DNA of 64,000 nucleotides from Ignavibacteriota bacterium (GCA_963776275.1 CAVZMI010000020.1:128001-192000), one strand, 5' to 3'. Positions 1 to 64,000 are shown, numbered from the stretch's first letter. Program-made: numbers and translations. The notes: generated by a model from the sequence alone, not told the origin.

Positions 1-107
1 ACAATTTTTTCCGTACGTGGGGATAATGGACGGTTTGCCCATGAGTCAAATCCTTTGTATATTTTCTGCTGCCGGAAAGTCAGCATCCAGATTTTAGGAG
101 GAAAATT

Positions 108-731
108 ATGATGCTTTCTGTTCATCCAGAGAACCCTCAGGATAGGGCAATTACAAAAGCTGTCGAGATTCTCCGGAATGGCGGGATCATCGTGTATCCT
201 ACAGACACTGTTTACGGACTGGGCTGTGATCTTCACAATAAAAATGCCATCGAACGTATTTACCAATTAAAAAGACTAGACCGGATAAAACCGTTTAGCT
301 TTCTCTGTTCCGATTTGAAACATATCAGTGAATACGCAAAAGTATCGAACCATGCATTTCGGTTCATGAAACATCTTATTCCCGGTCCTTATACGTTTGT
401 GCTTCCGGCAACACGACTCAAGACAATTCCGAAATCGGTTGTGAGCAAGCGAAAGAGCGTCGGGATTCGCGTGCCGGATAATAAAATCTGTCGTGCAATC
501 ATCGCAGCGCTTGGTAATCCGATCATCAACACGAGTGTCACGGATGAGCGCGGAGAGATACTATCTGATCCGGTATATATCCAAAAGTATTTTGGGTATC
601 AAGTCGATATGATTCTCGATGCAGGGATTCTTCCGACAATTCCATCAACCGTCTTCGAACTGACCGGCGATACACCGGTCATCGTCCGGAAAGGGGCGGG
701 TGATTTTTCTCAAATCCAACAATATATGTGA
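108..731 (+). CDS. Sua5/YciO/YrdC family protein (threonylcarbamoyl-AMP synthase-like)
   Basis: YPTDTVYGLGC, GIRVPD and PST motifs; AGGAGG RBS upstream. Confidence 0.9.
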   Translation: MMLSVHPENPQDRAITKAVEILRNGGIIVYPTDTVYGLGCDLHNKNAIERIYQLKRLDRIKPFSFLCSDLKHISEYAKVSNHAFRFMKHLIPGPYTFVLPATRLKTIPKSVVSKRKSVGIRVPDNKICRAIIAALGNPIINTSVTDERGEILSDPVYIQKYFGYQVDMILDAGILPTIPSTVFELTGDTPVIVRKGAGDFSQIQQYM

Positions 732-741
732 GTTCATTGTT

Positions 742-1845
742 ATGAAATCAACTACACTTCATCGTATCGGCATTCTCACCGGCGGCGGCGACTGCCCCGG
801 ATTAAACGCTGTTATCCGGAGCGTTGCAAAACCGGCAATGAATGATTTCGGAGCAACGGTCATCGGCATTGAAGATGGATTCGAAGGGCTGGTCGAGGGA
901 AAAATGAGAATCCTGGCCAATACGGATGTGTCGGGAATATTAAGTCTTGGAGGAACAATCCTCGGCACATCGAATAAAGGCGATCCGTTCCACTGGCCCG
1001 TCGTAAAAAAAGATGGATCGGTGTCCATCATCGATGCCTCGAAAAAAGCTCTTAAGAACTACAGGAGGTGGCGATTGAACGCGCTCGTTGCCATCGGCGG
1101 CGACGGCACAATGAACATCGCCGATAAGTTAGGCAATATGGGAATGAATATCGTCGGCGTGCCGAAAACCATCGACAATGACCTTCAGGCGACCGATGTA
1201 ACCTTCGGATACGATTCGGCATTATTTGTCGCTACCGAAGCAATCGACCGCCTCCATACAACCGCATCGTCACATCATCGCGTGATGGTAATCGAGGTCA
1301 TGGGCCGTTACGCCGGATGGATTGCACTCGGGGCCGGACTTGCCGGCGGAGCCGATATCATTCTTATTCCTGAGATCCCGTTCTCTTGGGACATCATCAA
1401 TAAAAAGGTGATCGAGCGGAGCAAACATGGTAAAAGGTTCAGTATCGTCTGTGTTGCCGAAGGAGCAAAACCGGCAGGCGGCGATCTTGTCGTGAAAGCA
1501 TTCGATCCGAAACGTACCGATGCGAAACAGCTTGGAGGAATCGGCGAGCTTGTAGCAAAGCGTCTCACGGAAGATACAGGCGTTGAGACACGCATAACCG
1601 TGCTCGGGCATCTGCAGCGCGGAGGGAGTCCGACCCCGTTCGACCGTATTCTTGCGACAAAATTCGGATCGATGGCGTGCCAGCTTGCAGCGGCCGATCA
1701 GTTCGGCTATATGGTAAGCCTTCATGGAACCGAAGTGACCGGCGTTTTGATCAAAGACGCAATCGCGAAACAGCGTCTTGTTTCACCGAATGATCAGCTC
1801 GTTATCGCGGCCCGGGCTGTGGGGACCTGTTTTGGAGACCGGTGA
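742..1845 (+). CDS. pfkA: 6-phosphofructokinase (PfkA family)
   Basis: GILTGGGDCPGLN, GGDGT, PKTIDND, EVMGR and GHLQRGG motifs; start placed at ATG 742. Confidence 0.93.
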   Translation: MKSTTLHRIGILTGGGDCPGLNAVIRSVAKPAMNDFGATVIGIEDGFEGLVEGKMRILANTDVSGILSLGGTILGTSNKGDPFHWPVVKKDGSVSIIDASKKALKNYRRWRLNALVAIGGDGTMNIADKLGNMGMNIVGVPKTIDNDLQATDVTFGYDSALFVATEAIDRLHTTASSHHRVMVIEVMGRYAGWIALGAGLAGGADIILIPEIPFSWDIINKKVIERSKHGKRFSIVCVAEGAKPAGGDLVVKAFDPKRTDAKQLGGIGELVAKRLTEDTGVETRITVLGHLQRGGSPTPFDRILATKFGSMACQLAAADQFGYMVSLHGTEVTGVLIKDAIAKQRLVSPNDQLVIAARAVGTCFGDR

Positions 1846-1887
1846 TAAATTCATTCTATTATCATCTAAAAATTGCAGGAGATTAAT

Positions 1888-2082
1888 ATGGCCCGAAGGA
1901 AAAAAGATGTTAGCCTTTTTTCGATAACGGTTGGAGATATACAGCATGAAGCAATTGAAAAAATTGGGAGAACTCTGACTCAAGATGAATTACTAATTGC
2001 CAAGAAAGGTCTGGAATATGGCCTCCATACTGATATTGACATTATTTATTCAGCAATATTTTATGAAATGATTGGTTCTTAA
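1888..2082 (+). CDS. small hypothetical protein (paralog of 2166..2354)
   Basis: AGGAG RBS before ATG 1888; shares ITxxDIQxxAxExxGRxLxxxE with the next ORF. Confidence 0.65.
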   Translation: MARRKKDVSLFSITVGDIQHEAIEKIGRTLTQDELLIAKKGLEYGLHTDIDIIYSAIFYEMIGS

Positions 2083-2165
2083 AAAATTATCATTAAATTC
2101 CGGTAGCATCGTACGATGGGTCAATAATTATATTCTAAATTGAAAAATAAATTATAAAAACCACC

Positions 2166-2354
2166 ATGACTTCAAGAAAACATATCTATTACATCACCAT
2201 TTCTGACATTCAGAATGTCGCAAAAGAAATACTTGGACGTAATCTTGATAACGAAGAATTTTTAAGAGTGACTGATAGACTGCTTGATAAAATTCAGTGG
2301 TATGATCCTCTCGAAGCGTTAATTCTCTCCGAGGGTAAAAGTTCTCACTATTGA
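2166..2354 (+). CDS. small hypothetical protein (paralog of 1888..2082)
   Basis: 62 aa; ITISDIQNVAKEILGRNLDNEE matches the upstream paralog. Confidence 0.65.
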   Translation: MTSRKHIYYITISDIQNVAKEILGRNLDNEEFLRVTDRLLDKIQWYDPLEALILSEGKSSHY

Positions 2355-2480
2355 ATTCTCGATAGGCTTTTATGACAAGATAAGTGTTTAAGGGAAAAAA
2401 TTAGTTGAATTTAACAGCGGTAATCTGCAAAAAATGAAATCCTGAGTTTAGCTAATCAATTTGCAACTCGTTCCAAGCAT

Positions 2481-2501
2481 ACCATGTCGAAAACCTCTTC
2501 A
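2481..2501 (+). repeat. 21-bp direct repeat duplicating the fni start (copy 1)
   Basis: ACCATGTCGAAAACCTCTTCA at 2481-2501 is identical to 4498-4518. Confidence 0.85.
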
Positions 2502-2696
2502 AGGAAGAACGATGAAAATCCAATTTAATATTACATATTTTTACACGATTGTATACAACAGCCGTATACCATTATGATAAAACTTATAATATAACGTACT
2601 CCTTTTCATAATAGCGTAATTCTAACCGTTTTCTAAGTGTTTCACCTAATAAGCAGTTTTACAAAATAATGAAATAACAAATATAGTGAAAAAACC

Positions 2697-2723
2697 TTGA
2701 CATTTATTTAATAATGTTATATT
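2697..2723 (+). promoter_or_regulatory. putative promoter of the abiE operon
   Basis: TTGACA at 2697 and extended -10 TGnTATATT at 2715-2723 (spacer only 15 bp), inside an imperfect inverted repeat. Confidence 0.4.
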
Positions 2724-2759
2724 TTTTTACACCTTAGTGACCTCTTGGAGGGTATTATC

Positions 2760-3566
2760 GTGGAAAAAAATATATCTATTCTTGGCCCGAAAGAGGCAGA
2801 ATTTTTATCTATTGTCTCCGCACACAACAAGCAGGGTTTTGGCATTAATACCGCTATTCAGTATTGGGGCAGTAGAGAAATCGCCAAGAAAAAACTTTAT
2901 CAGTTGGAGAAGAAAGGGTGGGTCGCTCGGATAGAGCGTGGTAAGTACTTGGTCATCCCACTGGAAGCGGGACCCACACGGCAGTGGAGTGAAGATTCCT
3001 ATCTCATTGCTGCCGCATTAGTGCATCCGGCTGTCATTGCCTATTGGTCTGCTATACGCCATTGGAATTGGACAGAGCAATTCCCGCGAATTCTCTATGT
3101 CCAAACTACACAACGGAAGAAATATAATGATCGAACTGTTTTCGGCGTCAAGTATGAATTCATAACTGTGAACAGGCGTAAGTTTTATGGGAACGTGAAG
3201 GAATGGCGCAGCGGTATACCGGTACTCGTCACTGACAAAGAAAAAACTTTGATTGACTGCGCCGACGATGTCGAGCGTGCCGGAAGTATCGAAGAGCTTT
3301 TAAAAGCTGTCAAGGCCTCGGTGGCCGAGATCTCGTGGCAGAGACTTCATGGGTACATTTCACGATTTCCAAACGGTGCTGTGAAGAAACGCCTGGGTTA
3401 TCTTTTTGAAAAGCTTATTCCTAATCTATCAGAAGAAGCCAGGGACATTCTTGAAAAATGGCAGCAATCGCTTAGTGCCGGAATAGTACCTCTTCAACCA
3501 TCGGGAAGAAAATCTGGAAAAATCGTCACTCGATGGCGTATTCTCGTCAATGCGGAGGTCAGGTGA
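2760..3566 (+). CDS. type IV toxin-antitoxin antitoxin, AbiEi family
   Basis: N-terminal wHTH-like region (RIERGKY); AYWSA..HW, TDKEKTLID and KRLGYL motifs; GTG 2760 after GGAGGG. Confidence 0.85.
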   Translation: MEKNISILGPKEAEFLSIVSAHNKQGFGINTAIQYWGSREIAKKKLYQLEKKGWVARIERGKYLVIPLEAGPTRQWSEDSYLIAAALVHPAVIAYWSAIRHWNWTEQFPRILYVQTTQRKKYNDRTVFGVKYEFITVNRRKFYGNVKEWRSGIPVLVTDKEKTLIDCADDVERAGSIEELLKAVKASVAEISWQRLHGYISRFPNGAVKKRLGYLFEKLIPNLSEEARDILEKWQQSLSAGIVPLQPSGRKSGKIVTRWRILVNAEVR

Positions 3567-4408
3567 TCGACCAGAACGAAATACGCCGGATCGCCGGTTC
3601 ATTGGGAGTCGATCCGATGATCATAAATCATGATTACGTCCTCGGCTGCTTTATGCATTTTCTGAGTACTCAGGAGACTGTAAAAAAATCCTGGGTGTTC
3701 AAAGGTGGAACATCGCTTGCGAAATGTTACTTTGAGAATTACAGATTCTCGGAAGATCTCGATTTTACTCTCCTGAGCACCATCACAGAAGAAACGCTCA
3801 TAACAATTGTCGATTCTGCGAAGTCAATCATGCAGGAAGAAATCGGTATTCGCACTGATGCCGAAAAATCAAAGGTCGAGATTATCAACGACGAATACGG
3901 TGAGGAATCATTAGAAGCAAGATTTTATTATCGCGAACCATGGGATTACGCGGGTTCTCCTCGTTCAGTGCAAATTCACACAAACAGAGATGAAAAAATT
4001 GTCTTTCAAACGGTTGAAAAATCGTTTAAACATGGTTACTCTGATGGCAGTACCTTGCCTCATGTCTCAATCCAGACATATTCACTCGAAGAGATCCTTG
4101 TGGAAAAACTTCGGGCATTCTCGGGTCAACGCAGATACGCTATATCGAGGGATATATTCGATATTCATTATCTCTCGTCACAAAAGGTAAATATTTCAGC
4201 AACGATAAAAGCATTTGAAAAAAAATGTCGTGCTAAAGATTTGAAAATCGATGAATTACGTCTCTCGAAAGTGGAAAACCGGAAAGAGGAATATAGAACG
4301 AATTGGAAAAATCAGCTTGAACATCTTATTCCTAAAAATATTAAAGTTCCCTTTGAAGAAGCATGGAATACATCTATTGAAATGCTCAGGAGTGTGCTGA
4401 CTTCATGA
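3563..4408 (+). CDS. AbiEii/AbiGii nucleotidyltransferase toxin
   Basis: FKGGTSL..CY, RFSEDLDF, EKLRA and RDIFD motifs; GTGA overlap with the antitoxin. Confidence 0.9.
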   Translation: MIDQNEIRRIAGSLGVDPMIINHDYVLGCFMHFLSTQETVKKSWVFKGGTSLAKCYFENYRFSEDLDFTLLSTITEETLITIVDSAKSIMQEEIGIRTDAEKSKVEIINDEYGEESLEARFYYREPWDYAGSPRSVQIHTNRDEKIVFQTVEKSFKHGYSDGSTLPHVSIQTYSLEEILVEKLRAFSGQRRYAISRDIFDIHYLSSQKVNISATIKAFEKKCRAKDLKIDELRLSKVENRKEEYRTNWKNQLEHLIPKNIKVPFEEAWNTSIEMLRSVLTS

Positions 4409-4497
4409 TGGTTTCATATATGACGACATATCATAATATTTGACTATTTCTTTACCGTTTGATATTCTAATCTCATTTTCATATTTTAAAAGAAAAC

Positions 4498-4518
4498 ACC
4501 ATGTCGAAAACCTCTTCA
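4498..4518 (+). repeat. 21-bp direct repeat at the fni start (copy 2)
   Basis: identical to 2481-2501. Confidence 0.85.
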
Positions 4519-5550
4519 CGAAAGAAAGAGCATATCGATATTACCCTCACCCACGACGTTGCGTTCAGGGGAAAAACAACGGGATTAGAGCAGTGGGAAT
4601 TCGTCAATAATGCATTGCCGGAAATTGACTTTACTGACATCGATCCCTCCGTTGAATTTCTCGGACACAAGCTCTCGTTGCCACTAATTATCTCCGGCAT
4701 GACGGGGGGGTATCATGATGCTGAACGGCTTAATCGCGGACTCGCCGAAGCTTGTCAGGCAAAAAATATTGCTATGGGTGTGGGAAGTCAGCGGCAGGCG
4801 ATGGAGAGCAATTTATTTCACTCTTCGTATCGGGTTGTCCGGGAAGTCGCTCCGTCAATTCCGCTAATCGGGAATATCGGGGCCGTTGAAGTCGCATCGC
4901 TGTCCGATGTTTCACCGATCGCGCGGCTTGTGGAATTAATTCAGGCGAACGCGTTTGCCGTTCATCTCAATCCGCTTCAGGAGCTCCTCCAGCCGGAGGG
5001 AAAACCGCAATTTGCCGGTGTTCTTGATGGAATCGAAATGCTCGTGCGGCAGCTCGACATCCCTGTCATCGTTAAAGAAATCGGCGCGGGAATTTCTGCC
5101 GATGTCGCTCAGCGTCTTCTCAATGCCGGCGTACGGATCATCGATGTAGCCGGCGCCGGGGGAACAAGCTGGGCCGGCGTCGAAATCATCCGCAGTGGTG
5201 AAAATCCGGCGACAGAAAAATTCTGGGACTGGGGAATCCCGACCGCGGAAGCACTAAGACAGGTCGTTCCCTTCAAGAACCGCTATCGCGATCTCAGTGT
5301 CATTGCGTCCGGAGGAATTTCAGATGGACTCGAGATGGCAAAAGCAATCGGACTCGGCGCCGACATTGCCGCTTCGGCTCGACCGATGTTAAAAGCAGTT
5401 GTGGATGGCGGAACCGAGGCCCTTGTTGCGATGCTCGATGAGTGGGATCTCGACTTACGCAGCGTGATGTTCTTAACCGGATCAAAAACTATTCCCGAAC
5501 TTCAAAAGGCACCGATACACCGACGCGATGAACCACACGCTCAATCATAA
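4501..5550 (+). CDS. fni: type 2 isopentenyl-diphosphate delta-isomerase
   Basis: RKxEH, MTGG, GSQR, HLNPLQE, KEIG, GAGGTSW and WDWGIPT motifs. Confidence 0.95.
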   Translation: MSKTSSRKKEHIDITLTHDVAFRGKTTGLEQWEFVNNALPEIDFTDIDPSVEFLGHKLSLPLIISGMTGGYHDAERLNRGLAEACQAKNIAMGVGSQRQAMESNLFHSSYRVVREVAPSIPLIGNIGAVEVASLSDVSPIARLVELIQANAFAVHLNPLQELLQPEGKPQFAGVLDGIEMLVRQLDIPVIVKEIGAGISADVAQRLLNAGVRIIDVAGAGGTSWAGVEIIRSGENPATEKFWDWGIPTAEALRQVVPFKNRYRDLSVIASGGISDGLEMAKAIGLGADIAASARPMLKAVVDGGTEALVAMLDEWDLDLRSVMFLTGSKTIPELQKAPIHRRDEPHAQS

Positions 5551-6448
5551 ACAGCCATATGGTCCAATTCTTGTATTCTGTTGCCTTTGTTTGATTTGGG
5601 GATCGACCTGGTTGGCCATAAAAGTCGGGCTTGATTATTTTTCACCCTTTTTGTTCGCAGGAATTCGTTTCCTCATCGGTGGATCTGTACTCGTGATACC
5701 GCTCCTGCTGATGGGAAAACGCTATCCCCGGGATATACAGGCGTGGGTATTTATATGCAGATTGGGAATTCTTCAAATCGTTATACCGTACGCGCTGGTC
5801 TTCTGGGGCGAGCAATATATTTCATCCGGACTGGCGGCAATATTGTTTGCAATTATCCCGTTCTTTGTCACCATCATCGCCCACTATGCAATACCCGGCG
5901 AACAGTGGTCGCTTATAAAATTTTCAGGAATTGTGGTGAGTTTCACAGGACTTATTATTATTTTTATTAAAGACCTGATGCTCGACTCACAATCTGTATG
6001 GGGCGGATGTGCAATCGTCGGGGCGGCGTTAAGTGCTGCGATAGCAAATGTTATCGGAAAACGCTCCGGTACACATTTTAATCCGCTAATCAATGTCTCT
6101 GTACAACTAAGCCTCGGCGGAATAGTACTGACCGCGCTGAGTCTCATCATTGAGCCTCATATGCGATGGTCTTTTGCTTTTCCTGCGATTGGCGCGATGC
6201 TTTTTCTGAGTTTATTCGGATCGTCGTTAGGATTTGTGGGATTGTACTGGCTTTTTACAAAAATGGAAGTGACAAAAGTCTCTCTAATTTCATTTATAAC
6301 ACCGGTTGTTGCTGTCCTGTGCGGTGCAATCTTTCTTGGCGAGCACATCACACTAAATATTATTGTCGGAACTATTCTTATTTTAACGGGCGTGTATTTT
6401 GTCACATTGCAGCGATCACATCATGCATCGACGTTTTCACACGATTGA
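5528..6448 (+). CDS. EamA/DMT family transporter
   Basis: IWGSTW...K motif; about 10 hydrophobic helices in two repeats. Confidence 0.9.
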   Translation: MNHTLNHKQPYGPILVFCCLCLIWGSTWLAIKVGLDYFSPFLFAGIRFLIGGSVLVIPLLLMGKRYPRDIQAWVFICRLGILQIVIPYALVFWGEQYISSGLAAILFAIIPFFVTIIAHYAIPGEQWSLIKFSGIVVSFTGLIIIFIKDLMLDSQSVWGGCAIVGAALSAAIANVIGKRSGTHFNPLINVSVQLSLGGIVLTALSLIIEPHMRWSFAFPAIGAMLFLSLFGSSLGFVGLYWLFTKMEVTKVSLISFITPVVAVLCGAIFLGEHITLNIIVGTILILTGVYFVTLQRSHHASTFSHD

Positions 6449-7406
6449 GCACCGCTATCTCGCGCTTATCGAGCAGGCGCTTCGACGCAGTGTTCACGCA
6501 CGGCAGCCGAATTCGGTGTACGAACCAGCACGGTATCTTCTTGATGCCGGAGGAAAACGAATGCGCCCGATGCTAGTGATGCTCTCCTGTGCTGCCGCAG
6601 GAGGCGATGTACGAAAGTCCGTTCACGCGGCGGCAGCCCTTGAGATCCTGCATACATTCACGCTGGTTCATGACGATATTATGGATAACGCCTCATCACG
6701 GCGCGGCCGGACGACAGTCCACACAAGATGGAATACCAATGTCGCCATCCTTGTGGGCGACGAATTGCTGGCTCTTGCGTACCGCTCCCTTCTTCGAACC
6801 GAGCATAAAAACTTAAAGAGAATTGCGGAGCTTTTTACCGAAGGCGTCGTCGAGGTATGTGAGGGGCAGGGGTATGACAAAGAATATGAATCCCGGAACG
6901 ATGTCTCGTTCGATGAATACCGGATGATGATCACAAAAAAAACCGCGCGCTTGCTGGCAGTAGGATGCGAAATCGGTGGGATCCTCGGCGGTGCAAATGA
7001 GCGCCGCTGCCGCGCCCTCCGAAAATTCGGTGAACACATCGGCCGCGCATTCCAGATTCAGGATGATCTGCTCGACATAATCGGCGACGAAAAAACATTC
7101 GGTAAAATCATCGGCGGCGACCTGCGCGAAGGAAAGAAAACTTTTTTGCTATTGACCGCGCTCGAATACACGACGGGACAAGATCATGAACTGGTAAGCC
7201 GTGTAGTGAACGAGAAAGGCGTTCCGGACACACTCGTTCCGGCAATAAAAGAGATATATGAACGATGTGGTATTATAGAAAAAACGCGTACCGCGATCGA
7301 AAAAGAATGTACACTGGGAATTCGATACCTGAAAACTCTTCCAGCAATAGCGGGACGGGAGATGCTGCGTAGGTATGCCTTACAACTCGCAGGGAGGACA
7401 TTCTAG
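6423..7406 (+). CDS. polyprenyl (geranylgeranyl-type) diphosphate synthase
   Basis: GGKRMRP, LVHDDIMD..RRG, KT and FQIQDD motifs. Confidence 0.92.
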   Translation: MHRRFHTIEHRYLALIEQALRRSVHARQPNSVYEPARYLLDAGGKRMRPMLVMLSCAAAGGDVRKSVHAAAALEILHTFTLVHDDIMDNASSRRGRTTVHTRWNTNVAILVGDELLALAYRSLLRTEHKNLKRIAELFTEGVVEVCEGQGYDKEYESRNDVSFDEYRMMITKKTARLLAVGCEIGGILGGANERRCRALRKFGEHIGRAFQIQDDLLDIIGDEKTFGKIIGGDLREGKKTFLLLTALEYTTGQDHELVSRVVNEKGVPDTLVPAIKEIYERCGIIEKTRTAIEKECTLGIRYLKTLPAIAGREMLRRYALQLAGRTF

Positions 7407-7412
7407 AGAACA

Positions 7413-7682
7413 ATGATTGAACTAGAAGTGGCCATAAAAAACCGGGCAGGACTGCATACGCGACCGGCGGCGACACTGGTAAAGCTTGCATCAAAGTATA
7501 CATCAGATTTTTTCATATACAAAGATGGAATGGAAATTAACGGGAAGAGCATCATCGGCGTTATGACGCTTGCCGCTGAACGTGGAAGCACATTGAGTTT
7601 ACGGTTCGACGGTCCCGACGAAGCCGCAGCAGCACAGGCAATGCGCGAACTGTTCGATCGCGGTTTTGATGAACCCATGTAA
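7413..7682 (+). CDS. ptsH: phosphocarrier protein HPr
   Basis: GLHTRPA (His15) and GKSIIGVMTL (Ser46) motifs. Confidence 0.95.
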   Translation: MIELEVAIKNRAGLHTRPAATLVKLASKYTSDFFIYKDGMEINGKSIIGVMTLAAERGSTLSLRFDGPDEAAAAQAMRELFDRGFDEPM

Positions 7683-7703
7683 CACAATCATCGAGAATGG
7701 ACT

Positions 7704-9464
7704 ATGAGCCCTGACAATCCCGATCCGAAAGAAAGTGTCCTCAAAGGTATCGCCGCAGCACCGGGCATTACCATGGGATATCTGTATCTGTATTTGAAAC
7801 AAATTCTCAAGGTCGAGGAACGATCGATTTCCGAAAAAGAGATCGAAGACGAAATCCGCCGGCTCCAGGGAGCCATCGAGCGATCAGAAAAAGAATTACA
7901 GAAAATTCTATCGTTTGCGCAACAAAGACTCGGCGATACGAAGGCCTATATCTTCGAAGCGGAAATTATGATTCTTAATGACCACCTTCTCTTCGGAGCA
8001 ATCGCAAAGCGGATTCGGACAGAACGGAAAAATGCCGATTTCATCCTGGACGACGAAATCGGCAAGTACCAGCACCGCATGCTCGCGTCCGGTGACGAAT
8101 ATATGCGCGAGCGAGTTCATGATGTTGAAGACGTTAAGAACCGCATCATCCGCAACCTCCAGGAAGAAAAACTCTTCTCGCGCCTCGAAGGAAAAGCAAT
8201 CATAGCCGCCGAGACTCTGACACCGGCGGACACAATTTTGTTCAGCAGAAACGATGTCCTTGGATATGCAACCGATCTCGGAAGCGTGACATCACACACA
8301 GCGATTCTTTCACGATCTCTGAAAATTCCGGCAGTGGTCGGCCTCCGGACAATAACAAAACAGGTGCAAACCGGCGATTACGTCATCCTCGACGGACACA
8401 GCGGAGTCGTCATCGTCCATCCCACGCCAAAAACTATCCGCGAGTACGAACTAAAGCATCAAAAATATCTTGCCTTCGATCGGAAATTGGAGGGATTACG
8501 CGAGCTTCCCTCCGAGACAAAAGACGGAAGACGCATCGAGCTTTCGGCCAATGTAGAATTCGAGGAAGAGCTCGATTTTCTCAACGTCCAGGGAGCCGAA
8601 GGAATTGGCTTGTATCGATCGGAGAGCCTGCTGATCGGCCGTTCCAGTTTCCCAAGTGAAGACGAGCAACTCGAGATGTATCAAAAAGTGGCGGATAGAA
8701 TGTACCCTAACCGGGTGATTATTAGAACATTCGATATCGGCGGCGATAAACTTCTGCCGGATACCATTGCCGAACCAAATCCATTCCTCGGATGGCGCGG
8801 CATCCGAATCGGACTCGACCGGCCCGATGTCCTGTTGACTCAACTCAAGGCAATTCTTCGCTCAAGCACCAAAAAAAATGTTTACATAATGTTCCCGATG
8901 ATATCAACGGTAACGGAGGTCAGAAAGGCAAAAGAAATACTCGTGCAGGCAAAGCGCGATCTTCGCGAAGCTAAAGTAAAATTCGATCCCGGCCTTAAAA
9001 TAGGCGTGATGATCGAGGTCCCTTCCGCTGCCGTCATGGCTGAAGAGATAGCACGGGAAGTCGATTTTCTCAGTATCGGTACAAACGACCTGATTCAATA
9101 TTTATTGGCTGTCGATCGAGGCAACCCTATCGTGTCGGGCCTTTATAAGGAATTTCATCCGGCTGTGCTCCGGACAATCAGAAGCATAATCGACGCAGGT
9201 CACAGGTCGAAAATCTGGGTCGGTATGTGCGGTGAAATGGCCGGCGACCCATTGGCGACAATGATTCTTGTGGGACTGGGACTCGACGAGTTCAGCGTTA
9301 TACCCACGGTTCTCCCTGAAATCAAGAAGATAATTCGCGCGATCCGGTTCGATCATGCAAAATTGATTGCGACGAAAGCGCTCTCATTCGGCACACGCGA
9401 AGAGGTGGAAAAATTTGTTCACAGCATCATGCGGAAAAAATTCCCCGATATTCCAATATCATGA
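7704..9464 (+). CDS. ptsI: PEP-protein phosphotransferase (enzyme I)
   Basis: TSHTAILSR, GIGLYRSE, EPNPFLGWRGIR, SIGTNDL and MCGEMAGD motifs. Confidence 0.95.
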   Translation: MSPDNPDPKESVLKGIAAAPGITMGYLYLYLKQILKVEERSISEKEIEDEIRRLQGAIERSEKELQKILSFAQQRLGDTKAYIFEAEIMILNDHLLFGAIAKRIRTERKNADFILDDEIGKYQHRMLASGDEYMRERVHDVEDVKNRIIRNLQEEKLFSRLEGKAIIAAETLTPADTILFSRNDVLGYATDLGSVTSHTAILSRSLKIPAVVGLRTITKQVQTGDYVILDGHSGVVIVHPTPKTIREYELKHQKYLAFDRKLEGLRELPSETKDGRRIELSANVEFEEELDFLNVQGAEGIGLYRSESLLIGRSSFPSEDEQLEMYQKVADRMYPNRVIIRTFDIGGDKLLPDTIAEPNPFLGWRGIRIGLDRPDVLLTQLKAILRSSTKKNVYIMFPMISTVTEVRKAKEILVQAKRDLREAKVKFDPGLKIGVMIEVPSAAVMAEEIAREVDFLSIGTNDLIQYLLAVDRGNPIVSGLYKEFHPAVLRTIRSIIDAGHRSKIWVGMCGEMAGDPLATMILVGLGLDEFSVIPTVLPEIKKIIRAIRFDHAKLIATKALSFGTREEVEKFVHSIMRKKFPDIPIS

Positions 9465-9494
9465 TTGAGTTGAGATAACCGTAAGTTTTCCACT

Positions 9495-9540
9495 AACTCT
9501 GTGTCCCAGTTTCATCGGAACCCTTTGTGACCTTTGTGTT
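9495..9540. repeat. REP-like CTCTGTGTCC/CTTTGTG family remnant
   Basis: aactctgtgtcc...ctttgtgacctttgtg resembles 18829-18885 and 57073-57189. Confidence 0.45.
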
Positions 9541-9642
9541 TATATTTTAAAAATATCATATGTGATAATAGAACCCACTTTTTAAAAAATAGAATTAAGA
9601 AGAAGCTATAACCTAGTATTAATTTAAAATAATAGAGGAACT

Positions 9643-10695
9643 ATGGACGAAAATCTCATTCAAAGTGTCGATCCATCCGATCAGCGGAAAGCCATCCATG
9701 AATTTTTCCATCAAGTTGAACAAGCGGTCGCAATCGGAAATTCCACGAAAGTGAAAATTCCACGGAAAGGAATCCGCACGATTGTGCTGACAGGCCTTGG
9801 CGGTTCGGCAATCGGCGGCGATTTACTACGGTCATACCTTTCCGGGGAAATTGCAGTCCCTATCATCATCAACCGGTTCTATTCGCTTCCAGAGTTTGTC
9901 GATTCTTCCACACTTGTGATTATCTCGAGCTATTCAGGAAATACCGAGGAGACAATTTCGGCGTACAAAGATGCAATTCGGAAAAAAGCGGCAATTCTCT
10001 GCATCACCACAGGCGGTGTTGTTGCGGCCATGGCCAAGAAATATCGCCATCCCCGGATCTCGATCCCGGCCGGACTTCAACCGCGCGCGGCGCTCGGTTA
10101 CTCTTTCTTTCCTCTTCTTGTGACACTTTCCCGCAACGGATATATCAAGAACAAAGCAAAAGATATCAAGGAAACCATCGCTTTGCTTCATGACCTTGCT
10201 GAAAAATATAGTTCGAATGATACTGCAACAAACGACGCTTTGTCTCTTGCAGAGCACGTACATGGAAAACTCCCCATTATATACTCATCGACGGAGAAAT
10301 TCGACAGTGTAAACCTCCGATGGCGCGGTCAGATTTGTGAGAATGCCAAGCAGCTTGCCTACGGCAATGTGTTCCCGGAATTAAACCATAACGAACTGGT
10401 TGGGTGGAAAGTATTAAGAGATCTCATGAAACAATTCGAACTTGTAGTGTTACGGGATAAAGACGATCACAAACGTGTTGCAGCTCGAATGGATATTACA
10501 CAGCAGCTTCTGCGCGAATATGCTGGAAATGTGACCGAGATTCACTCACAGGGAAAATCACTTCTGGCAAGAATGTTCTCTCTTATTCATTTCGGCGATT
10601 GGGTAAGCTACTGGCTGGCGATACTGAACCATGAAGACCCCGCTCCGGTGAAGGCGATTGATTTTTTGAAGAGTAAGCTGGCAGAATTGAAATAG
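9643..10695 (+). CDS. bifunctional phosphoglucose/phosphomannose isomerase
   Basis: GLGGSAIGG, SYSGNTEET, QPRAA, ENAK and PELNHNE motifs. Confidence 0.92.
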   Translation: MDENLIQSVDPSDQRKAIHEFFHQVEQAVAIGNSTKVKIPRKGIRTIVLTGLGGSAIGGDLLRSYLSGEIAVPIIINRFYSLPEFVDSSTLVIISSYSGNTEETISAYKDAIRKKAAILCITTGGVVAAMAKKYRHPRISIPAGLQPRAALGYSFFPLLVTLSRNGYIKNKAKDIKETIALLHDLAEKYSSNDTATNDALSLAEHVHGKLPIIYSSTEKFDSVNLRWRGQICENAKQLAYGNVFPELNHNELVGWKVLRDLMKQFELVVLRDKDDHKRVAARMDITQQLLREYAGNVTEIHSQGKSLLARMFSLIHFGDWVSYWLAILNHEDPAPVKAIDFLKSKLAELK

Positions 10696-10715
10696 TAGAA
10701 GGCGCAGGTTCTATG

Positions 10716-11002
10716 GGGGTTGTCTAAAAAGTAATTCTTACCGTAACAAAATCTCAGACAGTAAATAATATCAACATGATCTTTTTCATGGTTGTCTCGA
10801 TACATCCCGTCCCGCTTAGGCGGGACGGGATTACTCGACAACCTGGCTATTTCCTTATGTGTTATATAGCCAGGTTACCGAGCGACGCACTGAGCATGTC
10901 GAAGTGTAGTCCTGCCCTGTTTTTTGAGCAGGGCGTATCGAGGTAACCTATGTCGAAAGCATCTGAATAATTGGTAGAAATATTTTCTTTTTGGACAGCC
11001 CC
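10716..11002. mobile_element. 287-bp non-autonomous MITE
   Basis: 16-bp terminal inverted repeats GGGGTTGTCTAAAAAG / CTTTTTGGACAGCCCC (2 mismatches); flanking TATG direct repeats at 10712-10715 and 11003-11006; internal hairpins; no transposase. Confidence 0.75.
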
Positions 11003-11096
11003 TATGATGAACTAAACTCCAATTGACTTAAGTCACCCATATTCAGAATAAATCGGGTAAATATTGGGTTAAAACCCATACAATATCCTTCATTTA

Positions 11097-11156
11097 ATAG
11101 CCACGAACTGACCCCACTGGAAAGCGTGGGGCGTAAAAGCACGAGTTCGTGGCTAT
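11097..11156. repeat. REP-like nested hairpin
   Basis: ATAGCCACGAACT...AGTTCGTGGCTAT stem enclosing CCCCAC...GTGGGG. Confidence 0.6.
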
Positions 11157-11245
11157 ATCCTATATCCGAGAAAAAAATTATTAGTTTCGGGCTGAGTGAG
11201 AGCATTTCTCTATCCCCTTGAACTTTTACACGGTTAACGCTTTCC

Positions 11246-13891
11246 CTATCCGTTCCACCAGTATGTCATTTTTATCATGAAGATATTGTCAGGCACCATG
11301 TGCCAGAGTTTATCGGCAGCTGGTCTGAAGTTGAACTCTCCGATTGATTTATCGTTCGAACGGCTTTGAGTCCATACGAAATAGAGAACAGAGCCGGGCA
11401 TGTACTCCCATCGCAATACGGCGTTTCCCCGAATTGATGTGTAATTGTATTGCGGATTGTCGAAGCTGAAAGTGGATGCCGGTCCGCTTCCATCCGGATC
11501 GACTGTGTAGGTATTATCGTCTTTGGTAATTGTTGATCCGTCCGTTCCATACACAAGCAAATCGTGGGAACGGGGACGCGCAAGTTCCTTGAAGTCGAGA
11601 AAATCTCCGGCCGAGATCAAAGGCTGTAGGAACAGTTGTAGACTGAGCTGCGGTGTGAACGTCCAATCAAGCCGTATGTTTGCGGATAATGTCGTTTGAT
11701 CCATTTTCCCGAAGACGTACCGCTTCCCATACGTCTCAGTTGCATACGGATCGTCGAATACATCAATCCATTGCGTGTTTTCAATGTTCCTGGTGTAATC
11801 GGGTCCGAAACTAAAAGAGATATTTGCCGCGGGATGCCACGTCAATCCGATACCGCCGTTCCAATTCTTTGAATCATCGCCGAGGTATGCATTGAAATAA
11901 GTATTCAAAACAATCTGCTGTTTGCTGTCCGAATTCGCGTAGAGATTCGCCTGGTAACCGCGGTGGTTGAGAGTGAGCGGTCCTCCACGGGTTCTTCGAT
12001 TGTTGATGGTCTCGGGATTATAGGCACCCCATATTTCGATATAATAGTAGTTAAGCATTTGTATCCAAGAATCAAAAAAGATCCCCTTCCACGTAACATT
12101 TCCATCAAAATCAAAATTCTGGAACCCGGCCACGATCCCACCCAGCTGCCGGTAAAACGATCCCGGTTCTGTCCTCCGGTATCCTCCTCCGACATGCATG
12201 TTGATGATATCTGTTCGCGAGAGATAACCGAGATCATTATTATCGAATCTCGGGTTCAAAATCCCGAAACTCGAGTTAAAAATGATATTCCCTTTTTGTT
12301 TGTTCACCAGCAGACGCCCTGCGTAGCCTGTCATCGACGTCGCCGAACTATCTACTTTGTACGATTTCGCATCAGGTCTCTGAAAATAGTGTTGCGAATT
12401 CTCCTGCAGCGAAATCATCTGTTCTGTCGTGCCACGGACGTACGACATTTGTGTCCAGCCGGAGAGAACCCAGGTTTTATCAGAATCGAAAAATGTCCAG
12501 CCGTCGATCCCGACGGTATGAGAGCTGCCGTTCATGTCGGTTTTGAGTCTGTCGTCTCCGAACGAACGGATCGTACTGGTTGTCATAAAACCGATTCCCT
12601 GGTGTGAATCATTGAATTCACTCTGACCGCGTATGATGCCGTAGTAGGTCGGTGGTTCGACTTCGAGACGGTCTGTAATCCCCGCATTTGAAAGCCGGGC
12701 AGATTCGCGTCCGGTCATAGCCTGTATTGTTCCGAAATTCCATGAACCGATAAGTTTCCCCGTGAGTTTTGCAGCGCCTAGAATTCTTGTTCCCGAAGGG
12801 ACATCCATATAGTCTGCGTCGGGAAGACTTCCGTGCGGAGCACGTCCGATCCGTCGTGTGTAGAAAAAGGTCGGGGTGGGATAATTAAAATTCCAAAAGC
12901 TAGTAGCCCCTCCGTACCCGAAATTAAAAATCGTCGCTCCTTCAATGAAGAAGGGCCGCTTTTCCTGAAAGTACGTCTCGACATCGCTCAGGTTGACCAC
13001 TGCAGGATCGACTTCCACCTGTCCGAAATCGGGATTAATAGTACCTGTAAGAGTCAGATTACTACCGAGTCCTAATTTCAAATCCAAACCGACATCCGGC
13101 GAGAGTTTCGATCCGTTGTGGAATGGATCGCCGGAGGGATAGTGAAGGTATTCGGCTCGTGTGGTTACGTACGGCATAATTTCTACTTGATGAGACGGCG
13201 GCAGGTTTTCAATACCGAGGAGATGGACAAATCGCGAAACAAAACCGCTCCCGTTTTTTGGCGTATAGACAATATAATCTTCTTCGTTTTTTCTTCTGTT
13301 ATCCCTTAAAAAATCTATACCCCACACCTGGTGATCGTTGTTGTGGAACCGGAGCTGTGAGAACGGGATACGCATTTCAACACACCACCCGAGCGAATCA
13401 ACTGTCGTTTTTCCTTCCCAGACACCGTCCCAGGAGCCGTCGGTCCAGTCATCATTATAGAGAACACCGTCATAGTATGTCCCGGCGGCGTTGAGTCCGA
13501 AATAGAATCCGGTCTGGTGGTCATTATAACAATCGAATCCCACAAAAAAATCGTCCGAGTTCTGGTCGCCATCGCGCCGTACGAGCCGACCGATAATCGA
13601 ATCGGGCGCATGGTCGTACATACGGGCTCCGACATAAATGGCGTTATCATCATACAGTATCAGGACATTCGTTTTCTCTGTCGGCTGCGCTCCCTCGGTC
13701 GGGTTCCTCTGGAGAAAATCCGAGGTTACCGGAGCTCTCTGCCATGCACTCTCGGAAAGGATCCCATCGATAACGATCGATTCATGAGTGCGAACAGCAC
13801 GGATGTCAGGACGAGGGGTGCTCGTCGAATCGGTCTCCGCTGCATAGCCGATGGCGGTGAATAGAATAAACAGAACGATAAAGGCTTTCAT
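11246..13891 (-). CDS. CBM9-like/DUF5916 outer-membrane protein
   Basis: signal peptide; IDGILSESAW, EMRIPFSQLRF, NPDFGQVEVD, EKRPFFIEG and YTRRIG motifs; aromatic barrel-like C-terminus. Confidence 0.85.
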   Translation of the reverse strand: MKAFIVLFILFTAIGYAAETDSTSTPRPDIRAVRTHESIVIDGILSESAWQRAPVTSDFLQRNPTEGAQPTEKTNVLILYDDNAIYVGARMYDHAPDSIIGRLVRRDGDQNSDDFFVGFDCYNDHQTGFYFGLNAAGTYYDGVLYNDDWTDGSWDGVWEGKTTVDSLGWCVEMRIPFSQLRFHNNDHQVWGIDFLRDNRRKNEEDYIVYTPKNGSGFVSRFVHLLGIENLPPSHQVEIMPYVTTRAEYLHYPSGDPFHNGSKLSPDVGLDLKLGLGSNLTLTGTINPDFGQVEVDPAVVNLSDVETYFQEKRPFFIEGATIFNFGYGGATSFWNFNYPTPTFFYTRRIGRAPHGSLPDADYMDVPSGTRILGAAKLTGKLIGSWNFGTIQAMTGRESARLSNAGITDRLEVEPPTYYGIIRGQSEFNDSHQGIGFMTTSTIRSFGDDRLKTDMNGSSHTVGIDGWTFFDSDKTWVLSGWTQMSYVRGTTEQMISLQENSQHYFQRPDAKSYKVDSSATSMTGYAGRLLVNKQKGNIIFNSSFGILNPRFDNNDLGYLSRTDIINMHVGGGYRRTEPGSFYRQLGGIVAGFQNFDFDGNVTWKGIFFDSWIQMLNYYYIEIWGAYNPETINNRRTRGGPLTLNHRGYQANLYANSDSKQQIVLNTYFNAYLGDDSKNWNGGIGLTWHPAANISFSFGPDYTRNIENTQWIDVFDDPYATETYGKRYVFGKMDQTTLSANIRLDWTFTPQLSLQLFLQPLISAGDFLDFKELARPRSHDLLVYGTDGSTITKDDNTYTVDPDGSGPASTFSFDNPQYNYTSIRGNAVLRWEYMPGSVLYFVWTQSRSNDKSIGEFNFRPAADKLWHMVPDNIFMIKMTYWWNG

Positions 13892-13947
13892 TCGAAATCC
13901 CGGGGGTGGAGAGATTAATCTTGAATTGCTTTTACTAATTAAAAAGT

Positions 13948-14010
13948 AACCCTTCGGCTCTCCGCCTACGCTCCACCAGTGCGGAGCTTCGGCGGATCGC
14001 TCAGGGCAAG
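13948..14010. repeat. nested REP-like palindromes
   Basis: CCCTTCGGCTC...GCTCAGGG interrupted by TCCGCCTACGCTCC...GGAGCTTCGGCGGA. Confidence 0.6.
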
Positions 14011-14109
14011 AAAGGAAAAATTATAAAAGATTAGACGATTTAAAATTGATTGTTATACCACTTTATAATTTTTAATTTTTCCTTTTTACTTAACAACCGC
14101 CTTTGAATA

Positions 14110-15255
14110 TTACTTCTTGACTCCCCTGATTTCTATATCTGAGTTTACGGTCTTTAAATCGATTTGTTGCCCCCCGCCATTAAGAATATACGAACCCCGA
14201 ATTTCATGCTCCTTTTCACTCTTTTCCTCGGATGACGCCTTAAAATCGGACCGGATCGAATAGTCGTTCATCCTCGACTTCCACCGTCCTTCAACACGAA
14301 TACGTGCATCGATTGTTGCCTTTGCATCCTCGGGAATTGAAAGCACCACTCTCCCGCCGGCAGTCGATAGTGTACTGCGATCGTTTCCTTCGGGAATCAG
14401 GTCGACTTCGACATCCCCACCCGCTGTTCTTGCATCCGCGGAACCGGTAATATTATGCAATCTGATATTCCCACCGGCTGTTTTCGCGGTCACAGATAAA
14501 CCTCCCTCAAGAAGCTCGATATCTCCCCCGGCAGTCTTCATCGTAAGCTTGCCGCTGCTCTTCTGTCCTTTAATGCTACCTCCGGCGGTATGAACATCGA
14601 CTGTTCCCCGTACTTCACCAAAAGTAATGTTGCCCCCGGCAGTCGATGCCTTCAAATTCTTACCGACACCATTCACACGAATTGACCCTCCGGCAGTCCG
14701 CAGTGTAGCCTCACCATTGACCCACCCGGTCTCAATATTCCCACCCGAAGTTTTGAGAACAAGATCACCCATGATATCTTTGGTATTAATATCGCCCCCG
14801 GCAGTCTCCATTTCAACGTCGCCGGTCACACTCTCAAGCCGTATGTCTCCACCCGATGTGTGCCCTTTGATTTTTCCTGTCATATTTCCGGCAATAACTA
14901 GATCTCCTCCTGAAGTCTCGATATCGATATCAAATTGTGACGGTACATTGATACGGAAACGGGCGTCGGATGAATGATCGTAAGACCGGAATTGAACATC
15001 GATTTTATTTCCCGACTGGCTCATGCTCAACCCTTCGGCTTCCTCGTCGTCAAGGTTTTCGGCCTGCACATAGACTTCATTTTTCTCCCATGGTTCGATA
15101 CGAATTGAGCCGACATCAGTCGATACGTTCAGTATTCCGCCTTTCTCAACAGTAAATGACTGCGATTTCTTATCGGGTTGGGCGGCAGCAAACAGGAACG
15201 ATGCTGCCAACCCCCATATAAATATTATATGGAATATTGCAGAATGTTTTTTCAT
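14110..15255 (-). CDS. DUF4097 family beta-strand repeat protein
   Basis: signal peptide; repeated T(S/A)GGxI units. Confidence 0.85.
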   Translation of the reverse strand: MKKHSAIFHIIFIWGLAASFLFAAAQPDKKSQSFTVEKGGILNVSTDVGSIRIEPWEKNEVYVQAENLDDEEAEGLSMSQSGNKIDVQFRSYDHSSDARFRINVPSQFDIDIETSGGDLVIAGNMTGKIKGHTSGGDIRLESVTGDVEMETAGGDINTKDIMGDLVLKTSGGNIETGWVNGEATLRTAGGSIRVNGVGKNLKASTAGGNITFGEVRGTVDVHTAGGSIKGQKSSGKLTMKTAGGDIELLEGGLSVTAKTAGGNIRLHNITGSADARTAGGDVEVDLIPEGNDRSTLSTAGGRVVLSIPEDAKATIDARIRVEGRWKSRMNDYSIRSDFKASSEEKSEKEHEIRGSYILNGGGQQIDLKTVNSDIEIRGVKK

Positions 15256-16280
15256 TGTTGTACTCCTTCCAGGAAAGTTGTTGCACGTGCACGTATATAT
15301 ATATTTTCATCGGATTGCATTTTCTTCTGGAGCACCGAAATAACGTCGGAATCGAGCCGGAGTCCCTCGGCCTGTACTCTTGTCAATGCGTTAATGACTC
15401 CGATACGCATACCTGAATTTTTATCTTTCATGAGTACTGTAAGATATGCGTGTTTTACCTGTTCGTCATACGGAAATTTTTGTAACGCTGCTAGGGCTTC
15501 TTTTCGGACTCCGGGATTTTCATCGGTCTCCAGAGCCGTGATTAATGCGCCTCTGATATCTACATCATGTGTGACGGTGGCTGTCGTTTGTGCCGCGAGT
15601 ATATTAGCCGTTTGAAGCCGGGTGCCGGGATTTTGACTGCTCATTAAAGCATAGGCAAGAATTCTCTGTACACGCTGATCGTTGATATTTCCTTTCACAT
15701 GAATCGGCGTGAGGGCATCGAAACTCAGATCGATGAAGCCTTCATTACTCGCCATATCGGAAAATCTCACATTGGTGATCCGCGATCCCGACTGCATCGA
15801 GGAAGCCTTTTCAAACATAATCTCTGTCATGGATCGTTCTGTTGGAACTGGAGGGACAAAAAGAGTGTACCCGAGCACCACACCGATGACAAATACAGCA
15901 ACTCCTCCGAAAACAATACCGACAGGACGGCGAAGCAGTCCTTTAGGGCGGCGAAGCAGTCCTTTAGGGCGGCGAAGCAGTCCTTTAGGGCGGCGGACAA
16001 GACGTGCAATTCCTTCGGTAACCATGCTCACAATAGATTGTTTTGATCGTTCCTCCATTAATGCTGTCCGGAATTGCCGGCGGGCATCCTGCAGCAGTTG
16101 ATTATCGACATCCACTGTCTTTCGCTGAGAAAGGATCTGATTGAAAGCTTTGAGATGCCCGAGCTCTGCCCGGCATCCAGCGCACTCTTTGAGATGCTCG
16201 TCAAGAGTCTCTTGCTGCAGCGGATCCAATTCGCCGTAGAGCGAGAGCAGCAGCCATTCCCGATAGTGATCGTGATTCAT
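15252..16280 (-). CDS. zf-HC2 anti-sigma factor with TM helix and HEAT repeats
   Basis: HLKECAGC motif, single TM helix, C-terminal DxNxGxR HEAT-like repeats; directly downstream of the ECF sigma. Confidence 0.85.
   Translation of the reverse strand: MNHDHYREWLLLSLYGELDPLQQETLDEHLKECAGCRAELGHLKAFNQILSQRKTVDVDNQLLQDARRQFRTALMEERSKQSIVSMVTEGIARLVRRPKGLLRRPKGLLRRPKGLLRRPVGIVFGGVAVFVIGVVLGYTLFVPPVPTERSMTEIMFEKASSMQSGSRITNVRFSDMASNEGFIDLSFDALTPIHVKGNINDQRVQRILAYALMSSQNPGTRLQTANILAAQTTATVTHDVDIRGALITALETDENPGVRKEALAALQKFPYDEQVKHAYLTVLMKDKNSGMRIGVINALTRVQAEGLRLDSDVISVLQKKMQSDENIYIRARATTFLEGVQQ
15928..15995. repeat. 21-bp in-frame tandem repeat (about 3.2 copies)
   Basis: CGGCGAAGCAGTCCTTTAGGG x3, encoding (RRPKGLL)x3. 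Confidence 0.95.
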
Positions 16281-16283
16281 AAT

Positions 16284-16868
16284 CTATATCCTTTCTTCAT
16301 TCAATTCTCTCAATAACTCACGCATTCGACGCGTAGCAATAAAAAGATATTTCTTCACAGCCCCCTCAGAACAATCGAGCATTGATGCGATCTCTTTAAG
16401 GCGATAATTCTGATAATGCCTGAGTGTAAATACCATCCGTTGTTTTGGCGAAAGCTTTTGCAGAGCGTTTTCGACATATACAGCAACTTCTTTATTTAAA
16501 ACCGTTTCATCCGCGGTTGAATCATCCGTAATATTATCTGTTTCTGTGTGAGTCTGTTCCTCTCCATCGCTTTCAGCATCGAGCGACCTGTGAAGATGCC
16601 GGCGTCGGCGCTGCCGGTATGTCATACATACATTGGTGACAATCCGGAATAACCACGTGGCAAAACTACTTTGAAACTTGAACCGTGGAAGCCCCCGATA
16701 TACACGAAGGAAGACTTCTTGATATATATCCTTCGCGTCCTCGGCGTTATTCACATAATGCGCAGCCAGCGAGATCACCTGCTTGTCGTAGCAATAGACA
16801 AGCTGCTGAAAAGCTGTCATATCGCCCTGCTGAGCACTGCGTATTATCTCGATTTCATCTGTTGCCAT
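16284..16868 (-). CDS. ECF-type RNA polymerase sigma factor
   Basis: DAKDIYQEVF, SFATWLFRI and region 4 HTH (LKEIASMLDCSEGAVK). Confidence 0.92.
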   Translation of the reverse strand: MATDEIEIIRSAQQGDMTAFQQLVYCYDKQVISLAAHYVNNAEDAKDIYQEVFLRVYRGLPRFKFQSSFATWLFRIVTNVCMTYRQRRRRHLHRSLDAESDGEEQTHTETDNITDDSTADETVLNKEVAVYVENALQKLSPKQRMVFTLRHYQNYRLKEIASMLDCSEGAVKKYLFIATRRMRELLRELNEERI

Positions 16869-17094
16869 ATCGCCTCTATGCGGAATTAGACTCGGTATTC
16901 AAAAAAAGGTTGTCGGTGGCGGTGCTGGAACCGCTCTAAGAATTCACTTCCTCAAATAATAACTAATAAATAAGGGCGGTTTAAATAAATATACTACTCT
17001 ATTGCATTAAAGACATCGATGCGGCGTACTGTTGAATGTAAATCTGGAGGAATAACGGGATTTCAGGTTGGGAAGTTGAAGGTTTAAGGTTATA

Positions 17095-18339
17095 TCAACT
17101 TACATCGAGTCCAATCAGAATTTCAATATCGTCTGTACCTGGAAACATATCGAGAGGAACGGCCTTAGAAGGATAATAGCCCGATTTTTTCCACCGGGAA
17201 AGCTCCTGAGGGATGCGATCGACATCGCAAAAAATATGTACTACCCTTTCCGGCCGGCGTGCGGCGATCGTCTCTATAACTCCCTCCGATGTACCGCCGC
17301 GGGGCGGATCGAGAATAACCGAAAACTGCTGCGGAGCTTTTTGTAAGAGCACCTCCATCGATTCCTGCGTAATATCACGGCGCAAAAATCGGACGTGCTG
17401 CTCGTGCTGCCGGATGGCGTTAGATTTTGCCGCTTCAACCGAAGCACCCGTTATTTCAACTCCGGTCGCCGATGCGACTTTCCCGGCGAAGGAAAGCGCG
17501 AAAAGTCCGTAACCGCAATACAAATCATAAAGATGCATCTCACGGTGAGGCGAGATCAGAGTCTCAACGCGCCTGACCATCTCTTCGACCATCGATTGAT
17601 TGATCTGGGAGAACGATAAGGGCGAATACAGAAAGCTTTTCCCGAGGATCTTCTGATATATTTCTTTCTTCCCGTACACGCGCCGGAACGAATGCTCCTC
17701 TCCTTCGCCGGACGAAAGATAATACCGCGATCGCTTCTCATCGTGATAGAGAAAAATACCTGTAACCTCTTTCACTGCCGCCGTCAGGGCTTTCGACAAT
17801 GCATTAATTTTTTTCAGAACGGCGGGTTCGATCGCTTTGACATTCAGAATAACCGTCAGCTCGGCATAGCTCCCTTTGATGATGACATAATTCAATGCAT
17901 CTGCAAGACGCCGCTCTTTTGCCGTATCGAGAAATTTCTGCACACACGCATACACTCGCGCGTGCGCCTCCGGTTCGATCATACATTGCACGACATCGAT
18001 GGCGCCTGCATGCCCGCCGCCTCTTTGTGAAATGCCGATTAGGCCGAGCCGCGCTTTCCCACGGGATGGAAATACCCTTCGTTTCGTGACAGTACGATAG
18101 AATCGCCCGAGTGACGAAGGAATAATGGAATCGATCGAGATGGGTAGTTTATTCCTTCTCCAGAATTTTTTCAGTACGTCGTTTTTTATACGGAGTTCAT
18201 CGTCATAATTTAGCATCACCGCATGACAGAGCGAACATCGTTTTCCGTAAGGAGTCTGGCATTCACCGTCACGAAGCGCTCGTTGAGGGATGTGCGCTGC
18301 TTGGATGGCTCGCGTGTAACATTCTTCAAAATGGATCAT
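17095..18339 (-). CDS. class I SAM-dependent RNA m5U methyltransferase (RlmD/TrmA-like, no TRAM domain)
   Basis: SFSQIN, DLYCGYG, LDPPRGG and DMFP..E motifs. Confidence 0.8.
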   Translation of the reverse strand: MIHFEECYTRAIQAAHIPQRALRDGECQTPYGKRCSLCHAVMLNYDDELRIKNDVLKKFWRRNKLPISIDSIIPSSLGRFYRTVTKRRVFPSRGKARLGLIGISQRGGGHAGAIDVVQCMIEPEAHARVYACVQKFLDTAKERRLADALNYVIIKGSYAELTVILNVKAIEPAVLKKINALSKALTAAVKEVTGIFLYHDEKRSRYYLSSGEGEEHSFRRVYGKKEIYQKILGKSFLYSPLSFSQINQSMVEEMVRRVETLISPHREMHLYDLYCGYGLFALSFAGKVASATGVEITGASVEAAKSNAIRQHEQHVRFLRRDITQESMEVLLQKAPQQFSVILDPPRGGTSEGVIETIAARRPERVVHIFCDVDRIPQELSRWKKSGYYPSKAVPLDMFPGTDDIEILIGLDVS

Positions 18340-18369
18340 ATCATGATGCGGAAGAGTAAAAAAAGGAAA

Positions 18370-18798
18370 CTACACACGACCTTTCTTGACGTATTCAACG
18401 GAACATACCGTATGAACGCCGCCGCGAACTTTATAGTCGGCCGTAACCTGCATCTGTTTGGGCTTGCAGCATGCGACAAGATCTTCCAGGATTTTATTGA
18501 CGACATGCTCCTGATAAATACCGACATTCCGGTACGAGAGAAGATAATATTTGAACGAACGTAATTCGATGATTTTTTTATCGGGTACATAATCGACTTT
18601 GATCGTCGCGAAATCGGGAAGTCCCGACCATGGACAAACAGCCGTGAATTCGTCTGTTTCAATGTGAATCTTTTGATCCCGTGTGGGATATTCGTATGGA
18701 AATGTGTCGAGTACTGAAGCATCGATTGTCTCGACGCTCTGTACATCGTATCGCCGGTCGAGGGGCTGGAATTTTGCTTTTTGAGATTTCTTTTTCAT
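18370..18798 (-). CDS. queF: preQ1 synthase (7-cyano-7-deazaguanine reductase)
   Basis: EFTAVCPWSGLPDFA, ELRSFKYYL and RGG motifs. Confidence 0.93.
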   Translation of the reverse strand: MKKKSQKAKFQPLDRRYDVQSVETIDASVLDTFPYEYPTRDQKIHIETDEFTAVCPWSGLPDFATIKVDYVPDKKIIELRSFKYYLLSYRNVGIYQEHVVNKILEDLVACCKPKQMQVTADYKVRGGVHTVCSVEYVKKGRV

Positions 18799-18828
18799 AA
18801 GATAAAAGTATCAAAGAGATAGCAATCT

Positions 18829-18885
18829 AAACTCTGTGTCCTCTGCGCGAGAATGCTATTTTGAAGTTCCTCCGTGGACTCTGTG
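18829..18885. repeat. REP-like CTCTGTGTCCTC family remnant
   Basis: aactctgtgtcctctgcg...ctccgtggactctgtg. Confidence 0.45.
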
Positions 18886-19062
18886 TTTTTCTTTTTATCA
18901 ACGATTTCTTTTTGGTAAAATCAAATATAGCTAAATCGTCCACCAAATGCTATGAACCTCGAAGGAAGACAGATCATAAAATTAATAATAAGTTGATATT
19001 CTTCGGGAGATTTGCTATATCACATAGGCACGATATTTTACATAAACACTCGAAGTGAACTC

Positions 19063-19803
19063 ATGAAGTGGTACGAAGACGATCGGTTTTGGGAAGTAAT
19101 GGGCCCGAAAATGTTCACACCGGAACAATGGCAGAAGGCTGCTTCTAATGTGGACGACATTGAAAAACTTCTGCACATCGAGAAAGAAATGGCAATCCTC
19201 GATCTCTGCTGCGGCCCGGGCCGTCACTCGCTTGAATTTTTGCGCCGGGGATACAGGGTCACAAGCGTCGACCGAACTGCCGGATATCTTGACGAGCTGA
19301 AATCGCGGGCAGATTCAGAACACTTGCCGGCTGAAATCATCCGGGAAGATATGCGCACTTTTATCCGTCCGTCGTCGTTTGATGTCGCATTAAGTCTTTT
19401 TACTTCATTCGGATACTTTGATGATCAGGAAAATTTGCAGGTTCTCCAGAACATACATACTTCACTGAAAATTGGCGGACAGATTATTATCGAAATGATG
19501 GGGAAAGAAATCATTGCCCATATTTACCAGAAACACGACTGGAACGAAGAAAACGGCATTCTCTTCCTGGAAGAACGCATTGTGCATGACTCATGGAACC
19601 GGATGACCAATCGATGGATTAAAATCGACGGTTCCAAACGATCGGAGTATACTTTTTCTATCAGGTTGTATTCGGGAAGAGAACTGATTGAGATGGTACA
19701 ATTGGTGGGTTTTGGCGATGTCAGAATCTACGGAAGCCTCGGCGGTACACCCTACGATCAGAATGCAGAACGGCTTGTGCTTACAGCCGTCAAAAGAACA
19801 TAA
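19063..19803 (+). CDS. class I SAM-dependent methyltransferase
   Basis: LDLCCGPGRH, DMR and FTSFGYF motifs. Confidence 0.9.
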   Translation: MKWYEDDRFWEVMGPKMFTPEQWQKAASNVDDIEKLLHIEKEMAILDLCCGPGRHSLEFLRRGYRVTSVDRTAGYLDELKSRADSEHLPAEIIREDMRTFIRPSSFDVALSLFTSFGYFDDQENLQVLQNIHTSLKIGGQIIIEMMGKEIIAHIYQKHDWNEENGILFLEERIVHDSWNRMTNRWIKIDGSKRSEYTFSIRLYSGRELIEMVQLVGFGDVRIYGSLGGTPYDQNAERLVLTAVKRT

Positions 19804-19885
19804 ATTGAAATTCAAAAGAACATTGATAACTATCGTTAATGATTTAATAATGTTCATACAATGATTATGATCAAGGAGAATTTCC

Positions 19886-21286
19886 GTGCCATCGGGAATA
19901 GGTGAAACTTTACGCGGCCTCACAATCGGTGTCGAGGAGGAAGTACCCGTCATCGATGGAAAGAAACGCCGCTATATCAATTTTGATAATGCAGCGAGCA
20001 CGCCGACACTCAGGCCGATCGTAGAAAAGGTCGATGAATTCCTGAAATGGTACAGTAATGTTCACCGGGGGACAGGATTCAAGTCTAAACTCTCATCATG
20101 GGCATTTGAAAAATCGCGCGAAAAAATCGCCGCGTTTGTAAATGGCAATCAGAAAGAGCGAATCGTTCTCTTTGCAAAAAATACAACCGAGGCGATCAAC
20201 CATCTTTCACGTCGACTTCTATTCCGGAAGGATGCGATCGTTCTTACCACCGTCATGGAACACCACTCGAACGAACTTCCATGGCGGAAAGCCGCACAGG
20301 TAATACATATCGGTGTTCTTCCAGACGGCCGTATCGATGAGAACGACTTCCGGCAGAAATTGCAAATGTACCGGGATCGCATCCAGCTAGTTGCCGTCAC
20401 CGGCGCTTCAAATGTTACCGGCTATGTGAATCCTGTTCATTCGTATGCAAAATGGACTCATGCAGTCGGGGCAAAATTCTTTTGCGATGCAGCCCAGCTT
20501 GCGCCTCACCGCCCGATCGATATGAAATTGCCGGAAGATCCCGAATGCATCGATTATCTGGCGTTTTCCGCCCATAAAATGTATGCTCCGTACGGACTCG
20601 GCGTGCTCATCGCTGAACGAAAACCCTTTGAACAGGGTGATCCGGATATCGTCGGGGGCGGCACCGTCGATATCGTGAACCTTGAAAACGCGTACTGGAC
20701 AGATTTACCCGATAAGGAAGAAGCCGGCACGCCCGACATCGTCGGTGCTGTGGCTCTTGCAGCAGCTATCAATTTTCTCAATAATGCGGGATGGAAGGCT
20801 ATCATCGATCATGAATCGGAATTGACCCGCTATACACTGGAGAGATTCAGGGATATACCCCGTATCATCCTCTATGGTGATGCCGATCCTGACCGTACAC
20901 ATGAAAGACTTGGCGTCATATCATTTAATATCGAAAACATTCCACATGCACTAACAGCGGCTATCTTAAATTACGAATGGGCAATCGGAACCCGGAACGG
21001 TTGTTTCTGCGCGCATCCTTATGTAAAAGCCATTATGCATGTAAATGAACAACTCGCGAGGCAGATGGAAGAAGAAATTCATCGTCGCGACAGGTCACAT
21101 CTGCCGGGGACAGTCCGCGTCAGTTTTGGAATCTACAACACCACAGAAGAAATCGATATTCTCTGTGAAGCGCTCCGTGCAATTTCATCAGGGAAATATC
21201 AGACTGGTTACATCCTTAATAAAGAGCGGGGTGAATATTACCGTGAAGATACAGATGAGAGGTTCGATCACTATTTTTCTCTTTAA
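19886..21286 (+). CDS. class V PLP aminotransferase / cysteine desulfurase-like enzyme
   Basis: NFDNAAST, MEHHSN, DAAQ, SAHKMYAP and RNGCFCA motifs. Confidence 0.9.
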   Translation: MPSGIGETLRGLTIGVEEEVPVIDGKKRRYINFDNAASTPTLRPIVEKVDEFLKWYSNVHRGTGFKSKLSSWAFEKSREKIAAFVNGNQKERIVLFAKNTTEAINHLSRRLLFRKDAIVLTTVMEHHSNELPWRKAAQVIHIGVLPDGRIDENDFRQKLQMYRDRIQLVAVTGASNVTGYVNPVHSYAKWTHAVGAKFFCDAAQLAPHRPIDMKLPEDPECIDYLAFSAHKMYAPYGLGVLIAERKPFEQGDPDIVGGGTVDIVNLENAYWTDLPDKEEAGTPDIVGAVALAAAINFLNNAGWKAIIDHESELTRYTLERFRDIPRIILYGDADPDRTHERLGVISFNIENIPHALTAAILNYEWAIGTRNGCFCAHPYVKAIMHVNEQLARQMEEEIHRRDRSHLPGTVRVSFGIYNTTEEIDILCEALRAISSGKYQTGYILNKERGEYYREDTDERFDHYFSL

Positions 21287-21456
21287 ATTACAATGATGAA
21301 AAGGGATGAAAAATCCTTTCCAGAGTCATATAACACTTTTTAATTTTTCCTTTTTCCTTTTTCCTTAAAAAAATGCCTTATAACTGTATCTTATTACTGC
21401 TGTCCAAGACATTCCAGCTTGAATTTATTTTGGAAAAGTACTATATAAGATAAAAG

Positions 21457-21786
21457 ATGAAAATCCAGGACGTTCCTTTTTCCACCGTGGAGTGGGATAA
21501 AATCCCTCCCATCGAGTACAAGGGTGAAACCGGCACCTCGTGGTGCAAAACCATCGAACAGGGAAATATCCGTGTTCGAGTAGTCGAGTACGGGGCGGGA
21601 TACAGGGCCAACCATTGGTGCGACCGCGGTCATGTAGTTTTTATTCTGAATGGAGAAATCGACATAGAGATCGAAAACGGAAAAACATATCACTTATTCC
21701 CAGGAATGAGTTTCCATGTTGCCGATGGTCTCGATATCCACCGGGCGTTTTCAGAGAAAGGTGCAAAGGTTTTTATTATTGATTAA
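21457..21786 (+). CDS. DHCW-motif cupin fold protein
   Basis: GETGTS, RVVEY..GY.ANHWCDRGH motifs. Confidence 0.85.
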   Translation: MKIQDVPFSTVEWDKIPPIEYKGETGTSWCKTIEQGNIRVRVVEYGAGYRANHWCDRGHVVFILNGEIDIEIENGKTYHLFPGMSFHVADGLDIHRAFSEKGAKVFIID

Positions 21787-21908
21787 TCTACCCTTGATTT
21801 TGACACCGGATTTTCTCATTTTAGCTTGTCGATCATTCTACTGCAGTAACATTCTGCAGGAATCAACCGTCGGTTTAATACAGATTTCTTAAGTTTTTAG
21901 GATCCATA

Positions 21909-22928
21909 ATGAAATATTCCGCCCTGATACTCGTCGTGCTGGCGTGCAGCACTGCAAATGCCGGTGAAACGAAAGTGGCAAAATATGCAGGAGAATTTCT
22001 CTCGATCGGTGTCGGCGGCCGGGCTCTTGGAATGGGGAGCGCCGCTGTCGCAATCGCCGGCGACGTGACCGCAGGATATTGGAATCCTGCGGGTCTCAGC
22101 GACATCAAGTATCCGGAAGTCATTTTCATGCATGACGAAGGTTTCGGAAGTCTTATCAGTTACGACTATGGTGCCGCTGCAATCCCTTACGGCCCTTCTT
22201 CGAGTTTCGGATTAAGCGTGATGCGGCTTGGCGTCGACGGCATTCCCGACACGAGGAACGCACTGATCGATGTTAACGGTAATAACAGATTCGATGGTGC
22301 TGATCGAATCGATTATTCCCGTGTGACATATTTTACAACCGCTGATTGGGTTTTTTATGCATCATATGCTAAAAAAGTCTCATCTGAATTTTCATACGGC
22401 GCGAACCTCAAATTCATCCGCCGTTCGCTCGCAGACGCTTCGGCAACCGGTATCGGATTTGATGTTGCCGTTCAGTACATCCCATTCGAGAATGTCCGCC
22501 TGGGAGCAAATGTTCAGGATGTGACAACGACACTGGTTGCATGGAGCACGGGTTTAAACGAATTGATCTCCCCGACAGTTAAGGTCGGAGGAGCATATCT
22601 CATGGAATTATTTGGCGGACAACTTACACCGGAAGTTGATTTTGACCTCCGCTTTGAAAATCGGCGGACAGCATCGACAGCATACGTCGGCCCGGTGAGT
22701 ATCGATGTCCGTGGTGGTATGGAGTATGCCTATAAAAATGTCATTGCCGTACGTATCGGGTATACAGATATAAAACAGTTGACTCTGGGTGCAGGATTAC
22801 GGTTACCGAAATTGGATATCGATTATTCATTTGCAAAATTCGACGGAACCGGTCAGCTCGGGAATACTCATCGAATTTCACTAAAGCTGACAATCGACAG
22901 TGAAAAATACGCTCGGCCGACAGAATGA
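21909..22928 (+). CDS. PorV/PorQ family outer-membrane protein
   Basis: signal peptide; FLSIGVGGRALGMG..YWNPAGL; C-terminal THRISL. Confidence 0.85.
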   Translation: MKYSALILVVLACSTANAGETKVAKYAGEFLSIGVGGRALGMGSAAVAIAGDVTAGYWNPAGLSDIKYPEVIFMHDEGFGSLISYDYGAAAIPYGPSSSFGLSVMRLGVDGIPDTRNALIDVNGNNRFDGADRIDYSRVTYFTTADWVFYASYAKKVSSEFSYGANLKFIRRSLADASATGIGFDVAVQYIPFENVRLGANVQDVTTTLVAWSTGLNELISPTVKVGGAYLMELFGGQLTPEVDFDLRFENRRTASTAYVGPVSIDVRGGMEYAYKNVIAVRIGYTDIKQLTLGAGLRLPKLDIDYSFAKFDGTGQLGNTHRISLKLTIDSEKYARPTE

Positions 22929-23104
22929 AGTCTTTTATCAATTTTTTATCAATCCACTCGCACTGCAATTCGTCGTTCCCGCAGGTAAACGAGAAGCAAA
23001 AATCTGAGATCCGACGGAAAGTTGAAAAATACTTACTCGGCGTAATATCTTCCGATGATTGTAAAGCGAAATTCTTTTTCCTTTTTTTTTACTTTTTAGT
23101 TTTT

Positions 23105-23300
23105 ACCCCTCTGCTCACCCGACCCATAGAACGGGTCGGATTCGCTCGGGGCAAGCTTTTTTCCCCATCGGCTCGTTCAACCCGGTACCCTTCGATCACT
23201 CGACCCCTCGATAAACTCGGGGCAGGCAAGGTCTCGACAGGCTCGACCCAAGGCTCGCGGCAAGCAAGCTCAGGGCAAGTCATCGGGATTCACTCGGTCA
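23105..23300. repeat. cluster of nested REP-like palindromes
   Basis: CCCCTCGATAAACTCGGGG, GGTCTCGACAGGCTCGACC, CAAGCTCAGGGCAAG and CCGACCC...GGGTCGG units, flanked by T-rich heptamer tracts. Confidence 0.7.
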
Positions 23301-23302
23301 AG

Positions 23303-23863
23303 ATGTACTTTTTCCTTTTTACTTTTTACTTTTTCCTTTTGTTTTCCGGATGCGCCTCTCTAAAATACCCTTCCTCATATCCGATGACCCGTGAAATTGT
23401 TCGATCACTTCAAGGCGGAATTACGGTTCAAGTTCCTCAGGGATGGTTTAATTCCACCGATGCAAATGTCTCTCCCGGATTGTTACTATGGTTGGTAAAA
23501 AAAGATTATACAGCGGCGATAACATTAACGGAGCTTCACATTGACGAAATCGGAAGCAAACAGGTCATAATTGATGGTCTTGAAACACTAGCCTCAATCA
23601 GCTTTTCATTGAAGAAAGAACGGGTTCAAGAGGGAATACAATTAATCGGGACGTATGAAATATTTACACTGGGTGGAAAAAAATATTGCGCGTATGAATA
23701 TTCGACCGATCAGGGAAAGACTATAGAAAGGGTGATTGTGTTTGGAGGTGTCGGAAAATGGTTCGAACTATCGGCTGTTCCATTCCAAAAAAGAGGTCGT
23801 TTTATCGATCATGAAAGCCTATTCTCCGTCCAAAATTCTCTTCTTAATTCACTTCGTTTTTAA
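23303..23863 (+). CDS. putative lipoprotein (hypothetical); ORF is open upstream to 22925
   Basis: hydrophobic stretch ending in LFSGC lipobox, then a globular domain; start uncertain. Confidence 0.6.
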   Translation: MYFFLFTFYFFLLFSGCASLKYPSSYPMTREIVRSLQGGITVQVPQGWFNSTDANVSPGLLLWLVKKDYTAAITLTELHIDEIGSKQVIIDGLETLASISFSLKKERVQEGIQLIGTYEIFTLGGKKYCAYEYSTDQGKTIERVIVFGGVGKWFELSAVPFQKRGRFIDHESLFSVQNSLLNSLRF

Positions 23864-24030
23864 GCTGGTAAAGATAGGCTGTTTCTTTTCCCCATCTGGC
23901 TAATATTCGGCACATTTCCTTATCCTAATCCCATAAAATAAATGAAAAAGGCCGGTTCTCAATTTGGCATAGTTTTGGTGTTTTTCACTAAAGTATAATT
24001 ATAGAATTATCACTATTGGGAGATGTCATA

Positions 24031-24273
24031 ATGGCTGTGAAGCAGAATTTTAAGGAATGTAGCGGCTGTGGGAAAGTATGGCGTACAGCAGATACTTTCT
24101 TAAACGACAAATCACTGAAACTCAATGGATATCAGTGGAATTTGCTGCAGGAAAAATCAGGATTATTAGTCTATACGCATGAACGTAGTTACTGTGGAAG
24201 CACGATAAGCGTGAAAGCTCAGAGTTTCTCACATCACTCAGAAAAAGAACTAACCGACGAACGAAAGAATTGA
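24031..24273 (+). CDS. small Cys/His-containing hypothetical protein
   Basis: GGAGA RBS; FKECSGCGKVW...FL...GYQ...H...CGST. Confidence 0.65.
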   Translation: MAVKQNFKECSGCGKVWRTADTFLNDKSLKLNGYQWNLLQEKSGLLVYTHERSYCGSTISVKAQSFSHHSEKELTDERKN

Positions 24274-24332
24274 CGAAACTTCCGTCAGGTGGGATATCCT
24301 TGTGGAGGGGAAACCACGTGATGTCTTCATAG

Positions 24333-24369
24333 AAGCCCGGGTTTGTTTTAAGCAAATCGGGGCTTTTTT
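24333..24369 (+). terminator. intrinsic terminator
   Basis: AAGCCC-GGGTTTG...CAAATCGG-GGCTT stem followed by T-tract. Confidence 0.55.
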
Positions 24370-24691
24370 ATTTGTTATTAAAAATCCTTAGCAATTCAGT
24401 AAATTTTCTAAGAATGACTTGCGTTCAACCGGGACATGTAGAGATGAAGTTAAATTATTGAGAGGAAAGTAGTTAATTCTTTTAGGGGACGACTACTTAA
24501 TGAGAATTTTTCCATTGGATTTTTATAAGGACTATATGAATATACTTCCCACAAATAACAGGCGGCGCGCATATTCCATTTTTTATGTACGGGAGGCACA
24601 CGCCTCATGGAATATACACACCGCCGTATCATGCCTCCAATTTGATATATCCCCCTGATATCAATCGGAGAACAGTGAGATGGCACAGGTT

Positions 24692-24868
24692 TTATTCAGT
24701 CACCGGATAGACATGAATGAAGCTTTCTCCCATCGGAAAAAGCATCGGCTCGAAATTCACATTTGAATTCCTGGCTGCTGAAGTGAGTTCCACGTCGACA
24801 TAATGATCGACTTGCTCCCCAGATGAACTGTAGACTTCAACAATAATTTCTTTTATGGCCTTTTTCAT
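24692..24868 (-). CDS. 58-aa hypothetical protein (below the ORF-track cutoff)
   Basis: GGGAGG RBS 9 nt before ATG; MKKAIKEIIVEVYSSSGEQVDHYVDVELT...VYPVTE. Confidence 0.35.
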   Translation of the reverse strand: MKKAIKEIIVEVYSSSGEQVDHYVDVELTSAARNSNVNFEPMLFPMGESFIHVYPVTE

Positions 24869-25283
24869 TTTAATCTGCCTCCCTTCGAAGCTCTTGGTTT
24901 TACATTTACTCCATTGGGAACATATGCTATGCCAAATATAAAAATGACCAAAATGAGGAGAATTTGAGGTTTCCTTATAAGAGTGCGAATTCGGGAATAG
25001 AAAATTCTACAATATTCTTTGAAATAAATAAAAACCCTAATAAAATCAGCTTTTTTTGGCATGGAATATGGTGTATGACTTTGGAAAGGTTCAGTTCAAG
25101 AAAAAATGAAGATTTTCTTCATAAATGCTATTTAACACTTGCGTTTTACAATTTTGGCATATATCTTTGTATGTACAAAAAGGGAGCAAAAGAGACCATA
25201 TTTGTGCAGAGTGTAAAAGTCGTATAATTACGCCAGAACTCAGTGTAATTCACAATACTTTCACTCTTCGAGGAGGAGTATCT

Positions 25284-25571
25284 ATGGGTAAAGCAATGTC
25301 TAAATCACAGGTTGCAGATCACTTTGCAAAAAAGTTTGAACTTAAGAAAAAAGTTGTTGCAGCATTATTTGCAGAACTTGCAAATCTAGCGTATAAAGAA
25401 GCAAGAAATTCATTCACGATTCCTGGCATCGGTAAACTGGTATTAGTCGACCGGAAAGCACGCATCGGAAGAAATCCGGCAACTGGTGAACAGATTCAGA
25501 TCCCAGCGAAGACTGTAGTGAAATTCCGGGTAGCAAAAGCTTGTAAAGACGCTGTGTTGGCGCAGAAATAA
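25284..25571 (+). CDS. HU family DNA-binding protein
   Basis: GIGKL...RKARIGRNPATGE.I.IPAK motif; GAGGAG RBS. Confidence 0.93.
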   Translation: MGKAMSKSQVADHFAKKFELKKKVVAALFAELANLAYKEARNSFTIPGIGKLVLVDRKARIGRNPATGEQIQIPAKTVVKFRVAKACKDAVLAQK

Positions 25572-25613
25572 ACTACTGCAATTTTTAAAGATTTTTGGTG
25601 GGATATAAACAAC

Positions 25614-25645
25614 AATAGTCCCGTTGTTTTAGCGGGACTATTTCA
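25614..25645. terminator. hairpin terminator between convergent HU and GIY-YIG/tRNA transcripts
   Basis: AATAGTCCCG...CGGGACTATT stem. Confidence 0.6.
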
Positions 25646-25651
25646 TTTTTT

Positions 25652-25736
25652 GTCGGGGCGACAGGATTCCCGCTCCGCCCCGCTCTTATGCCGCATTATC
25701 GGCGGAGCGGGGCGAGCGAACCTGCGACTTCTCGGT
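25652..25736 (-). repeat. duplicated tRNA-Pro 3' half, interrupted by a 48-nt hairpin in the T-loop
   Basis: 25652-25669 and 25718-25732 match tRNA-Pro 26088-26120 exactly; insert at 25670-25717. Confidence 0.85.
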
Positions 25737-25979
25737 ATCTAAGATATTCTTTATTTTCTGTCGACCTGCACTACTTTTATAATATTTTTCACGTTTCAAA
25801 GCATCATCTCTGCTCATGAACTCCTCACTCCAAATCATTTCCCACGGTACATAAGCTTTCGTCGACTTAACTTTGCCACCGTTATGTTCTCCAATTCGCT
25901 TTTGAATGTTTTCAGTCTGGCCAACATATGTCCTTAGATGAGAAGACGAAAATAGTATATAAAGTGTGAAAACTGACAT
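25686..25979 (-). CDS. GIY-YIG nuclease family protein
   Basis: LYIL...YVGQT..I.KR..EHN.G...STK...PW...ALKREK motifs. Confidence 0.9.
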   Translation of the reverse strand: MSVFTLYILFSSSHLRTYVGQTENIQKRIGEHNGGKVKSTKAYVPWEMIWSEEFMSRDDALKREKYYKSSAGRQKIKNILDTEKSQVRSPRSADNAA

Positions 25980-26088
25980 AATAGTCTTTTAGGGGCTTTA
26001 TGGGACGATGATTTTCTAATGGCGGAAGTGAATAATTTCCTTAAAAATTAGACTGTGAGGAGATGTACTTCCATGAGAAGTTTTTTTG

Positions 26089-26163
26089 TCGGGGCGACAG
26101 GATTCGAACCTGCGACTTCTTGGTCCCAAACCAAGCGCTCTAGCCGGGCTGAGCTACGCCCCG
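26089..26163 (-). tRNA. tRNA-Pro(UGG)
   Basis: CGGGGCG acceptor stem, anticodon arm CTTGG-TTTGGGA-CCAAG, GGTTCGAATCC T-arm; CCA not encoded. Confidence 0.97.
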
Positions 26164-26563
26164 AAAAAACCTTGAGATTAAGATAACCGATTAAATGTCG
26201 AAAATCAATTTAGAAATGGAAAACTGGGTGATTATACGATTTGCAGCAAAGATTGAATGTCATTTTCAACCTCTGAAGAACTCAACTCCAACATTCACAA
26301 TAACTTGGCCTGCCTATAATTTTGTCATATTTCCATGACCCTTCGCTCATATATCGGTGATATTTTTCCGATAAAAAAATAATATAAAACGTTGTTCGGA
26401 CCGAATTCGTGATGCCGCCCGGGCTTTAGATCGAAGTAGAAGCAACTAAGGAGCCTCGATGTATGGATTAAAATGATGGAACCGGATTTCTTTTGCCTAG
26501 TCGTTCTTTAACGGGGACTTCGGCCCGGATAGTTTGCCAGATGATATTCTAAATAGTACAGGT

Positions 26564-27742
26564 TTATTGGTTATAAGTAAATTCATAAAGATGTCCAATA
26601 AATTGCAGCACATAGATTCTATTAGTACCATCGCCTCGTCCAGGTCCAACAGTCAAACCGTTTAATGATGTACTTCCATCCGTTGTCATTTGAGAGGATT
26701 TTATCCAAGAGTCATTGACGAAAGTATACTCAGCTAATCTGTCGAAATGTGCAGACCAATAGAGTCGATTTATTCCATCGTTACGCCCTATTCCACCACA
26801 TATTTGATTGATGCCTGGTTCGCTCCCAACCATGACTTTTGTCCATTGATCGTTAGTAAAATAAAATTCATAAAGGTTACCGCCATCGCCTGCAAAAACA
26901 GCTGGCCGGCCATTGTGAGTATTGGTAATTTCCACAACACTCCATGCCACAACATTTTCAGGGAGAGATATTAATTGACCTAAAGATGATTTTTTCCATG
27001 AGCCATTTTCAAAACTTATTTCGGATATTTCTGTAGTAAAATATGAAATATAAATACGATCCTTACCATCTCCACGACCATTACCGACACATATATCTGA
27101 TAAGTTATTATATTCTGTAACGACAAGAGTTTTTACCCAAATTCCGCTCCGAAAGCTAATTTCATATATTCCTCCAGCTCCAGATATATATAATGATTCA
27201 AATCCATCATTCTTTGGGTCTCCGATAACCAGGTAACCTCCACCAAGAGAATAGATATCTTGAATAGTCCATTGATTATTGGCAAAATCAAACTCACATA
27301 CTTTATTTGACGATACTCCATATAAGCGAAGTATTCCATCATTTTTACACCTTCCTATTGCAATCGAATTAAATCCTGAAATACCTTTATCTATCCTTGT
27401 TTTCGTCCAACTGTTATTACTATAACTAAACTCTTGAATGCCAATGCTTCCAAAAGGGTTACCAGCTAAAATATAGAGTCTTGAGATACCATCTCCTCTG
27501 AGACCAGCAATGATGATTTGACCACTCACACGATCCGTTGAAATTTGTCCAATGTCAACAGCGTTCCAATTTTTATCCTTTTCCAGTTCTATTTCCGGTT
27601 CTATCGATTGAGTTTTTGAACAAGAAATCAAAGCAAAGGCGAGTAACAACACGCAAAACCTAAATAGTTTTTCAATAGGAATTTTTCTCGTTGTATCATA
27701 CTGTTTCGATGTATGATTTGTGGATTGAGTAAATTGGATCAT
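26564..27742 (-). CDS. putative lipoprotein with 7-repeat beta-propeller
   Basis: FALISC lipobox; seven Gx(G)RxDGxxRLY...E...W repeats; AT-rich. Confidence 0.7.
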   Translation of the reverse strand: MIQFTQSTNHTSKQYDTTRKIPIEKLFRFCVLLLAFALISCSKTQSIEPEIELEKDKNWNAVDIGQISTDRVSGQIIIAGLRGDGISRLYILAGNPFGSIGIQEFSYSNNSWTKTRIDKGISGFNSIAIGRCKNDGILRLYGVSSNKVCEFDFANNQWTIQDIYSLGGGYLVIGDPKNDGFESLYISGAGGIYEISFRSGIWVKTLVVTEYNNLSDICVGNGRGDGKDRIYISYFTTEISEISFENGSWKKSSLGQLISLPENVVAWSVVEITNTHNGRPAVFAGDGGNLYEFYFTNDQWTKVMVGSEPGINQICGGIGRNDGINRLYWSAHFDRLAEYTFVNDSWIKSSQMTTDGSTSLNGLTVGPGRGDGTNRIYVLQFIGHLYEFTYNQ

Positions 27743-28110
27743 GATCGTTTATCCTCTTATGGTTGAATGCTTTTAGTTTCAAGATACACAACCACTAAAG
27801 GAAAGTTGTCACAACATTGTCAAAAGAATGTCATAAAATATTGGAGGGTTGCAATATCGTTCGTATAACTAAGTCATAAGCAATTCGTGTGTTCTAACAA
27901 TAATTAGACTGATCCGCATAAGATACTTATTTTAGGTTTTGTGTCCGTATAACAAGCCATGGGATTTCTTGCCGAAGGCGTGTTAAATCCTTGGCATTCC
28001 ATCGATCGTAACTGACGGCGACGCCACGATATATTTTTAAATCCAGCCTCTTAAGTCGGATGTTTTCGGAGGAACAATTGAATGTTACATAATCTTAGGC
28101 TAATAATCAA

Positions 28111-28136
28111 ACGGCAGCCCTATTCGGAGCTGCCGC
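28111..28136 (-). terminator. putative terminator hairpin after the T9SS gene
   Basis: CGGCAGC...GCTGCCG stem. Confidence 0.5.
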
Positions 28137-28212
28137 AGAGTGGGACTCGTGATAAGACTCATTTATTTTTTTGCCCAAATGTTTTGATTTGGTCTGAAGA
28201 CATACAGCCCGT

Positions 28213-29477
28213 TCATCTTAGTAAAACAAGTTTTTTCGTTTCAGTGTAATTCCCTGATTTAAGTCGATAGAAATAGACTCCACTCGGCAAATTAGCAGCA
28301 TTGAAGTTTACCTGATACACTCCGGCCGACTTTTGTTCGCTAACAAGTACATCCACTACCTGTCCAAGCACATTATAGACTTTAAGCGTGACGGACGATG
28401 CCTGCGGTAGTTCATAGCGAATGGTTGTACTCGGATTGAACGGGTTGGGATAGCACTGCATCAGATCAAATTTTTCGGGCAAAGATTCGCTTTTTGAAAT
28501 ACGGGTCGGTGCGATTTCACCTTGAAACAAAAAAGGAGGAGTGAAATAAAATATCGCATTTGAAAGATGAACGCATCCGGTTTTAAGATGAACGCCGTTC
28601 GTCGTTGACCCTGTAAAATGAAAACGATCTGCCGCTGAATAAACATCCACGGCGCCGACCGAAAAAACAGTCCTTCCCGTCATATTGAATACCATATCGG
28701 CGGAAGACAAATTGAATAGAACTTCTGTGAAACCCGACGAACGGTAACCGTTAATTCTGATATTCTTCGTGATTGTGGGAGCATCGGTATAATTACCTGC
28801 AGCGATGTTAATCATATCGTCGTCTCCAAGACCCACAATAATGACGTGTGAAATCGATGTCACCGGCCCTTGCCCGGGTAAGCCGGCGTCGGCGATAAAC
28901 CATTATATGCATCAAGGCCGGTAACGATATCGACATACCATGTCATCGGAGGAGGCGCCGTGCCTGCAGGAATACTCGTCTGAAACAAGAAAGGAGGAGC
29001 TATATAAAATATCGCTGTTGAGAGAAGAATTTCCCCTGAGTGCAGATAAATTCCCGTATTGTCTGATCCGGTAAAATAAAAACGGTCTGCAGCTAAAAGC
29101 CCGTAGGCGCTCACATCATCCAGACTAAATGTGGTAACGCCGCTCATATTGAATACCATGCTCGCCGTGGAAACGTTGAAAATTACGTCTGATAATCCGG
29201 TTATTTTATAGCCGTTGACGGTAATATTTTTGGAAATTGTCGGGGAGTCGGAATACGTCCCCGCGGCAATGTTTATGATGTCGCCGTCATTGAGTGCACC
29301 GGTGGCTATGACCTCCGAGATGGTACTTTTGGGGCCATTACCGGGAGGCGAATTTATCGGTGATAAACCGTTGTTCGCGCCCAAGCCACTCGTGATATCG
29401 ACGTACCAGGTTGTTTGAGAAGATAGGGTGCCTGTAAGTCCGATAAGAATAAAAAGTATCATTAATAGCTTTTTCAT
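28213..29477 (-). pseudogene. T9SS type A sorting-domain protein with two tandem ~150-aa modules, frameshifted near 28868
   Basis: signal peptide; module 2 continues across frames (GKG|PVTSIS); C-terminal YPNPFNP...LPSGVYFYRL...KKLVLLR; possible assembly error. Confidence 0.75.
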
Positions 29478-29554
29478 TTTTCAACTCCTTCCGGGTTTAA
29501 TGAAAATTCTACAATATATGAATGTATACACTTATGTGTATAGATGTATCGTTT

Positions 29555-29605
29555 CAGAGCCTTGTGTCGAGCTTGTGGTGAGCTTGTCGAACCATCAATT
29601 GAGAC
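29555..29605. repeat. nested REP-like element
   Basis: GTGTCGAGCTTGTGGTGAGCTTGTCGAACC, same family as the 23.2-kb cluster. Confidence 0.6.
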
Positions 29606-29776
29606 ACTAGCATACCAAAATAGGGTTGAAACAAAGAGATGGATTCTGGTATTATCCTTTCATGGAAGGAATGAAAATGTGCGACCAGAATCAACTTCAC
29701 ATCACTACAACCTATTCCGTCGGTATGATCAAACTTCCTAATCTTTGCATTCCTAAAACAAAGAGTACTTATCCAA

Positions 29777-30295
29777 TTACCTTCTCTCTCTGAATGGCGG
29801 AAGTATAACAAACATCGCATTTCCCTGTAGAATAGAACCTGACTTCAAATAAAAACCCGATGACGATGTACCTTTGAACTGAAACCGGTTTGCAGCAGGA
29901 TAATTATAACCGGGTCCGCTGATAGCTCTGATATTAAATAGCACCGTTCTGTCCCCGGGCACGTCAAACACCATATCGCCGGCGGTTAATTTAATTTCCA
30001 CCGCTCGCCCGGTACCGGAAGGATTATAGCCGATGAAATTAATAACTTTATCAACGGTTGGACTTTCATTATACGGCACACCGGTGGCGGCGATATAAAT
30101 GGTTGTACTATCGACCGCAGCAAGTAACGCATTAGAAATATGTTGTTTCGGTTCATCAGCGCCTCCCTTAAAAACCGGAGACAAACCATTATAGGAATCC
30201 ATACCAATCTTATTATTTACATACAATTTCATTTGAGCAAATGTCATACTTACCAAGACAATGATGAAGAAAAATACCATAAATAGTTTTTTCAT
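29777..30295 (-). CDS. secreted single-module paralog of the adjacent T9SS protein
   Basis: GGGAGA RBS; signal peptide; YV...G.D.YNGLSP, DMVF, A.RF.F.G and PPF motifs shared. Confidence 0.75.
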   Translation of the reverse strand: MKKLFMVFFFIIVLVSMTFAQMKLYVNNKIGMDSYNGLSPVFKGGADEPKQHISNALLAAVDSTTIYIAATGVPYNESPTVDKVINFIGYNPSGTGRAVEIKLTAGDMVFDVPGDRTVLFNIRAISGPGYNYPAANRFQFKGTSSSGFYLKSGSILQGNAMFVILPPFRERR

Positions 30296-30402
30296 TTTGT
30301 CATCTCCCTTTTGATAGTAATCCTTAATTAAAAACGGCAACCGTATATCGACACATGTGCCGGTTTTTTTGCTCCACTACCTTTTTGAGACTTTCCGTAT
30401 TC

Positions 30403-30966
30403 TTATACCATATGAGTAATAACAATCCGTATCCCGATAATACAGAGAATAATTCCCCCCACTATCTCCATTCTCTTTCCGAATTTTTCCCCGAGAACAT
30501 GACCGAGGCGCAAGCCGACAAGCGATAATATCCCTGTGATCACACCGATAATGATGCTCGGATACCAGATATCGATTCGTATGATCGCCAGACTGAGACC
30601 TACCGCCAGGGCATCGATGCTTGTGGCAACCGACAGAATAACGAGTGTTATACCGGTAGTGGGATCACCGGAAGATTCCTGAATCTCGGGCCCGGTTTTC
30701 AAACCGGCACGAATCATTTTGCCCCCCACATACATCAGAAGTGCGAATGCGATCCAGTGGTCGAATGCCTGTATGATCGGCTCGATCGTATACCCGATAT
30801 ACCATCCGATAACGGGCATGAAGAATTGAAAAAGTCCGAAATGAAACGAAATCCTGAATACCGGCCCTGGTCCTTTTCCATACCGGGACGATCCGACTCC
30901 CAGCGCAACTGCAAAGGCATCCATTGCCAATCCGATTGCTATCAAAATAATTTCTATCGTGGTCAT
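30403..30966 (-). CDS. mntP: manganese efflux pump MntP
   Basis: GLAMDAFAVA and ATSIDALAVG repeats; six TM helices. Confidence 0.9.
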   Translation of the reverse strand: MTTIEIILIAIGLAMDAFAVALGVGSSRYGKGPGPVFRISFHFGLFQFFMPVIGWYIGYTIEPIIQAFDHWIAFALLMYVGGKMIRAGLKTGPEIQESSGDPTTGITLVILSVATSIDALAVGLSLAIIRIDIWYPSIIIGVITGILSLVGLRLGHVLGEKFGKRMEIVGGIILCIIGIRIVITHMV

Positions 30967-30981
30967 CAATTATAAAAATAA

Positions 30982-31021
30982 AAAAGGTGAATGCTGATGA
31001 AAAGATACTTGCATTCACCTG
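30982..31021 (-). terminator. intrinsic terminator after clpX
   Basis: AGGTGAATGC...GCATTCACCT stem followed by T-tract on the minus strand. Confidence 0.6.
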
Positions 31022-31043
31022 ATGCTTTGTTAGGACATCCTTT

Positions 31044-32307
31044 CTATGCGGTTGCCTTCCGGTCTTCGTAGAGATAAATCGGCTCGTTTTTTCTAAGAAT
31101 GGATTCTTTTGTGATAATACATTTTGTTATATTCTGTCGTGCGGGAAGATGGTACATAATGTCGAGCATAGTGTCTTCGATAATGGATCGAAGTGCGCGG
31201 GCACCTGTCCCGCGTTCCATGGCACGTTGCACAACACATTCCAGTGCATGCTTTTCAAACTCAAGCTCAACCCCTTCGATGGCGAAAAGTTTTTTATACT
31301 GTTTGATGAGAGCGTTCTTCGGCTCCGTGAGGATACTCAGCAGCGCGTTTTCCGAAAGTGAATGAAGAGTTGCGACAACATGAAGCCGGCCTACAAATTC
31401 CGGAATCAAACCGAATTTCAGAAGATCGTCGGGTTCAACAAGGTGGAGGAATTCATCAAGAGTCTCTTCCTTCCGTACCTTCAGCTCTGCGCCAAATCCG
31501 ATCGGATTCTGGCTCACCCTTCGCTCGATAATCTTTTCGAGTCCTTCAAACGCACCGCCGCAAATGAACAGTATATTTTTCGTGTTCAGGTTAATCAGGC
31601 TCTGTTCAGGATGTTTTCGTCCCCCTTTGGGCGGTACGCCTGCGATTGTACCCTCAAGGATTTTCAATAACGCCTGCTGGACACCTTCCCCTGAAACGTC
31701 GCGTGTGATCGAAGCGCTGTCGCTTTTCCGTGCAATTTTATCGATCTCGTCGATGTACACGATACCTCTCTCCGCCCGTTCCACATTGTAATCGGCATTC
31801 TGTAGGAGATAGACTAAAATTGTCTCGACATCATCACCGACATAGCCGGCCTCCGTCAGGGTTGTCGCGTCGGCAATAGCAAACGGTACGTCCAAAACCT
31901 TTGCAAGTGTCTGCGCAAGCATCGTTTTACCGACTCCGGTACGGACCAATCAGCAGAATATTGCTTTTTTCAATCTCGACATCATCGAGATTCTTCAACG
32001 GTTCCGTGACATCGATTCTTTTATAGTGATTATAGACCGCCACAGCGAGTGTTTTCTTTGCATGTTCCTGTCCAATCACATACTCATCAAGCGCTTTTTT
32101 TATTTCCTGCGGCTGAAGTCCGATACGTTTGACGCCTTTCTGTGCAGTAAAAGCGGCCGTACTGTTCTTGATAATATCTATGGAATGAGAGACGCAGACA
32201 TCGCAGATGTACACACCCGGACCCGCGATGATACTTGTCGCCTCGTCGGGTTCGCGTCCGCAGAATGAACAGCGGATATTTTCCGGAGTTTTCGGTTTTT
32301 CTGTCAT
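31044..32307 (-). pseudogene. clpX: ClpX ATPase, frameshifted in Walker A (extra base near 31941)
   Basis: CSFC...CxxC zinc domain, KSNILLIGP|TGVGKT, DEIDK and [10 protein letters not shown] motifs; likely sequencing indel. Confidence 0.9.
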
Positions 32308-32331
32308 AATCGCTCTCTCCCGGCGATGTTT

Positions 32332-32952
32332 TTATTTTTCTTTCTTCTCACCCTGTTTCTTCACCAGGATGTTGTCTATCAGTCCATATTCTTTTGCTTC
32401 TTCTGAAGACATGTAATTGTCGCGATCGGTATCGATCTGAACTTGTTCAAATGATTTTCCGGTATGGAATGCGAGGATTTCATTCAAACGTGTCTTTGTC
32501 TTCAATATTTCTTCCGCCTGGATTCTGATATCACTCGCAGTACCCTGTACTCCTCCCCACGGTTGATGTATCATGATGCGGGTGTTCGGAAGTGCTGCCC
32601 GTTTCCCCTTCGTTCCACCCGCCAGCAGCACCGCACCCATACTGGCCGCCATACCGACGCATGTCGTGGCAACATCGGGTCGAACGAACTGCATCGTATC
32701 ATAGATTGCCAGTCCGGCACTCACATTGCCTCCCGGAGAGTTGATGTATACCTGAACATCCTTCTCAGGATTTTCCGATGCAAGAAAGAGAAGCTGTGCG
32801 ATGACCAGGCTGGCGACCACGTCGTCGATTTGTGTACCGATAAAAATAATACGCTCTTTCAGTAGACGCGAGTAAATATCGTAAGCCCGTTCACCGCGAC
32901 CCGTTTGTTCAACAACGATGGGCACCAGTTGATTATAGATATCCGATTTCAT
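32332..32952 (-). CDS. clpP: ATP-dependent Clp protease proteolytic subunit
   Basis: DIYSRLL, YINSPGG, AASMG, MIHQP and DRD motifs. Confidence 0.97.
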
Positions 32953-32966
32953 GTCTATCCCCTTGA

Positions 32967-34241
32967 TTAAAATGAATCTGAAGTTTCCCTGACCGTAATC
33001 TTGGTATTCGAGACCAGAAGCTCGTTCAGCTTTTTCGAAAGAATGCGATCGATCCCCGATTTCGATTCTTTGTAGTATGTAATTAATCGTTCCTTTTCAA
33101 TGCCGATCTTCTTCGCCTCCGCCTCGGCAATCTCTTCATAGTCGCTATCGGCAACCGTCAGTTGTTCCTGTTCGATCATCCGTTCGCGGATAATCTGCCA
33201 TCGGGCATGCCAGACAGCGTACTCCCGGTTTTGTTTCCTGAACTCTTCTTCATTAAAATCGGGTGGCAATTTCTTGCCGGGCTGACGGTTCTTGAGGTCT
33301 TCCACAAACGAATCCTGAAACCCTTTGATGATACTCTCCGGGACATCGAATTCATGTGTTTTCACAAGCTCGTTTGCGATGGCATCCATAACCTTATTGT
33401 CGGAACGCTCTTTCCAGTACGACTCAATATCCTCGCGCAGTTTCCGCATGAATTCATCTGTTTTTTTGATTTTCTCTTTTGTGATTTTCTGCACGAACTC
33501 ATCGTTGAATTCCGGGAGTTCTACTTTCTCGATTTTCTTAACGAGAATATGTGTGTGATGATCATGTCTCTGATCATCATGCTGTGTAACATATTTTACC
33601 CGATGCTCACTTCCGACAGTGGCATCAATCAATGAATTTTTAATTTCCTTGACAAGCTCTTCCTGGGCAAGATAGAGACGTGCATCGCTCTGTTTTTGAC
33701 CGATAATCGGCGTTCCAGCTTCATCGAGATCCTGCAGATCGGCCGTCACGACAAATTCTTCATCTTCCACTTTCTCGGCTTCATGTCTTGTACTGTTGAT
33801 GCGCCGCAGCCGGAGAACCTCTTCCTGCAGTTCTGCATCGGTCATTGGATGGACGAGTTTTTCAATCTTGAGTCCTTTGTACCCATGAACTGTAATCTCC
33901 GGGAGAACATCATGCTTGATTTTAAAACGAAATGATTCTCCTCGTTTGTAATTCATATCTACCATCGTCGGATCGCCGATGGGTTTCAGGTTCTTTTCCT
34001 CAATGGCTTTTCGATAAAGCTCCGTTGCGATTGTATCGAGCGACTCATACTCAATCGTTTCACCATAGAACTTTTTGACCATATTCATGGGGGCTTTCCC
34101 CTTGCGGAAGCCCTTGATTTCTACTTTAGGACGATAACGTTCGTACGCTTTTTCAATATGCGGTATAAGTTCTTCAGCCGTAGCAGTGATTTCAATCTCC
34201 TGCGCGCAGCCGGGTACCGGTGTGATGGTAATTTCCAACAT
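32967..34241 (-). CDS. tig: trigger factor
   Basis: GFRKGKAP signature; tig-clpP-clpX order. Confidence 0.93.
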
Positions 34242-34498
34242 GTACTCCTACTATGGGTTATGAAAGGTACGAAAAAGCGTCTAAAACAGCAAACCGATAA
34301 AAGAGCGCAGATTTTGCTGGATTTATCAGAAAATCTAATCTTTATCATCGGTGGGATAACGTCGCATCAACAACAGGTTAGAAAATAAAGGATGAAAATG
34401 AGATCGACAACATTATGAACTACGAAAATAACATGTGTTGGATTGAGATATGGGGCCTCGGGAACGAATCGAAAGAATTCTGGATATATTAATCAACC

Positions 34499-35827
34499 TT
34501 ACACCAGAGGATGTACACCGGCGGTATCGACCATCGCACGAATCATCGGCACCTGCGATGGGCGCTGTGAGCTGAAAACAATGGCACGTGCAAGACGTGA
34601 TTTTGTACGGGGGAGTACATCCATACGATCGGTATACAGAGTACAGACACTATCACCGATATCCACGGCATCACCGACTTTCCGATGGAAAACAATACCC
34701 GCTTTTGGGTCGATCTCATCATCCACTTTCATACGACCCGCCCCCAGCTCGACGGCAGTGAATCCTGTTTCAAGCGCATCGATTTTTGCAATAAATCCTG
34801 TCATTCCACTTTTAATGTCGACACTATGCGAGGCAATTGGATATTTCTCCGGTTCTTCAATGAAGGATATATCGCCCCCCTGTTTTTCCACCATACGAAG
34901 AAATTTCTTGAATGCCTCGCCGGAGACAATTGCTTTCTGGCATAACTCTCGCCCTTCTTCTATCGAGCGTGCCTTTCCACCCAGCATCAGCATGGTTCCC
35001 GCAAGCTGGTAGGTCACCGCCATCAAATCCGGAACCTCTTCTCCCCTGAGGCATTGAACCGCCTCGACAACCTCAAGCCAATTTCCGACAGTCCTACCGA
35101 GCGGTTGATTCATCTCGGTGATATACCCGATTGTTCGTTTTCCTGCATAGCTCGCGGTATTAACCAGTGTTTGAGCAAGCTCGGCCGCTCGTTCATAGCT
35201 TGACATAAACGCACCCCGCCCTGTTTTTATGTCGAATACAAGAGCATCTATTCCTTCGGCCAGTTTTTTACTAATGATGCTCGCCGCGATGAGAGGAATG
35301 GAATCAATTGTCGCTGTCACATCGCGCAGAGAGTACATGCGTTTATCGGCGGGGACGATTGCAGAAGTGGGACCAGCCATAACCAGTCCGATATCACGGA
35401 TAGTCTCCCTGTATTCTTCGACCGAAAGATTCGTACGCAACCCCGGGATGGATTCGAGTTTATCGAGAGTGCCGCCCGTATGACTGAGACCCCGCCCGCT
35501 CAACATCGGTACCGGAATACCACAGGCGGCAACTATAGGTGCAAGAATCAGAGATACTTTATCGCCCACTCCGCCCGTGGAATGTTTATCAACCTTGATG
35601 CCGGGAATATCCGAGAGATCAATTACAGCACCGGAATGAATCATCTCGTCGGTCAGCCATGCAGTCTCTTCAACCGACAATCCTTGAAAATAGATTGCCA
35701 TCAGAAGCGGAGTCATCTGATAGTCTGGGAGTTCATTTCTCACGAACCCATCGATGATAAAATGGATTTCATCGCGGGTGAAATTTCCTCCATCGCGCTT
35801 CTTGCGAATGAGTTCTCCGGGATTCAT
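34499..35827 (-). CDS. pdp: thymidine/pyrimidine-nucleoside phosphorylase
   Basis: DKHSTGGVGDK, SGRGLSHTGGTLDKLESIPG and ADKRMYSLRD motifs. Confidence 0.93.
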   Translation of the reverse strand: MNPGELIRKKRDGGNFTRDEIHFIIDGFVRNELPDYQMTPLLMAIYFQGLSVEETAWLTDEMIHSGAVIDLSDIPGIKVDKHSTGGVGDKVSLILAPIVAACGIPVPMLSGRGLSHTGGTLDKLESIPGLRTNLSVEEYRETIRDIGLVMAGPTSAIVPADKRMYSLRDVTATIDSIPLIAASIISKKLAEGIDALVFDIKTGRGAFMSSYERAAELAQTLVNTASYAGKRTIGYITEMNQPLGRTVGNWLEVVEAVQCLRGEEVPDLMAVTYQLAGTMLMLGGKARSIEEGRELCQKAIVSGEAFKKFLRMVEKQGGDISFIEEPEKYPIASHSVDIKSGMTGFIAKIDALETGFTAVELGAGRMKVDDEIDPKAGIVFHRKVGDAVDIGDSVCTLYTDRMDVLPRTKSRLARAIVFSSQRPSQVPMIRAMVDTAGVHPLV

Positions 35828-35856
35828 GGTAATGGCAGTGTTGTGGTCAATTGAGA

Positions 35857-36414
35857 CTATTGCTTATGGAGTATTCGTTCCGTCAGAAAAATACCACAGA
35901 TTGTCTTGCTATCGGTAATTTCTCCCTGCTCTATCATTTCGATCGTCTTGTGCAAAGGAATCTGATGAACTGTGAGTGTTTGTTCTCCTTCTTCAAGTTT
36001 TTGACCTTCAATATTTTTTGTGAGTCCGGTTGCCATATAAATATGTAAGATTTCGGTACAGAAACCGGGGGTTGTATGAATTTGCGCCAGCTTACGAACA
36101 CTGCCTGCACTATATCCTGTTTCTTCCTGAAACTCCCGACGGGCTGCGTCCAGCGGATTCTCTCCGGGATCGAGTTTCCCGGCAGGCAGTTCCCACAACC
36201 ATGCATCAACGGCAAAACGAAATTGACGAACAAGGAGAATGGTTTCATCGGGGAAAAGTCCGATAACCACAGCACCACCGGGATGCTGTGCCACTTCGCG
36301 CACACCTTTTGCGCCTGAATCGTATTCAATATTGTCGACTATAACATTGAAAACTCTCCCGTGATAAATATCTTCATGAGAGAGTATTTTATAATTTTTC
36401 GGTTCGGTTTTCAT
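35857..36414 (-). CDS. NUDIX hydrolase (ADP-ribose pyrophosphatase-like)
   Basis: ELPAGKLD.GE....AARREFQEETG Nudix box; PGF motif. Confidence 0.9.
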   Translation of the reverse strand: MKTEPKNYKILSHEDIYHGRVFNVIVDNIEYDSGAKGVREVAQHPGGAVVIGLFPDETILLVRQFRFAVDAWLWELPAGKLDPGENPLDAARREFQEETGYSAGSVRKLAQIHTTPGFCTEILHIYMATGLTKNIEGQKLEEGEQTLTVHQIPLHKTIEMIEQGEITDSKTICGIFLTERILHKQ

Positions 36415-36419
36415 ATCAA

Positions 36420-37007
36420 TTATGGCTGATTTCCCCTGCTTCCGGGTTTCATGATCGGCATTCCCTTTGCACAGAGCGGACAGTCCGCCGGTTGATAAGT
36501 GATGACATCCATCGTGAGAATAGAATATGATTTGCTCGAGAACTTCACTTTCCCGCCGCTCCTGTCCACAATATAACCTACCCCGATGACTTTCCCCTCT
36601 GCTTTCTGAACAATATCAATTGTCTCAAACACCGATCCACCTGTCGTGACAACATCTTCACATACCAGGACTCGTTCTCCGGGAGCAATCATGAAACCGC
36701 GACGGAGCTGGAGTACGCTGTCTTTCCGCTCTGCAAAGACCGTACGGCAGTCAAGCATACGACCGACCTCTGTCGCCACCACGATGCCCCCCATCGCCGG
36801 AGCAATGACCAGCTCGATTTCGCTGTACTCGAAATGCTTCACAATCTCACCGGCAAAAAGATGGAGATATCGGGGATACTGGAGAACTTTAGCGCATTGA
36901 AAATAATTCGGACTGTGAAGACCGGACGTGAGTTGAAAATGTCCTTCCAGAAACGCATCGGTATCCCGGAAGATTTGCAGTACTTCTTCTTGTGGAAGTT
37001 TTCCCAT
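36420..37007 (-). CDS. pyrE: orotate phosphoribosyltransferase
   Basis: GHFQLTSG.HS and EDVVTTGGS motifs. Confidence 0.93.
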   Translation of the reverse strand: MGKLPQEEVLQIFRDTDAFLEGHFQLTSGLHSPNYFQCAKVLQYPRYLHLFAGEIVKHFEYSEIELVIAPAMGGIVVATEVGRMLDCRTVFAERKDSVLQLRRGFMIAPGERVLVCEDVVTTGGSVFETIDIVQKAEGKVIGVGYIVDRSGGKVKFSSKSYSILTMDVITYQPADCPLCAKGMPIMKPGSRGNQP

Positions 37008-37052
37008 ACGATGTCGAGTTTAATAATTATTGGGAATATCGGATTAGCAGTA

Positions 37053-37328
37053 TTAAAGTTTCTCGATTTCACGCGCCAGAGTCAGGTCTTTTTCCGTCAC
37101 ACCGCCATCGCTGTGAGTCGAGAGTGTGATTGTTACCATGTTCCACCGAATATCGATGTCCGGATGGTGATTTGCCTTTTCGGCCAGCAGTGCGACCGAG
37201 GTGACGAATCCCATTGCCTCGATAAAGCCTTTGTGCTTAAACTCTTTCTGGATTTTTTTACCTATGAGTCTCCAGCCTTTGAGATTTTCCAGTTCGATTT
37301 TAATAGCTCTCTGCGACATCAATGCCAT
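37053..37328 (-). CDS. phhB: pterin-4-alpha-carbinolamine dehydratase
   Basis: AE..NHHPDI and STHS.GG.TEKD motifs. Confidence 0.9.
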   Translation of the reverse strand: MALMSQRAIKIELENLKGWRLIGKKIQKEFKHKGFIEAMGFVTSVALLAEKANHHPDIDIRWNMVTITLSTHSDGGVTEKDLTLAREIEKL

Positions 37329-38346
37329 GTTGATTCATTCTTTCAGAAATTTTCGATCGGCATCCCTTAAATGGTTTGACACGGTTGGTAAAATCCGGTC
37401 GGTAGTATTTATGACTATCGAAATCTTGTATCCAGCCGTTTGTGAAGTTATACTTTTCAAGATAATACAATACACGATTGTATTCACTCTCTCGAATGCG
37501 GCGATTTAGTAATTCCGTCGTTTGCGCTTCATGAGTGGGATAATATTGCGCCATAATGCTCATTGTCACTTCCGGGCTGAGCGCAGTGCCGATCCATTCA
37601 AGCGTCTCTTTACTGCGTGCAATATCATTGGGGAGGACGAGGTGACGGATAATCAATCCACGCCGGACAACTCCATCATCATCGACGGTCAATCCGTTAC
37701 CGACCTGACGATGCATTTCGGCAATCGCTGCGCGGGCATGCGGGACATACTCTTTTATTTTCGAATATTTGTAAGCATCCTCGTCAGCACCATATTTCAG
37801 ATCGGGCAGATAGATATCGATAATACCTTCAAGCAAACGGAGGACTTCGACGGAGTCGTAAGCGTTGGTGTTGTAGATAAGCGGGAGCATCAGTCCCATC
37901 GGAATCGCGAGCATCAACGCTTTTACAATCTGCGGTATGAAATGCGTCGGCGAGACAAAACCGATAGAATGTACCTGTTTTTCCTGAAGTTCGATCATGA
38001 TACGGGCGAGAAGATCGATGGGAACTTCATGATTCCGTTCTACACGCCAGTTCTGACTGATCAGGTGGTTTTGGCAATAGAGACAGCGCATGTTACAATT
38101 CCCGAAGAAAATATTCCCTACACCATTCCTACCACCAAGCGCAGGCTCTTCTCCAAAATGAAGACAATAGGAAGAGACGATAGGCAGAAAACCCGAGTGG
38201 CAGGCGGCAATTTCGTTTTTGATACGGTCGTTTCCGCAATTGCGGGGACAGAGCGTGCAGGGTGCAAGCATAGCTTCAAGCCGTTCGACCCGCCGCTGAA
38301 GTTCCCCTTCTTCATACAATCGTATATAGGATGGAATGAACGTCAC
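37300..38346 (-). CDS. radical SAM protein (PflX-like)
   Basis: C.LCPR.C, CNMRCLYCQN, DIYLPDLKY and IRHLVLP motifs; the true stop may lie slightly earlier. Confidence 0.85.
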   Translation of the reverse strand: MTFIPSYIRLYEEGELQRRVERLEAMLAPCTLCPRNCGNDRIKNEIAACHSGFLPIVSSYCLHFGEEPALGGRNGVGNIFFGNCNMRCLYCQNHLISQNWRVERNHEVPIDLLARIMIELQEKQVHSIGFVSPTHFIPQIVKALMLAIPMGLMLPLIYNTNAYDSVEVLRLLEGIIDIYLPDLKYGADEDAYKYSKIKEYVPHARAAIAEMHRQVGNGLTVDDDGVVRRGLIIRHLVLPNDIARSKETLEWIGTALSPEVTMSIMAQYYPTHEAQTTELLNRRIRESEYNRVLYYLEKYNFTNGWIQDFDSHKYYRPDFTNRVKPFKGCRSKISERMNQHGIDVAESY

Positions 38347-38494
38347 TGTTTATCGATAGATGATATATAACAATATACGAAAACGATACTTTGGATGCCA
38401 GAAGATGAGGTTTGATCTTACCCAAATATTTCTAGTTTATGAATATTAGGAGATTAAATTCGCGATTGTATGGAACGACATGCCATCAGAAAAC

Positions 38495-39311
38495 CTATCG
38501 CTCAAAGCCTCCAACCTTGTGAATCCGGCCGAGACGCTGACCAAGGAAACGTTCACCGACCTCAAGAAATTTATGGGGAATATCGCTTACGTGAAACTGG
38601 ATGTTCGGACGTTGTGTGCTCGGATTTTTAAGATCGCGTAAGGTAAGAATTTCTTCAACAATCCCGCCTGTCGCCTCTCCGGAATCTATCAGCGTTATCG
38701 CTCCGCGCAATACTTTTTCAATCGTATCCCGTAGGATCGGATAATGTGTGCATCCCAGAACAAGCGTATCGATGCTTTGTGTCGTCAGGGGGAAGAGATA
38801 TTCTTTTGCGATTAATTCCGTTGCTGCGTGGTGGGTCTGATCCTTCTTCAGCAAGCGGTACAAAAAGCGGACACGCCTGGCTGAAGACTTCTATGGTCGG
38901 ATCAATTTGATAAATAGCGCTTTTATAAATATTACTTGCAATAGTTCCCAGTGTGCCGATCACGCCGACCCGTTTTTTCTTGGTTTCTTTGACAGCGGCA
39001 GCCGCACCGGGAGCAATCACTCCGACGACAGGAATCGAGCCCGCACGTTTTTGAACAACATCAAGCGCCACGGCTGAGACCGTATTGCATGCAACCACAA
39101 TCATTTTCACATCGTTTGAGAGGATAAATTCTGTATCTTGCAGCGCGTACTCGCGCACAACCTGGGCCGATTTCGGGCCATACGGTACACGGGCGGTATC
39201 GCCGAAGTACACGATGTTTTCATTCGGAAACTGCCGCATAAGGGCGCGGACAACTGTCAATCCGCCGATACCCGAATCGAAAACACCGATGGGTTTTTCG
39301 TTCGCTGTCAT
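38495..39311 (-). pseudogene. murI: glutamate racemase, frameshifted near 38838
   Basis: FDSGIGGLTV and ACNT in one frame, LGCTHYP in another; break just after PLAEEG; likely sequencing indel. Confidence 0.88.
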
Positions 39312-41969
39312 TTTAATTCAACATTTTTAAATGTGAGGATTGTTTTGAGAATAGCCTCCCGGATTTCAGTTTTTCGTCCTTCCGCCACCGGCGCACCGGA
39401 TCTGTCGACAACATAAAATGAATCAACAATACCGTCGCCGCGCGTCGCAATTTTTGCAAAAGTAATATTGAGGTTTTGTTCAGAGATCGTCTGTGTCACC
39501 CGATACAGGAATCCCAGCGCATCGGCTGCAAACACATCGATAATCGTAAAGCGAGGATCATCCTCAAATTCTACATCAAAGCGTATTACAGGACTTAGAT
39601 ATCCCCTGGTGCGACGTTTCCATTTACGCCGGTGATGTTCAAAGAGATGTTCAATATCAATCCGGCCTTCGATAACGGCATTGAGTTCATCATGGATCTT
39701 CTGGCAGACATCTTCTGTAAGATGCTGCTTTGTCATTGCATCGGTGACGCGAAATTTATCGATAATGATAGCGTCGGTCCGCGTAAAAATGTTCGCATCA
39801 AAAATATTTGCATCGTTGGCCGAGAGAACGCCGCAGAACTTCGAGAGGGCAAACGGCGCGTCAGTGGAAATAATCGTGACTTCCGTATATCCTTCACGTG
39901 TGCGAAAAAGAGTAGAGACGGTTTCATTATCACCGATTTTTGATATATGGAAAGCTATTTCTTCTTCATCGAAGGTACCGACGTATTGTGGACTATCGAT
40001 TTTCTGAAAATGTTCCTCTACGATTTCACGAGAATGTATACCGTTGAGTTTTGTCACAACCACCTCGACGGCCTCCCGATACCGATCGAGGTGAAGTGCA
40101 CGAAACTCTTCCTGTTTCAAACCGGCGCCTATTATCTCCTTCGCCTGCAGATATAATTCCTGAAGAAGCACGGCCTTCCAATTTGTCCATGTCGTCGGAT
40201 TTACTGCAGAAAGATCGGCATAGGTAATAAGGTACAGGCGATCGAGCTGGAAGGTGAAGGTAAATATTTCGGCAAATTCAGCTACCGTCTCGACATCGTG
40301 TATATTCCGCCGAAAACTTACCTGCTCCATTAAAAGGTGATTCTTGATAAGGAAAGTAACATCTTCAATATAATCTTCTAATCGCAGCCGTGTAAGAATC
40401 GACACGGCCATCGTTGCACCGATCACTTCGTGGTCATCGATTTGAACAGGTTTTGCGATGTCGTGGAGCAATAGTGTCATGAATAAAATACCTCGCTTTT
40501 TTCGGGCACGATAGAGATCTCCCAAGACACTTTCATCTCCTTCCAGGGCCTCGAACCGTTGAAGTGTGATAAGCGTATGCTCATCGGCTGTGTAATAATG
40601 ATAGCGACTGTGCTGGTAAAACGCGACAAGCGCTTCGAATTCCGAAATGAATCGGCTGAGCACAGTGAGGTCGGCCATTTCATATAACACATTTGCCACA
40701 TGCGAAGCTGATTCGATGATCGAACGAAAGATAAGGAGCGGTTTTTCGGAAAAAACCTCGGTATCCGGAACACGCACGGCGTTTTTATGAATTGCCGTTC
40801 GCAGCCTCTGACTGAGCCTCGGGCACCTCATGGCTCTGCATAAGACTAAAAGCTTCCATGGATGTCTCTAATGAGAATCCGTTCTCAACAGCCGCTGAAG
40901 TAATATCTAGCATGTCGCCACGAATGAGAAACCGGTCATCTATGATTTTCTTTTCGTCCTTTTTAATGCCGGGGGGCAATCGAAGTCGATACTTCTCGCG
41001 GAGCTGCCCGGTGAGTATCTGATTTAACCGCAATAGTGTCTTCGCGCTCAGATAATATTCCTGCATGAATCGTTCGACAGCCTGCCGGCTGCCGGAAGAT
41101 TCGAAGCCGAGCCCGTCGGCAATGACGCTTTGCAGCGAGTAATCAAGCGAGTCATGAAGCGTCTTTCGAAGAAAATGAACTTCGTTCCGTGTACGAAGCA
41201 GAAAGTTGAGCGCTGTAATCGCAGTATCGGACTGTATGAAATCCAATTCACCTTCTCGGGTGAGGAGCTCGAGCATTTCAACACATGCCGAGCGATGTTG
41301 TCCGGGTGTTGTCTCGCAATATCGGACATCCGAAGATCGATAGAGCCAGAGAATTGCATGAACATCGCGGAGTCCGCCTGCGCTTTTCTTAATATTCGGT
41401 TCAAGGAGTTTTGCCGAATTGCCGTATTTTGCGTGACGTGCGGTAAGTTCCTCGAGCACACGGTCGATAAAAAAATTGTCGGCCAGCTGCGCAACGGTTT
41501 CCGAACGGCGCCGGAAAAAGTCCGAGGCGATATCGTGATTTCCGCAGAGAAAGCGCGCTTCGAGAATCGAAGCCCAGTTCTCGACTTCGGTGGTTGAAAA
41601 ATGCATGCATTCGTCAATCGACCGTACACTGTGCCCGACATCCAATCCGCAATCCCAGAATGAGTGAAGAAGCTCCTTTACGGCAGGTTTGAGTTTTTCT
41701 TCATGTTTATTCTCATCGTGAACGAGCATGATATCAACGTCCGATTTCGGGCAGAGCTCTGTTCGTCCATATCCCCCTAACGCAAAGAGCGCAATTCCGG
41801 AGAGCGCATCGTTCACCGAAGCGCCGGCTAACGATATGATGACCTCATCCATCATAACGGCGAGGGCGGTGCATACGGTAAATCCGTCGGCGCCATTACG
41901 ATGCAATTGATATACGGCATCGCGCCGGGATGCAAGAACCTGCCGCTGTTCCTGGATTATTGTTTTCAT
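39308..41969 (-). pseudogene. glnD: [protein-PII] uridylyltransferase, frameshifted near 40825
   Basis: ALGGYGR..SDVD, GGLRD, YTADEH, LLHDIAK (HD domain) and two ACT domains; likely sequencing indel. Confidence 0.88.
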
Positions 41970-42037
41970 AAAGAAAATATATGAAAGCGGCAGACAAGTT
42001 ACAACTTTAATACTTTGAAGATAGCTAAAAAAATAAT

Positions 42038-42088
42038 ACGATATTATTGTCCGCACCACTTGACAAGACGACAAAAATGTCGTATATT
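42038..42088 (+). promoter_or_regulatory. sigma70-type promoter with two palindromic operators
   Basis: TTGACA 42060-42065, 17 bp, TATATT 42083-42088; ACGACA-AAAA-TGTCGT at 42068-42083; degenerate ACGATA-TTAT-TGTCCG at 42038-42053. Confidence 0.65.
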
Positions 42089-42137
42089 CTATTGTAGGCC
42101 ATAGCCACACGAATTGCAGTATTTACCGGAGTCTATT

Positions 42138-43067
42138 ATGGGTTTACCGGCACGCATCAGCATCGGCATGGGGGCATGGGATATCGAGCCGTATAAATAT
42201 CTGTTTTATCCTGCCGCACGCGAGAAGCACTTCCGGCTGCTGGAGTTTTATAGCCGATTTTTCGACAGCGTCGAAGTAAATGCCACATTCTATAATGCGG
42301 CATTTACACCGTTCCACGCCAAGCAATGGCTTGACGATGTGGCCTGTCAGCCCGATTTTGTATTTCTCGTTAAGCTGTATCGCGGTCTGACACACACGTT
42401 CGATGCCACCGCGGCCGACATCCTCGGCATCAATGCATTTCTTGCGCCACTGGAAGAAGCCGGCAAGCTTGGTGGACTTCTTCTGCAATTCCCATTCCGG
42501 TTCACGAACCGGCTGGAACACCGGCGGTATATCGTTTTGCTTAGCCGTATATTTCGTCATCATCGAGTATTTATCGAATTGCGGCATGATTCATGGCACA
42601 ACCGCGCAATGGTGGAGTTTTTCGAAGAACACGGACTTTACCCGGTCAATGTCGATCTTCCGCAGCTACCGCATTTTATGCCGTTGACCGCGATTTCATA
42701 CAAGGGATACGCCTATTTCCGGATGATGGGCCGAAATGCCGCCGCATGGAATCACCCCGAACTGGAGAATCGATATACGTACAGCTACAGCCAGGAAGAA
42801 CTTGACGATCTTCTCCGGAAGATCAGCATAATATTAAAAACGGCACGCCGTGTCTATGTGGTATTTCATAATGATGCGAAAGGACATTCGTTGCTCAACG
42901 GCTTCACACTGCGTCATTTGCTCAATCGACACAACATTGTCGTCCCGGACCGCACCGCGCACACATTTCCGGAACTCACGGGAATCGGCTCTGTCGCCTC
43001 TGCGCCGGTGCCGCTGTTCGATGAAAAAGTTTCGCTTCACTTTCAATCAATCAATTCATCACCCTAA
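42138..43067 (+). CDS. DUF72 (UPF0759/YecE) TIM-barrel protein
   Basis: VEVNATFY, KL.RGLTH, LLQFP..F, ELRH.SW, YFR..GRN and Y.YS..EL motifs. Confidence 0.9.
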   Translation: MGLPARISIGMGAWDIEPYKYLFYPAAREKHFRLLEFYSRFFDSVEVNATFYNAAFTPFHAKQWLDDVACQPDFVFLVKLYRGLTHTFDATAADILGINAFLAPLEEAGKLGGLLLQFPFRFTNRLEHRRYIVLLSRIFRHHRVFIELRHDSWHNRAMVEFFEEHGLYPVNVDLPQLPHFMPLTAISYKGYAYFRMMGRNAAAWNHPELENRYTYSYSQEELDDLLRKISIILKTARRVYVVFHNDAKGHSLLNGFTLRHLLNRHNIVVPDRTAHTFPELTGIGSVASAPVPLFDEKVSLHFQSINSSP

Positions 43068-43080
43068 TTCAGGAGACATG

Positions 43081-43581
43081 ATGACACACTCACTCACAGA
43101 ATTTTTTACCGACTGGAAAAATGAAAGTTCCTCAACATTGAAAATCTTCAACGCCCTGACAGACGCATCGCTTACGCAGAAAGTAACGCCCGACGGGCGC
43201 TCGCTCGGATTCCTGGCATGGCATATTATCCTGACGCTCGGAGAAATGGCCGGACAGTGCGGCCTGACCATCGACGCACCTGCCGAATCGAAGGCTGTAC
43301 CAAATAAGGCATCCGAGCTTACAGCGGCATACGAAAAAGCTTCGGCGTCGCTGGTCAGTAAAGTGCAATCACAATGGACCGACGCGATGTTGAACGACGA
43401 ACTCGACATGTACGGCGAAAAATGGAAACGCGGCGCCGTGCTCGACAGCATTATCCGCCACGAAATTCATCATCGTGCACAAATGACGGTATTAATGCGT
43501 CAGGCGGGAGTGAAAGTCCCGGGCGTGTACGGTCCGGCCCGTGAGGAATGGGCAAAAATGGGCATGAAGCCGATGGCATGA
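43081..43581 (+). CDS. DinB superfamily four-helix protein
   Basis: RSLG.LAWHI and HEIHHRAQ....R..G..VPG.YGP motifs; AGGAGA RBS. Confidence 0.88.
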   Translation: MTHSLTEFFTDWKNESSSTLKIFNALTDASLTQKVTPDGRSLGFLAWHIILTLGEMAGQCGLTIDAPAESKAVPNKASELTAAYEKASASLVSKVQSQWTDAMLNDELDMYGEKWKRGAVLDSIIRHEIHHRAQMTVLMRQAGVKVPGVYGPAREEWAKMGMKPMA

Positions 43582-43771
43582 GAAACATCGCGGAGAGGGC
43601 GAGGTGAAAAGCTTTTTTGCTTCATGAGATTTCGGATTTCGGATTGATGATTTCGGAATTGGAGGACAAGGCTACACGGGGACTTGGGTGTGAATACAGT
43701 TCGTTCCCATTCATAATTCACAATTCCGCCTTCATTTTATTCCGGCGGACGTGTCGTAATTCACAACTTAC

Positions 43772-44509
43772 TTATCGCCCTGAAAATTCATTCCCTGCGG
43801 GGGTGATGCACTTGGACGTGTCGTTCTGAGAATTGTTTACAAGTTTGGAGACCGGATAGGCTTTCATGTCACGGGCTGGATAAGGTGTAAGAGATTTCGC
43901 AAGCTCGGTCATGTTTCTGAACCCCCGGTCGAGCCACTGTTCAAAGCGTTCTTCAGGAAGGATGACCGGCATACGGCTGTGGAGTCTGGACATAAGCTCA
44001 TTGGGCGTGGTGGTAATGATTGTGAAGGTAGGAAATTCTTCGCCGGCCGGATTTTTCCAGATCGAGAAGAGACCGGCAAACATGAACGGCCGCTCGTCTT
44101 TCATGCGGATGCAGAAGGGAATTTTTTCCGTAATGTTTTTTTTCTTTCCCTGCTTTTCAACCTGCGTTATGGTTGCTTTCCACTCATAGAAAGCGTCGGC
44201 AGGGATAAGGCAGCGGCTCCCTTTGAAGTAGGGGGAATAGAGTCTGCTTTTTTCAAGTGTTTCTGCTTTTGCATTGAAGGTCGAAAAATTTACTTTGCCG
44301 TCTTTCGACCAGTGCGGAATAAGCCACCACTGCATTTTTTGTACAAGGGGCGTACCGTCACGGACAACCACAACCGGCATGTGCTGCATGGGTGAGACGT
44401 TATAGCGGGGAAGACCATCAAAGACGGTTCCGATATCCCGAATCTTATTGATCATTGCAAATGATGCAATAACTTTCTTACCGTCGATCAAAACATAACG
44501 GCCACACAT
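43772..44509 (-). CDS. SOS response-associated peptidase SRAP (YedK/HMCES)
   Basis: N-terminal MCGRY; RYNVSP, FNAKAE, RCLIPAD.FYEW and H.RMPVIL motifs. Confidence 0.93.
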   Translation of the reverse strand: MCGRYVLIDGKKVIASFAMINKIRDIGTVFDGLPRYNVSPMQHMPVVVVRDGTPLVQKMQWWLIPHWSKDGKVNFSTFNAKAETLEKSRLYSPYFKGSRCLIPADAFYEWKATITQVEKQGKKKNITEKIPFCIRMKDERPFMFAGLFSIWKNPAGEEFPTFTIITTTPNELMSRLHSRMPVILPEERFEQWLDRGFRNMTELAKSLTPYPARDMKAYPVSKLVNNSQNDTSKCITPAGNEFSGR

Positions 44510-44626
44510 ACACGTCTCCTGTGCTCTGTGCAGAATAATGTAATGAAATTCTTATCGAAAACACAATATCTCTTTCGGCAATCTGCCTGTACTAACGTTT
44601 CCGCCAATACCATTGAGGAGCGTGGA

Positions 44627-45457
44627 ATGAAGAAACCTCAAATCCCATCGGACCGGTCGGAAATCGGTCTTGACGACCCGTCCGCCTCTGTCGTACCACG
44701 CGTTGTCCAGCGGGATCGGCAGAACGTCGGGGTTTGTTCTCCAGAGCTTCGCATCACCTACGATGTGTTATCACGACGCTTTACCGCGGCACCGCCGGGA
44801 AAGCTGTATCTACTATACGGCGATGCTGTGGTATTCCGGTTTGCCCTAGCTCTGGCATCACACGCCCTTTCGCATCAAGCCGCCATTGCCGTTGTCGATG
44901 GCTGCAACAAATTTGATGCGCATTCCATTGCCCGATTCGCGCGGGAACACGGATATTCGCCCGACGATTTTCTCAACCACATTTTTATTTCCCGCGGATT
45001 CACCTGTTATCAAATGGAAGCGGTTGTTAACGACCGCTTACTGCCGTTTATTCAACGCATCGGCGGAAACACTGCAATAATTTTCGGACTCCTCGACACG
45101 CTTTACGACGAGCAGGCACCGCTGAACGAGGTACGCAACATTCTCCGGCGTATAGTCATACGGCTTCACGACATGAAGGCGGTAGGAATTTCAGTCCTCC
45201 TCGCCTCGCGGCAATGGAACGTCCCGGACCAGAGAAGAAATGCGCTGTTTACAACACTACAATCGGGCATGGATATCGTCTGCCGCGTTGAAATGAACGA
45301 AGAGATGAAACCAAAGTTATATCTTGAGCAACCGGGAAAGGCGCTTCATCATGGGACGGACAGTACCAACATTCACCAATATCATCGATGCGGAAATCGC
45401 CAGCTGGTCGAAATACCGCCGCGGACTGCGCAAAGAAGACCAGGAGGCGTTCGATAA
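44627..45457 (+). CDS. inactivated RadA/RecA-like (ImuA-like) protein
   Basis: degenerate P-loop (LYLLYGD), VDGCNKFD and I.ISRGFTCYQM motifs; GAGGAG RBS. Confidence 0.75.
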   Translation: MKKPQIPSDRSEIGLDDPSASVVPRVVQRDRQNVGVCSPELRITYDVLSRRFTAAPPGKLYLLYGDAVVFRFALALASHALSHQAAIAVVDGCNKFDAHSIARFAREHGYSPDDFLNHIFISRGFTCYQMEAVVNDRLLPFIQRIGGNTAIIFGLLDTLYDEQAPLNEVRNILRRIVIRLHDMKAVGISVLLASRQWNVPDQRRNALFTTLQSGMDIVCRVEMNEEMKPKLYLEQPGKALHHGTDSTNIHQYHRCGNRQLVEIPPRTAQRRPGGVR

Positions 45458-45614
45458 CCTCTTCCGTGCGGCACAGATTCATCTTGCGGAAAATTTTTAT
45501 GCCATGCGGACGATCCCGTTCGAAAGCATCGTCATATCGATGCTCGTCGAACAACAGAAACAGATTATACAGCTTCACGAGCAGGTGAACCACCTGAAGC
45601 GCGATACACAATGA
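45351..45614 (+). CDS. small helical PolB2-associated protein (arCOG07300-like)
   Basis: MGRTVPTF...W.KYRRGLRKEDQ..FD.L...PFES...SMLVEQ; ATGA overlap with the polymerase. Confidence 0.75.
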   Translation: MGRTVPTFTNIIDAEIASWSKYRRGLRKEDQEAFDNLFRAAQIHLAENFYAMRTIPFESIVISMLVEQQKQIIQLHEQVNHLKRDTQ

Positions 45615-47881
45615 TAACGACTGTCAGAGGATGGCTGTTCGATCTCTATCCATCGGCTCAGGGAATGACTCTCTGGATTATCGATGAAGATGGAAACACA
45701 CACCGGTGCCGGGATACATTCACTCCAACATTCTATCTGCACCTCCCGCCGCCTGAGATGGCACGTGCAGAAAGGATGGCAGAAGCGTGTCCGGTTCCCG
45801 TGGCACATTGCCGGACACAGCGGATGGAACTCTATTCCGGCACCATGATAGATGTTGTCGCCTGCACCGTTTACGACGCCATGCGCGCCCGCGAGGCGGT
45901 ATGGTTCTTCGAAAAAGAATTTCCGCATTTTACATTTTTCAACACCGATATTCCGATTGCACAGTTGTATCTCTACCACACCCAACTTTTCCCTCTGGCA
46001 TTCGGCGACTACGGTATTGACGAAACCGGTCGGCTTGTGGATACTACTCTCCACGACACTGTCGGGTCAACGGAGTATCGCCTCCCCCCTCTCTCGATCA
46101 TGGCGCTCAGGAATACAGATTCATTTGTTCCGCTCAAACATCAGCGTTCGATACAACTGGAAATCAGTTACGACAACACTGACTACGTGCTTGAACAGGA
46201 GAATCCCGCGGATCTTCTCGAAGGACTCAACCGCCACCTCGCACGATACGATCCGGATATCCTTCTTACCGAATACGGCGATGCCACGCTGATGCCGATG
46301 CTTTACTCTCTTTCCCGGCATACCCGTGTTCCGCTGCTTCTGAACCGCGACCGTACCGCCGATTACCGGATTACCAAAGGATCAAGTTATTTCCAATATG
46401 GAAAAATCATCCATAAGGACGGCGCATTCGAACTTGCCGGACGATGGCACATCGATACCGAGAATTCTTTCACTGTCGTAGAATCGGATCTCGACGGTCT
46501 TTTCGAGCTCTCGCGCATCACGCAGATTCCGGTGCAGCATCAGTCGCGTGCCAGCATCGGTAACGGACTTTCATCGATGCAATTCTCGTGGGCATACCGT
46601 AATAATATTTTGATCCCGTCGAAAAAACGTGAGCCCGAAGAATTTAAAAGTGCGGCAACGCTGATACTCGCCGACCGTGGCGGACTGACCTTCCAGCCGC
46701 CGATCGGTTACCACGAAGATGTCGGAGAGCTGGACTTTGTCTCGATGTACCCGACAATCATGGTCCGGCATAATGTCTCGCCCGAAACGGTCAACTGCCG
46801 TTGCTGTCCAGATGCGCCGCCCGCGGTGCCGGAACTTGATTACAGAATCTGCAAACGCCGTGAAGGAATTGTCCCAGCAACGCTCCGCCCGGTCGTTGCA
46901 CGCCGGTTGTACTACAAGAAAAAAAAGAAAGAACTCAAGACCCGAAACGATCCTCTCTGGATCCGCTACGATCGGCGCCAGACGGCGCTCAAGTGGATGC
47001 TCGTTACATGTTTCGGTTATCTTGGATATAAAAATGCCCGCTTTGGAAAAATCGAAGCGCATGAATCGGTTAACGCGTTCTCGCGCGATGCTTTGCTGAC
47101 CGCGAAAGAGATAGCCGAACGCAACGGCTTTCATCTACTCCATGCAATTGTCGATTCCATGTGGCTGAAGAAACCGGGGGCAACTGAACAGGACTATGAG
47201 CGGCTCTGCGATGAAATCTCGGCCGCGACATCCATCGATATTTCCCTTGAAGGTATTTACAAGTGGATTCTCTTTCCGGCATCCAGAATGGATTCTCTGC
47301 TGCCGACAGCGAACCGTTACATCGGGTGGTACCAACACGGCGAGTATAAAGTCCGCGGGATCGAGGTTCGTCGGCACGATACACCGAAGTTTATCAAGGA
47401 AATGCAGAAACAGCTCTTCGATATTCTCGCACATGCCGGGAATGTCGATGAAATCAAGCGTTATATTCCAAGCGTTCTCGAGTCGGCACAATCATCGCTT
47501 CAACTTCTTAGTTCGGGAAAGGCTAATCCGCTCGATCTTGTTATTCGAAAAAATATTTCACAGGAGGCCTCGGAATACAGCAACAACAGTGTGAATGCGG
47601 TCGTCGCGCGGATGCTCGAAGATGCAGGCGTTCATCTTGCGGCAGGCGAATCCATTTCCTATATTCTCATCGATGCAACAGGAAAAAAGAAGCCGGAAAA
47701 GGCGAAACCGGTTGCGCTTTATGCATTCGAGGATGGATACGATATTGAAAAATATATCGAATTGTGTCTGAAGGCCGTCGAGACGCTCCTTCTCCCTTTT
47801 GGGTGGAATATGGAAAAACTGGCAGAATATCTCGGCCTGAACAATAAAAACCATCGAGAAAAAGGGGCAATTTGTCCTTGA
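45611..47881 (+). CDS. family B DNA polymerase, PolB2/Dpo2 group
   Basis: motif A DFVSMYP, motif B LKWMLVTCFGYLG..FGKIEAHE, variant motif C AIVDSMW, RGIE.RRHD; no intact exonuclease motifs. Confidence 0.88.
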   Translation: MITTVRGWLFDLYPSAQGMTLWIIDEDGNTHRCRDTFTPTFYLHLPPPEMARAERMAEACPVPVAHCRTQRMELYSGTMIDVVACTVYDAMRAREAVWFFEKEFPHFTFFNTDIPIAQLYLYHTQLFPLAFGDYGIDETGRLVDTTLHDTVGSTEYRLPPLSIMALRNTDSFVPLKHQRSIQLEISYDNTDYVLEQENPADLLEGLNRHLARYDPDILLTEYGDATLMPMLYSLSRHTRVPLLLNRDRTADYRITKGSSYFQYGKIIHKDGAFELAGRWHIDTENSFTVVESDLDGLFELSRITQIPVQHQSRASIGNGLSSMQFSWAYRNNILIPSKKREPEEFKSAATLILADRGGLTFQPPIGYHEDVGELDFVSMYPTIMVRHNVSPETVNCRCCPDAPPAVPELDYRICKRREGIVPATLRPVVARRLYYKKKKKELKTRNDPLWIRYDRRQTALKWMLVTCFGYLGYKNARFGKIEAHESVNAFSRDALLTAKEIAERNGFHLLHAIVDSMWLKKPGATEQDYERLCDEISAATSIDISLEGIYKWILFPASRMDSLLPTANRYIGWYQHGEYKVRGIEVRRHDTPKFIKEMQKQLFDILAHAGNVDEIKRYIPSVLESAQSSLQLLSSGKANPLDLVIRKNISQEASEYSNNSVNAVVARMLEDAGVHLAAGESISYILIDATGKKKPEKAKPVALYAFEDGYDIEKYIELCLKAVETLLLPFGWNMEKLAEYLGLNNKNHREKGAICP

Positions 47882-48059
47882 TGACCGAAAAAGGGGGGGG
47901 TGACTTTAAAAATTTCTGTACTTGATTTTGAATTAAGAAATGAATAACATATATTGTTTATAGTTGCATCTATTTTCATCTCAATTGCTATCGATTAGTG
48001 TTTAAATAGATACATATTGTTGATATTTTGTTACCATTCATTAATCAAGGAGAACATAT

Positions 48060-49547
48060 ATGAGAAAATTTTTATTACTTGGTATGTTTCTCTGTGTGGT
48101 TGCTGTCATTCCAAACAGCGTTGTAAAAGCACAGGGGATTGATTCTTATCCACGTCTTGGTGCTCAGCTCCTTATTGGAGATCCAGCCACAGAATTTTAT
48201 GAGAGTAATGGACTCAAGATGACATATCAAGCACGCGGTCTCTTACGTTATTCTCTGTCAAAGTATCTTAAGGGTGAGATTGGCGGCGGCTATGTAATGA
48301 TGTCCGGACTCGATTTCAGACATGCTTATTATCGGACAAATATTTATCCGCTCGATTTTCGCATTTTGTTATTCCCGATTCAGAGTAAATCCGTTAGACC
48401 ATTTATCTATGCCGGGGCAGGAGGACTTTATTATCGTGTTGTTAAACTTCCACAATGCGTCAATCCTCCACAACCGATTCCGCTTCTCATCACAGGTCAG
48501 GATGGATTAGCAGCATATGTACCGGTAGGAGTCGGAATTGAATTCGCTCTTTCGCAAGCAGTTTCACTGGAATTGGTATGCGGATATAACCATGTATTCA
48601 ACGACAATCTCAACTACTGTAAATTCCCATGGGATGGCGATTATAATACGGACGCATGGGCAACAGTCGGTCTCGGACTCACCTTTGCACTGGGCAGAGG
48701 AAATGCCGATGATGATAAGGATGGTTTAACGAATGCCGAAGAGGAAAAGCTCGGAACCGATCCGGACAATCCCGATACGGATGGCGACGGCCTAACCGAT
48801 GGCGACGAAGTAAAAATCTATCGCACCAATCCTCTCAAAGCCGACACCGATGGTGATGGACTGAAAGATGGTGATGAAGTAATGAAATATAAGACTGACC
48901 CGCTGAAGATTGATACCGATGGTGACGGATTGAATGACGGTGATGAAGTAATGAAATACAAGACCGATCCGCTGAAGGTTGATACCGATGGCGACGGATT
49001 AAGTGACGGTGATGAAGTAATGAAGTATAAGACGGATCCGTTGAATAAAGATACCGACGGCGATGGACTTACAGATGGTGATGAAGTACTGAAATATAAA
49101 ACCAATCCGTTGAACAAAGATACCGACGGTGGCACTGTGGACGACGGTACTGAAGTGAGACGCGGAACGGATCCTCTCAATCCGGCCGATGATGTAGTGA
49201 AAATGCAGGCTCCGATTATACTTGAAGGAATCGTATTCGCTTCAGGAAAAGCGGATATAGAACCCGCTTCAGCCGCTACACTTGAAAAAGCGCTGAAGAC
49301 CCTGAAGATCTATTCCGATATCGAGGTCGAGATCTCCGGCCATACCGACAAGCTCGGCTCACGTGCATTGAACATGAAACTATCGCAGCGTCGTGCCGAT
49401 GCAGTAAAACAATGGCTTGTAGACAAGGGCATCGATGCAAAACGGATAACAGCGAAAGGATATGGTCCTGACAAACCGATCGACTCAAACAAGACAAAGG
49501 AAGGCCGCCAGAAGAACCGGCGCATTGAATTTGTCAGAATCAAGTAA
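48060..49547 (+). CDS. OmpA family protein with beta-barrel and Ca-binding (TSP3-like) repeats
   Basis: signal peptide; DTDGDGL.DGDEV repeats; GHTD..G, NMKLSQRRA and NRRIE motifs. Confidence 0.9.
   Translation: MRKFLLLGMFLCVVAVIPNSVVKAQGIDSYPRLGAQLLIGDPATEFYESNGLKMTYQARGLLRYSLSKYLKGEIGGGYVMMSGLDFRHAYYRTNIYPLDFRILLFPIQSKSVRPFIYAGAGGLYYRVVKLPQCVNPPQPIPLLITGQDGLAAYVPVGVGIEFALSQAVSLELVCGYNHVFNDNLNYCKFPWDGDYNTDAWATVGLGLTFALGRGNADDDKDGLTNAEEEKLGTDPDNPDTDGDGLTDGDEVKIYRTNPLKADTDGDGLKDGDEVMKYKTDPLKIDTDGDGLNDGDEVMKYKTDPLKVDTDGDGLSDGDEVMKYKTDPLNKDTDGDGLTDGDEVLKYKTNPLNKDTDGGTVDDGTEVRRGTDPLNPADDVVKMQAPIILEGIVFASGKADIEPASAATLEKALKTLKIYSDIEVEISGHTDKLGSRALNMKLSQRRADAVKQWLVDKGIDAKRITAKGYGPDKPIDSNKTKEGRQKNRRIEFVRIK
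48705..49185 (+). repeat. degenerate 69-bp (23-aa) intragenic tandem repeats
   Basis: DTDGDGLxDGDEVMKYKTDPL units, about 7 copies. Confidence 0.85.
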
Positions 49548-49561
49548 GTAGTTCGGAGGTT

Positions 49562-49599
49562 AAAAAAGGCGGGGACCGGAAACGGTCTCCGCTTTTTTT
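49562..49599. terminator. bidirectional intrinsic terminator
   Basis: AAAAAGGCGGGGACCG-GAAA-CGGTCTCCGCTTTTTTT between convergent genes. Confidence 0.75.
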
Positions 49600-50023
49600 A
49601 TTCGTCGTCCCGAATACGGCGCAAACGTTTTTGCGCACTTCTGTGTTTTTTCGTCCGCAGACGTTCCTCGCGTGATGTCGATGTGGGGACAGACCGTATC
49701 CGTTTCTTTCGCGGAGCCAGAGCGTGCGCAACTACATTCCGAAACCGATCGAGCACTTTCTGACGATTCATCCACTGGCTCCGGGACTCTTGGGCCGAGA
49801 GGTGAAAAATACCGCGTCTATCGACCCTTCTTGCCAGCTGTTGCAGAAGCAGCACTCTCTGTTCTTCGCTGAATGAAGAAGAATGCTTTATATCGAAACG
49901 TAGTTCAACTTTCGTCGCAATTCTATTGACATTCTGTCCCCCCGGCCCCCCGCTCCGCGAAAATTGAAAATGAATTTCACTCAGCGGAATGGAAACATCA
50001 GATGTAATGATAATAGACACCAT
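49598..50023 (-). CDS. arfB: alternative ribosome-rescue peptidyl-tRNA hydrolase ArfB
   Basis: RSGGPGGQNVN and RSQ..NR motifs; basic C-terminal tail. Confidence 0.92.
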   Translation of the reverse strand: MVSIIITSDVSIPLSEIHFQFSRSGGPGGQNVNRIATKVELRFDIKHSSSFSEEQRVLLLQQLARRVDRRGIFHLSAQESRSQWMNRQKVLDRFRNVVAHALAPRKKRIRSVPTSTSREERLRTKKHRSAQKRLRRIRDDE

Positions 50024-50190
50024 TGGCGAATCATCCTTATTCAAAAAATACTCGGGTATTTTAGAATATACAATAAAATATTTTTTCCTGAAAGGACGCG
50101 GTAACCGGCCTCCATTATATAATATATCAATTGCCTTTCCGGAACATTTTCAATATATTGAACGGCATTTCTTCCAGGACCGGCTGCCGA

Positions 50191-50889
50191 ATGACAAACA
50201 ATCTTTCGAAAAAGGGTGTTGAACGGATGTTCGACGCTATCGCTCACCGATATGATTTCCTGAATCATTTTCTTAGTCTGGGCGTCGACTATTACTGGCG
50301 GTGGTTCACTGTTCGCAAGCTTTGCATCAACTCAAAAAGTCTAATTCTTGATTGTGCAACGGGCACCTGCGATTGTGCCATCGAAGCCATACGATATTCG
50401 CCGAAGAAAATTGTCGGCATCGATATCTCTCTGAAGATGCTGCAGCATGGAAAAGAGAAACTGGAAAAGAAATCTACCACAACAATCGATCTTATTAATT
50501 CCAGCATCGAAAATATTTCATTCCGAACAGGGTGCTTCGATGGGGCAATAGTTGCTTTCGGTGTGAGAAACTTTTTAGATCTCGAAAAAGGATTGAAACA
50601 GATTTACAGAGTATTAAAGTCCGACGGTCGCTTCGTCGTTCTCGAGTTCAGCAAACCTGGACATTTTCCGGTCAGACAACTCTACTTCTTCTATTTTTGC
50701 CATATCCTCCCGCTTGTCGGACGAATGATATCAAAGGATAAAAATGCTTATTCGTACCTTCCTGAATCCGTTATGGAATTTCCTGAAGGAGACGCGTTTG
50801 TCGAAAAACTAATCCAGGCGGGATTCCGAAATATATCCTTCCATAGATTAACGTTCGGCATCGTCACAGTTTATGATGCAATAAAATAA
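50191..50889 (+). CDS. ubiE: UbiE/MenG demethylmenaquinone methyltransferase
   Basis: MFDAIA..YD.LN..LSLG, LDCATGT.D, AFGVRN and AY.YLPES motifs. Confidence 0.9.
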   Translation: MTNNLSKKGVERMFDAIAHRYDFLNHFLSLGVDYYWRWFTVRKLCINSKSLILDCATGTCDCAIEAIRYSPKKIVGIDISLKMLQHGKEKLEKKSTTTIDLINSSIENISFRTGCFDGAIVAFGVRNFLDLEKGLKQIYRVLKSDGRFVVLEFSKPGHFPVRQLYFFYFCHILPLVGRMISKDKNAYSYLPESVMEFPEGDAFVEKLIQAGFRNISFHRLTFGIVTVYDAIK

Positions 50890-50992
50890 AGCACGTAAAT
50901 CCAGGAGATTTCTGATTTTTGATTTCTGAATCTAAATGGCTTTCTATTTTCAAGATCATACTAACATATTCAAAAAGAATATCTGTCTTTTC

Positions 50993-52400
50993 TCAAACCT
51001 TGGTAAGTTTCACGACATTTTCAATATGATAGGTATGGGGAAACATGTCGAGGGGCTGTACCGCATCAATGCGATATCCTCCTTCAACTATTACCTTGAC
51101 ATCACGGGCCTGAGTAGTGGGATTGCAGCTTACATAGACTATTCTCCGTGATCCCAGTCTGATGACTTCCTGCACAACTTTCGGATGCATTCCACTGCGA
51201 GGTGGATCGATTACGAGGACATCAGGAATCGGATTCGAGCGCATCCATTGAGTGTCTTTTGTAAGCCGGTCTTTCAAATCACCAAGAACAAATTCACAAT
51301 TCGTAATATTATTGTACCGGGCATTCATCACTGCATTATCAACTGCACTGGGAATATTATCAATCCCGACAACAAGAGCGACTGAATCGGAAATGAACAA
51401 TGCAATCGTTCCTGTCCCGCAATACAGATCATACACGACATCGGCCGTCTGGAATTCTCCATATTCTTTTACAACCCGATATAGCCGTTCAGCCTGGAAG
51501 GTATTCGTTTGAAAAAAAGAATTTGCGGAAATAATAAATGTGAGATGTCCCAGTTTTTCTCGAATCGGCTCCTTCGCCGTAATAGATTTTCTGAATCTCA
51601 CCGTATGCAATTTGAGCCTTCTTCTCATTGATAGTATTCACAAATGTCGTGATCCCCGGAAATCTTTGAACCAGTAAATTCGATAATTCCCCTGCAGTAT
51701 CGGAAATATCTTTCCCCGTCACAAAGTTGACCATAACCTCCCCCGTCTGTCGTGCCTCGCGAACCACAAGGAACCGAAGGTAACCGTTACCTGTCGTCGT
51801 GTCATAGACCGGTAGTTTCCGTTCGATGCAATGCGAACGGACCGTATTAAGAAGATCTACGGTGAGCTGCGTTTGGAGATGGCATTCATTGATGTCCAGT
51901 ATCTTGTCGTATCTCTGCGGAACATGGAATCCGAGTGCAAAATTGCGCCGTGAAACATCCGGCTTCTCGAGCTCTTCAGCCGTAAGCCATTGTTTATCGC
52001 CGAAAGAAAATTCCATTTTATTGCGGTAATGATAAATTGGATCGGCCCCGATCACCGGATTGACCGCGATACCTCGGAATCCTCCGATTCGTTCGAAAGC
52101 ATCGATGACGTTCTGTCGTTTATATTCGCACTGCTTCGAATATTCAAGATGCTGCCAGCGGCATCCACCGCACACTCCGAAATACCTGCACCGCGGAGCG
52201 ACACGAAACGATGATGGTTGGAGAATTTCGATCGCTCGTGCTTCTGCAAAATTCTTTTTGACTTTGAAAACAACGACACGGGCCTCGTCCCCCGGAACAA
52301 CTCCCTCGACAAACACGACAAAATCTTCATGCCGGGCTACCGACTTTCCTTCGAAAGCAGCATCATCGATATGCAGAATAAATTCATCACCCTTTTTCAT
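50993..52400 (-). pseudogene. rlmD: 23S rRNA m5U1939 methyltransferase, frameshifted near 51572
   Basis: TRAM domain, C...CGGC and YRNKMEF in one frame; FFQTN, DLYCGTG, DPPR, VSCNP and DMFP.T.H.E in another. Confidence 0.88.
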
Positions 52401-54369
52401 CTCTTACCTCGTTCTCAAATTCTGCATTTATTGCTTCAATCTGTGATTGAAGCTGCTCCCATTCTCGGTAATTCTTTTCAAGCTCCTTATTGATTTCTTT
52501 CATCTCGTTATTGACTTCTTTCACCCGTTCTCCGCATTTATAAAATTCCGGATTCACTATCAATGCTTCATTCTTGGTTTTCTTCATCTCAAGCCGCTCG
52601 ATTTCTTTTTCGACCAGTGTAATTGCATCTTTCAAAGGTTTTGTCCGCTCATACTTCCGTTGTCTGATTTCAGCCTCCCGTTGTTTCCTTTCTTTCATAG
52701 TAAAAACGGCCGTTTTTTCTGTTCTCCGGAAAACATCGGGAGGAACTGGAGATGCAACAATTTTTTCATGCGCTTTTTTTTCGAGGTATTCGCTCAGATT
52801 ACCGAGATACGTTTTGATGTTTTTATTTCCGACTTCAATCACTTTCGTGATGATTCCATCAAGAAAGGAGCGGTCGTGGGAGACAATGATATATGTACCG
52901 TTGAATTTCAACAATGCTTCACGGACAATATCTTTCGATCGCATGTCGAGATGATTCGTCGGCTCGTCCATGATCAGAAGATTTGCAGGTGTGAGCAGCA
53001 TCTTTGCGAGACTCAGCCGGCTTTTTTCACCCCCCGATAATACCTTGACCTGTTTAAAAACATCGTCACCGGTGAAGAGAAAACATCCCAACAGATTCCG
53101 CACGAACGTGCGGGTCTCACCCGAAGTGACAGATTCAACAGTTTCGAGAACTGTTTTTTGGGGATCAAGTTCCTCTGCCCGGTCCTGGGCAAAGTATGAG
53201 ATTGTTACATTGTAACCGATTTTCCGTTCACCTCCACTGAGCGGTTCAATTCCGGCAATGATTCGCGAGAGAGTCGATTTCCCGGCACCGTTGATACCGA
53301 CGAGGGCAATTCTGTCTCCCCGTTCAATTGTACAATCTACTTTTAGAAGAACTTCTTTTGTGCCGTAGCGTTTATCGATTCCGGAAAGATCAATGACCAC
53401 TTTCCCGCTGTGAATGGCTTCAGGAAATTGAAAATCTATCCCCTGTTCTTGATTTTCGATTTCGATCCTTTCAATTTTTTCAAGTTTCTTGATACGGCTT
53501 TGTACTTGCCGGGCTTTCGTCGCCTTGTAACGAAACCGTTCGATAAACCGTTCGGTCTGTTTTATTTTTACCTCCTGGTTTTTATATGCCGCTTCGCGCT
53601 GTTCTTTTCGAACGAGACGTTCATGTTGATAGTATGTGTAATTACCAGGATATTCGATCAGTTCACCAAGACTGATTTCAAGTGTCTTTGTAGTCATCGA
53701 GTCAAGAAAGGTCCGGTCGTGAGAAACAATAATCACCGATCCCTGATAGGCACGTAAATAATCCTCAAGCCATTGTAACGATTCAATATCAAGATGATTT
53801 GTCGGCTCATCGAGAAGGAGAATTGTAGGTTCCTGTAATAAGAGTTTTGCAAGGACGATACGCATTTGCCATCCGCCGCTGAATTCATCGGTCGACCGCC
53901 CCATATCCTCCGTGGTGAAACCGAGACCTGAAAGGACTTTCTCGATTTTCGTCTTCAACCGGAATGCATCACGATCCTCCAATTTGTGTTGGGTTTCGCC
54001 AAGAAGTTCCAGAGTATCGGAATATTCTTCAGATTCTTGATCTAGTTCCATGATTCGGCGGTGAAGTTCATCAAATTCTGTCTGGAGTCCAAGAATATCA
54101 CTGAATGCCGTTTCAGCTTCATGATAAAGAGTCCGTCCCGCCGATTCGACCCCCTCCTGCGGCAAATACCCTATCGCAGCAAATTTCGCTTTAACGACTG
54201 TTCCGTCTTCCGGTTGAATAAATCCCGCAATGATTTTTAATAGTGTAGTTTTCCCTGCCCCATTTGGGCCCACAAGGCCTATTCGGTCATGAGGTCCAAT
54301 TCGGAGCGACACATTACGGAAAAGGTACTCTCCGCCGAACTGCATTCCGATGTTATTGAGTTGCAACAT
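52387..54369 (-). CDS. ABC-F family ATP-binding protein
   Basis: two ABC domains (GPNGAGKT, FSGGWQMR, DEPTNHLD), linker and C-terminal coiled coil; no TM segments. Confidence 0.92.
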   Translation of the reverse strand: MLQLNNIGMQFGGEYLFRNVSLRIGPHDRIGLVGPNGAGKTTLLKIIAGFIQPEDGTVVKAKFAAIGYLPQEGVESAGRTLYHEAETAFSDILGLQTEFDELHRRIMELDQESEEYSDTLELLGETQHKLEDRDAFRLKTKIEKVLSGLGFTTEDMGRSTDEFSGGWQMRIVLAKLLLQEPTILLLDEPTNHLDIESLQWLEDYLRAYQGSVIIVSHDRTFLDSMTTKTLEISLGELIEYPGNYTYYQHERLVRKEQREAAYKNQEVKIKQTERFIERFRYKATKARQVQSRIKKLEKIERIEIENQEQGIDFQFPEAIHSGKVVIDLSGIDKRYGTKEVLLKVDCTIERGDRIALVGINGAGKSTLSRIIAGIEPLSGGERKIGYNVTISYFAQDRAEELDPQKTVLETVESVTSGETRTFVRNLLGCFLFTGDDVFKQVKVLSGGEKSRLSLAKMLLTPANLLIMDEPTNHLDMRSKDIVREALLKFNGTYIIVSHDRSFLDGIITKVIEVGNKNIKTYLGNLSEYLEKKAHEKIVASPVPPDVFRRTEKTAVFTMKERKQREAEIRQRKYERTKPLKDAITLVEKEIERLEMKKTKNEALIVNPEFYKCGERVKEVNNEMKEINKELEKNYREWEQLQSQIEAINAEFENEVRDEKG

Positions 54370-54513
54370 AAATCTTTTAAATATACGAAAAAGACTTTTG
54401 TTGAAAAAGGAATTATAGTGCAGGATGGAAAATTGGGTTTTTTAATAAAATTTTTATATTTTAATACCGGGTATTTATTTCCACCTATCCCTCTCACATC
54501 AAGGAGTCGATCT

Positions 54514-55269
54514 ATGGAACAACAACCTGAAGTTCCCCCCGCCGGAAATATACCAGCACCCTCGACACTCGGATCCCGATTGATCGATATTTTCGTCTCT
54601 CCGGGTGAGGTATTCGACGGAATGAAGAGCGCGTCAAAGAGCACCGGGAATTGGCTTGTACCTCTTATTCTGGCCATTTTGGTAGGTATCATCACAATTT
54701 TCGTTGTCTTCTCCCAACCGACCATCCAACAGCAGATGATCGATGTCCAACACAATCAGATGCAGAAGCAGGTGCAGGCCGGCAAGATGACGCAGGAACA
54801 AATGGCACATGCAGAATCGATGATCCCGAAACCGGGTTCACTGATCTGGAATATATTCGGTATTCTTGGAGTAATCATCGGCAATCTCATTATTATTCTT
54901 CTTGCTGCGCTCATCCTGTGGCTAATCGGAAAATATGCACTTAAAGCACCTTTGAAATATGGTACACTGCTTGAAATAACGGGCCTCTCGTATATGGTGA
55001 TGGTTCTAGGCTCAATCATCAGCATCCTGACGATTCTGGCCCTCGATTCACTATATGCAACTCCGAGTCTGGCGATTCTAATCAAAGAGTTTGACGCTGG
55101 AAACAGTATGCATAAACTTTTCTCGTATATGAATATTTTTTATATCTGGTTCGTTGCTTTGCTGGGCCTTGGAATTGCTAAAATCTGCAACTGTACCACA
55201 ATGAAAGGGATGATCTGGACTTTCGGAATATTCATAATATTCAGTCTTGTATTTGCATTTGTATTCTAA
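54514..55269 (+). CDS. YIP1 family membrane protein
   Basis: AGGAG RBS; IF.SP.E.F motif; five hydrophobic segments. Confidence 0.75.
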   Translation: MEQQPEVPPAGNIPAPSTLGSRLIDIFVSPGEVFDGMKSASKSTGNWLVPLILAILVGIITIFVVFSQPTIQQQMIDVQHNQMQKQVQAGKMTQEQMAHAESMIPKPGSLIWNIFGILGVIIGNLIIILLAALILWLIGKYALKAPLKYGTLLEITGLSYMVMVLGSIISILTILALDSLYATPSLAILIKEFDAGNSMHKLFSYMNIFYIWFVALLGLGIAKICNCTTMKGMIWTFGIFIIFSLVFAFVF

Positions 55270-55367
55270 TAATTTCTTTTCCTTTTCACGAGCATCCGGG
55301 ATTTTTACGGATGCTCTTTTCATTTTCATCTCTTCTTTTTCCCTTATCTATTTTGTATATTTTATTC

Positions 55368-57038
55368 ATGGCAGACAATAAGATAATCTTTTCCATGATC
55401 GGCGTTGGGAAAGTTCATAAACCCAACAAGCAGGTTTTAAAGGATATCTATCTTTCATTTTTCTACGGTGCAAAAATCGGCATTCTGGGTCTGAACGGCG
55501 CCGGAAAAAGCACGCTTCTTCGCATCGTAGCAGGCTTTGACAAGGATTATCTCGGTGAAATCACCTCTCAGAAAGGAATTACCTTCGGCTATCTTCCCCA
55601 GGAACCCGAGCTCGATCCGGTGAAAACGGTGAAAGAAATTATCGAAGAGGGTGCGGCGGAGGCTGTCGGTCTTTTGAAGGAATATGAAGCAATCAGCGCG
55701 CAGTTCTCCGAACCGGACGCTGATTACGATGCACTCCTTGAAAAACAAGGAAAACTACAGGAGCAGATCGACCATTTGCATGCATGGGATATAGACAGCA
55801 AACTCGAAATGGCAATGGATGCATTGCGCTGTCCCCCCGGAGATACCTCTGTCTCTGTGATTTCAGGTGGTGAACGACGCCGCATTGCATTATGCCGGCT
55901 TCTGCTGCAGGAACCCGATGTCCTTCTGCTTGACGAGCCGACCAATCATCTGGACGCTGAATCTGTTGCATGGCTCGAACAGTACCTTGGCAAATATCCC
56001 GGAACGGTACTGGCGGTAACGCACGACCGGTATTTCCTTGACAATGTTGCCGGATGGATACTCGAGCTCGACCGGGGCGAAGGCATTCCTTTCGAAGGCA
56101 ATTATTCTTCCTGGCTCGAGCAAAAACGACAGCGGCTTTCCATCGAAGAGAAACAGGAATCCAAGCGTCAAAAAGCTCTTGCCCACGAACTTGAATGGAT
56201 CAGATTAAATCCAAAAGGACGACATGCCAAAGGCAAGGCACGCATCACAGCATATGAGAAAATGCTCTCCGAAGATAGTGCAAATCGTGAAGAGGATGTC
56301 GAAATTTATATCCCGCCGGGACCGCGTCTGGGTAACATTGTTATCGAATCAAAAAAAGTCTCTAAAGGTTATGGCGAGCTTTTACTATTTGAAGATCTCA
56401 ATTTCTCCCTCCCGCCCGGTGGAATCATCGGTATAATCGGTCCGAACGGCGCCGGGAAGACTACATTGTTCCGCATGATTACCGGTCAGGAAAAGCCGGA
56501 CGGGGGTGAAATTGTCCTCGGCGATACAGTGAAGCTTGCATATATCGATCAAAACCGATCTCTCTCGCCGGAAAAAACATTGTGGGAAGAAATATCAGGG
56601 GGCGAAGAGACGCTCCGCCTCGGCAATCGGGATATTAATTCCCGGTCGTATGTCGCAAGGTTCAATTTTAGTGGAAGCGATCAACAGAAAAAAGTCGGTA
56701 CACTCTCGGGTGGTGAGCGTAATCGGGTACATCTCGCAAAAATATTGAAGGAAGAAGCGAATGTATTATTACTTGACGAACCGACAAACGATCTGGATGT
56801 GAATACGCTTCGCGCACTCGAAGAGGCTATATTAAATTTTGCCGGATGTGTCGTCGTGATCTCGCACGATCGATGGTTCCTTGACAGAATTGCAACTCAT
56901 ATTCTGGCATTTGAAGGGAACAGTAAAGCTGTTTGGTACGATGGAAATTATTCGGAATACGAAGAAGAGCGGAAGAAACGTCTGGGTATCGACGCCGACC
57001 GTCCACATAGGATAAAGTATAAACCGCTTAAGAGATAA
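55368..57038 (+). CDS. ettA: energy-dependent translational throttle protein EttA
   Basis: LSFFYGAKIG.LG.NGAGKS, AMDALRCPP, ELEWI, PPGPRLG and PHRIKYK motifs. Confidence 0.93.
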   Translation: MADNKIIFSMIGVGKVHKPNKQVLKDIYLSFFYGAKIGILGLNGAGKSTLLRIVAGFDKDYLGEITSQKGITFGYLPQEPELDPVKTVKEIIEEGAAEAVGLLKEYEAISAQFSEPDADYDALLEKQGKLQEQIDHLHAWDIDSKLEMAMDALRCPPGDTSVSVISGGERRRIALCRLLLQEPDVLLLDEPTNHLDAESVAWLEQYLGKYPGTVLAVTHDRYFLDNVAGWILELDRGEGIPFEGNYSSWLEQKRQRLSIEEKQESKRQKALAHELEWIRLNPKGRHAKGKARITAYEKMLSEDSANREEDVEIYIPPGPRLGNIVIESKKVSKGYGELLLFEDLNFSLPPGGIIGIIGPNGAGKTTLFRMITGQEKPDGGEIVLGDTVKLAYIDQNRSLSPEKTLWEEISGGEETLRLGNRDINSRSYVARFNFSGSDQQKKVGTLSGGERNRVHLAKILKEEANVLLLDEPTNDLDVNTLRALEEAILNFAGCVVVISHDRWFLDRIATHILAFEGNSKAVWYDGNYSEYEEERKKRLGIDADRPHRIKYKPLKR

Positions 57039-57072
57039 CTTTTTGATTTAGAAAAAGGACTGGTATTACATA

Positions 57073-57189
57073 TAACCACGGAGGACACAAAGGACTGTTT
57101 CGGTGGTTTTTTGGAGGACACAGAGTATGAATTCTTCTCCGTGTCCTCGCAGACAGCTTTTCTAAAAAACTTTGTGGCCTCTGTGGTTA
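57073..57189. repeat. 117-bp palindromic element
   Basis: outer TAACCACGGAGGACACAAAG / CTTTGTGGCCTCTGTGGTTA; inner GAGGACACAGAG / CTCCGTGTCCTC. Confidence 0.7.
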
Positions 57190-57233
57190 CCTTTAAAGCC
57201 AACGACAAAAGTGAAACATATACAGGAACTAGA

Positions 57234-57557
57234 GTGAAGAAACGATATAAGAAAATGTTGAAAGGAATGCAGAAGAAGGAAGAGACAGGCGTCCATCCTT
57301 CACAAGGACAATGGTTTCTTTATATTCTTGAATGCAGCGACGGGACGCTGTATACTGGCATCACAAAGGATCTTGATCGTCGGATCGAGCAGCATAACGC
57401 CGGAAAAGCGTCGCGGTATACACGCGTGAGGAGACCGGTAAAACTTGTGTACGATGAAGTATGCAGCACACGCGCCGCCGCACTTGTACGCGAGTGCAAG
57501 GTGAAAGAGATGACACGAAAAAAGAAATTATCGCTCTTAAAACTAATTGATCCGTGA
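57234..57557 (+). CDS. GIY-YIG nuclease family protein (UPF0213/YhbQ-like)
   Basis: YILECSDGTLYTGIT.DL.RR..QHN.GK..RYTR.RRPV motif; start uncertain. Confidence 0.85.
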   Translation: MKKRYKKMLKGMQKKEETGVHPSQGQWFLYILECSDGTLYTGITKDLDRRIEQHNAGKASRYTRVRRPVKLVYDEVCSTRAAALVRECKVKEMTRKKKLSLLKLIDP

Positions 57558-57797
57558 AACCTATCAACAGAGATTATTGATTTCGTAATGTGAAAGATTT
57601 ATTCTGTGTTACCGTGTTACTGTTTAGTCAATGAAACATCCATATCGTATAACGAAGAATAGGAGATATCCAGTGTCCCTGTTATCGTTTTCTTATCGGC
57701 ATTCATTTGAAGAAACCAAGAAGAGTACGCTACAACCAGGGCATACATATCAACTTGAAACCTTAAACTTAAAACCCGTGACTTCCACCTACTACAA

Positions 57798-58160
57798 CTA
57801 TACGTCACGGTGTACTATTTCCGGAGAGAATGCCGGCATACACACCGCCACATATTCGGCACCGCCCGCAAAGGGTGTACTGTACTGAACCCATTCCCCC
57901 TTTTCAACGACAATAGCCTGACCCTCCCTGACGTTGAATAATTTCTTCTTTGTCGTTACGCGGAGTGTTCCTTTTAATACAATTGTAAATTCATCGAATT
58001 CCGGAGTCTGACCGGGCTCAACCCACCCCACCGGACTTTTCATCCGGGCAATACTGAGCTGATCCGTATTTGAGTTCACTCGCCCGAAATATTCTTCGAT
58101 GATTTTCGGTTTATTTCCGGCGGCTTTGATTATAGAAGGTGATATAATTAACTTCGCCAT
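57798..58160 (-). CDS. cupin domain protein (EutQ-like)
   Basis: KIIEEYFGRVNS, GWVEPGQTPEFDE and PAFSP motifs. Confidence 0.85.
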   Translation of the reverse strand: MAKLIISPSIIKAAGNKPKIIEEYFGRVNSNTDQLSIARMKSPVGWVEPGQTPEFDEFTIVLKGTLRVTTKKKLFNVREGQAIVVEKGEWVQYSTPFAGGAEYVAVCMPAFSPEIVHRDV

Positions 58161-58280
58161 GGTGGTTTTTTATTTGAGTTTATTTTTTCACGGATTAAAG
58201 CCCGTGGTCTTAATTGTAATTTCAAATTATGCATCATCAAGCATAAATCAATAAATAGAGTAGAGCCGTAGGCATCAATC

Positions 58281-59444
58281 TCATAACGATCTCCCTGCAG
58301 CCGCCCCTGATGCCCATGCCCACTGAAAATTGAAACCGCCGAGATGTCCGGTGACGTCGACCACTTCACCAATATAGTACAATCCCGGTATTTTTTTTGA
58401 TTCCATCGTTTTCGATGAAAGCTCTGCGGTGTCGACACCACCGACAGTCACTTCAGCTTTTGAGAATCCCTCCGTGCCGACAGGATGGAGAGTCCATTGA
58501 TGAAGTTGTTGTGAATTTTTTTTCAATTCAACTTTCGGTATGTGTTGAATCATATGCGGTAATGAATATTTTGAACACCATGCTTCGACAAACCTTTTAG
58601 GCAAAAATGTATTAAGTACCGTCTTGATCTCTTTCCTGCTTTGCCGGTAGAGTTCAAATTCTTTTTCAATATTAATATCTGGAAGGAGATCGATGATGAT
58701 TTCTTTGCCGGGATCCCAGTACGAGGATATCTGTAGTACTGCCGGACCGCTTATTCCAAGATGTGTGAATAAAAGGTTATCTACGAACACAGCATGACCG
58801 CATGTGACTTTTGCCTCGATTGATACTCCTGTGAGTGCCCTGCACAACCCGCGTTCTGAATCATCAAGAAGAAGGGGGACGAGACCCGGCCTTGGCGTGA
58901 TAATATTCATGCTGAATTTCTTCGCGGCACGATACCCAAAATCCGTGGCGCCAAGCGAGGGAATCGAAAGTCCGCCTGTTGCAATAACGAGTTTTTTCGA
59001 TCTATACTCACCCTGGTTTGTTGTCACACAAAAAAGATCGTTCTTCTCAATCTCATGTATACGGCAGCCGGTCTTGATCTCTACTCCGCGGGTCGTACAT
59101 TCATGATTAAGCATTTCGATGATCTGTTTCGCACTACCGTCGCAAAAAAGCTGTCCGTGTACTTTCTCGTGGTATGAAATCCTGTACTGCCCGATAAGCT
59201 TGATGAAATCATCCGGTGCGTAGCGGGCCAGTGCAGATGTACAGAAACGAGGATTTGATGAAAGAAAATTTTCCGGGGATGAATGCAGGTTGGTAAAATT
59301 ACACCGGCCGCCCCCCGAGATGCGGATTTTTTCTCCGATCGAAGTATTGCCTTCGAGAACGAGGGTCGATCGTCCGCGTTCGCCGGCTTCACGGGCACAC
59401 ATCAAACCGGCAGCGCCGGCACCAATGATAATCCCATCAATCAT
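58281..59444 (-). CDS. HI0933/YhiN/BaiN family flavoprotein
   Basis: GAGAAG, KI.ISGGGRCNFTN, ATGG.S.P, LFTH.G.SGP and GG.NFQ.AW.SG motifs. Confidence 0.92.
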   Translation of the reverse strand: MIDGIIIGAGAAGLMCAREAGERGRSTLVLEGNTSIGEKIRISGGGRCNFTNLHSSPENFLSSNPRFCTSALARYAPDDFIKLIGQYRISYHEKVHGQLFCDGSAKQIIEMLNHECTTRGVEIKTGCRIHEIEKNDLFCVTTNQGEYRSKKLVIATGGLSIPSLGATDFGYRAAKKFSMNIITPRPGLVPLLLDDSERGLCRALTGVSIEAKVTCGHAVFVDNLLFTHLGISGPAVLQISSYWDPGKEIIIDLLPDINIEKEFELYRQSRKEIKTVLNTFLPKRFVEAWCSKYSLPHMIQHIPKVELKKNSQQLHQWTLHPVGTEGFSKAEVTVGGVDTAELSSKTMESKKIPGLYYIGEVVDVTGHLGGFNFQWAWASGAAAGRSL

Positions 59445-59538
59445 GAAAAAAGATAATGAGAAACCGCTGGAAAGGCAAAAGGTTTCCGCAGCTGTAAGAC
59501 TTGCCGGCAAACGGAACCCTTTTACACGGTCTTCTATT

Positions 59539-59679
59539 TTACCCACCCACCGGACTTTTCATCCGGGCAATACTGAGCTGATCTGTATTTGAGTTCACTC
59601 GCCCGAAATATTCTTCGATGATCTTCGGCTTATTACCGGCTGCTTTGATTATGGAAGGTGATAAAATTAATTTTGACAT
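59539..59679 (-). pseudogene. truncated duplicate of the cupin gene 5' end
   Basis: about 140 bp highly similar to 58021-58160; reads MSKLILSPSIIKAAGNKPKIIEEYFGRVNSNTDQLSIARMKSPVGG then stop. Confidence 0.85.
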
Positions 59680-59724
59680 AATATTAAAAGAACATTGATT
59701 ATTCGCCTAAACGTTATAGTGCTC

Positions 59725-60522
59725 TCAAAAATGAATCGCCGCGCCAATTGTGATTTGAAATCCGCTGAAGTTGACAGGAACTGTCTTGTATCCTGCTTCT
59801 ACCTCCCTCGAAAACCGCAATCCGATGCTCCTTTCGTTCTGAGTCACGGTTTCCTTCCATTGCAGAATATCATCAGTGTCGTCCTTCAACTCCTCTACCC
59901 TGGCACTCCTGTAACATATGTCCCCATTCAGCGAAATGAACGGCGTGAGAAACACACCGGCTCCTCCGCCGACCACGAAACCAAGCCCGCTTCCATCGAA
60001 CTCTTTTGTTGGAGGCCCTTCCATCTCCAGTGAATTGAACATCATTCCTAAACCTGTACGACCATACACAAATCCTCCCTTGAAATCGCCGTAGAGCTTT
60101 CCACCAAAAAAAAGAACCGTCGAGTTTGATTTCCATTGCTCATTAAAAGTACTTTTTTCATCAATAATTGTGCGTTCTGAACTCAAACCAAATAGCGCCT
60201 CTCCCCATATTGAGAAACTCCCAAAAAGTCTAATATCAAACTCAATACATATTGGGATATTTTTGCTGGACTCCGAGTCACGTATCGTTGTCATTCCAGG
60301 AAAATTCTTGAAGGCATCAAAGAATTCATATGTATCGCTTGTACTGAAGGACGCATATCCTGTACGTATGCTAAGTGCGTTGCGCTTCGCCGCCGAGATT
60401 TGTTCTAAATTCTGTGTTGTATCAGAGGGAGGAACGCTTTGCGCAGGAGCAAAATAGACGAAGCAGAGTAATGCAATCGATAGATATGCCCAAAGTATGT
60501 GGGTGGACGCTTGAGTACTCAT
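59725..60522 (-). CDS. outer-membrane beta-barrel protein
   Basis: AGGAGA RBS; signal peptide; alternating beta-strand pattern; C-terminal Phe. Confidence 0.7.
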   Translation of the reverse strand: MSTQASTHILWAYLSIALLCFVYFAPAQSVPPSDTTQNLEQISAAKRNALSIRTGYASFSTSDTYEFFDAFKNFPGMTTIRDSESSKNIPICIEFDIRLFGSFSIWGEALFGLSSERTIIDEKSTFNEQWKSNSTVLFFGGKLYGDFKGGFVYGRTGLGMMFNSLEMEGPPTKEFDGSGLGFVVGGGAGVFLTPFISLNGDICYRSARVEELKDDTDDILQWKETVTQNERSIGLRFSREVEAGYKTVPVNFSGFQITIGAAIHF

Positions 60523-60698
60523 AGTAATCTCCTTTATTAGGTTAAAGATCCACTTGCATTTTATCGATCCAGAGCCGCCTGCATTGACAATAATAAAACC
60601 AAAAAATAAAAGCAAATGTTAAAAGGGTTGATTCCTCATTAATTTTCATCTATTTTTATACTCAGATTTTTCCCGGCCATTAATGAAGAAAGAATCGA

Positions 60699-61349
60699 AT
60701 GCGAAGAATTTTGCACACATTCAACGGACAATGGACGAAAGGGGAGCTGGCTTTTTTCCATAAATTGAAAAGTCCCATTGCTATCCAGGAATTTCTTGAC
60801 ACAATCCCCTACAGCACCGAATCGCGATATCGCTCTCCTCGAAGCGTTATTCGCGATCAACGGGCACATTGTTATGACGGCGCATTGTTTGCCGCTGCTG
60901 CATTACGGATGATCGGTTATCCGCCAGTTATAGTGGATATGCAGTCAGTACGCGATGATGATCATGTGATGGCAATTTTCCGCCGTCACGGCCGCATAGG
61001 TGCGCTAGCAAAGTCGAATTTTACCGGCCTTCGTTTTCGAGAACCGATATATCGCGATATCCGCGAGCTTGTGATGTCATATTTCGAGTCTTTTTATAAC
61101 ATGGATCGTGAAAAATCGTTACGGCAATATACCGATCCGGTCGATCTCACATCATTTGACAAGTACCAATGGATGTTTGAGGATGCGCCTCTTGACAGCA
61201 TCGTCGATCGGTTGAATACCATGAGGGTTCATAAGTTAATGACACCGGCGATGATCCGTTCACTTCTGCCGGTGGATTCACGGACATATAAAACCGGCCT
61301 CGTGGGCGCCAACAGGGCAGGGATATACTTTCCGAGGAAAAAATTATAG
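60699..61349 (+). CDS. hypothetical protein with transglutaminase-like Cys/His motifs
   Basis: SPR.V.....AHCYDGALFAAAAL, DDDHV.A and AKSNF.GLR.REP motifs. Confidence 0.7.
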   Translation: MRRILHTFNGQWTKGELAFFHKLKSPIAIQEFLDTIPYSTESRYRSPRSVIRDQRAHCYDGALFAAAALRMIGYPPVIVDMQSVRDDDHVMAIFRRHGRIGALAKSNFTGLRFREPIYRDIRELVMSYFESFYNMDREKSLRQYTDPVDLTSFDKYQWMFEDAPLDSIVDRLNTMRVHKLMTPAMIRSLLPVDSRTYKTGLVGANRAGIYFPRKKL

Positions 61350-61359
61350 TTTTACAACG

Positions 61360-62556
61360 ATGAAAAACAGTAATTTCATATTAAAACTTTTCATATTCAT
61401 ATTCTTTTTCGACCTATCATACAGTCAACCTTATCAACAATGGGGAGGATTGGATCCGGGACCGTATGCGATTGGTTACAAAGTTATACAAAGAGTTGAT
61501 CACTCACGGACATTCGGCGTACGAATCGATCAACCGAATAAAGTCAATCTCGATGATCATCCCCGTCCACTGCAGGTCAACATCTGGTATCCGGCACTCA
61601 AAACCGACAGCACTGAGCAGATGGGATACGAAGAATATATTGAATGGATCGGAACAATTGGAAAATACCATGCCTTGAATGACGAAACCAAAAAAGCAGG
61701 CAAGGATGAATTTTATAAATACTTCGTTGATCGTGGAGTTCCGAAAGAAAAACTGTATGAATTAATGAAGATGCACACGGCCGTCGTAAAAAACGGCCAG
61801 CAAGAGAAAGGTTCTTTTCCACTCATCCTCTTCGCGCCGGGAATTGGCGATTCACCGGCGATGCATACTATCATTTGCGAATACCTTGCGAGTTATGGGT
61901 ATATTATTGCAAGTTTGCCGTCCATGGGATGGATATCCCGCGAAATGGATCTCACAACCCTGGGTATTGAAACACAGGTGCGGGATCTCGAATGCACCAT
62001 CACGCTGATGTGTGAATATCCTTATGTCGATATGCACAGAATCGGAGTCGTAGGATTCAGTTTTGGGAGCTGCGCTGCATTGATACTCGCAATGCGCAAT
62101 ATCGATCTCGACGCTGTGGTAAGCCTTGATGGTTCCATTGGTTTCAAAGACAGGATTGCTCTGGTGAAGGAATCTCCTTTTTACTCTCCGGAAAATGTCC
62201 GCATCCCTTTTCTGCATATCAATGTCATGGAAAATAAAAGGAACAGCCTCAGCATTATCGATTCCCTGCGCTCTTCTCACCGGACCATCGTGAGCATCAA
62301 AGGGATCGGGCATATTAATTTTACTTCGATAGGCATGATTGCCGGGGTGATTCCCGGATTCTGGAAGTCCGTTGAGCCGAATGCAAAACTTGGATACGAG
62401 ACAATGTGTCGGTATACACTCCATTTTCTTAATGCGCATATTAAAGAAGAAAAGAAGGATCTCAAGTTCCTGCAGAACACACCACAGGAGAATAACCTTC
62501 CTGCTGGTTTTATAGTCATTCGAGTTGCTAAGCCGGATGTAGTGCAGAATCGCTGA
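61360..62556 (+). CDS. secreted alpha/beta hydrolase (dienelactone hydrolase/PAF-AH-like)
   Basis: signal peptide; IWYPA, LAS.GY, GFSFG nucleophile elbow, SLDG, H..F. Confidence 0.8.
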   Translation: MKNSNFILKLFIFIFFFDLSYSQPYQQWGGLDPGPYAIGYKVIQRVDHSRTFGVRIDQPNKVNLDDHPRPLQVNIWYPALKTDSTEQMGYEEYIEWIGTIGKYHALNDETKKAGKDEFYKYFVDRGVPKEKLYELMKMHTAVVKNGQQEKGSFPLILFAPGIGDSPAMHTIICEYLASYGYIIASLPSMGWISREMDLTTLGIETQVRDLECTITLMCEYPYVDMHRIGVVGFSFGSCAALILAMRNIDLDAVVSLDGSIGFKDRIALVKESPFYSPENVRIPFLHINVMENKRNSLSIIDSLRSSHRTIVSIKGIGHINFTSIGMIAGVIPGFWKSVEPNAKLGYETMCRYTLHFLNAHIKEEKKDLKFLQNTPQENNLPAGFIVIRVAKPDVVQNR

Positions 62557-62573
62557 TCCAAGAAATAATTCTT

Positions 62574-63908
62574 ATGAATGATATTCAATCACTCCATCGC
62601 GGTAAGAAAAATACACCGGCAATTAATTTTATTGTCCTGTTGATCATCTCGCAACTACTCTACTGTTCTCTATATATTCCCGTTCTTGCTCCAATCCAAA
62701 GGTTTGTCGCTGTTTCGATTCTGAACAGTGCCATCTATCTTGGCGTGTGTCTCATAATCTATCGTAACAGGATGCTTTTTACCGATTCATCTGTATGGTT
62801 GATAATTCTTATTGGAATTATATTGCGCACCTCGGTACTATTCCTTGAGCCGACAGCATCGGATGATATCTACCGGTATATCTGGGACGGGAAGGTGCAG
62901 TCACATGGGATCAATCCGTATCTATATACACCATCAGATGAAGCATTGCGGCATTTGCATTCCGAGATGCTTCCCGGACTGGTAAATTTTCCCACGATGA
63001 AAACTATCTATCCACCGGTTGCCGAATGGATATTTTGGATTACATACAAAATCTTTGGGGAAAGCATTCTGGGTTTTAAGATCCCGCTGATGATTGCTGA
63101 AATCGCGACTCTTTTTTTGTTTCGTTCACTTCTCCGGCAGTTAAAGCTCCCTGCTGGATGGAGCGCACTCTATGCCTTCTGTCCTCTTCCGATCATGCAG
63201 TTCATGATTGACGGCCACCTGGATGCTCTGGGCTTGCCCTTTGTACTGCTTTTTATTCTTCTTTGGATTCGTCAGAAAAACCTTCTGGCACTCATATCTC
63301 TCGGGATTGCATCGGCGATAAAACTCGTTCCGCTCATTCTCATTCCCTTTGCATTCAAAGAACTACGCGGATGGAAACGACTGCTGGCTGTCGTCGTGCC
63401 GCTTGGAATCCTGGGAATATTCTATTTTCCCTATGTATTCGGACAGGGTGCGCCATTCGAGATGCTCGGTGTTTTTTCCTCGCGATGGGAATTCAATGGT
63501 TCGATCTTCCATTTATTATACCCTATAGTACAGGACAATACCCCCGTGCATTATATCTGTACGGTATTGTTTCTTCTGTGGGTTGGATTTCTTTACTTTC
63601 GGAATCTTCAATTTCTCGATTCACTCCGGCTTACAGTTTTCGGTTTCTTCATTTTCGCTCCTACGGTACACCCTTGGTATCTTTCCTGGCTTGCGGTTTT
63701 ACTGCCGTTACAATTCCGATGGAGCACGGCAGTATTTGTTGCTGTTGTCTCACTTGCAAATATAGTTGTCATTAATTACAGATTAATCGGCGTGTGGCAG
63801 GAATCGACAATTTTACTTTTTATAGAATACGGAATACTGGCGGCTGTGATGATCCGGGAATATTATCATTTCAAAAAAGAGCGAAATTATACTCAACAAA
63901 TATCTTGA
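62574..63908 (+). CDS. membrane glycosyltransferase (GT87/DUF2029, GT-C fold)
   Basis: SDDIYRYIWDG...GINPY, TIYPP, GHLD and PTVHPWY motifs; multiple TM helices. Confidence 0.85.
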   Translation: MNDIQSLHRGKKNTPAINFIVLLIISQLLYCSLYIPVLAPIQRFVAVSILNSAIYLGVCLIIYRNRMLFTDSSVWLIILIGIILRTSVLFLEPTASDDIYRYIWDGKVQSHGINPYLYTPSDEALRHLHSEMLPGLVNFPTMKTIYPPVAEWIFWITYKIFGESILGFKIPLMIAEIATLFLFRSLLRQLKLPAGWSALYAFCPLPIMQFMIDGHLDALGLPFVLLFILLWIRQKNLLALISLGIASAIKLVPLILIPFAFKELRGWKRLLAVVVPLGILGIFYFPYVFGQGAPFEMLGVFSSRWEFNGSIFHLLYPIVQDNTPVHYICTVLFLLWVGFLYFRNLQFLDSLRLTVFGFFIFAPTVHPWYLSWLAVLLPLQFRWSTAVFVAVVSLANIVVINYRLIGVWQESTILLFIEYGILAAVMIREYYHFKKERNYTQQIS

Positions 63909-64000
63909 TACGGGATGAATGAATCCTTACCTTAAAGAATCAATAGTCCAAATAATAACATTCAATCAGCATATATCCCATGGAATATCTTAACGAAGCG

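What the first reader, a model, noticed from the sequence alone, without database searches (positions are those of the whole stretch)
42038..47881. Archaeal-type PolB2 cassette clustered with SRAP, DUF72 and DinB: candidate bacterial damage-tolerance module
Seen: overlapping genes for an inactive RadA/ImuA-like protein (44627), a small MGRTVP-type helical protein (45351) and a family B polymerase (45611). The polymerase has PolB2 signatures: KWxLVxCFGY, motif C reduced to IVDS instead of DTDS, no intact exonuclease motifs. SRAP is divergent from this trio, with DUF72 and a DinB-superfamily gene alongside. Established: archaeal PolB2/Dpo2 occurs with arCOG07300 and inactivated RadA, and Sulfolobus Dpo2 is damage-inducible; SRAP/HMCES crosslinks abasic sites in ssDNA; SRAP and DUF72 often neighbour imuA-imuB-dnaE2 cassettes. 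Inference: PolB2 replaces ImuB/DnaE2 here in an abasic-site protection and bypass module. No imuB, dnaE2 or umuC is in this window. Bacterial PolB2 homologs are known from genomics, but I know of no characterisation of this six-gene arrangement.
Basis: partly seen in the sequence, partly recalled or inferred. Interest (0 to 1): 0.85.

Follow-up and report, generated by a model that had tools for sequence, protein, structure and literature searches.

The report
Known bacterial PolB2 mutasome gene cluster
This is a normal copy of an already described bacterial DNA-damage-tolerance operon (inactive RadA, a small helper protein and an archaeal-type polymerase), sitting beside abasic-site and repair-like genes that share a repressor binding site with it in related genomes.

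Summary
Window 44627-47881 encodes iRadA, PPB2 (starts MGRT) and a PolB2 polymerase. SRAP lies divergent upstream, with DUF72 and a DinB-family gene before it.

The idea is largely in print. Makarova 2014 linked bacterial PolB2, arCOG07300, inactive RadA and lexA. Timinskas 2025 named the iRadA-PPB2-PolB2 mutasome and reported SRAP, DUF72 and lexA enriched beside it.

The window's genome has no DnaE2, ImuB or UmuC. It has one Pol IV, one DnaE and one S24 repressor with a phage-CI-like HTH.

What I add is a 16-bp palindrome, ACGACA-W4-TGTCGT. Its only perfect copy in the genome lies inside the DUF72 promoter (42068-42083). The next-best site is at the repressor's own gene.

In relatives the same palindrome sits directly before iRadA, DUF72, Pol IV or the repressor gene (27 of 30 perfect sites examined). 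All 9 clusters with an adjacent XRE-type repressor have it; none of 8 with another S24 protein do.

The SRAP/iRadA spacer here has no such site, so how the polymerase genes are induced remains open. The DinB-family gene is linked only in the closest relatives.

Verdict: a new member of a known kind, of modest interest.

The parts
42038..42053 (.). weak upstream operator-like site (ACGATATTATTGTCCG), 30 nt before the main operator
   Evidence: Scores 7.7 bits on the position weight matrix (PWM). In relatives, paired sites lie 31-33 nt apart.
42060..42088 (+). sigma-70-like promoter, TTGACA-17-TATATT, upstream of DUF72
   Evidence: 11 of 12 consensus matches, the best in 41900-48200. The same layout occurs in L006, L007 and L013.
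42068..42083 (.). 16-bp palindromic operator ACGACAAAAATGTCGT, in the promoter spacer
   Evidence: The only perfect match in the 3.7-Mb genome and the top PWM site at 29.3 bits. In the window, 0.33 matches at <= 2 mismatches are expected by chance.
42138..43067 (+). DUF72 (TIM-barrel, YecE-like) gene
   Evidence: Pfam PF01904, E 4e-44. PDB 1vpq at 7.5e-29. ATG with GGAG 7 nt upstream.
43078..43581 (+). DinB-family (PF05163) gene, 11 nt after the DUF72 stop
   Evidence: Pfam E 3.6e-28. Among fetched loci, present only in L006 and L007, and in L059 of the same genus.
43772..44509 (-). SRAP (YedK/HMCES family) gene, divergent from iRadA
   Evidence: Pfam PF02586, E 1.4e-64. PDB HMCES at 5.7e-27 and YedK at 4e-17. 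N-terminal Met-Cys present.
44627..45457 (+). iRadA: RadA/Rad51-fold protein without Walker A and without the N-terminal domain
   Evidence: Family profile against PDB gives RadA at 3.7e-6. AF2 model has pLDDT 82.6. All Foldseek matches listed (ranks 1-50) are RadA/Rad51-family chains or complexes that contain them, E about 1e-10. LLYGDAVVF stands where a P-loop would be.
45351..45614 (+). PPB2 (arCOG07300 family): 87-aa helical protein with an MGRT N-terminal arm
   Evidence: M1, G2, R3 and T4 are invariant in 31 sequences. 39% identical to the small protein of a haloarchaeal PolB2 operon, E 8e-22. All-helical model.
45611..47881 (+). PolB2: family-B polymerase with a decayed exonuclease domain and IVD in motif C
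   Evidence: D355-R356-G-G forms the conserved D(K/R) motif. Residues 338-352 contact iRadA in the complex model.

Best explanation
Window 44627-47881 is a bacterial PolB2 mutasome operon, iRadA-PPB2-PolB2, of the kind described by Timinskas et al. 2025. PolB2 lacks proofreading. It is predicted to work as a damage-tolerance (translesion or extender) polymerase, in complex with an ATPase-dead RadA and the small PPB2 protein.

Three accessory genes lie upstream. SRAP shields abasic sites in single-stranded DNA. DUF72 is a TIM-barrel protein said to resemble UV-damage endonuclease. The third is a DinB-family protein.

The cluster belongs to a very small SOS-like regulon. Its repressor has a phage-CI-like HTH domain fused to an S24 domain and is encoded elsewhere in the genome. 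It most likely binds the palindrome ACGACA-W4-TGTCGT.

In this genome that operator overlaps the DUF72 promoter and the repressor's own promoter. DUF72 and the DinB-family gene are therefore the directly repressed genes. The polymerase genes are either reached by read-through across the antisense SRAP gene or are not under this repressor.

Shown here: gene identities, motifs, folds, synteny, operator distribution, and absence of DnaE2/ImuB/UmuC.

Inferred: polymerase activity, complex formation in the cell, repressor-operator binding, and damage induction.
For: Identity of the polymerase:
- NCBIfam 'type B' model NF004416 scores 407 bits; Pol II models score <= 57 bits.
- 33% identity and 325 bits to a haloarchaeal plasmid PolB2, against 21% and 51 bits to E. 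coli Pol II.
- All 109 plasmid records that match are haloarchaeal; the 30 listed are annotated 'type B DNA-directed DNA polymerase', except one record that has no annotation.
- PDB matches cover only the polymerase domain, residues 283-737.
- Exonuclease motifs are absent, motif C is IVD, and D355-R356 is invariant.

Identity of the partners:
- PPB2 shows [M/V]GRT at the predicted start in 37 of 41 copies.
- iRadA has a RadA fold and no P-loop.

Complex model of PolB2 with iRadA residues 38-240:
- Score 0.85; best of 3 controls 0.00.
- This mark was reached by 58 of 80 solved complexes and 2 of 110 mismatched pairs. The counts hold only roughly because my own alignments were used.
- The runs share >= 92% of contacts, and the partner's pLDDT is >= 85.
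- The interface uses PolB2 residues 338-352, just before D355-R356, as the 2025 paper describes.
- Solved Rad51 and RadA structures with oligomerisation peptides exist, so part of the score may be recall.

Synteny:
- The trio is present in 40 of 43 fetched loci.
- PolB2 is found in 36 of 400 other genomes of the phylum, all in five families.
- One haloarchaeal plasmid has the same arrangement: SRAP divergent from iRadA-like, small protein, PolB2.

Genome content: one Pol IV, one DnaE, one S24 protein.

Operator:
- One perfect site in the genome, at 42068-42083. The only 1-mismatch site lies at the repressor gene.
- 33 of 61 genomes of the order carry 1-3 perfect sites; the reversed control pattern occurs in 2 of 61.
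- 27 of the 30 perfect sites examined flank PolB2-operon genes, DUF72, the XRE-S24 gene or Pol IV.
- 9 of 9 loci with an adjacent XRE-type S24 gene have the operator; 0 of 8 with an S24 gene lacking that N-terminus do.
Against: - No operator lies in the SRAP/iRadA spacer: the best PWM score is -8.7 bits. No promoter-like site was found there either. Damage control of the polymerase genes in this genome is therefore not shown.
- PolB2 falls below NCBIfam's curated cut-off (407 against 516 bits).
- Motifs B and C are degenerate, so activity rests on analogy with Sulfolobus PolB2, as cited in PMC11791011.
- I saw no recognisable beta-clamp motif in the PolB2 C-terminus or the iRadA tail. This was by eye only; no profile search was run.
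- SRAP is adjacent in only 6 of 43 fetched loci and the DinB-family gene in 2 of 43.
- The PWM included the window's own site among its 30 training sites.
- Related genomes are not independent samples.
- The repressor's cleavage site was not examined.
Confidence: 0.8

Rival explanations
1. The polymerase is catalytically dead. The three-protein complex then has a non-synthetic role, for example in recognising stalled forks or in regulating replication restart, as proposed for PolB2 before activity was reported.
For: The first Asp of motif C is Ile. Motif B lacks the usual Asn, Ser and Tyr. The exonuclease motifs are gone. Makarova 2014 argued for inactivation (PMC4104785, passages read).
Against: The motif A Asp (D375), the second motif C Asp (D515) and K461 are invariant in 40 sequences. 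PMC11791011 (abstract and sections 3.1 and 4 read) states that S. islandicus PolB2, which carries the same Ile substitution, is required for targeted mutagenesis and is active in vitro.
Confidence: 0.1
2. SRAP, DUF72 and the DinB-family gene are only neighbours by chance or by local gene shuffling. There is no six-gene functional module.
For: SRAP is adjacent in 6 of 43 fetched loci, DUF72 in 8 of 43 and the DinB-family gene in 2 of 43. Most loci have the trio alone. SRAP is on the opposite strand.
Against: DUF72 carries the same operator that precedes iRadA in other genomes. It forms co-directional clusters lexA-DUF72-iRadA-PPB2-PolB2 (L046) and DUF72-Pol IV (L065, L066). SRAP lies divergent from an iRadA-like gene on a haloarchaeal plasmid, and within 4-8 kb of PolB2 on three others. 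Enrichment is reported in PMC11791011, section 3.1. For the DinB-family gene alone this rival is quite likely (about 0.5).
Confidence: 0.15
3. The cluster is a recently acquired mobile island, reflecting the horizontal transfer of PolB2 from archaea, rather than a resident part of this lineage's repair system.
For: PolB2 is of archaeal origin by the published tree (PMC11791011, section 3.1). Its closest plasmid-borne relatives are haloarchaeal.
Against: PolB2 is present in 8 of 8, 17 of 17, 7 of 10, 2 of 2 and 2 of 2 genomes of five families. GC content is 0.49-0.50, against 0.46-0.48 in the flanks, with no step. The flanking glnD-like and ompA-like genes are conserved in L006. The cluster uses the host repressor's operator.
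Confidence: 0.03

Closest known systems
Bacterial PolB2 mutasome operon iRadA-PPB2-PolB2 (Timinskas, Timinskas and Venclovas 2025, PMC11791011; earlier Makarova et al. 2014, PMC4104785)
   Same: Gene order and orientation. The MGRT arm of PPB2. RadA fold without ATPase motifs. IVD motif C. The D(K/R) motif. A decayed exonuclease domain. PolB2-iRadA contact through the segment before D(K/R). SRAP and DUF72 nearby. A LexA-type regulator.
   Different: The regulator here has a CI/XRE-type HTH fused to S24 and is encoded elsewhere in the genome. The operator sits at DUF72, not at iRadA. A DinB-family gene is included. No clamp-binding motif was recognised.
Sulfolobus islandicus Dpo2/PolB2 with arCOG07300 and inactive RadA
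   Same: Homologous three-gene set, and the same Asp-to-Ile change in motif C (as given in PMC11791011).
   Different: Archaeal host. According to the paper the regulator is Orc1/Cdc6-type rather than an S24 repressor. Sequence identity could not be measured because no Sulfolobus sequence was at hand.
imuA-imuB-dnaE2 mutagenic cassette
   Same: A damage-tolerance polymerase paired with a RecA-superfamily accessory protein. It is LexA-controlled and often has SRAP nearby (the SRAP point is recalled, from Aravind et al. 2013).
   Different: No ImuB or DnaE2 is present in this genome. The accessory protein is RadA-like, not RecA/ImuA-like. The polymerase belongs to family B.
Non-canonical LexA of Bacteroidetes (Sanchez-Osuna et al. 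2021, PMC8565304)
   Same: A phage-CI-like HTH with an S24 domain, a palindrome at its own promoter, and control of translesion polymerase genes.
   Different: [quoted passage not shown] Here the motif is ACGACA-W4-TGTCGT. The terms Ignavibacter, polB and DUF72 do not occur in that paper's main text.
E. coli DNA polymerase II
   Same: Family B fold, and SOS-inducible.
   Different: Pol II is a single subunit with an active exonuclease and an intact DTD motif. It shares only 21% identity and 51 bits.

Membership tests
Bacterial PolB2 mutasome operon | iRadA, PPB2 and PolB2 genes adjacent, on the same strand, in that order | tested here: met
   44627-45457, 45351-45614 and 45611-47881, all on +. 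The same order holds in 40 of 43 fetched loci.
Bacterial PolB2 mutasome operon | First Asp of the motif C DxD replaced | tested here: met
   I513-V514-D515 aligns with E. coli Pol II DTD and with haloarchaeal IVD. D515 is invariant.
Bacterial PolB2 mutasome operon | Exonuclease active-site motifs lost | tested here: met
   No DxE, NxxxFD or YxxxD opposite the E. coli Pol II motifs. PDB matches start at residue 283. No exonuclease-domain Pfam hit.
Bacterial PolB2 mutasome operon | Conserved D(K/R) motif in the loop before motif A | tested here: met
   D355, G357 and G358 are invariant and R356 is present in the window.
Bacterial PolB2 mutasome operon | PPB2 is a small helical protein with an N-terminal MGRT arm | tested here: met
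   M1, G2, R3 and T4 invariant in 31 sequences. All-helical model with pLDDT 81.7. The trimer state was not tested.
Bacterial PolB2 mutasome operon | iRadA has a RadA/Rad51 core without the N-terminal domain or ATPase motifs | tested here: met
   Residues 1-40 are disordered, and no GxxGxGK[ST] motif is present.
Bacterial PolB2 mutasome operon | PolB2 binds iRadA through the segment preceding D(K/R) | tested here: met
   Model only: score 0.85 against a best control of 0.00. PolB2 residues 338-352 lie at the interface.
Bacterial PolB2 mutasome operon | Placement in the bacterial PolB2 clade of a tree rooted with PolB3 | not tested
   No labelled PolB1 or PolB3 sequences could be obtained. Only pairwise and HMM scores are available.
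Bacterial PolB2 mutasome operon | Beta-clamp-binding motif in iRadA or PolB2 (present in some members only) | tested here: inconclusive
   No QLxLF-like motif was seen by eye at either C-terminus. No profile search was run.
Bacterial PolB2 mutasome operon | Induction by DNA damage | not testable with these tools
   Only operator evidence is available. No RNA run was listed.
E. coli-type DNA polymerase II | Intact exonuclease motifs, an intact DTD motif, and an HMM score above cut-off | tested here: not met
imuA-imuB-dnaE2 cassette | ImuB (a Y-family homolog) and DnaE2 present | tested here: not met
   The single IMS-domain gene scores as Pol IV (316.7 bits, above the 256-bit cut-off). Only one DNA_pol3_alpha gene is present. 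The genome is 96% complete.
SRAP (YedK/HMCES) | Full-length domain with the Cys2 nucleophile | tested here: met
   MCGRY at the N-terminus. Pfam positions 1-213 of 214 are matched. PDB matches to HMCES and YedK.
CI-like (non-canonical) LexA SOS repressor | HTH_XRE/CI N-terminus with an S24 C-terminus, and a palindromic site at its own promoter | tested here: met
   A site at C3:54688-54703 has 1 mismatch and scores 24.3 bits.
CI-like (non-canonical) LexA SOS repressor | Binds GGA-N5-TCC or CTAA-N5-TTAG | tested here: not met
   The recurrent palindrome is ACGACA-W4-TGTCGT.
CI-like (non-canonical) LexA SOS repressor | RecA-stimulated self-cleavage and measured DNA binding | not testable with these tools
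   These need biochemistry.

The most novel reading that the evidence does not exclude
DUF72, the DinB-family gene, antisense SRAP, iRadA, PPB2 and PolB2 form one damage-inducible transcription unit. It is fired from the single repressor-controlled promoter at 42060-42088.

On induction, read-through would switch on the mutasome. At the same time it would produce antisense RNA against SRAP. The cell would thus move from shielding abasic sites by SRAP crosslinking to processing and bypassing them.

More broadly, DUF72 would be a core SOS partner of translesion polymerases, PolB2 or Pol IV, in this order.
Probability: 0.15. Interest if true: 0.65.

Novelty: new member of a known kind. Interest (0 to 1): 0.33.

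Why it matters
PolB2 mutasomes are the only multi-subunit family-B translesion polymerases proposed in prokaryotes, and no bacterial one has been studied at the bench. This locus adds nothing new to the architecture itself.

The operator analysis does give a concrete regulatory handle that can be tested. It comprises a defined 16-bp site, a candidate repressor, and a tiny regulon of DUF72, the PolB2 operon, Pol IV and the repressor gene.

It also places the uncharacterised DUF72 family behind an SOS-type operator, in operons with two different damage-tolerance polymerases. That makes a DNA-repair role for DUF72 directly testable.

Tried and rejected
- **Dual coding of the 107-nt iRadA/PPB2 overlap.** Synonymous diversity in PPB2 codons 2-35 against 36-70 is 0.47 against 0.49 in 18 loci with the overlap, and 0.556 against 0.570 in 17 without it. 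There is no extra constraint, so the iRadA tail is probably an unselected read-on.
- **Operator or promoter in the SRAP/iRadA spacer.** None found.
- **Terminator between the DinB-family gene and SRAP.** None found; the fold z-score is -0.38.
- **Third genomic site, C4:262 (19.0 bits).** No recognisable repair gene lies beside it.
- **PPB2 fold search.** No PDB match at E <= 0.001.
- **RNA evidence.** No RNA holder was listed.
- **The search for related loci with the single protein.** The survey was then done through the genome search and the fetch from genomes.
- **Labelled PolB1/PolB2/PolB3/Pol II tree.** Not built, because no labelled PolB1 or PolB3 sequences were obtainable.
- **The listing of cluster members.** It gave almost no organism names.
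- **Cross-referencing SRAP and PolB2 on plasmids.** This was limited by the 60-row listing, so only four examples were seen and no count is given.
- **Supplements of PMC11791011.** Table S1 and data file 1 could not be seen. They may already list this lineage, the DinB-family gene, or exact enrichment figures.

Full report
**1. What is there**

The stretch 42038-47881 holds six genes.

- DUF72: 42138-43067 +. PF01904, E 4e-44. PDB 1vpq at 7.5e-29.
- A DinB-family four-helix protein: 43078-43581 +. PF05163, E 3.6e-28. This is not Pol IV.
- SRAP: 43772-44509 -. PF02586, E 1.4e-64. It starts MCGR and matches HMCES and YedK.
- A 276-aa protein with no Pfam or NCBIfam hit: 44627-45457 +. A GAGGAG ribosome-binding site precedes the start.
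- An 87-aa protein starting MGRTVP: 45351-45614 +.
- A 756-aa family-B polymerase: 45611-47881 +.

The last three overlap, by 107 nt and by 4 nt. Motif B is K461-WMLVTCFGY. Motif C is I513-V514-D515-S, where E. coli Pol II has DTDS. The Exo I, II and III motifs have no counterpart.

**2. Membership**

The polymerase scores 407 bits on NCBIfam NF004416 ('type B DNA-directed DNA polymerase'). That is below the curated cut-off of 516. It scores no more than 57 bits on the Pol II models.

It is 33% identical (325 bits) to the PolB2 of a Halalkalicoccus plasmid and 21% identical (51 bits) to E. coli Pol II. All 109 plasmid records that match it are haloarchaeal. Solved structures match only the polymerase domain: Thermococcales PolB at 1e-49 and Sso Dpo1 at 2.5e-33, both from residue 283 on.

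The 87-aa protein is 39% identical (E 8e-22) to the small protein of the haloarchaeal operon, and both start MGRT. M1, G2, R3 and T4 are invariant in 31 homologues.

The 276-aa protein has LLYGDAVVF where a P-loop would be. Its family profile finds RadA and Rad51 in the PDB at 3.7e-6. Its AF2 model (pLDDT 82.6) matches RadA/Rad51-family chains, or complexes that contain them, in every row that Foldseek listed (ranks 1-50; E about 1e-10). Residues 1-40 are disordered, so the N-terminal RadA domain is missing.

D355-R356-G-G is the conserved D(K/R) motif.

A complex model of PolB2 with iRadA residues 38-240 scored 0.85, with a best control of 0.00. That mark was reached by 58 of 80 solved complexes and 2 of 110 mismatched pairs. 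The counts hold only roughly because I used my own alignments. The runs share at least 92% of contacts, and the partner's pLDDT is at least 85. The interface uses PolB2 residues 338-352, just before D355. This is the mode published for other members. Solved Rad51-peptide structures may contribute to the score by recall.

Every defining feature that I could test is met. A labelled PolB1/B2/B3 tree was not built.

**3. What is already in print**

Makarova et al. 2014 (PMC4104785, passages read) linked PolB2, arCOG07300 and inactivated RadA in archaea. They noted the same three genes, sometimes with lexA, in several bacteria.

Timinskas et al. 2025 (PMC11791011; abstract, sections 3.1-3.3 part 1 and section 4 read) made several points:
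- They named the proteins iRadA and PPB2.
- They inferred a single transfer from archaea to bacteria.
- They found only the order iRadA-PPB2-PolB2 in bacteria.
- They modelled a heteropentamer.
- They reported lexA (bacteria), SRAP and DUF72 (both domains) enriched near polB2.

**4. Distribution and linkage**

PolB2 was found in 36 of 400 other genomes of the phylum. All lie in five families, at 8 of 8, 17 of 17, 7 of 10, 2 of 2 and 2 of 2.

I surveyed 43 fetched loci; L006 is 98% identical to the window, and L016 is the same contig as L009. The trio is present in 40 of them. The exceptions are L010, L026 and L038. In L010 and L026 a response-regulator-like frame precedes PolB2.

- SRAP is adjacent in 6 of 43.
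- DUF72 is adjacent in 8 of 43 by phmmer. By Pfam, 10 of 142 flanking ORFs from 37 loci are DUF72.
- The DinB-family gene is adjacent in 2 of 43.
- S24 peptidases are the commonest neighbours: 14 of 142 ORFs, of which 8 have an XRE/CI HTH and 6 a LexA_DNA_bind domain.

One haloarchaeal plasmid shows exactly the arrangement SRAP divergent from iRadA-like, small protein and PolB2. Three others have SRAP within about 4-8 kb.

So the SRAP and DUF72 linkage is recurrent but not universal. The DinB-family gene is a local addition.

**5. The rest of the genome**

The genome is 96% complete. It holds:
- one IMS-domain gene, which scores as Pol IV (316.7 bits, above the 256-bit cut-off);
- one DnaE;
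- one S24 protein of 223 aa with an XRE/CI-type HTH.

I found no DnaE2, ImuB, UmuC or UmuD. A second family-B polymerase with intact exonuclease motifs and DTD lies on contig C37, split into two frames.

**6. A shared operator (my addition)**

Upstream of iRadA in many relatives lies the palindrome ACGACA-W4-TGTCGT, often twice and 31-33 nt apart. It occurs, with at most 1 mismatch, in 27 of the 41 loci that have iRadA.

In the window's genome the only perfect copy is at window 42068-42083. There it fills the spacer of the best sigma-70-like promoter of the region, TTGACA-17-TATATT at 42060-42088, about 50 nt before DUF72. A weaker site lies 30 nt upstream, at 42038-42053.

The only 1-mismatch copy is at C3:54688, at the start of the XRE-S24 gene. 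PWM scores are 29.3 and 24.3 bits, then 19.0, and 15.2 or less for everything else. The window's own site was one of the 30 used to train the matrix.

Across 61 genomes of the order, 33 carry 1-3 perfect sites. The reversed control pattern occurs in 2. Of the 30 perfect sites examined, 27 flank a gene of this set: PolB2-operon genes (16), DUF72 (8), an XRE-S24 gene (9) or Pol IV (5). The classes overlap.

All 9 loci with an adjacent XRE-type S24 gene have the operator. None of the 8 with an S24 gene lacking that N-terminus does. By eye, most of those 8 show CTGT-N8-ACAG-like boxes upstream of a canonical lexA.

The motif differs from the two published for the CI-like LexA of Bacteroidetes (PMC8565304, passages read). 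Searches for 'Ignavibacteria, LexA, SOS' and 'DUF72, LexA' found nothing that describes it. The search ('COG1801, yecE, DUF72') listed 25 of 223 papers, and none of those titles bears on it either.

**7. What stays open**

In the window the SRAP/iRadA spacer (44510-44626) has no operator (best score -8.7 bits) and no consensus-like promoter. In relatives with the same layout this spacer is only 37-62 nt.

I found no terminator-like hairpin between the DinB-family stop and the 3' end of SRAP.

L046 has lexA-DUF72-iRadA-PPB2-PolB2 all in one direction. Read-through from the DUF72 promoter across antisense SRAP is therefore a reasonable model, but it is unproven. No RNA run was listed.

The iRadA tail that overlaps PPB2 shows no sign of selection.

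**8. Verdict**

This is an ordinary, intact member of the published bacterial PolB2 mutasome operon, with the published SRAP and DUF72 neighbours. Two things are new at this level. One is a candidate operator and repressor that tie DUF72, PolB2 and Pol IV into one small SOS-like regulon in this order. The other is the odd placement of that operator in this genome. Interest is modest.

Noticed in passing
window 39308-40831 and 40785-42110 (-): A glnD-like PII uridylyltransferase is split into two overlapping frames. The 98%-identical locus L006 has a single open frame. This is either a frameshift or an assembly error.
   Followed up: partly
window 38495-38863 / 38718-39311 (-) and 50993-51628 / 51489-52400 (-): A glutamate-racemase-like gene and an RNA-methyltransferase-like gene also appear split into overlapping frames. 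The family names are judged by eye from the translations. This suggests that the assembly carries indel errors.
   Followed up: no
G000:C37, locus L002 213-1526 and 1411-2559 (+): The genome has a second family-B polymerase with intact Exo I-III motifs and an intact DTD motif. It resembles Pol II models only weakly (<= 57 bits) and is split into two frames.
   Followed up: partly
representatives P0126, P0161, P0165-P0167, P0169, P0189, P0236 and P0252: Some PolB2 relatives are 1210-1306 aa long. In most of them the match breaks at query residue 468, which lies inside motif B. These look like intein-sized insertions.
   Followed up: no
loci L065, L066 and L062-L064: In sister families of the order, the same operator lies between an XRE-S24 repressor gene and a DUF72-Pol IV pair, or Pol IV alone.
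   Followed up: partly
loci L028, L011, L042, L045, L047 (upstream of lexA): Other families of the order carry a canonical LexA next to the PolB2 cluster. By eye, paired CTGT-N8-ACAG-like boxes precede lexA. Two different repressor types therefore serve the same cluster within one order.
   Followed up: partly
loci L010 and L026: Here PolB2 is preceded by a response-regulator-like frame instead of iRadA and PPB2.
   Followed up: no
window 45351-45457 and 17 related loci: The iRadA frame runs 83-107 nt into PPB2 in 18 of 35 loci. Synonymous-site diversity shows no dual-coding constraint.
   Followed up: yes
window 48060-49547 (+): An OmpA-family protein with five bacterial thrombospondin-type-3 repeats lies directly downstream of PolB2. 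It is conserved in L006 and L007.
   Followed up: no
PolB2 residues C396, C398, C399 and C414: Four cysteines between motifs A and B are invariant in 40 PolB2 sequences. They may form a metal site or a disulphide cluster.
   Followed up: no
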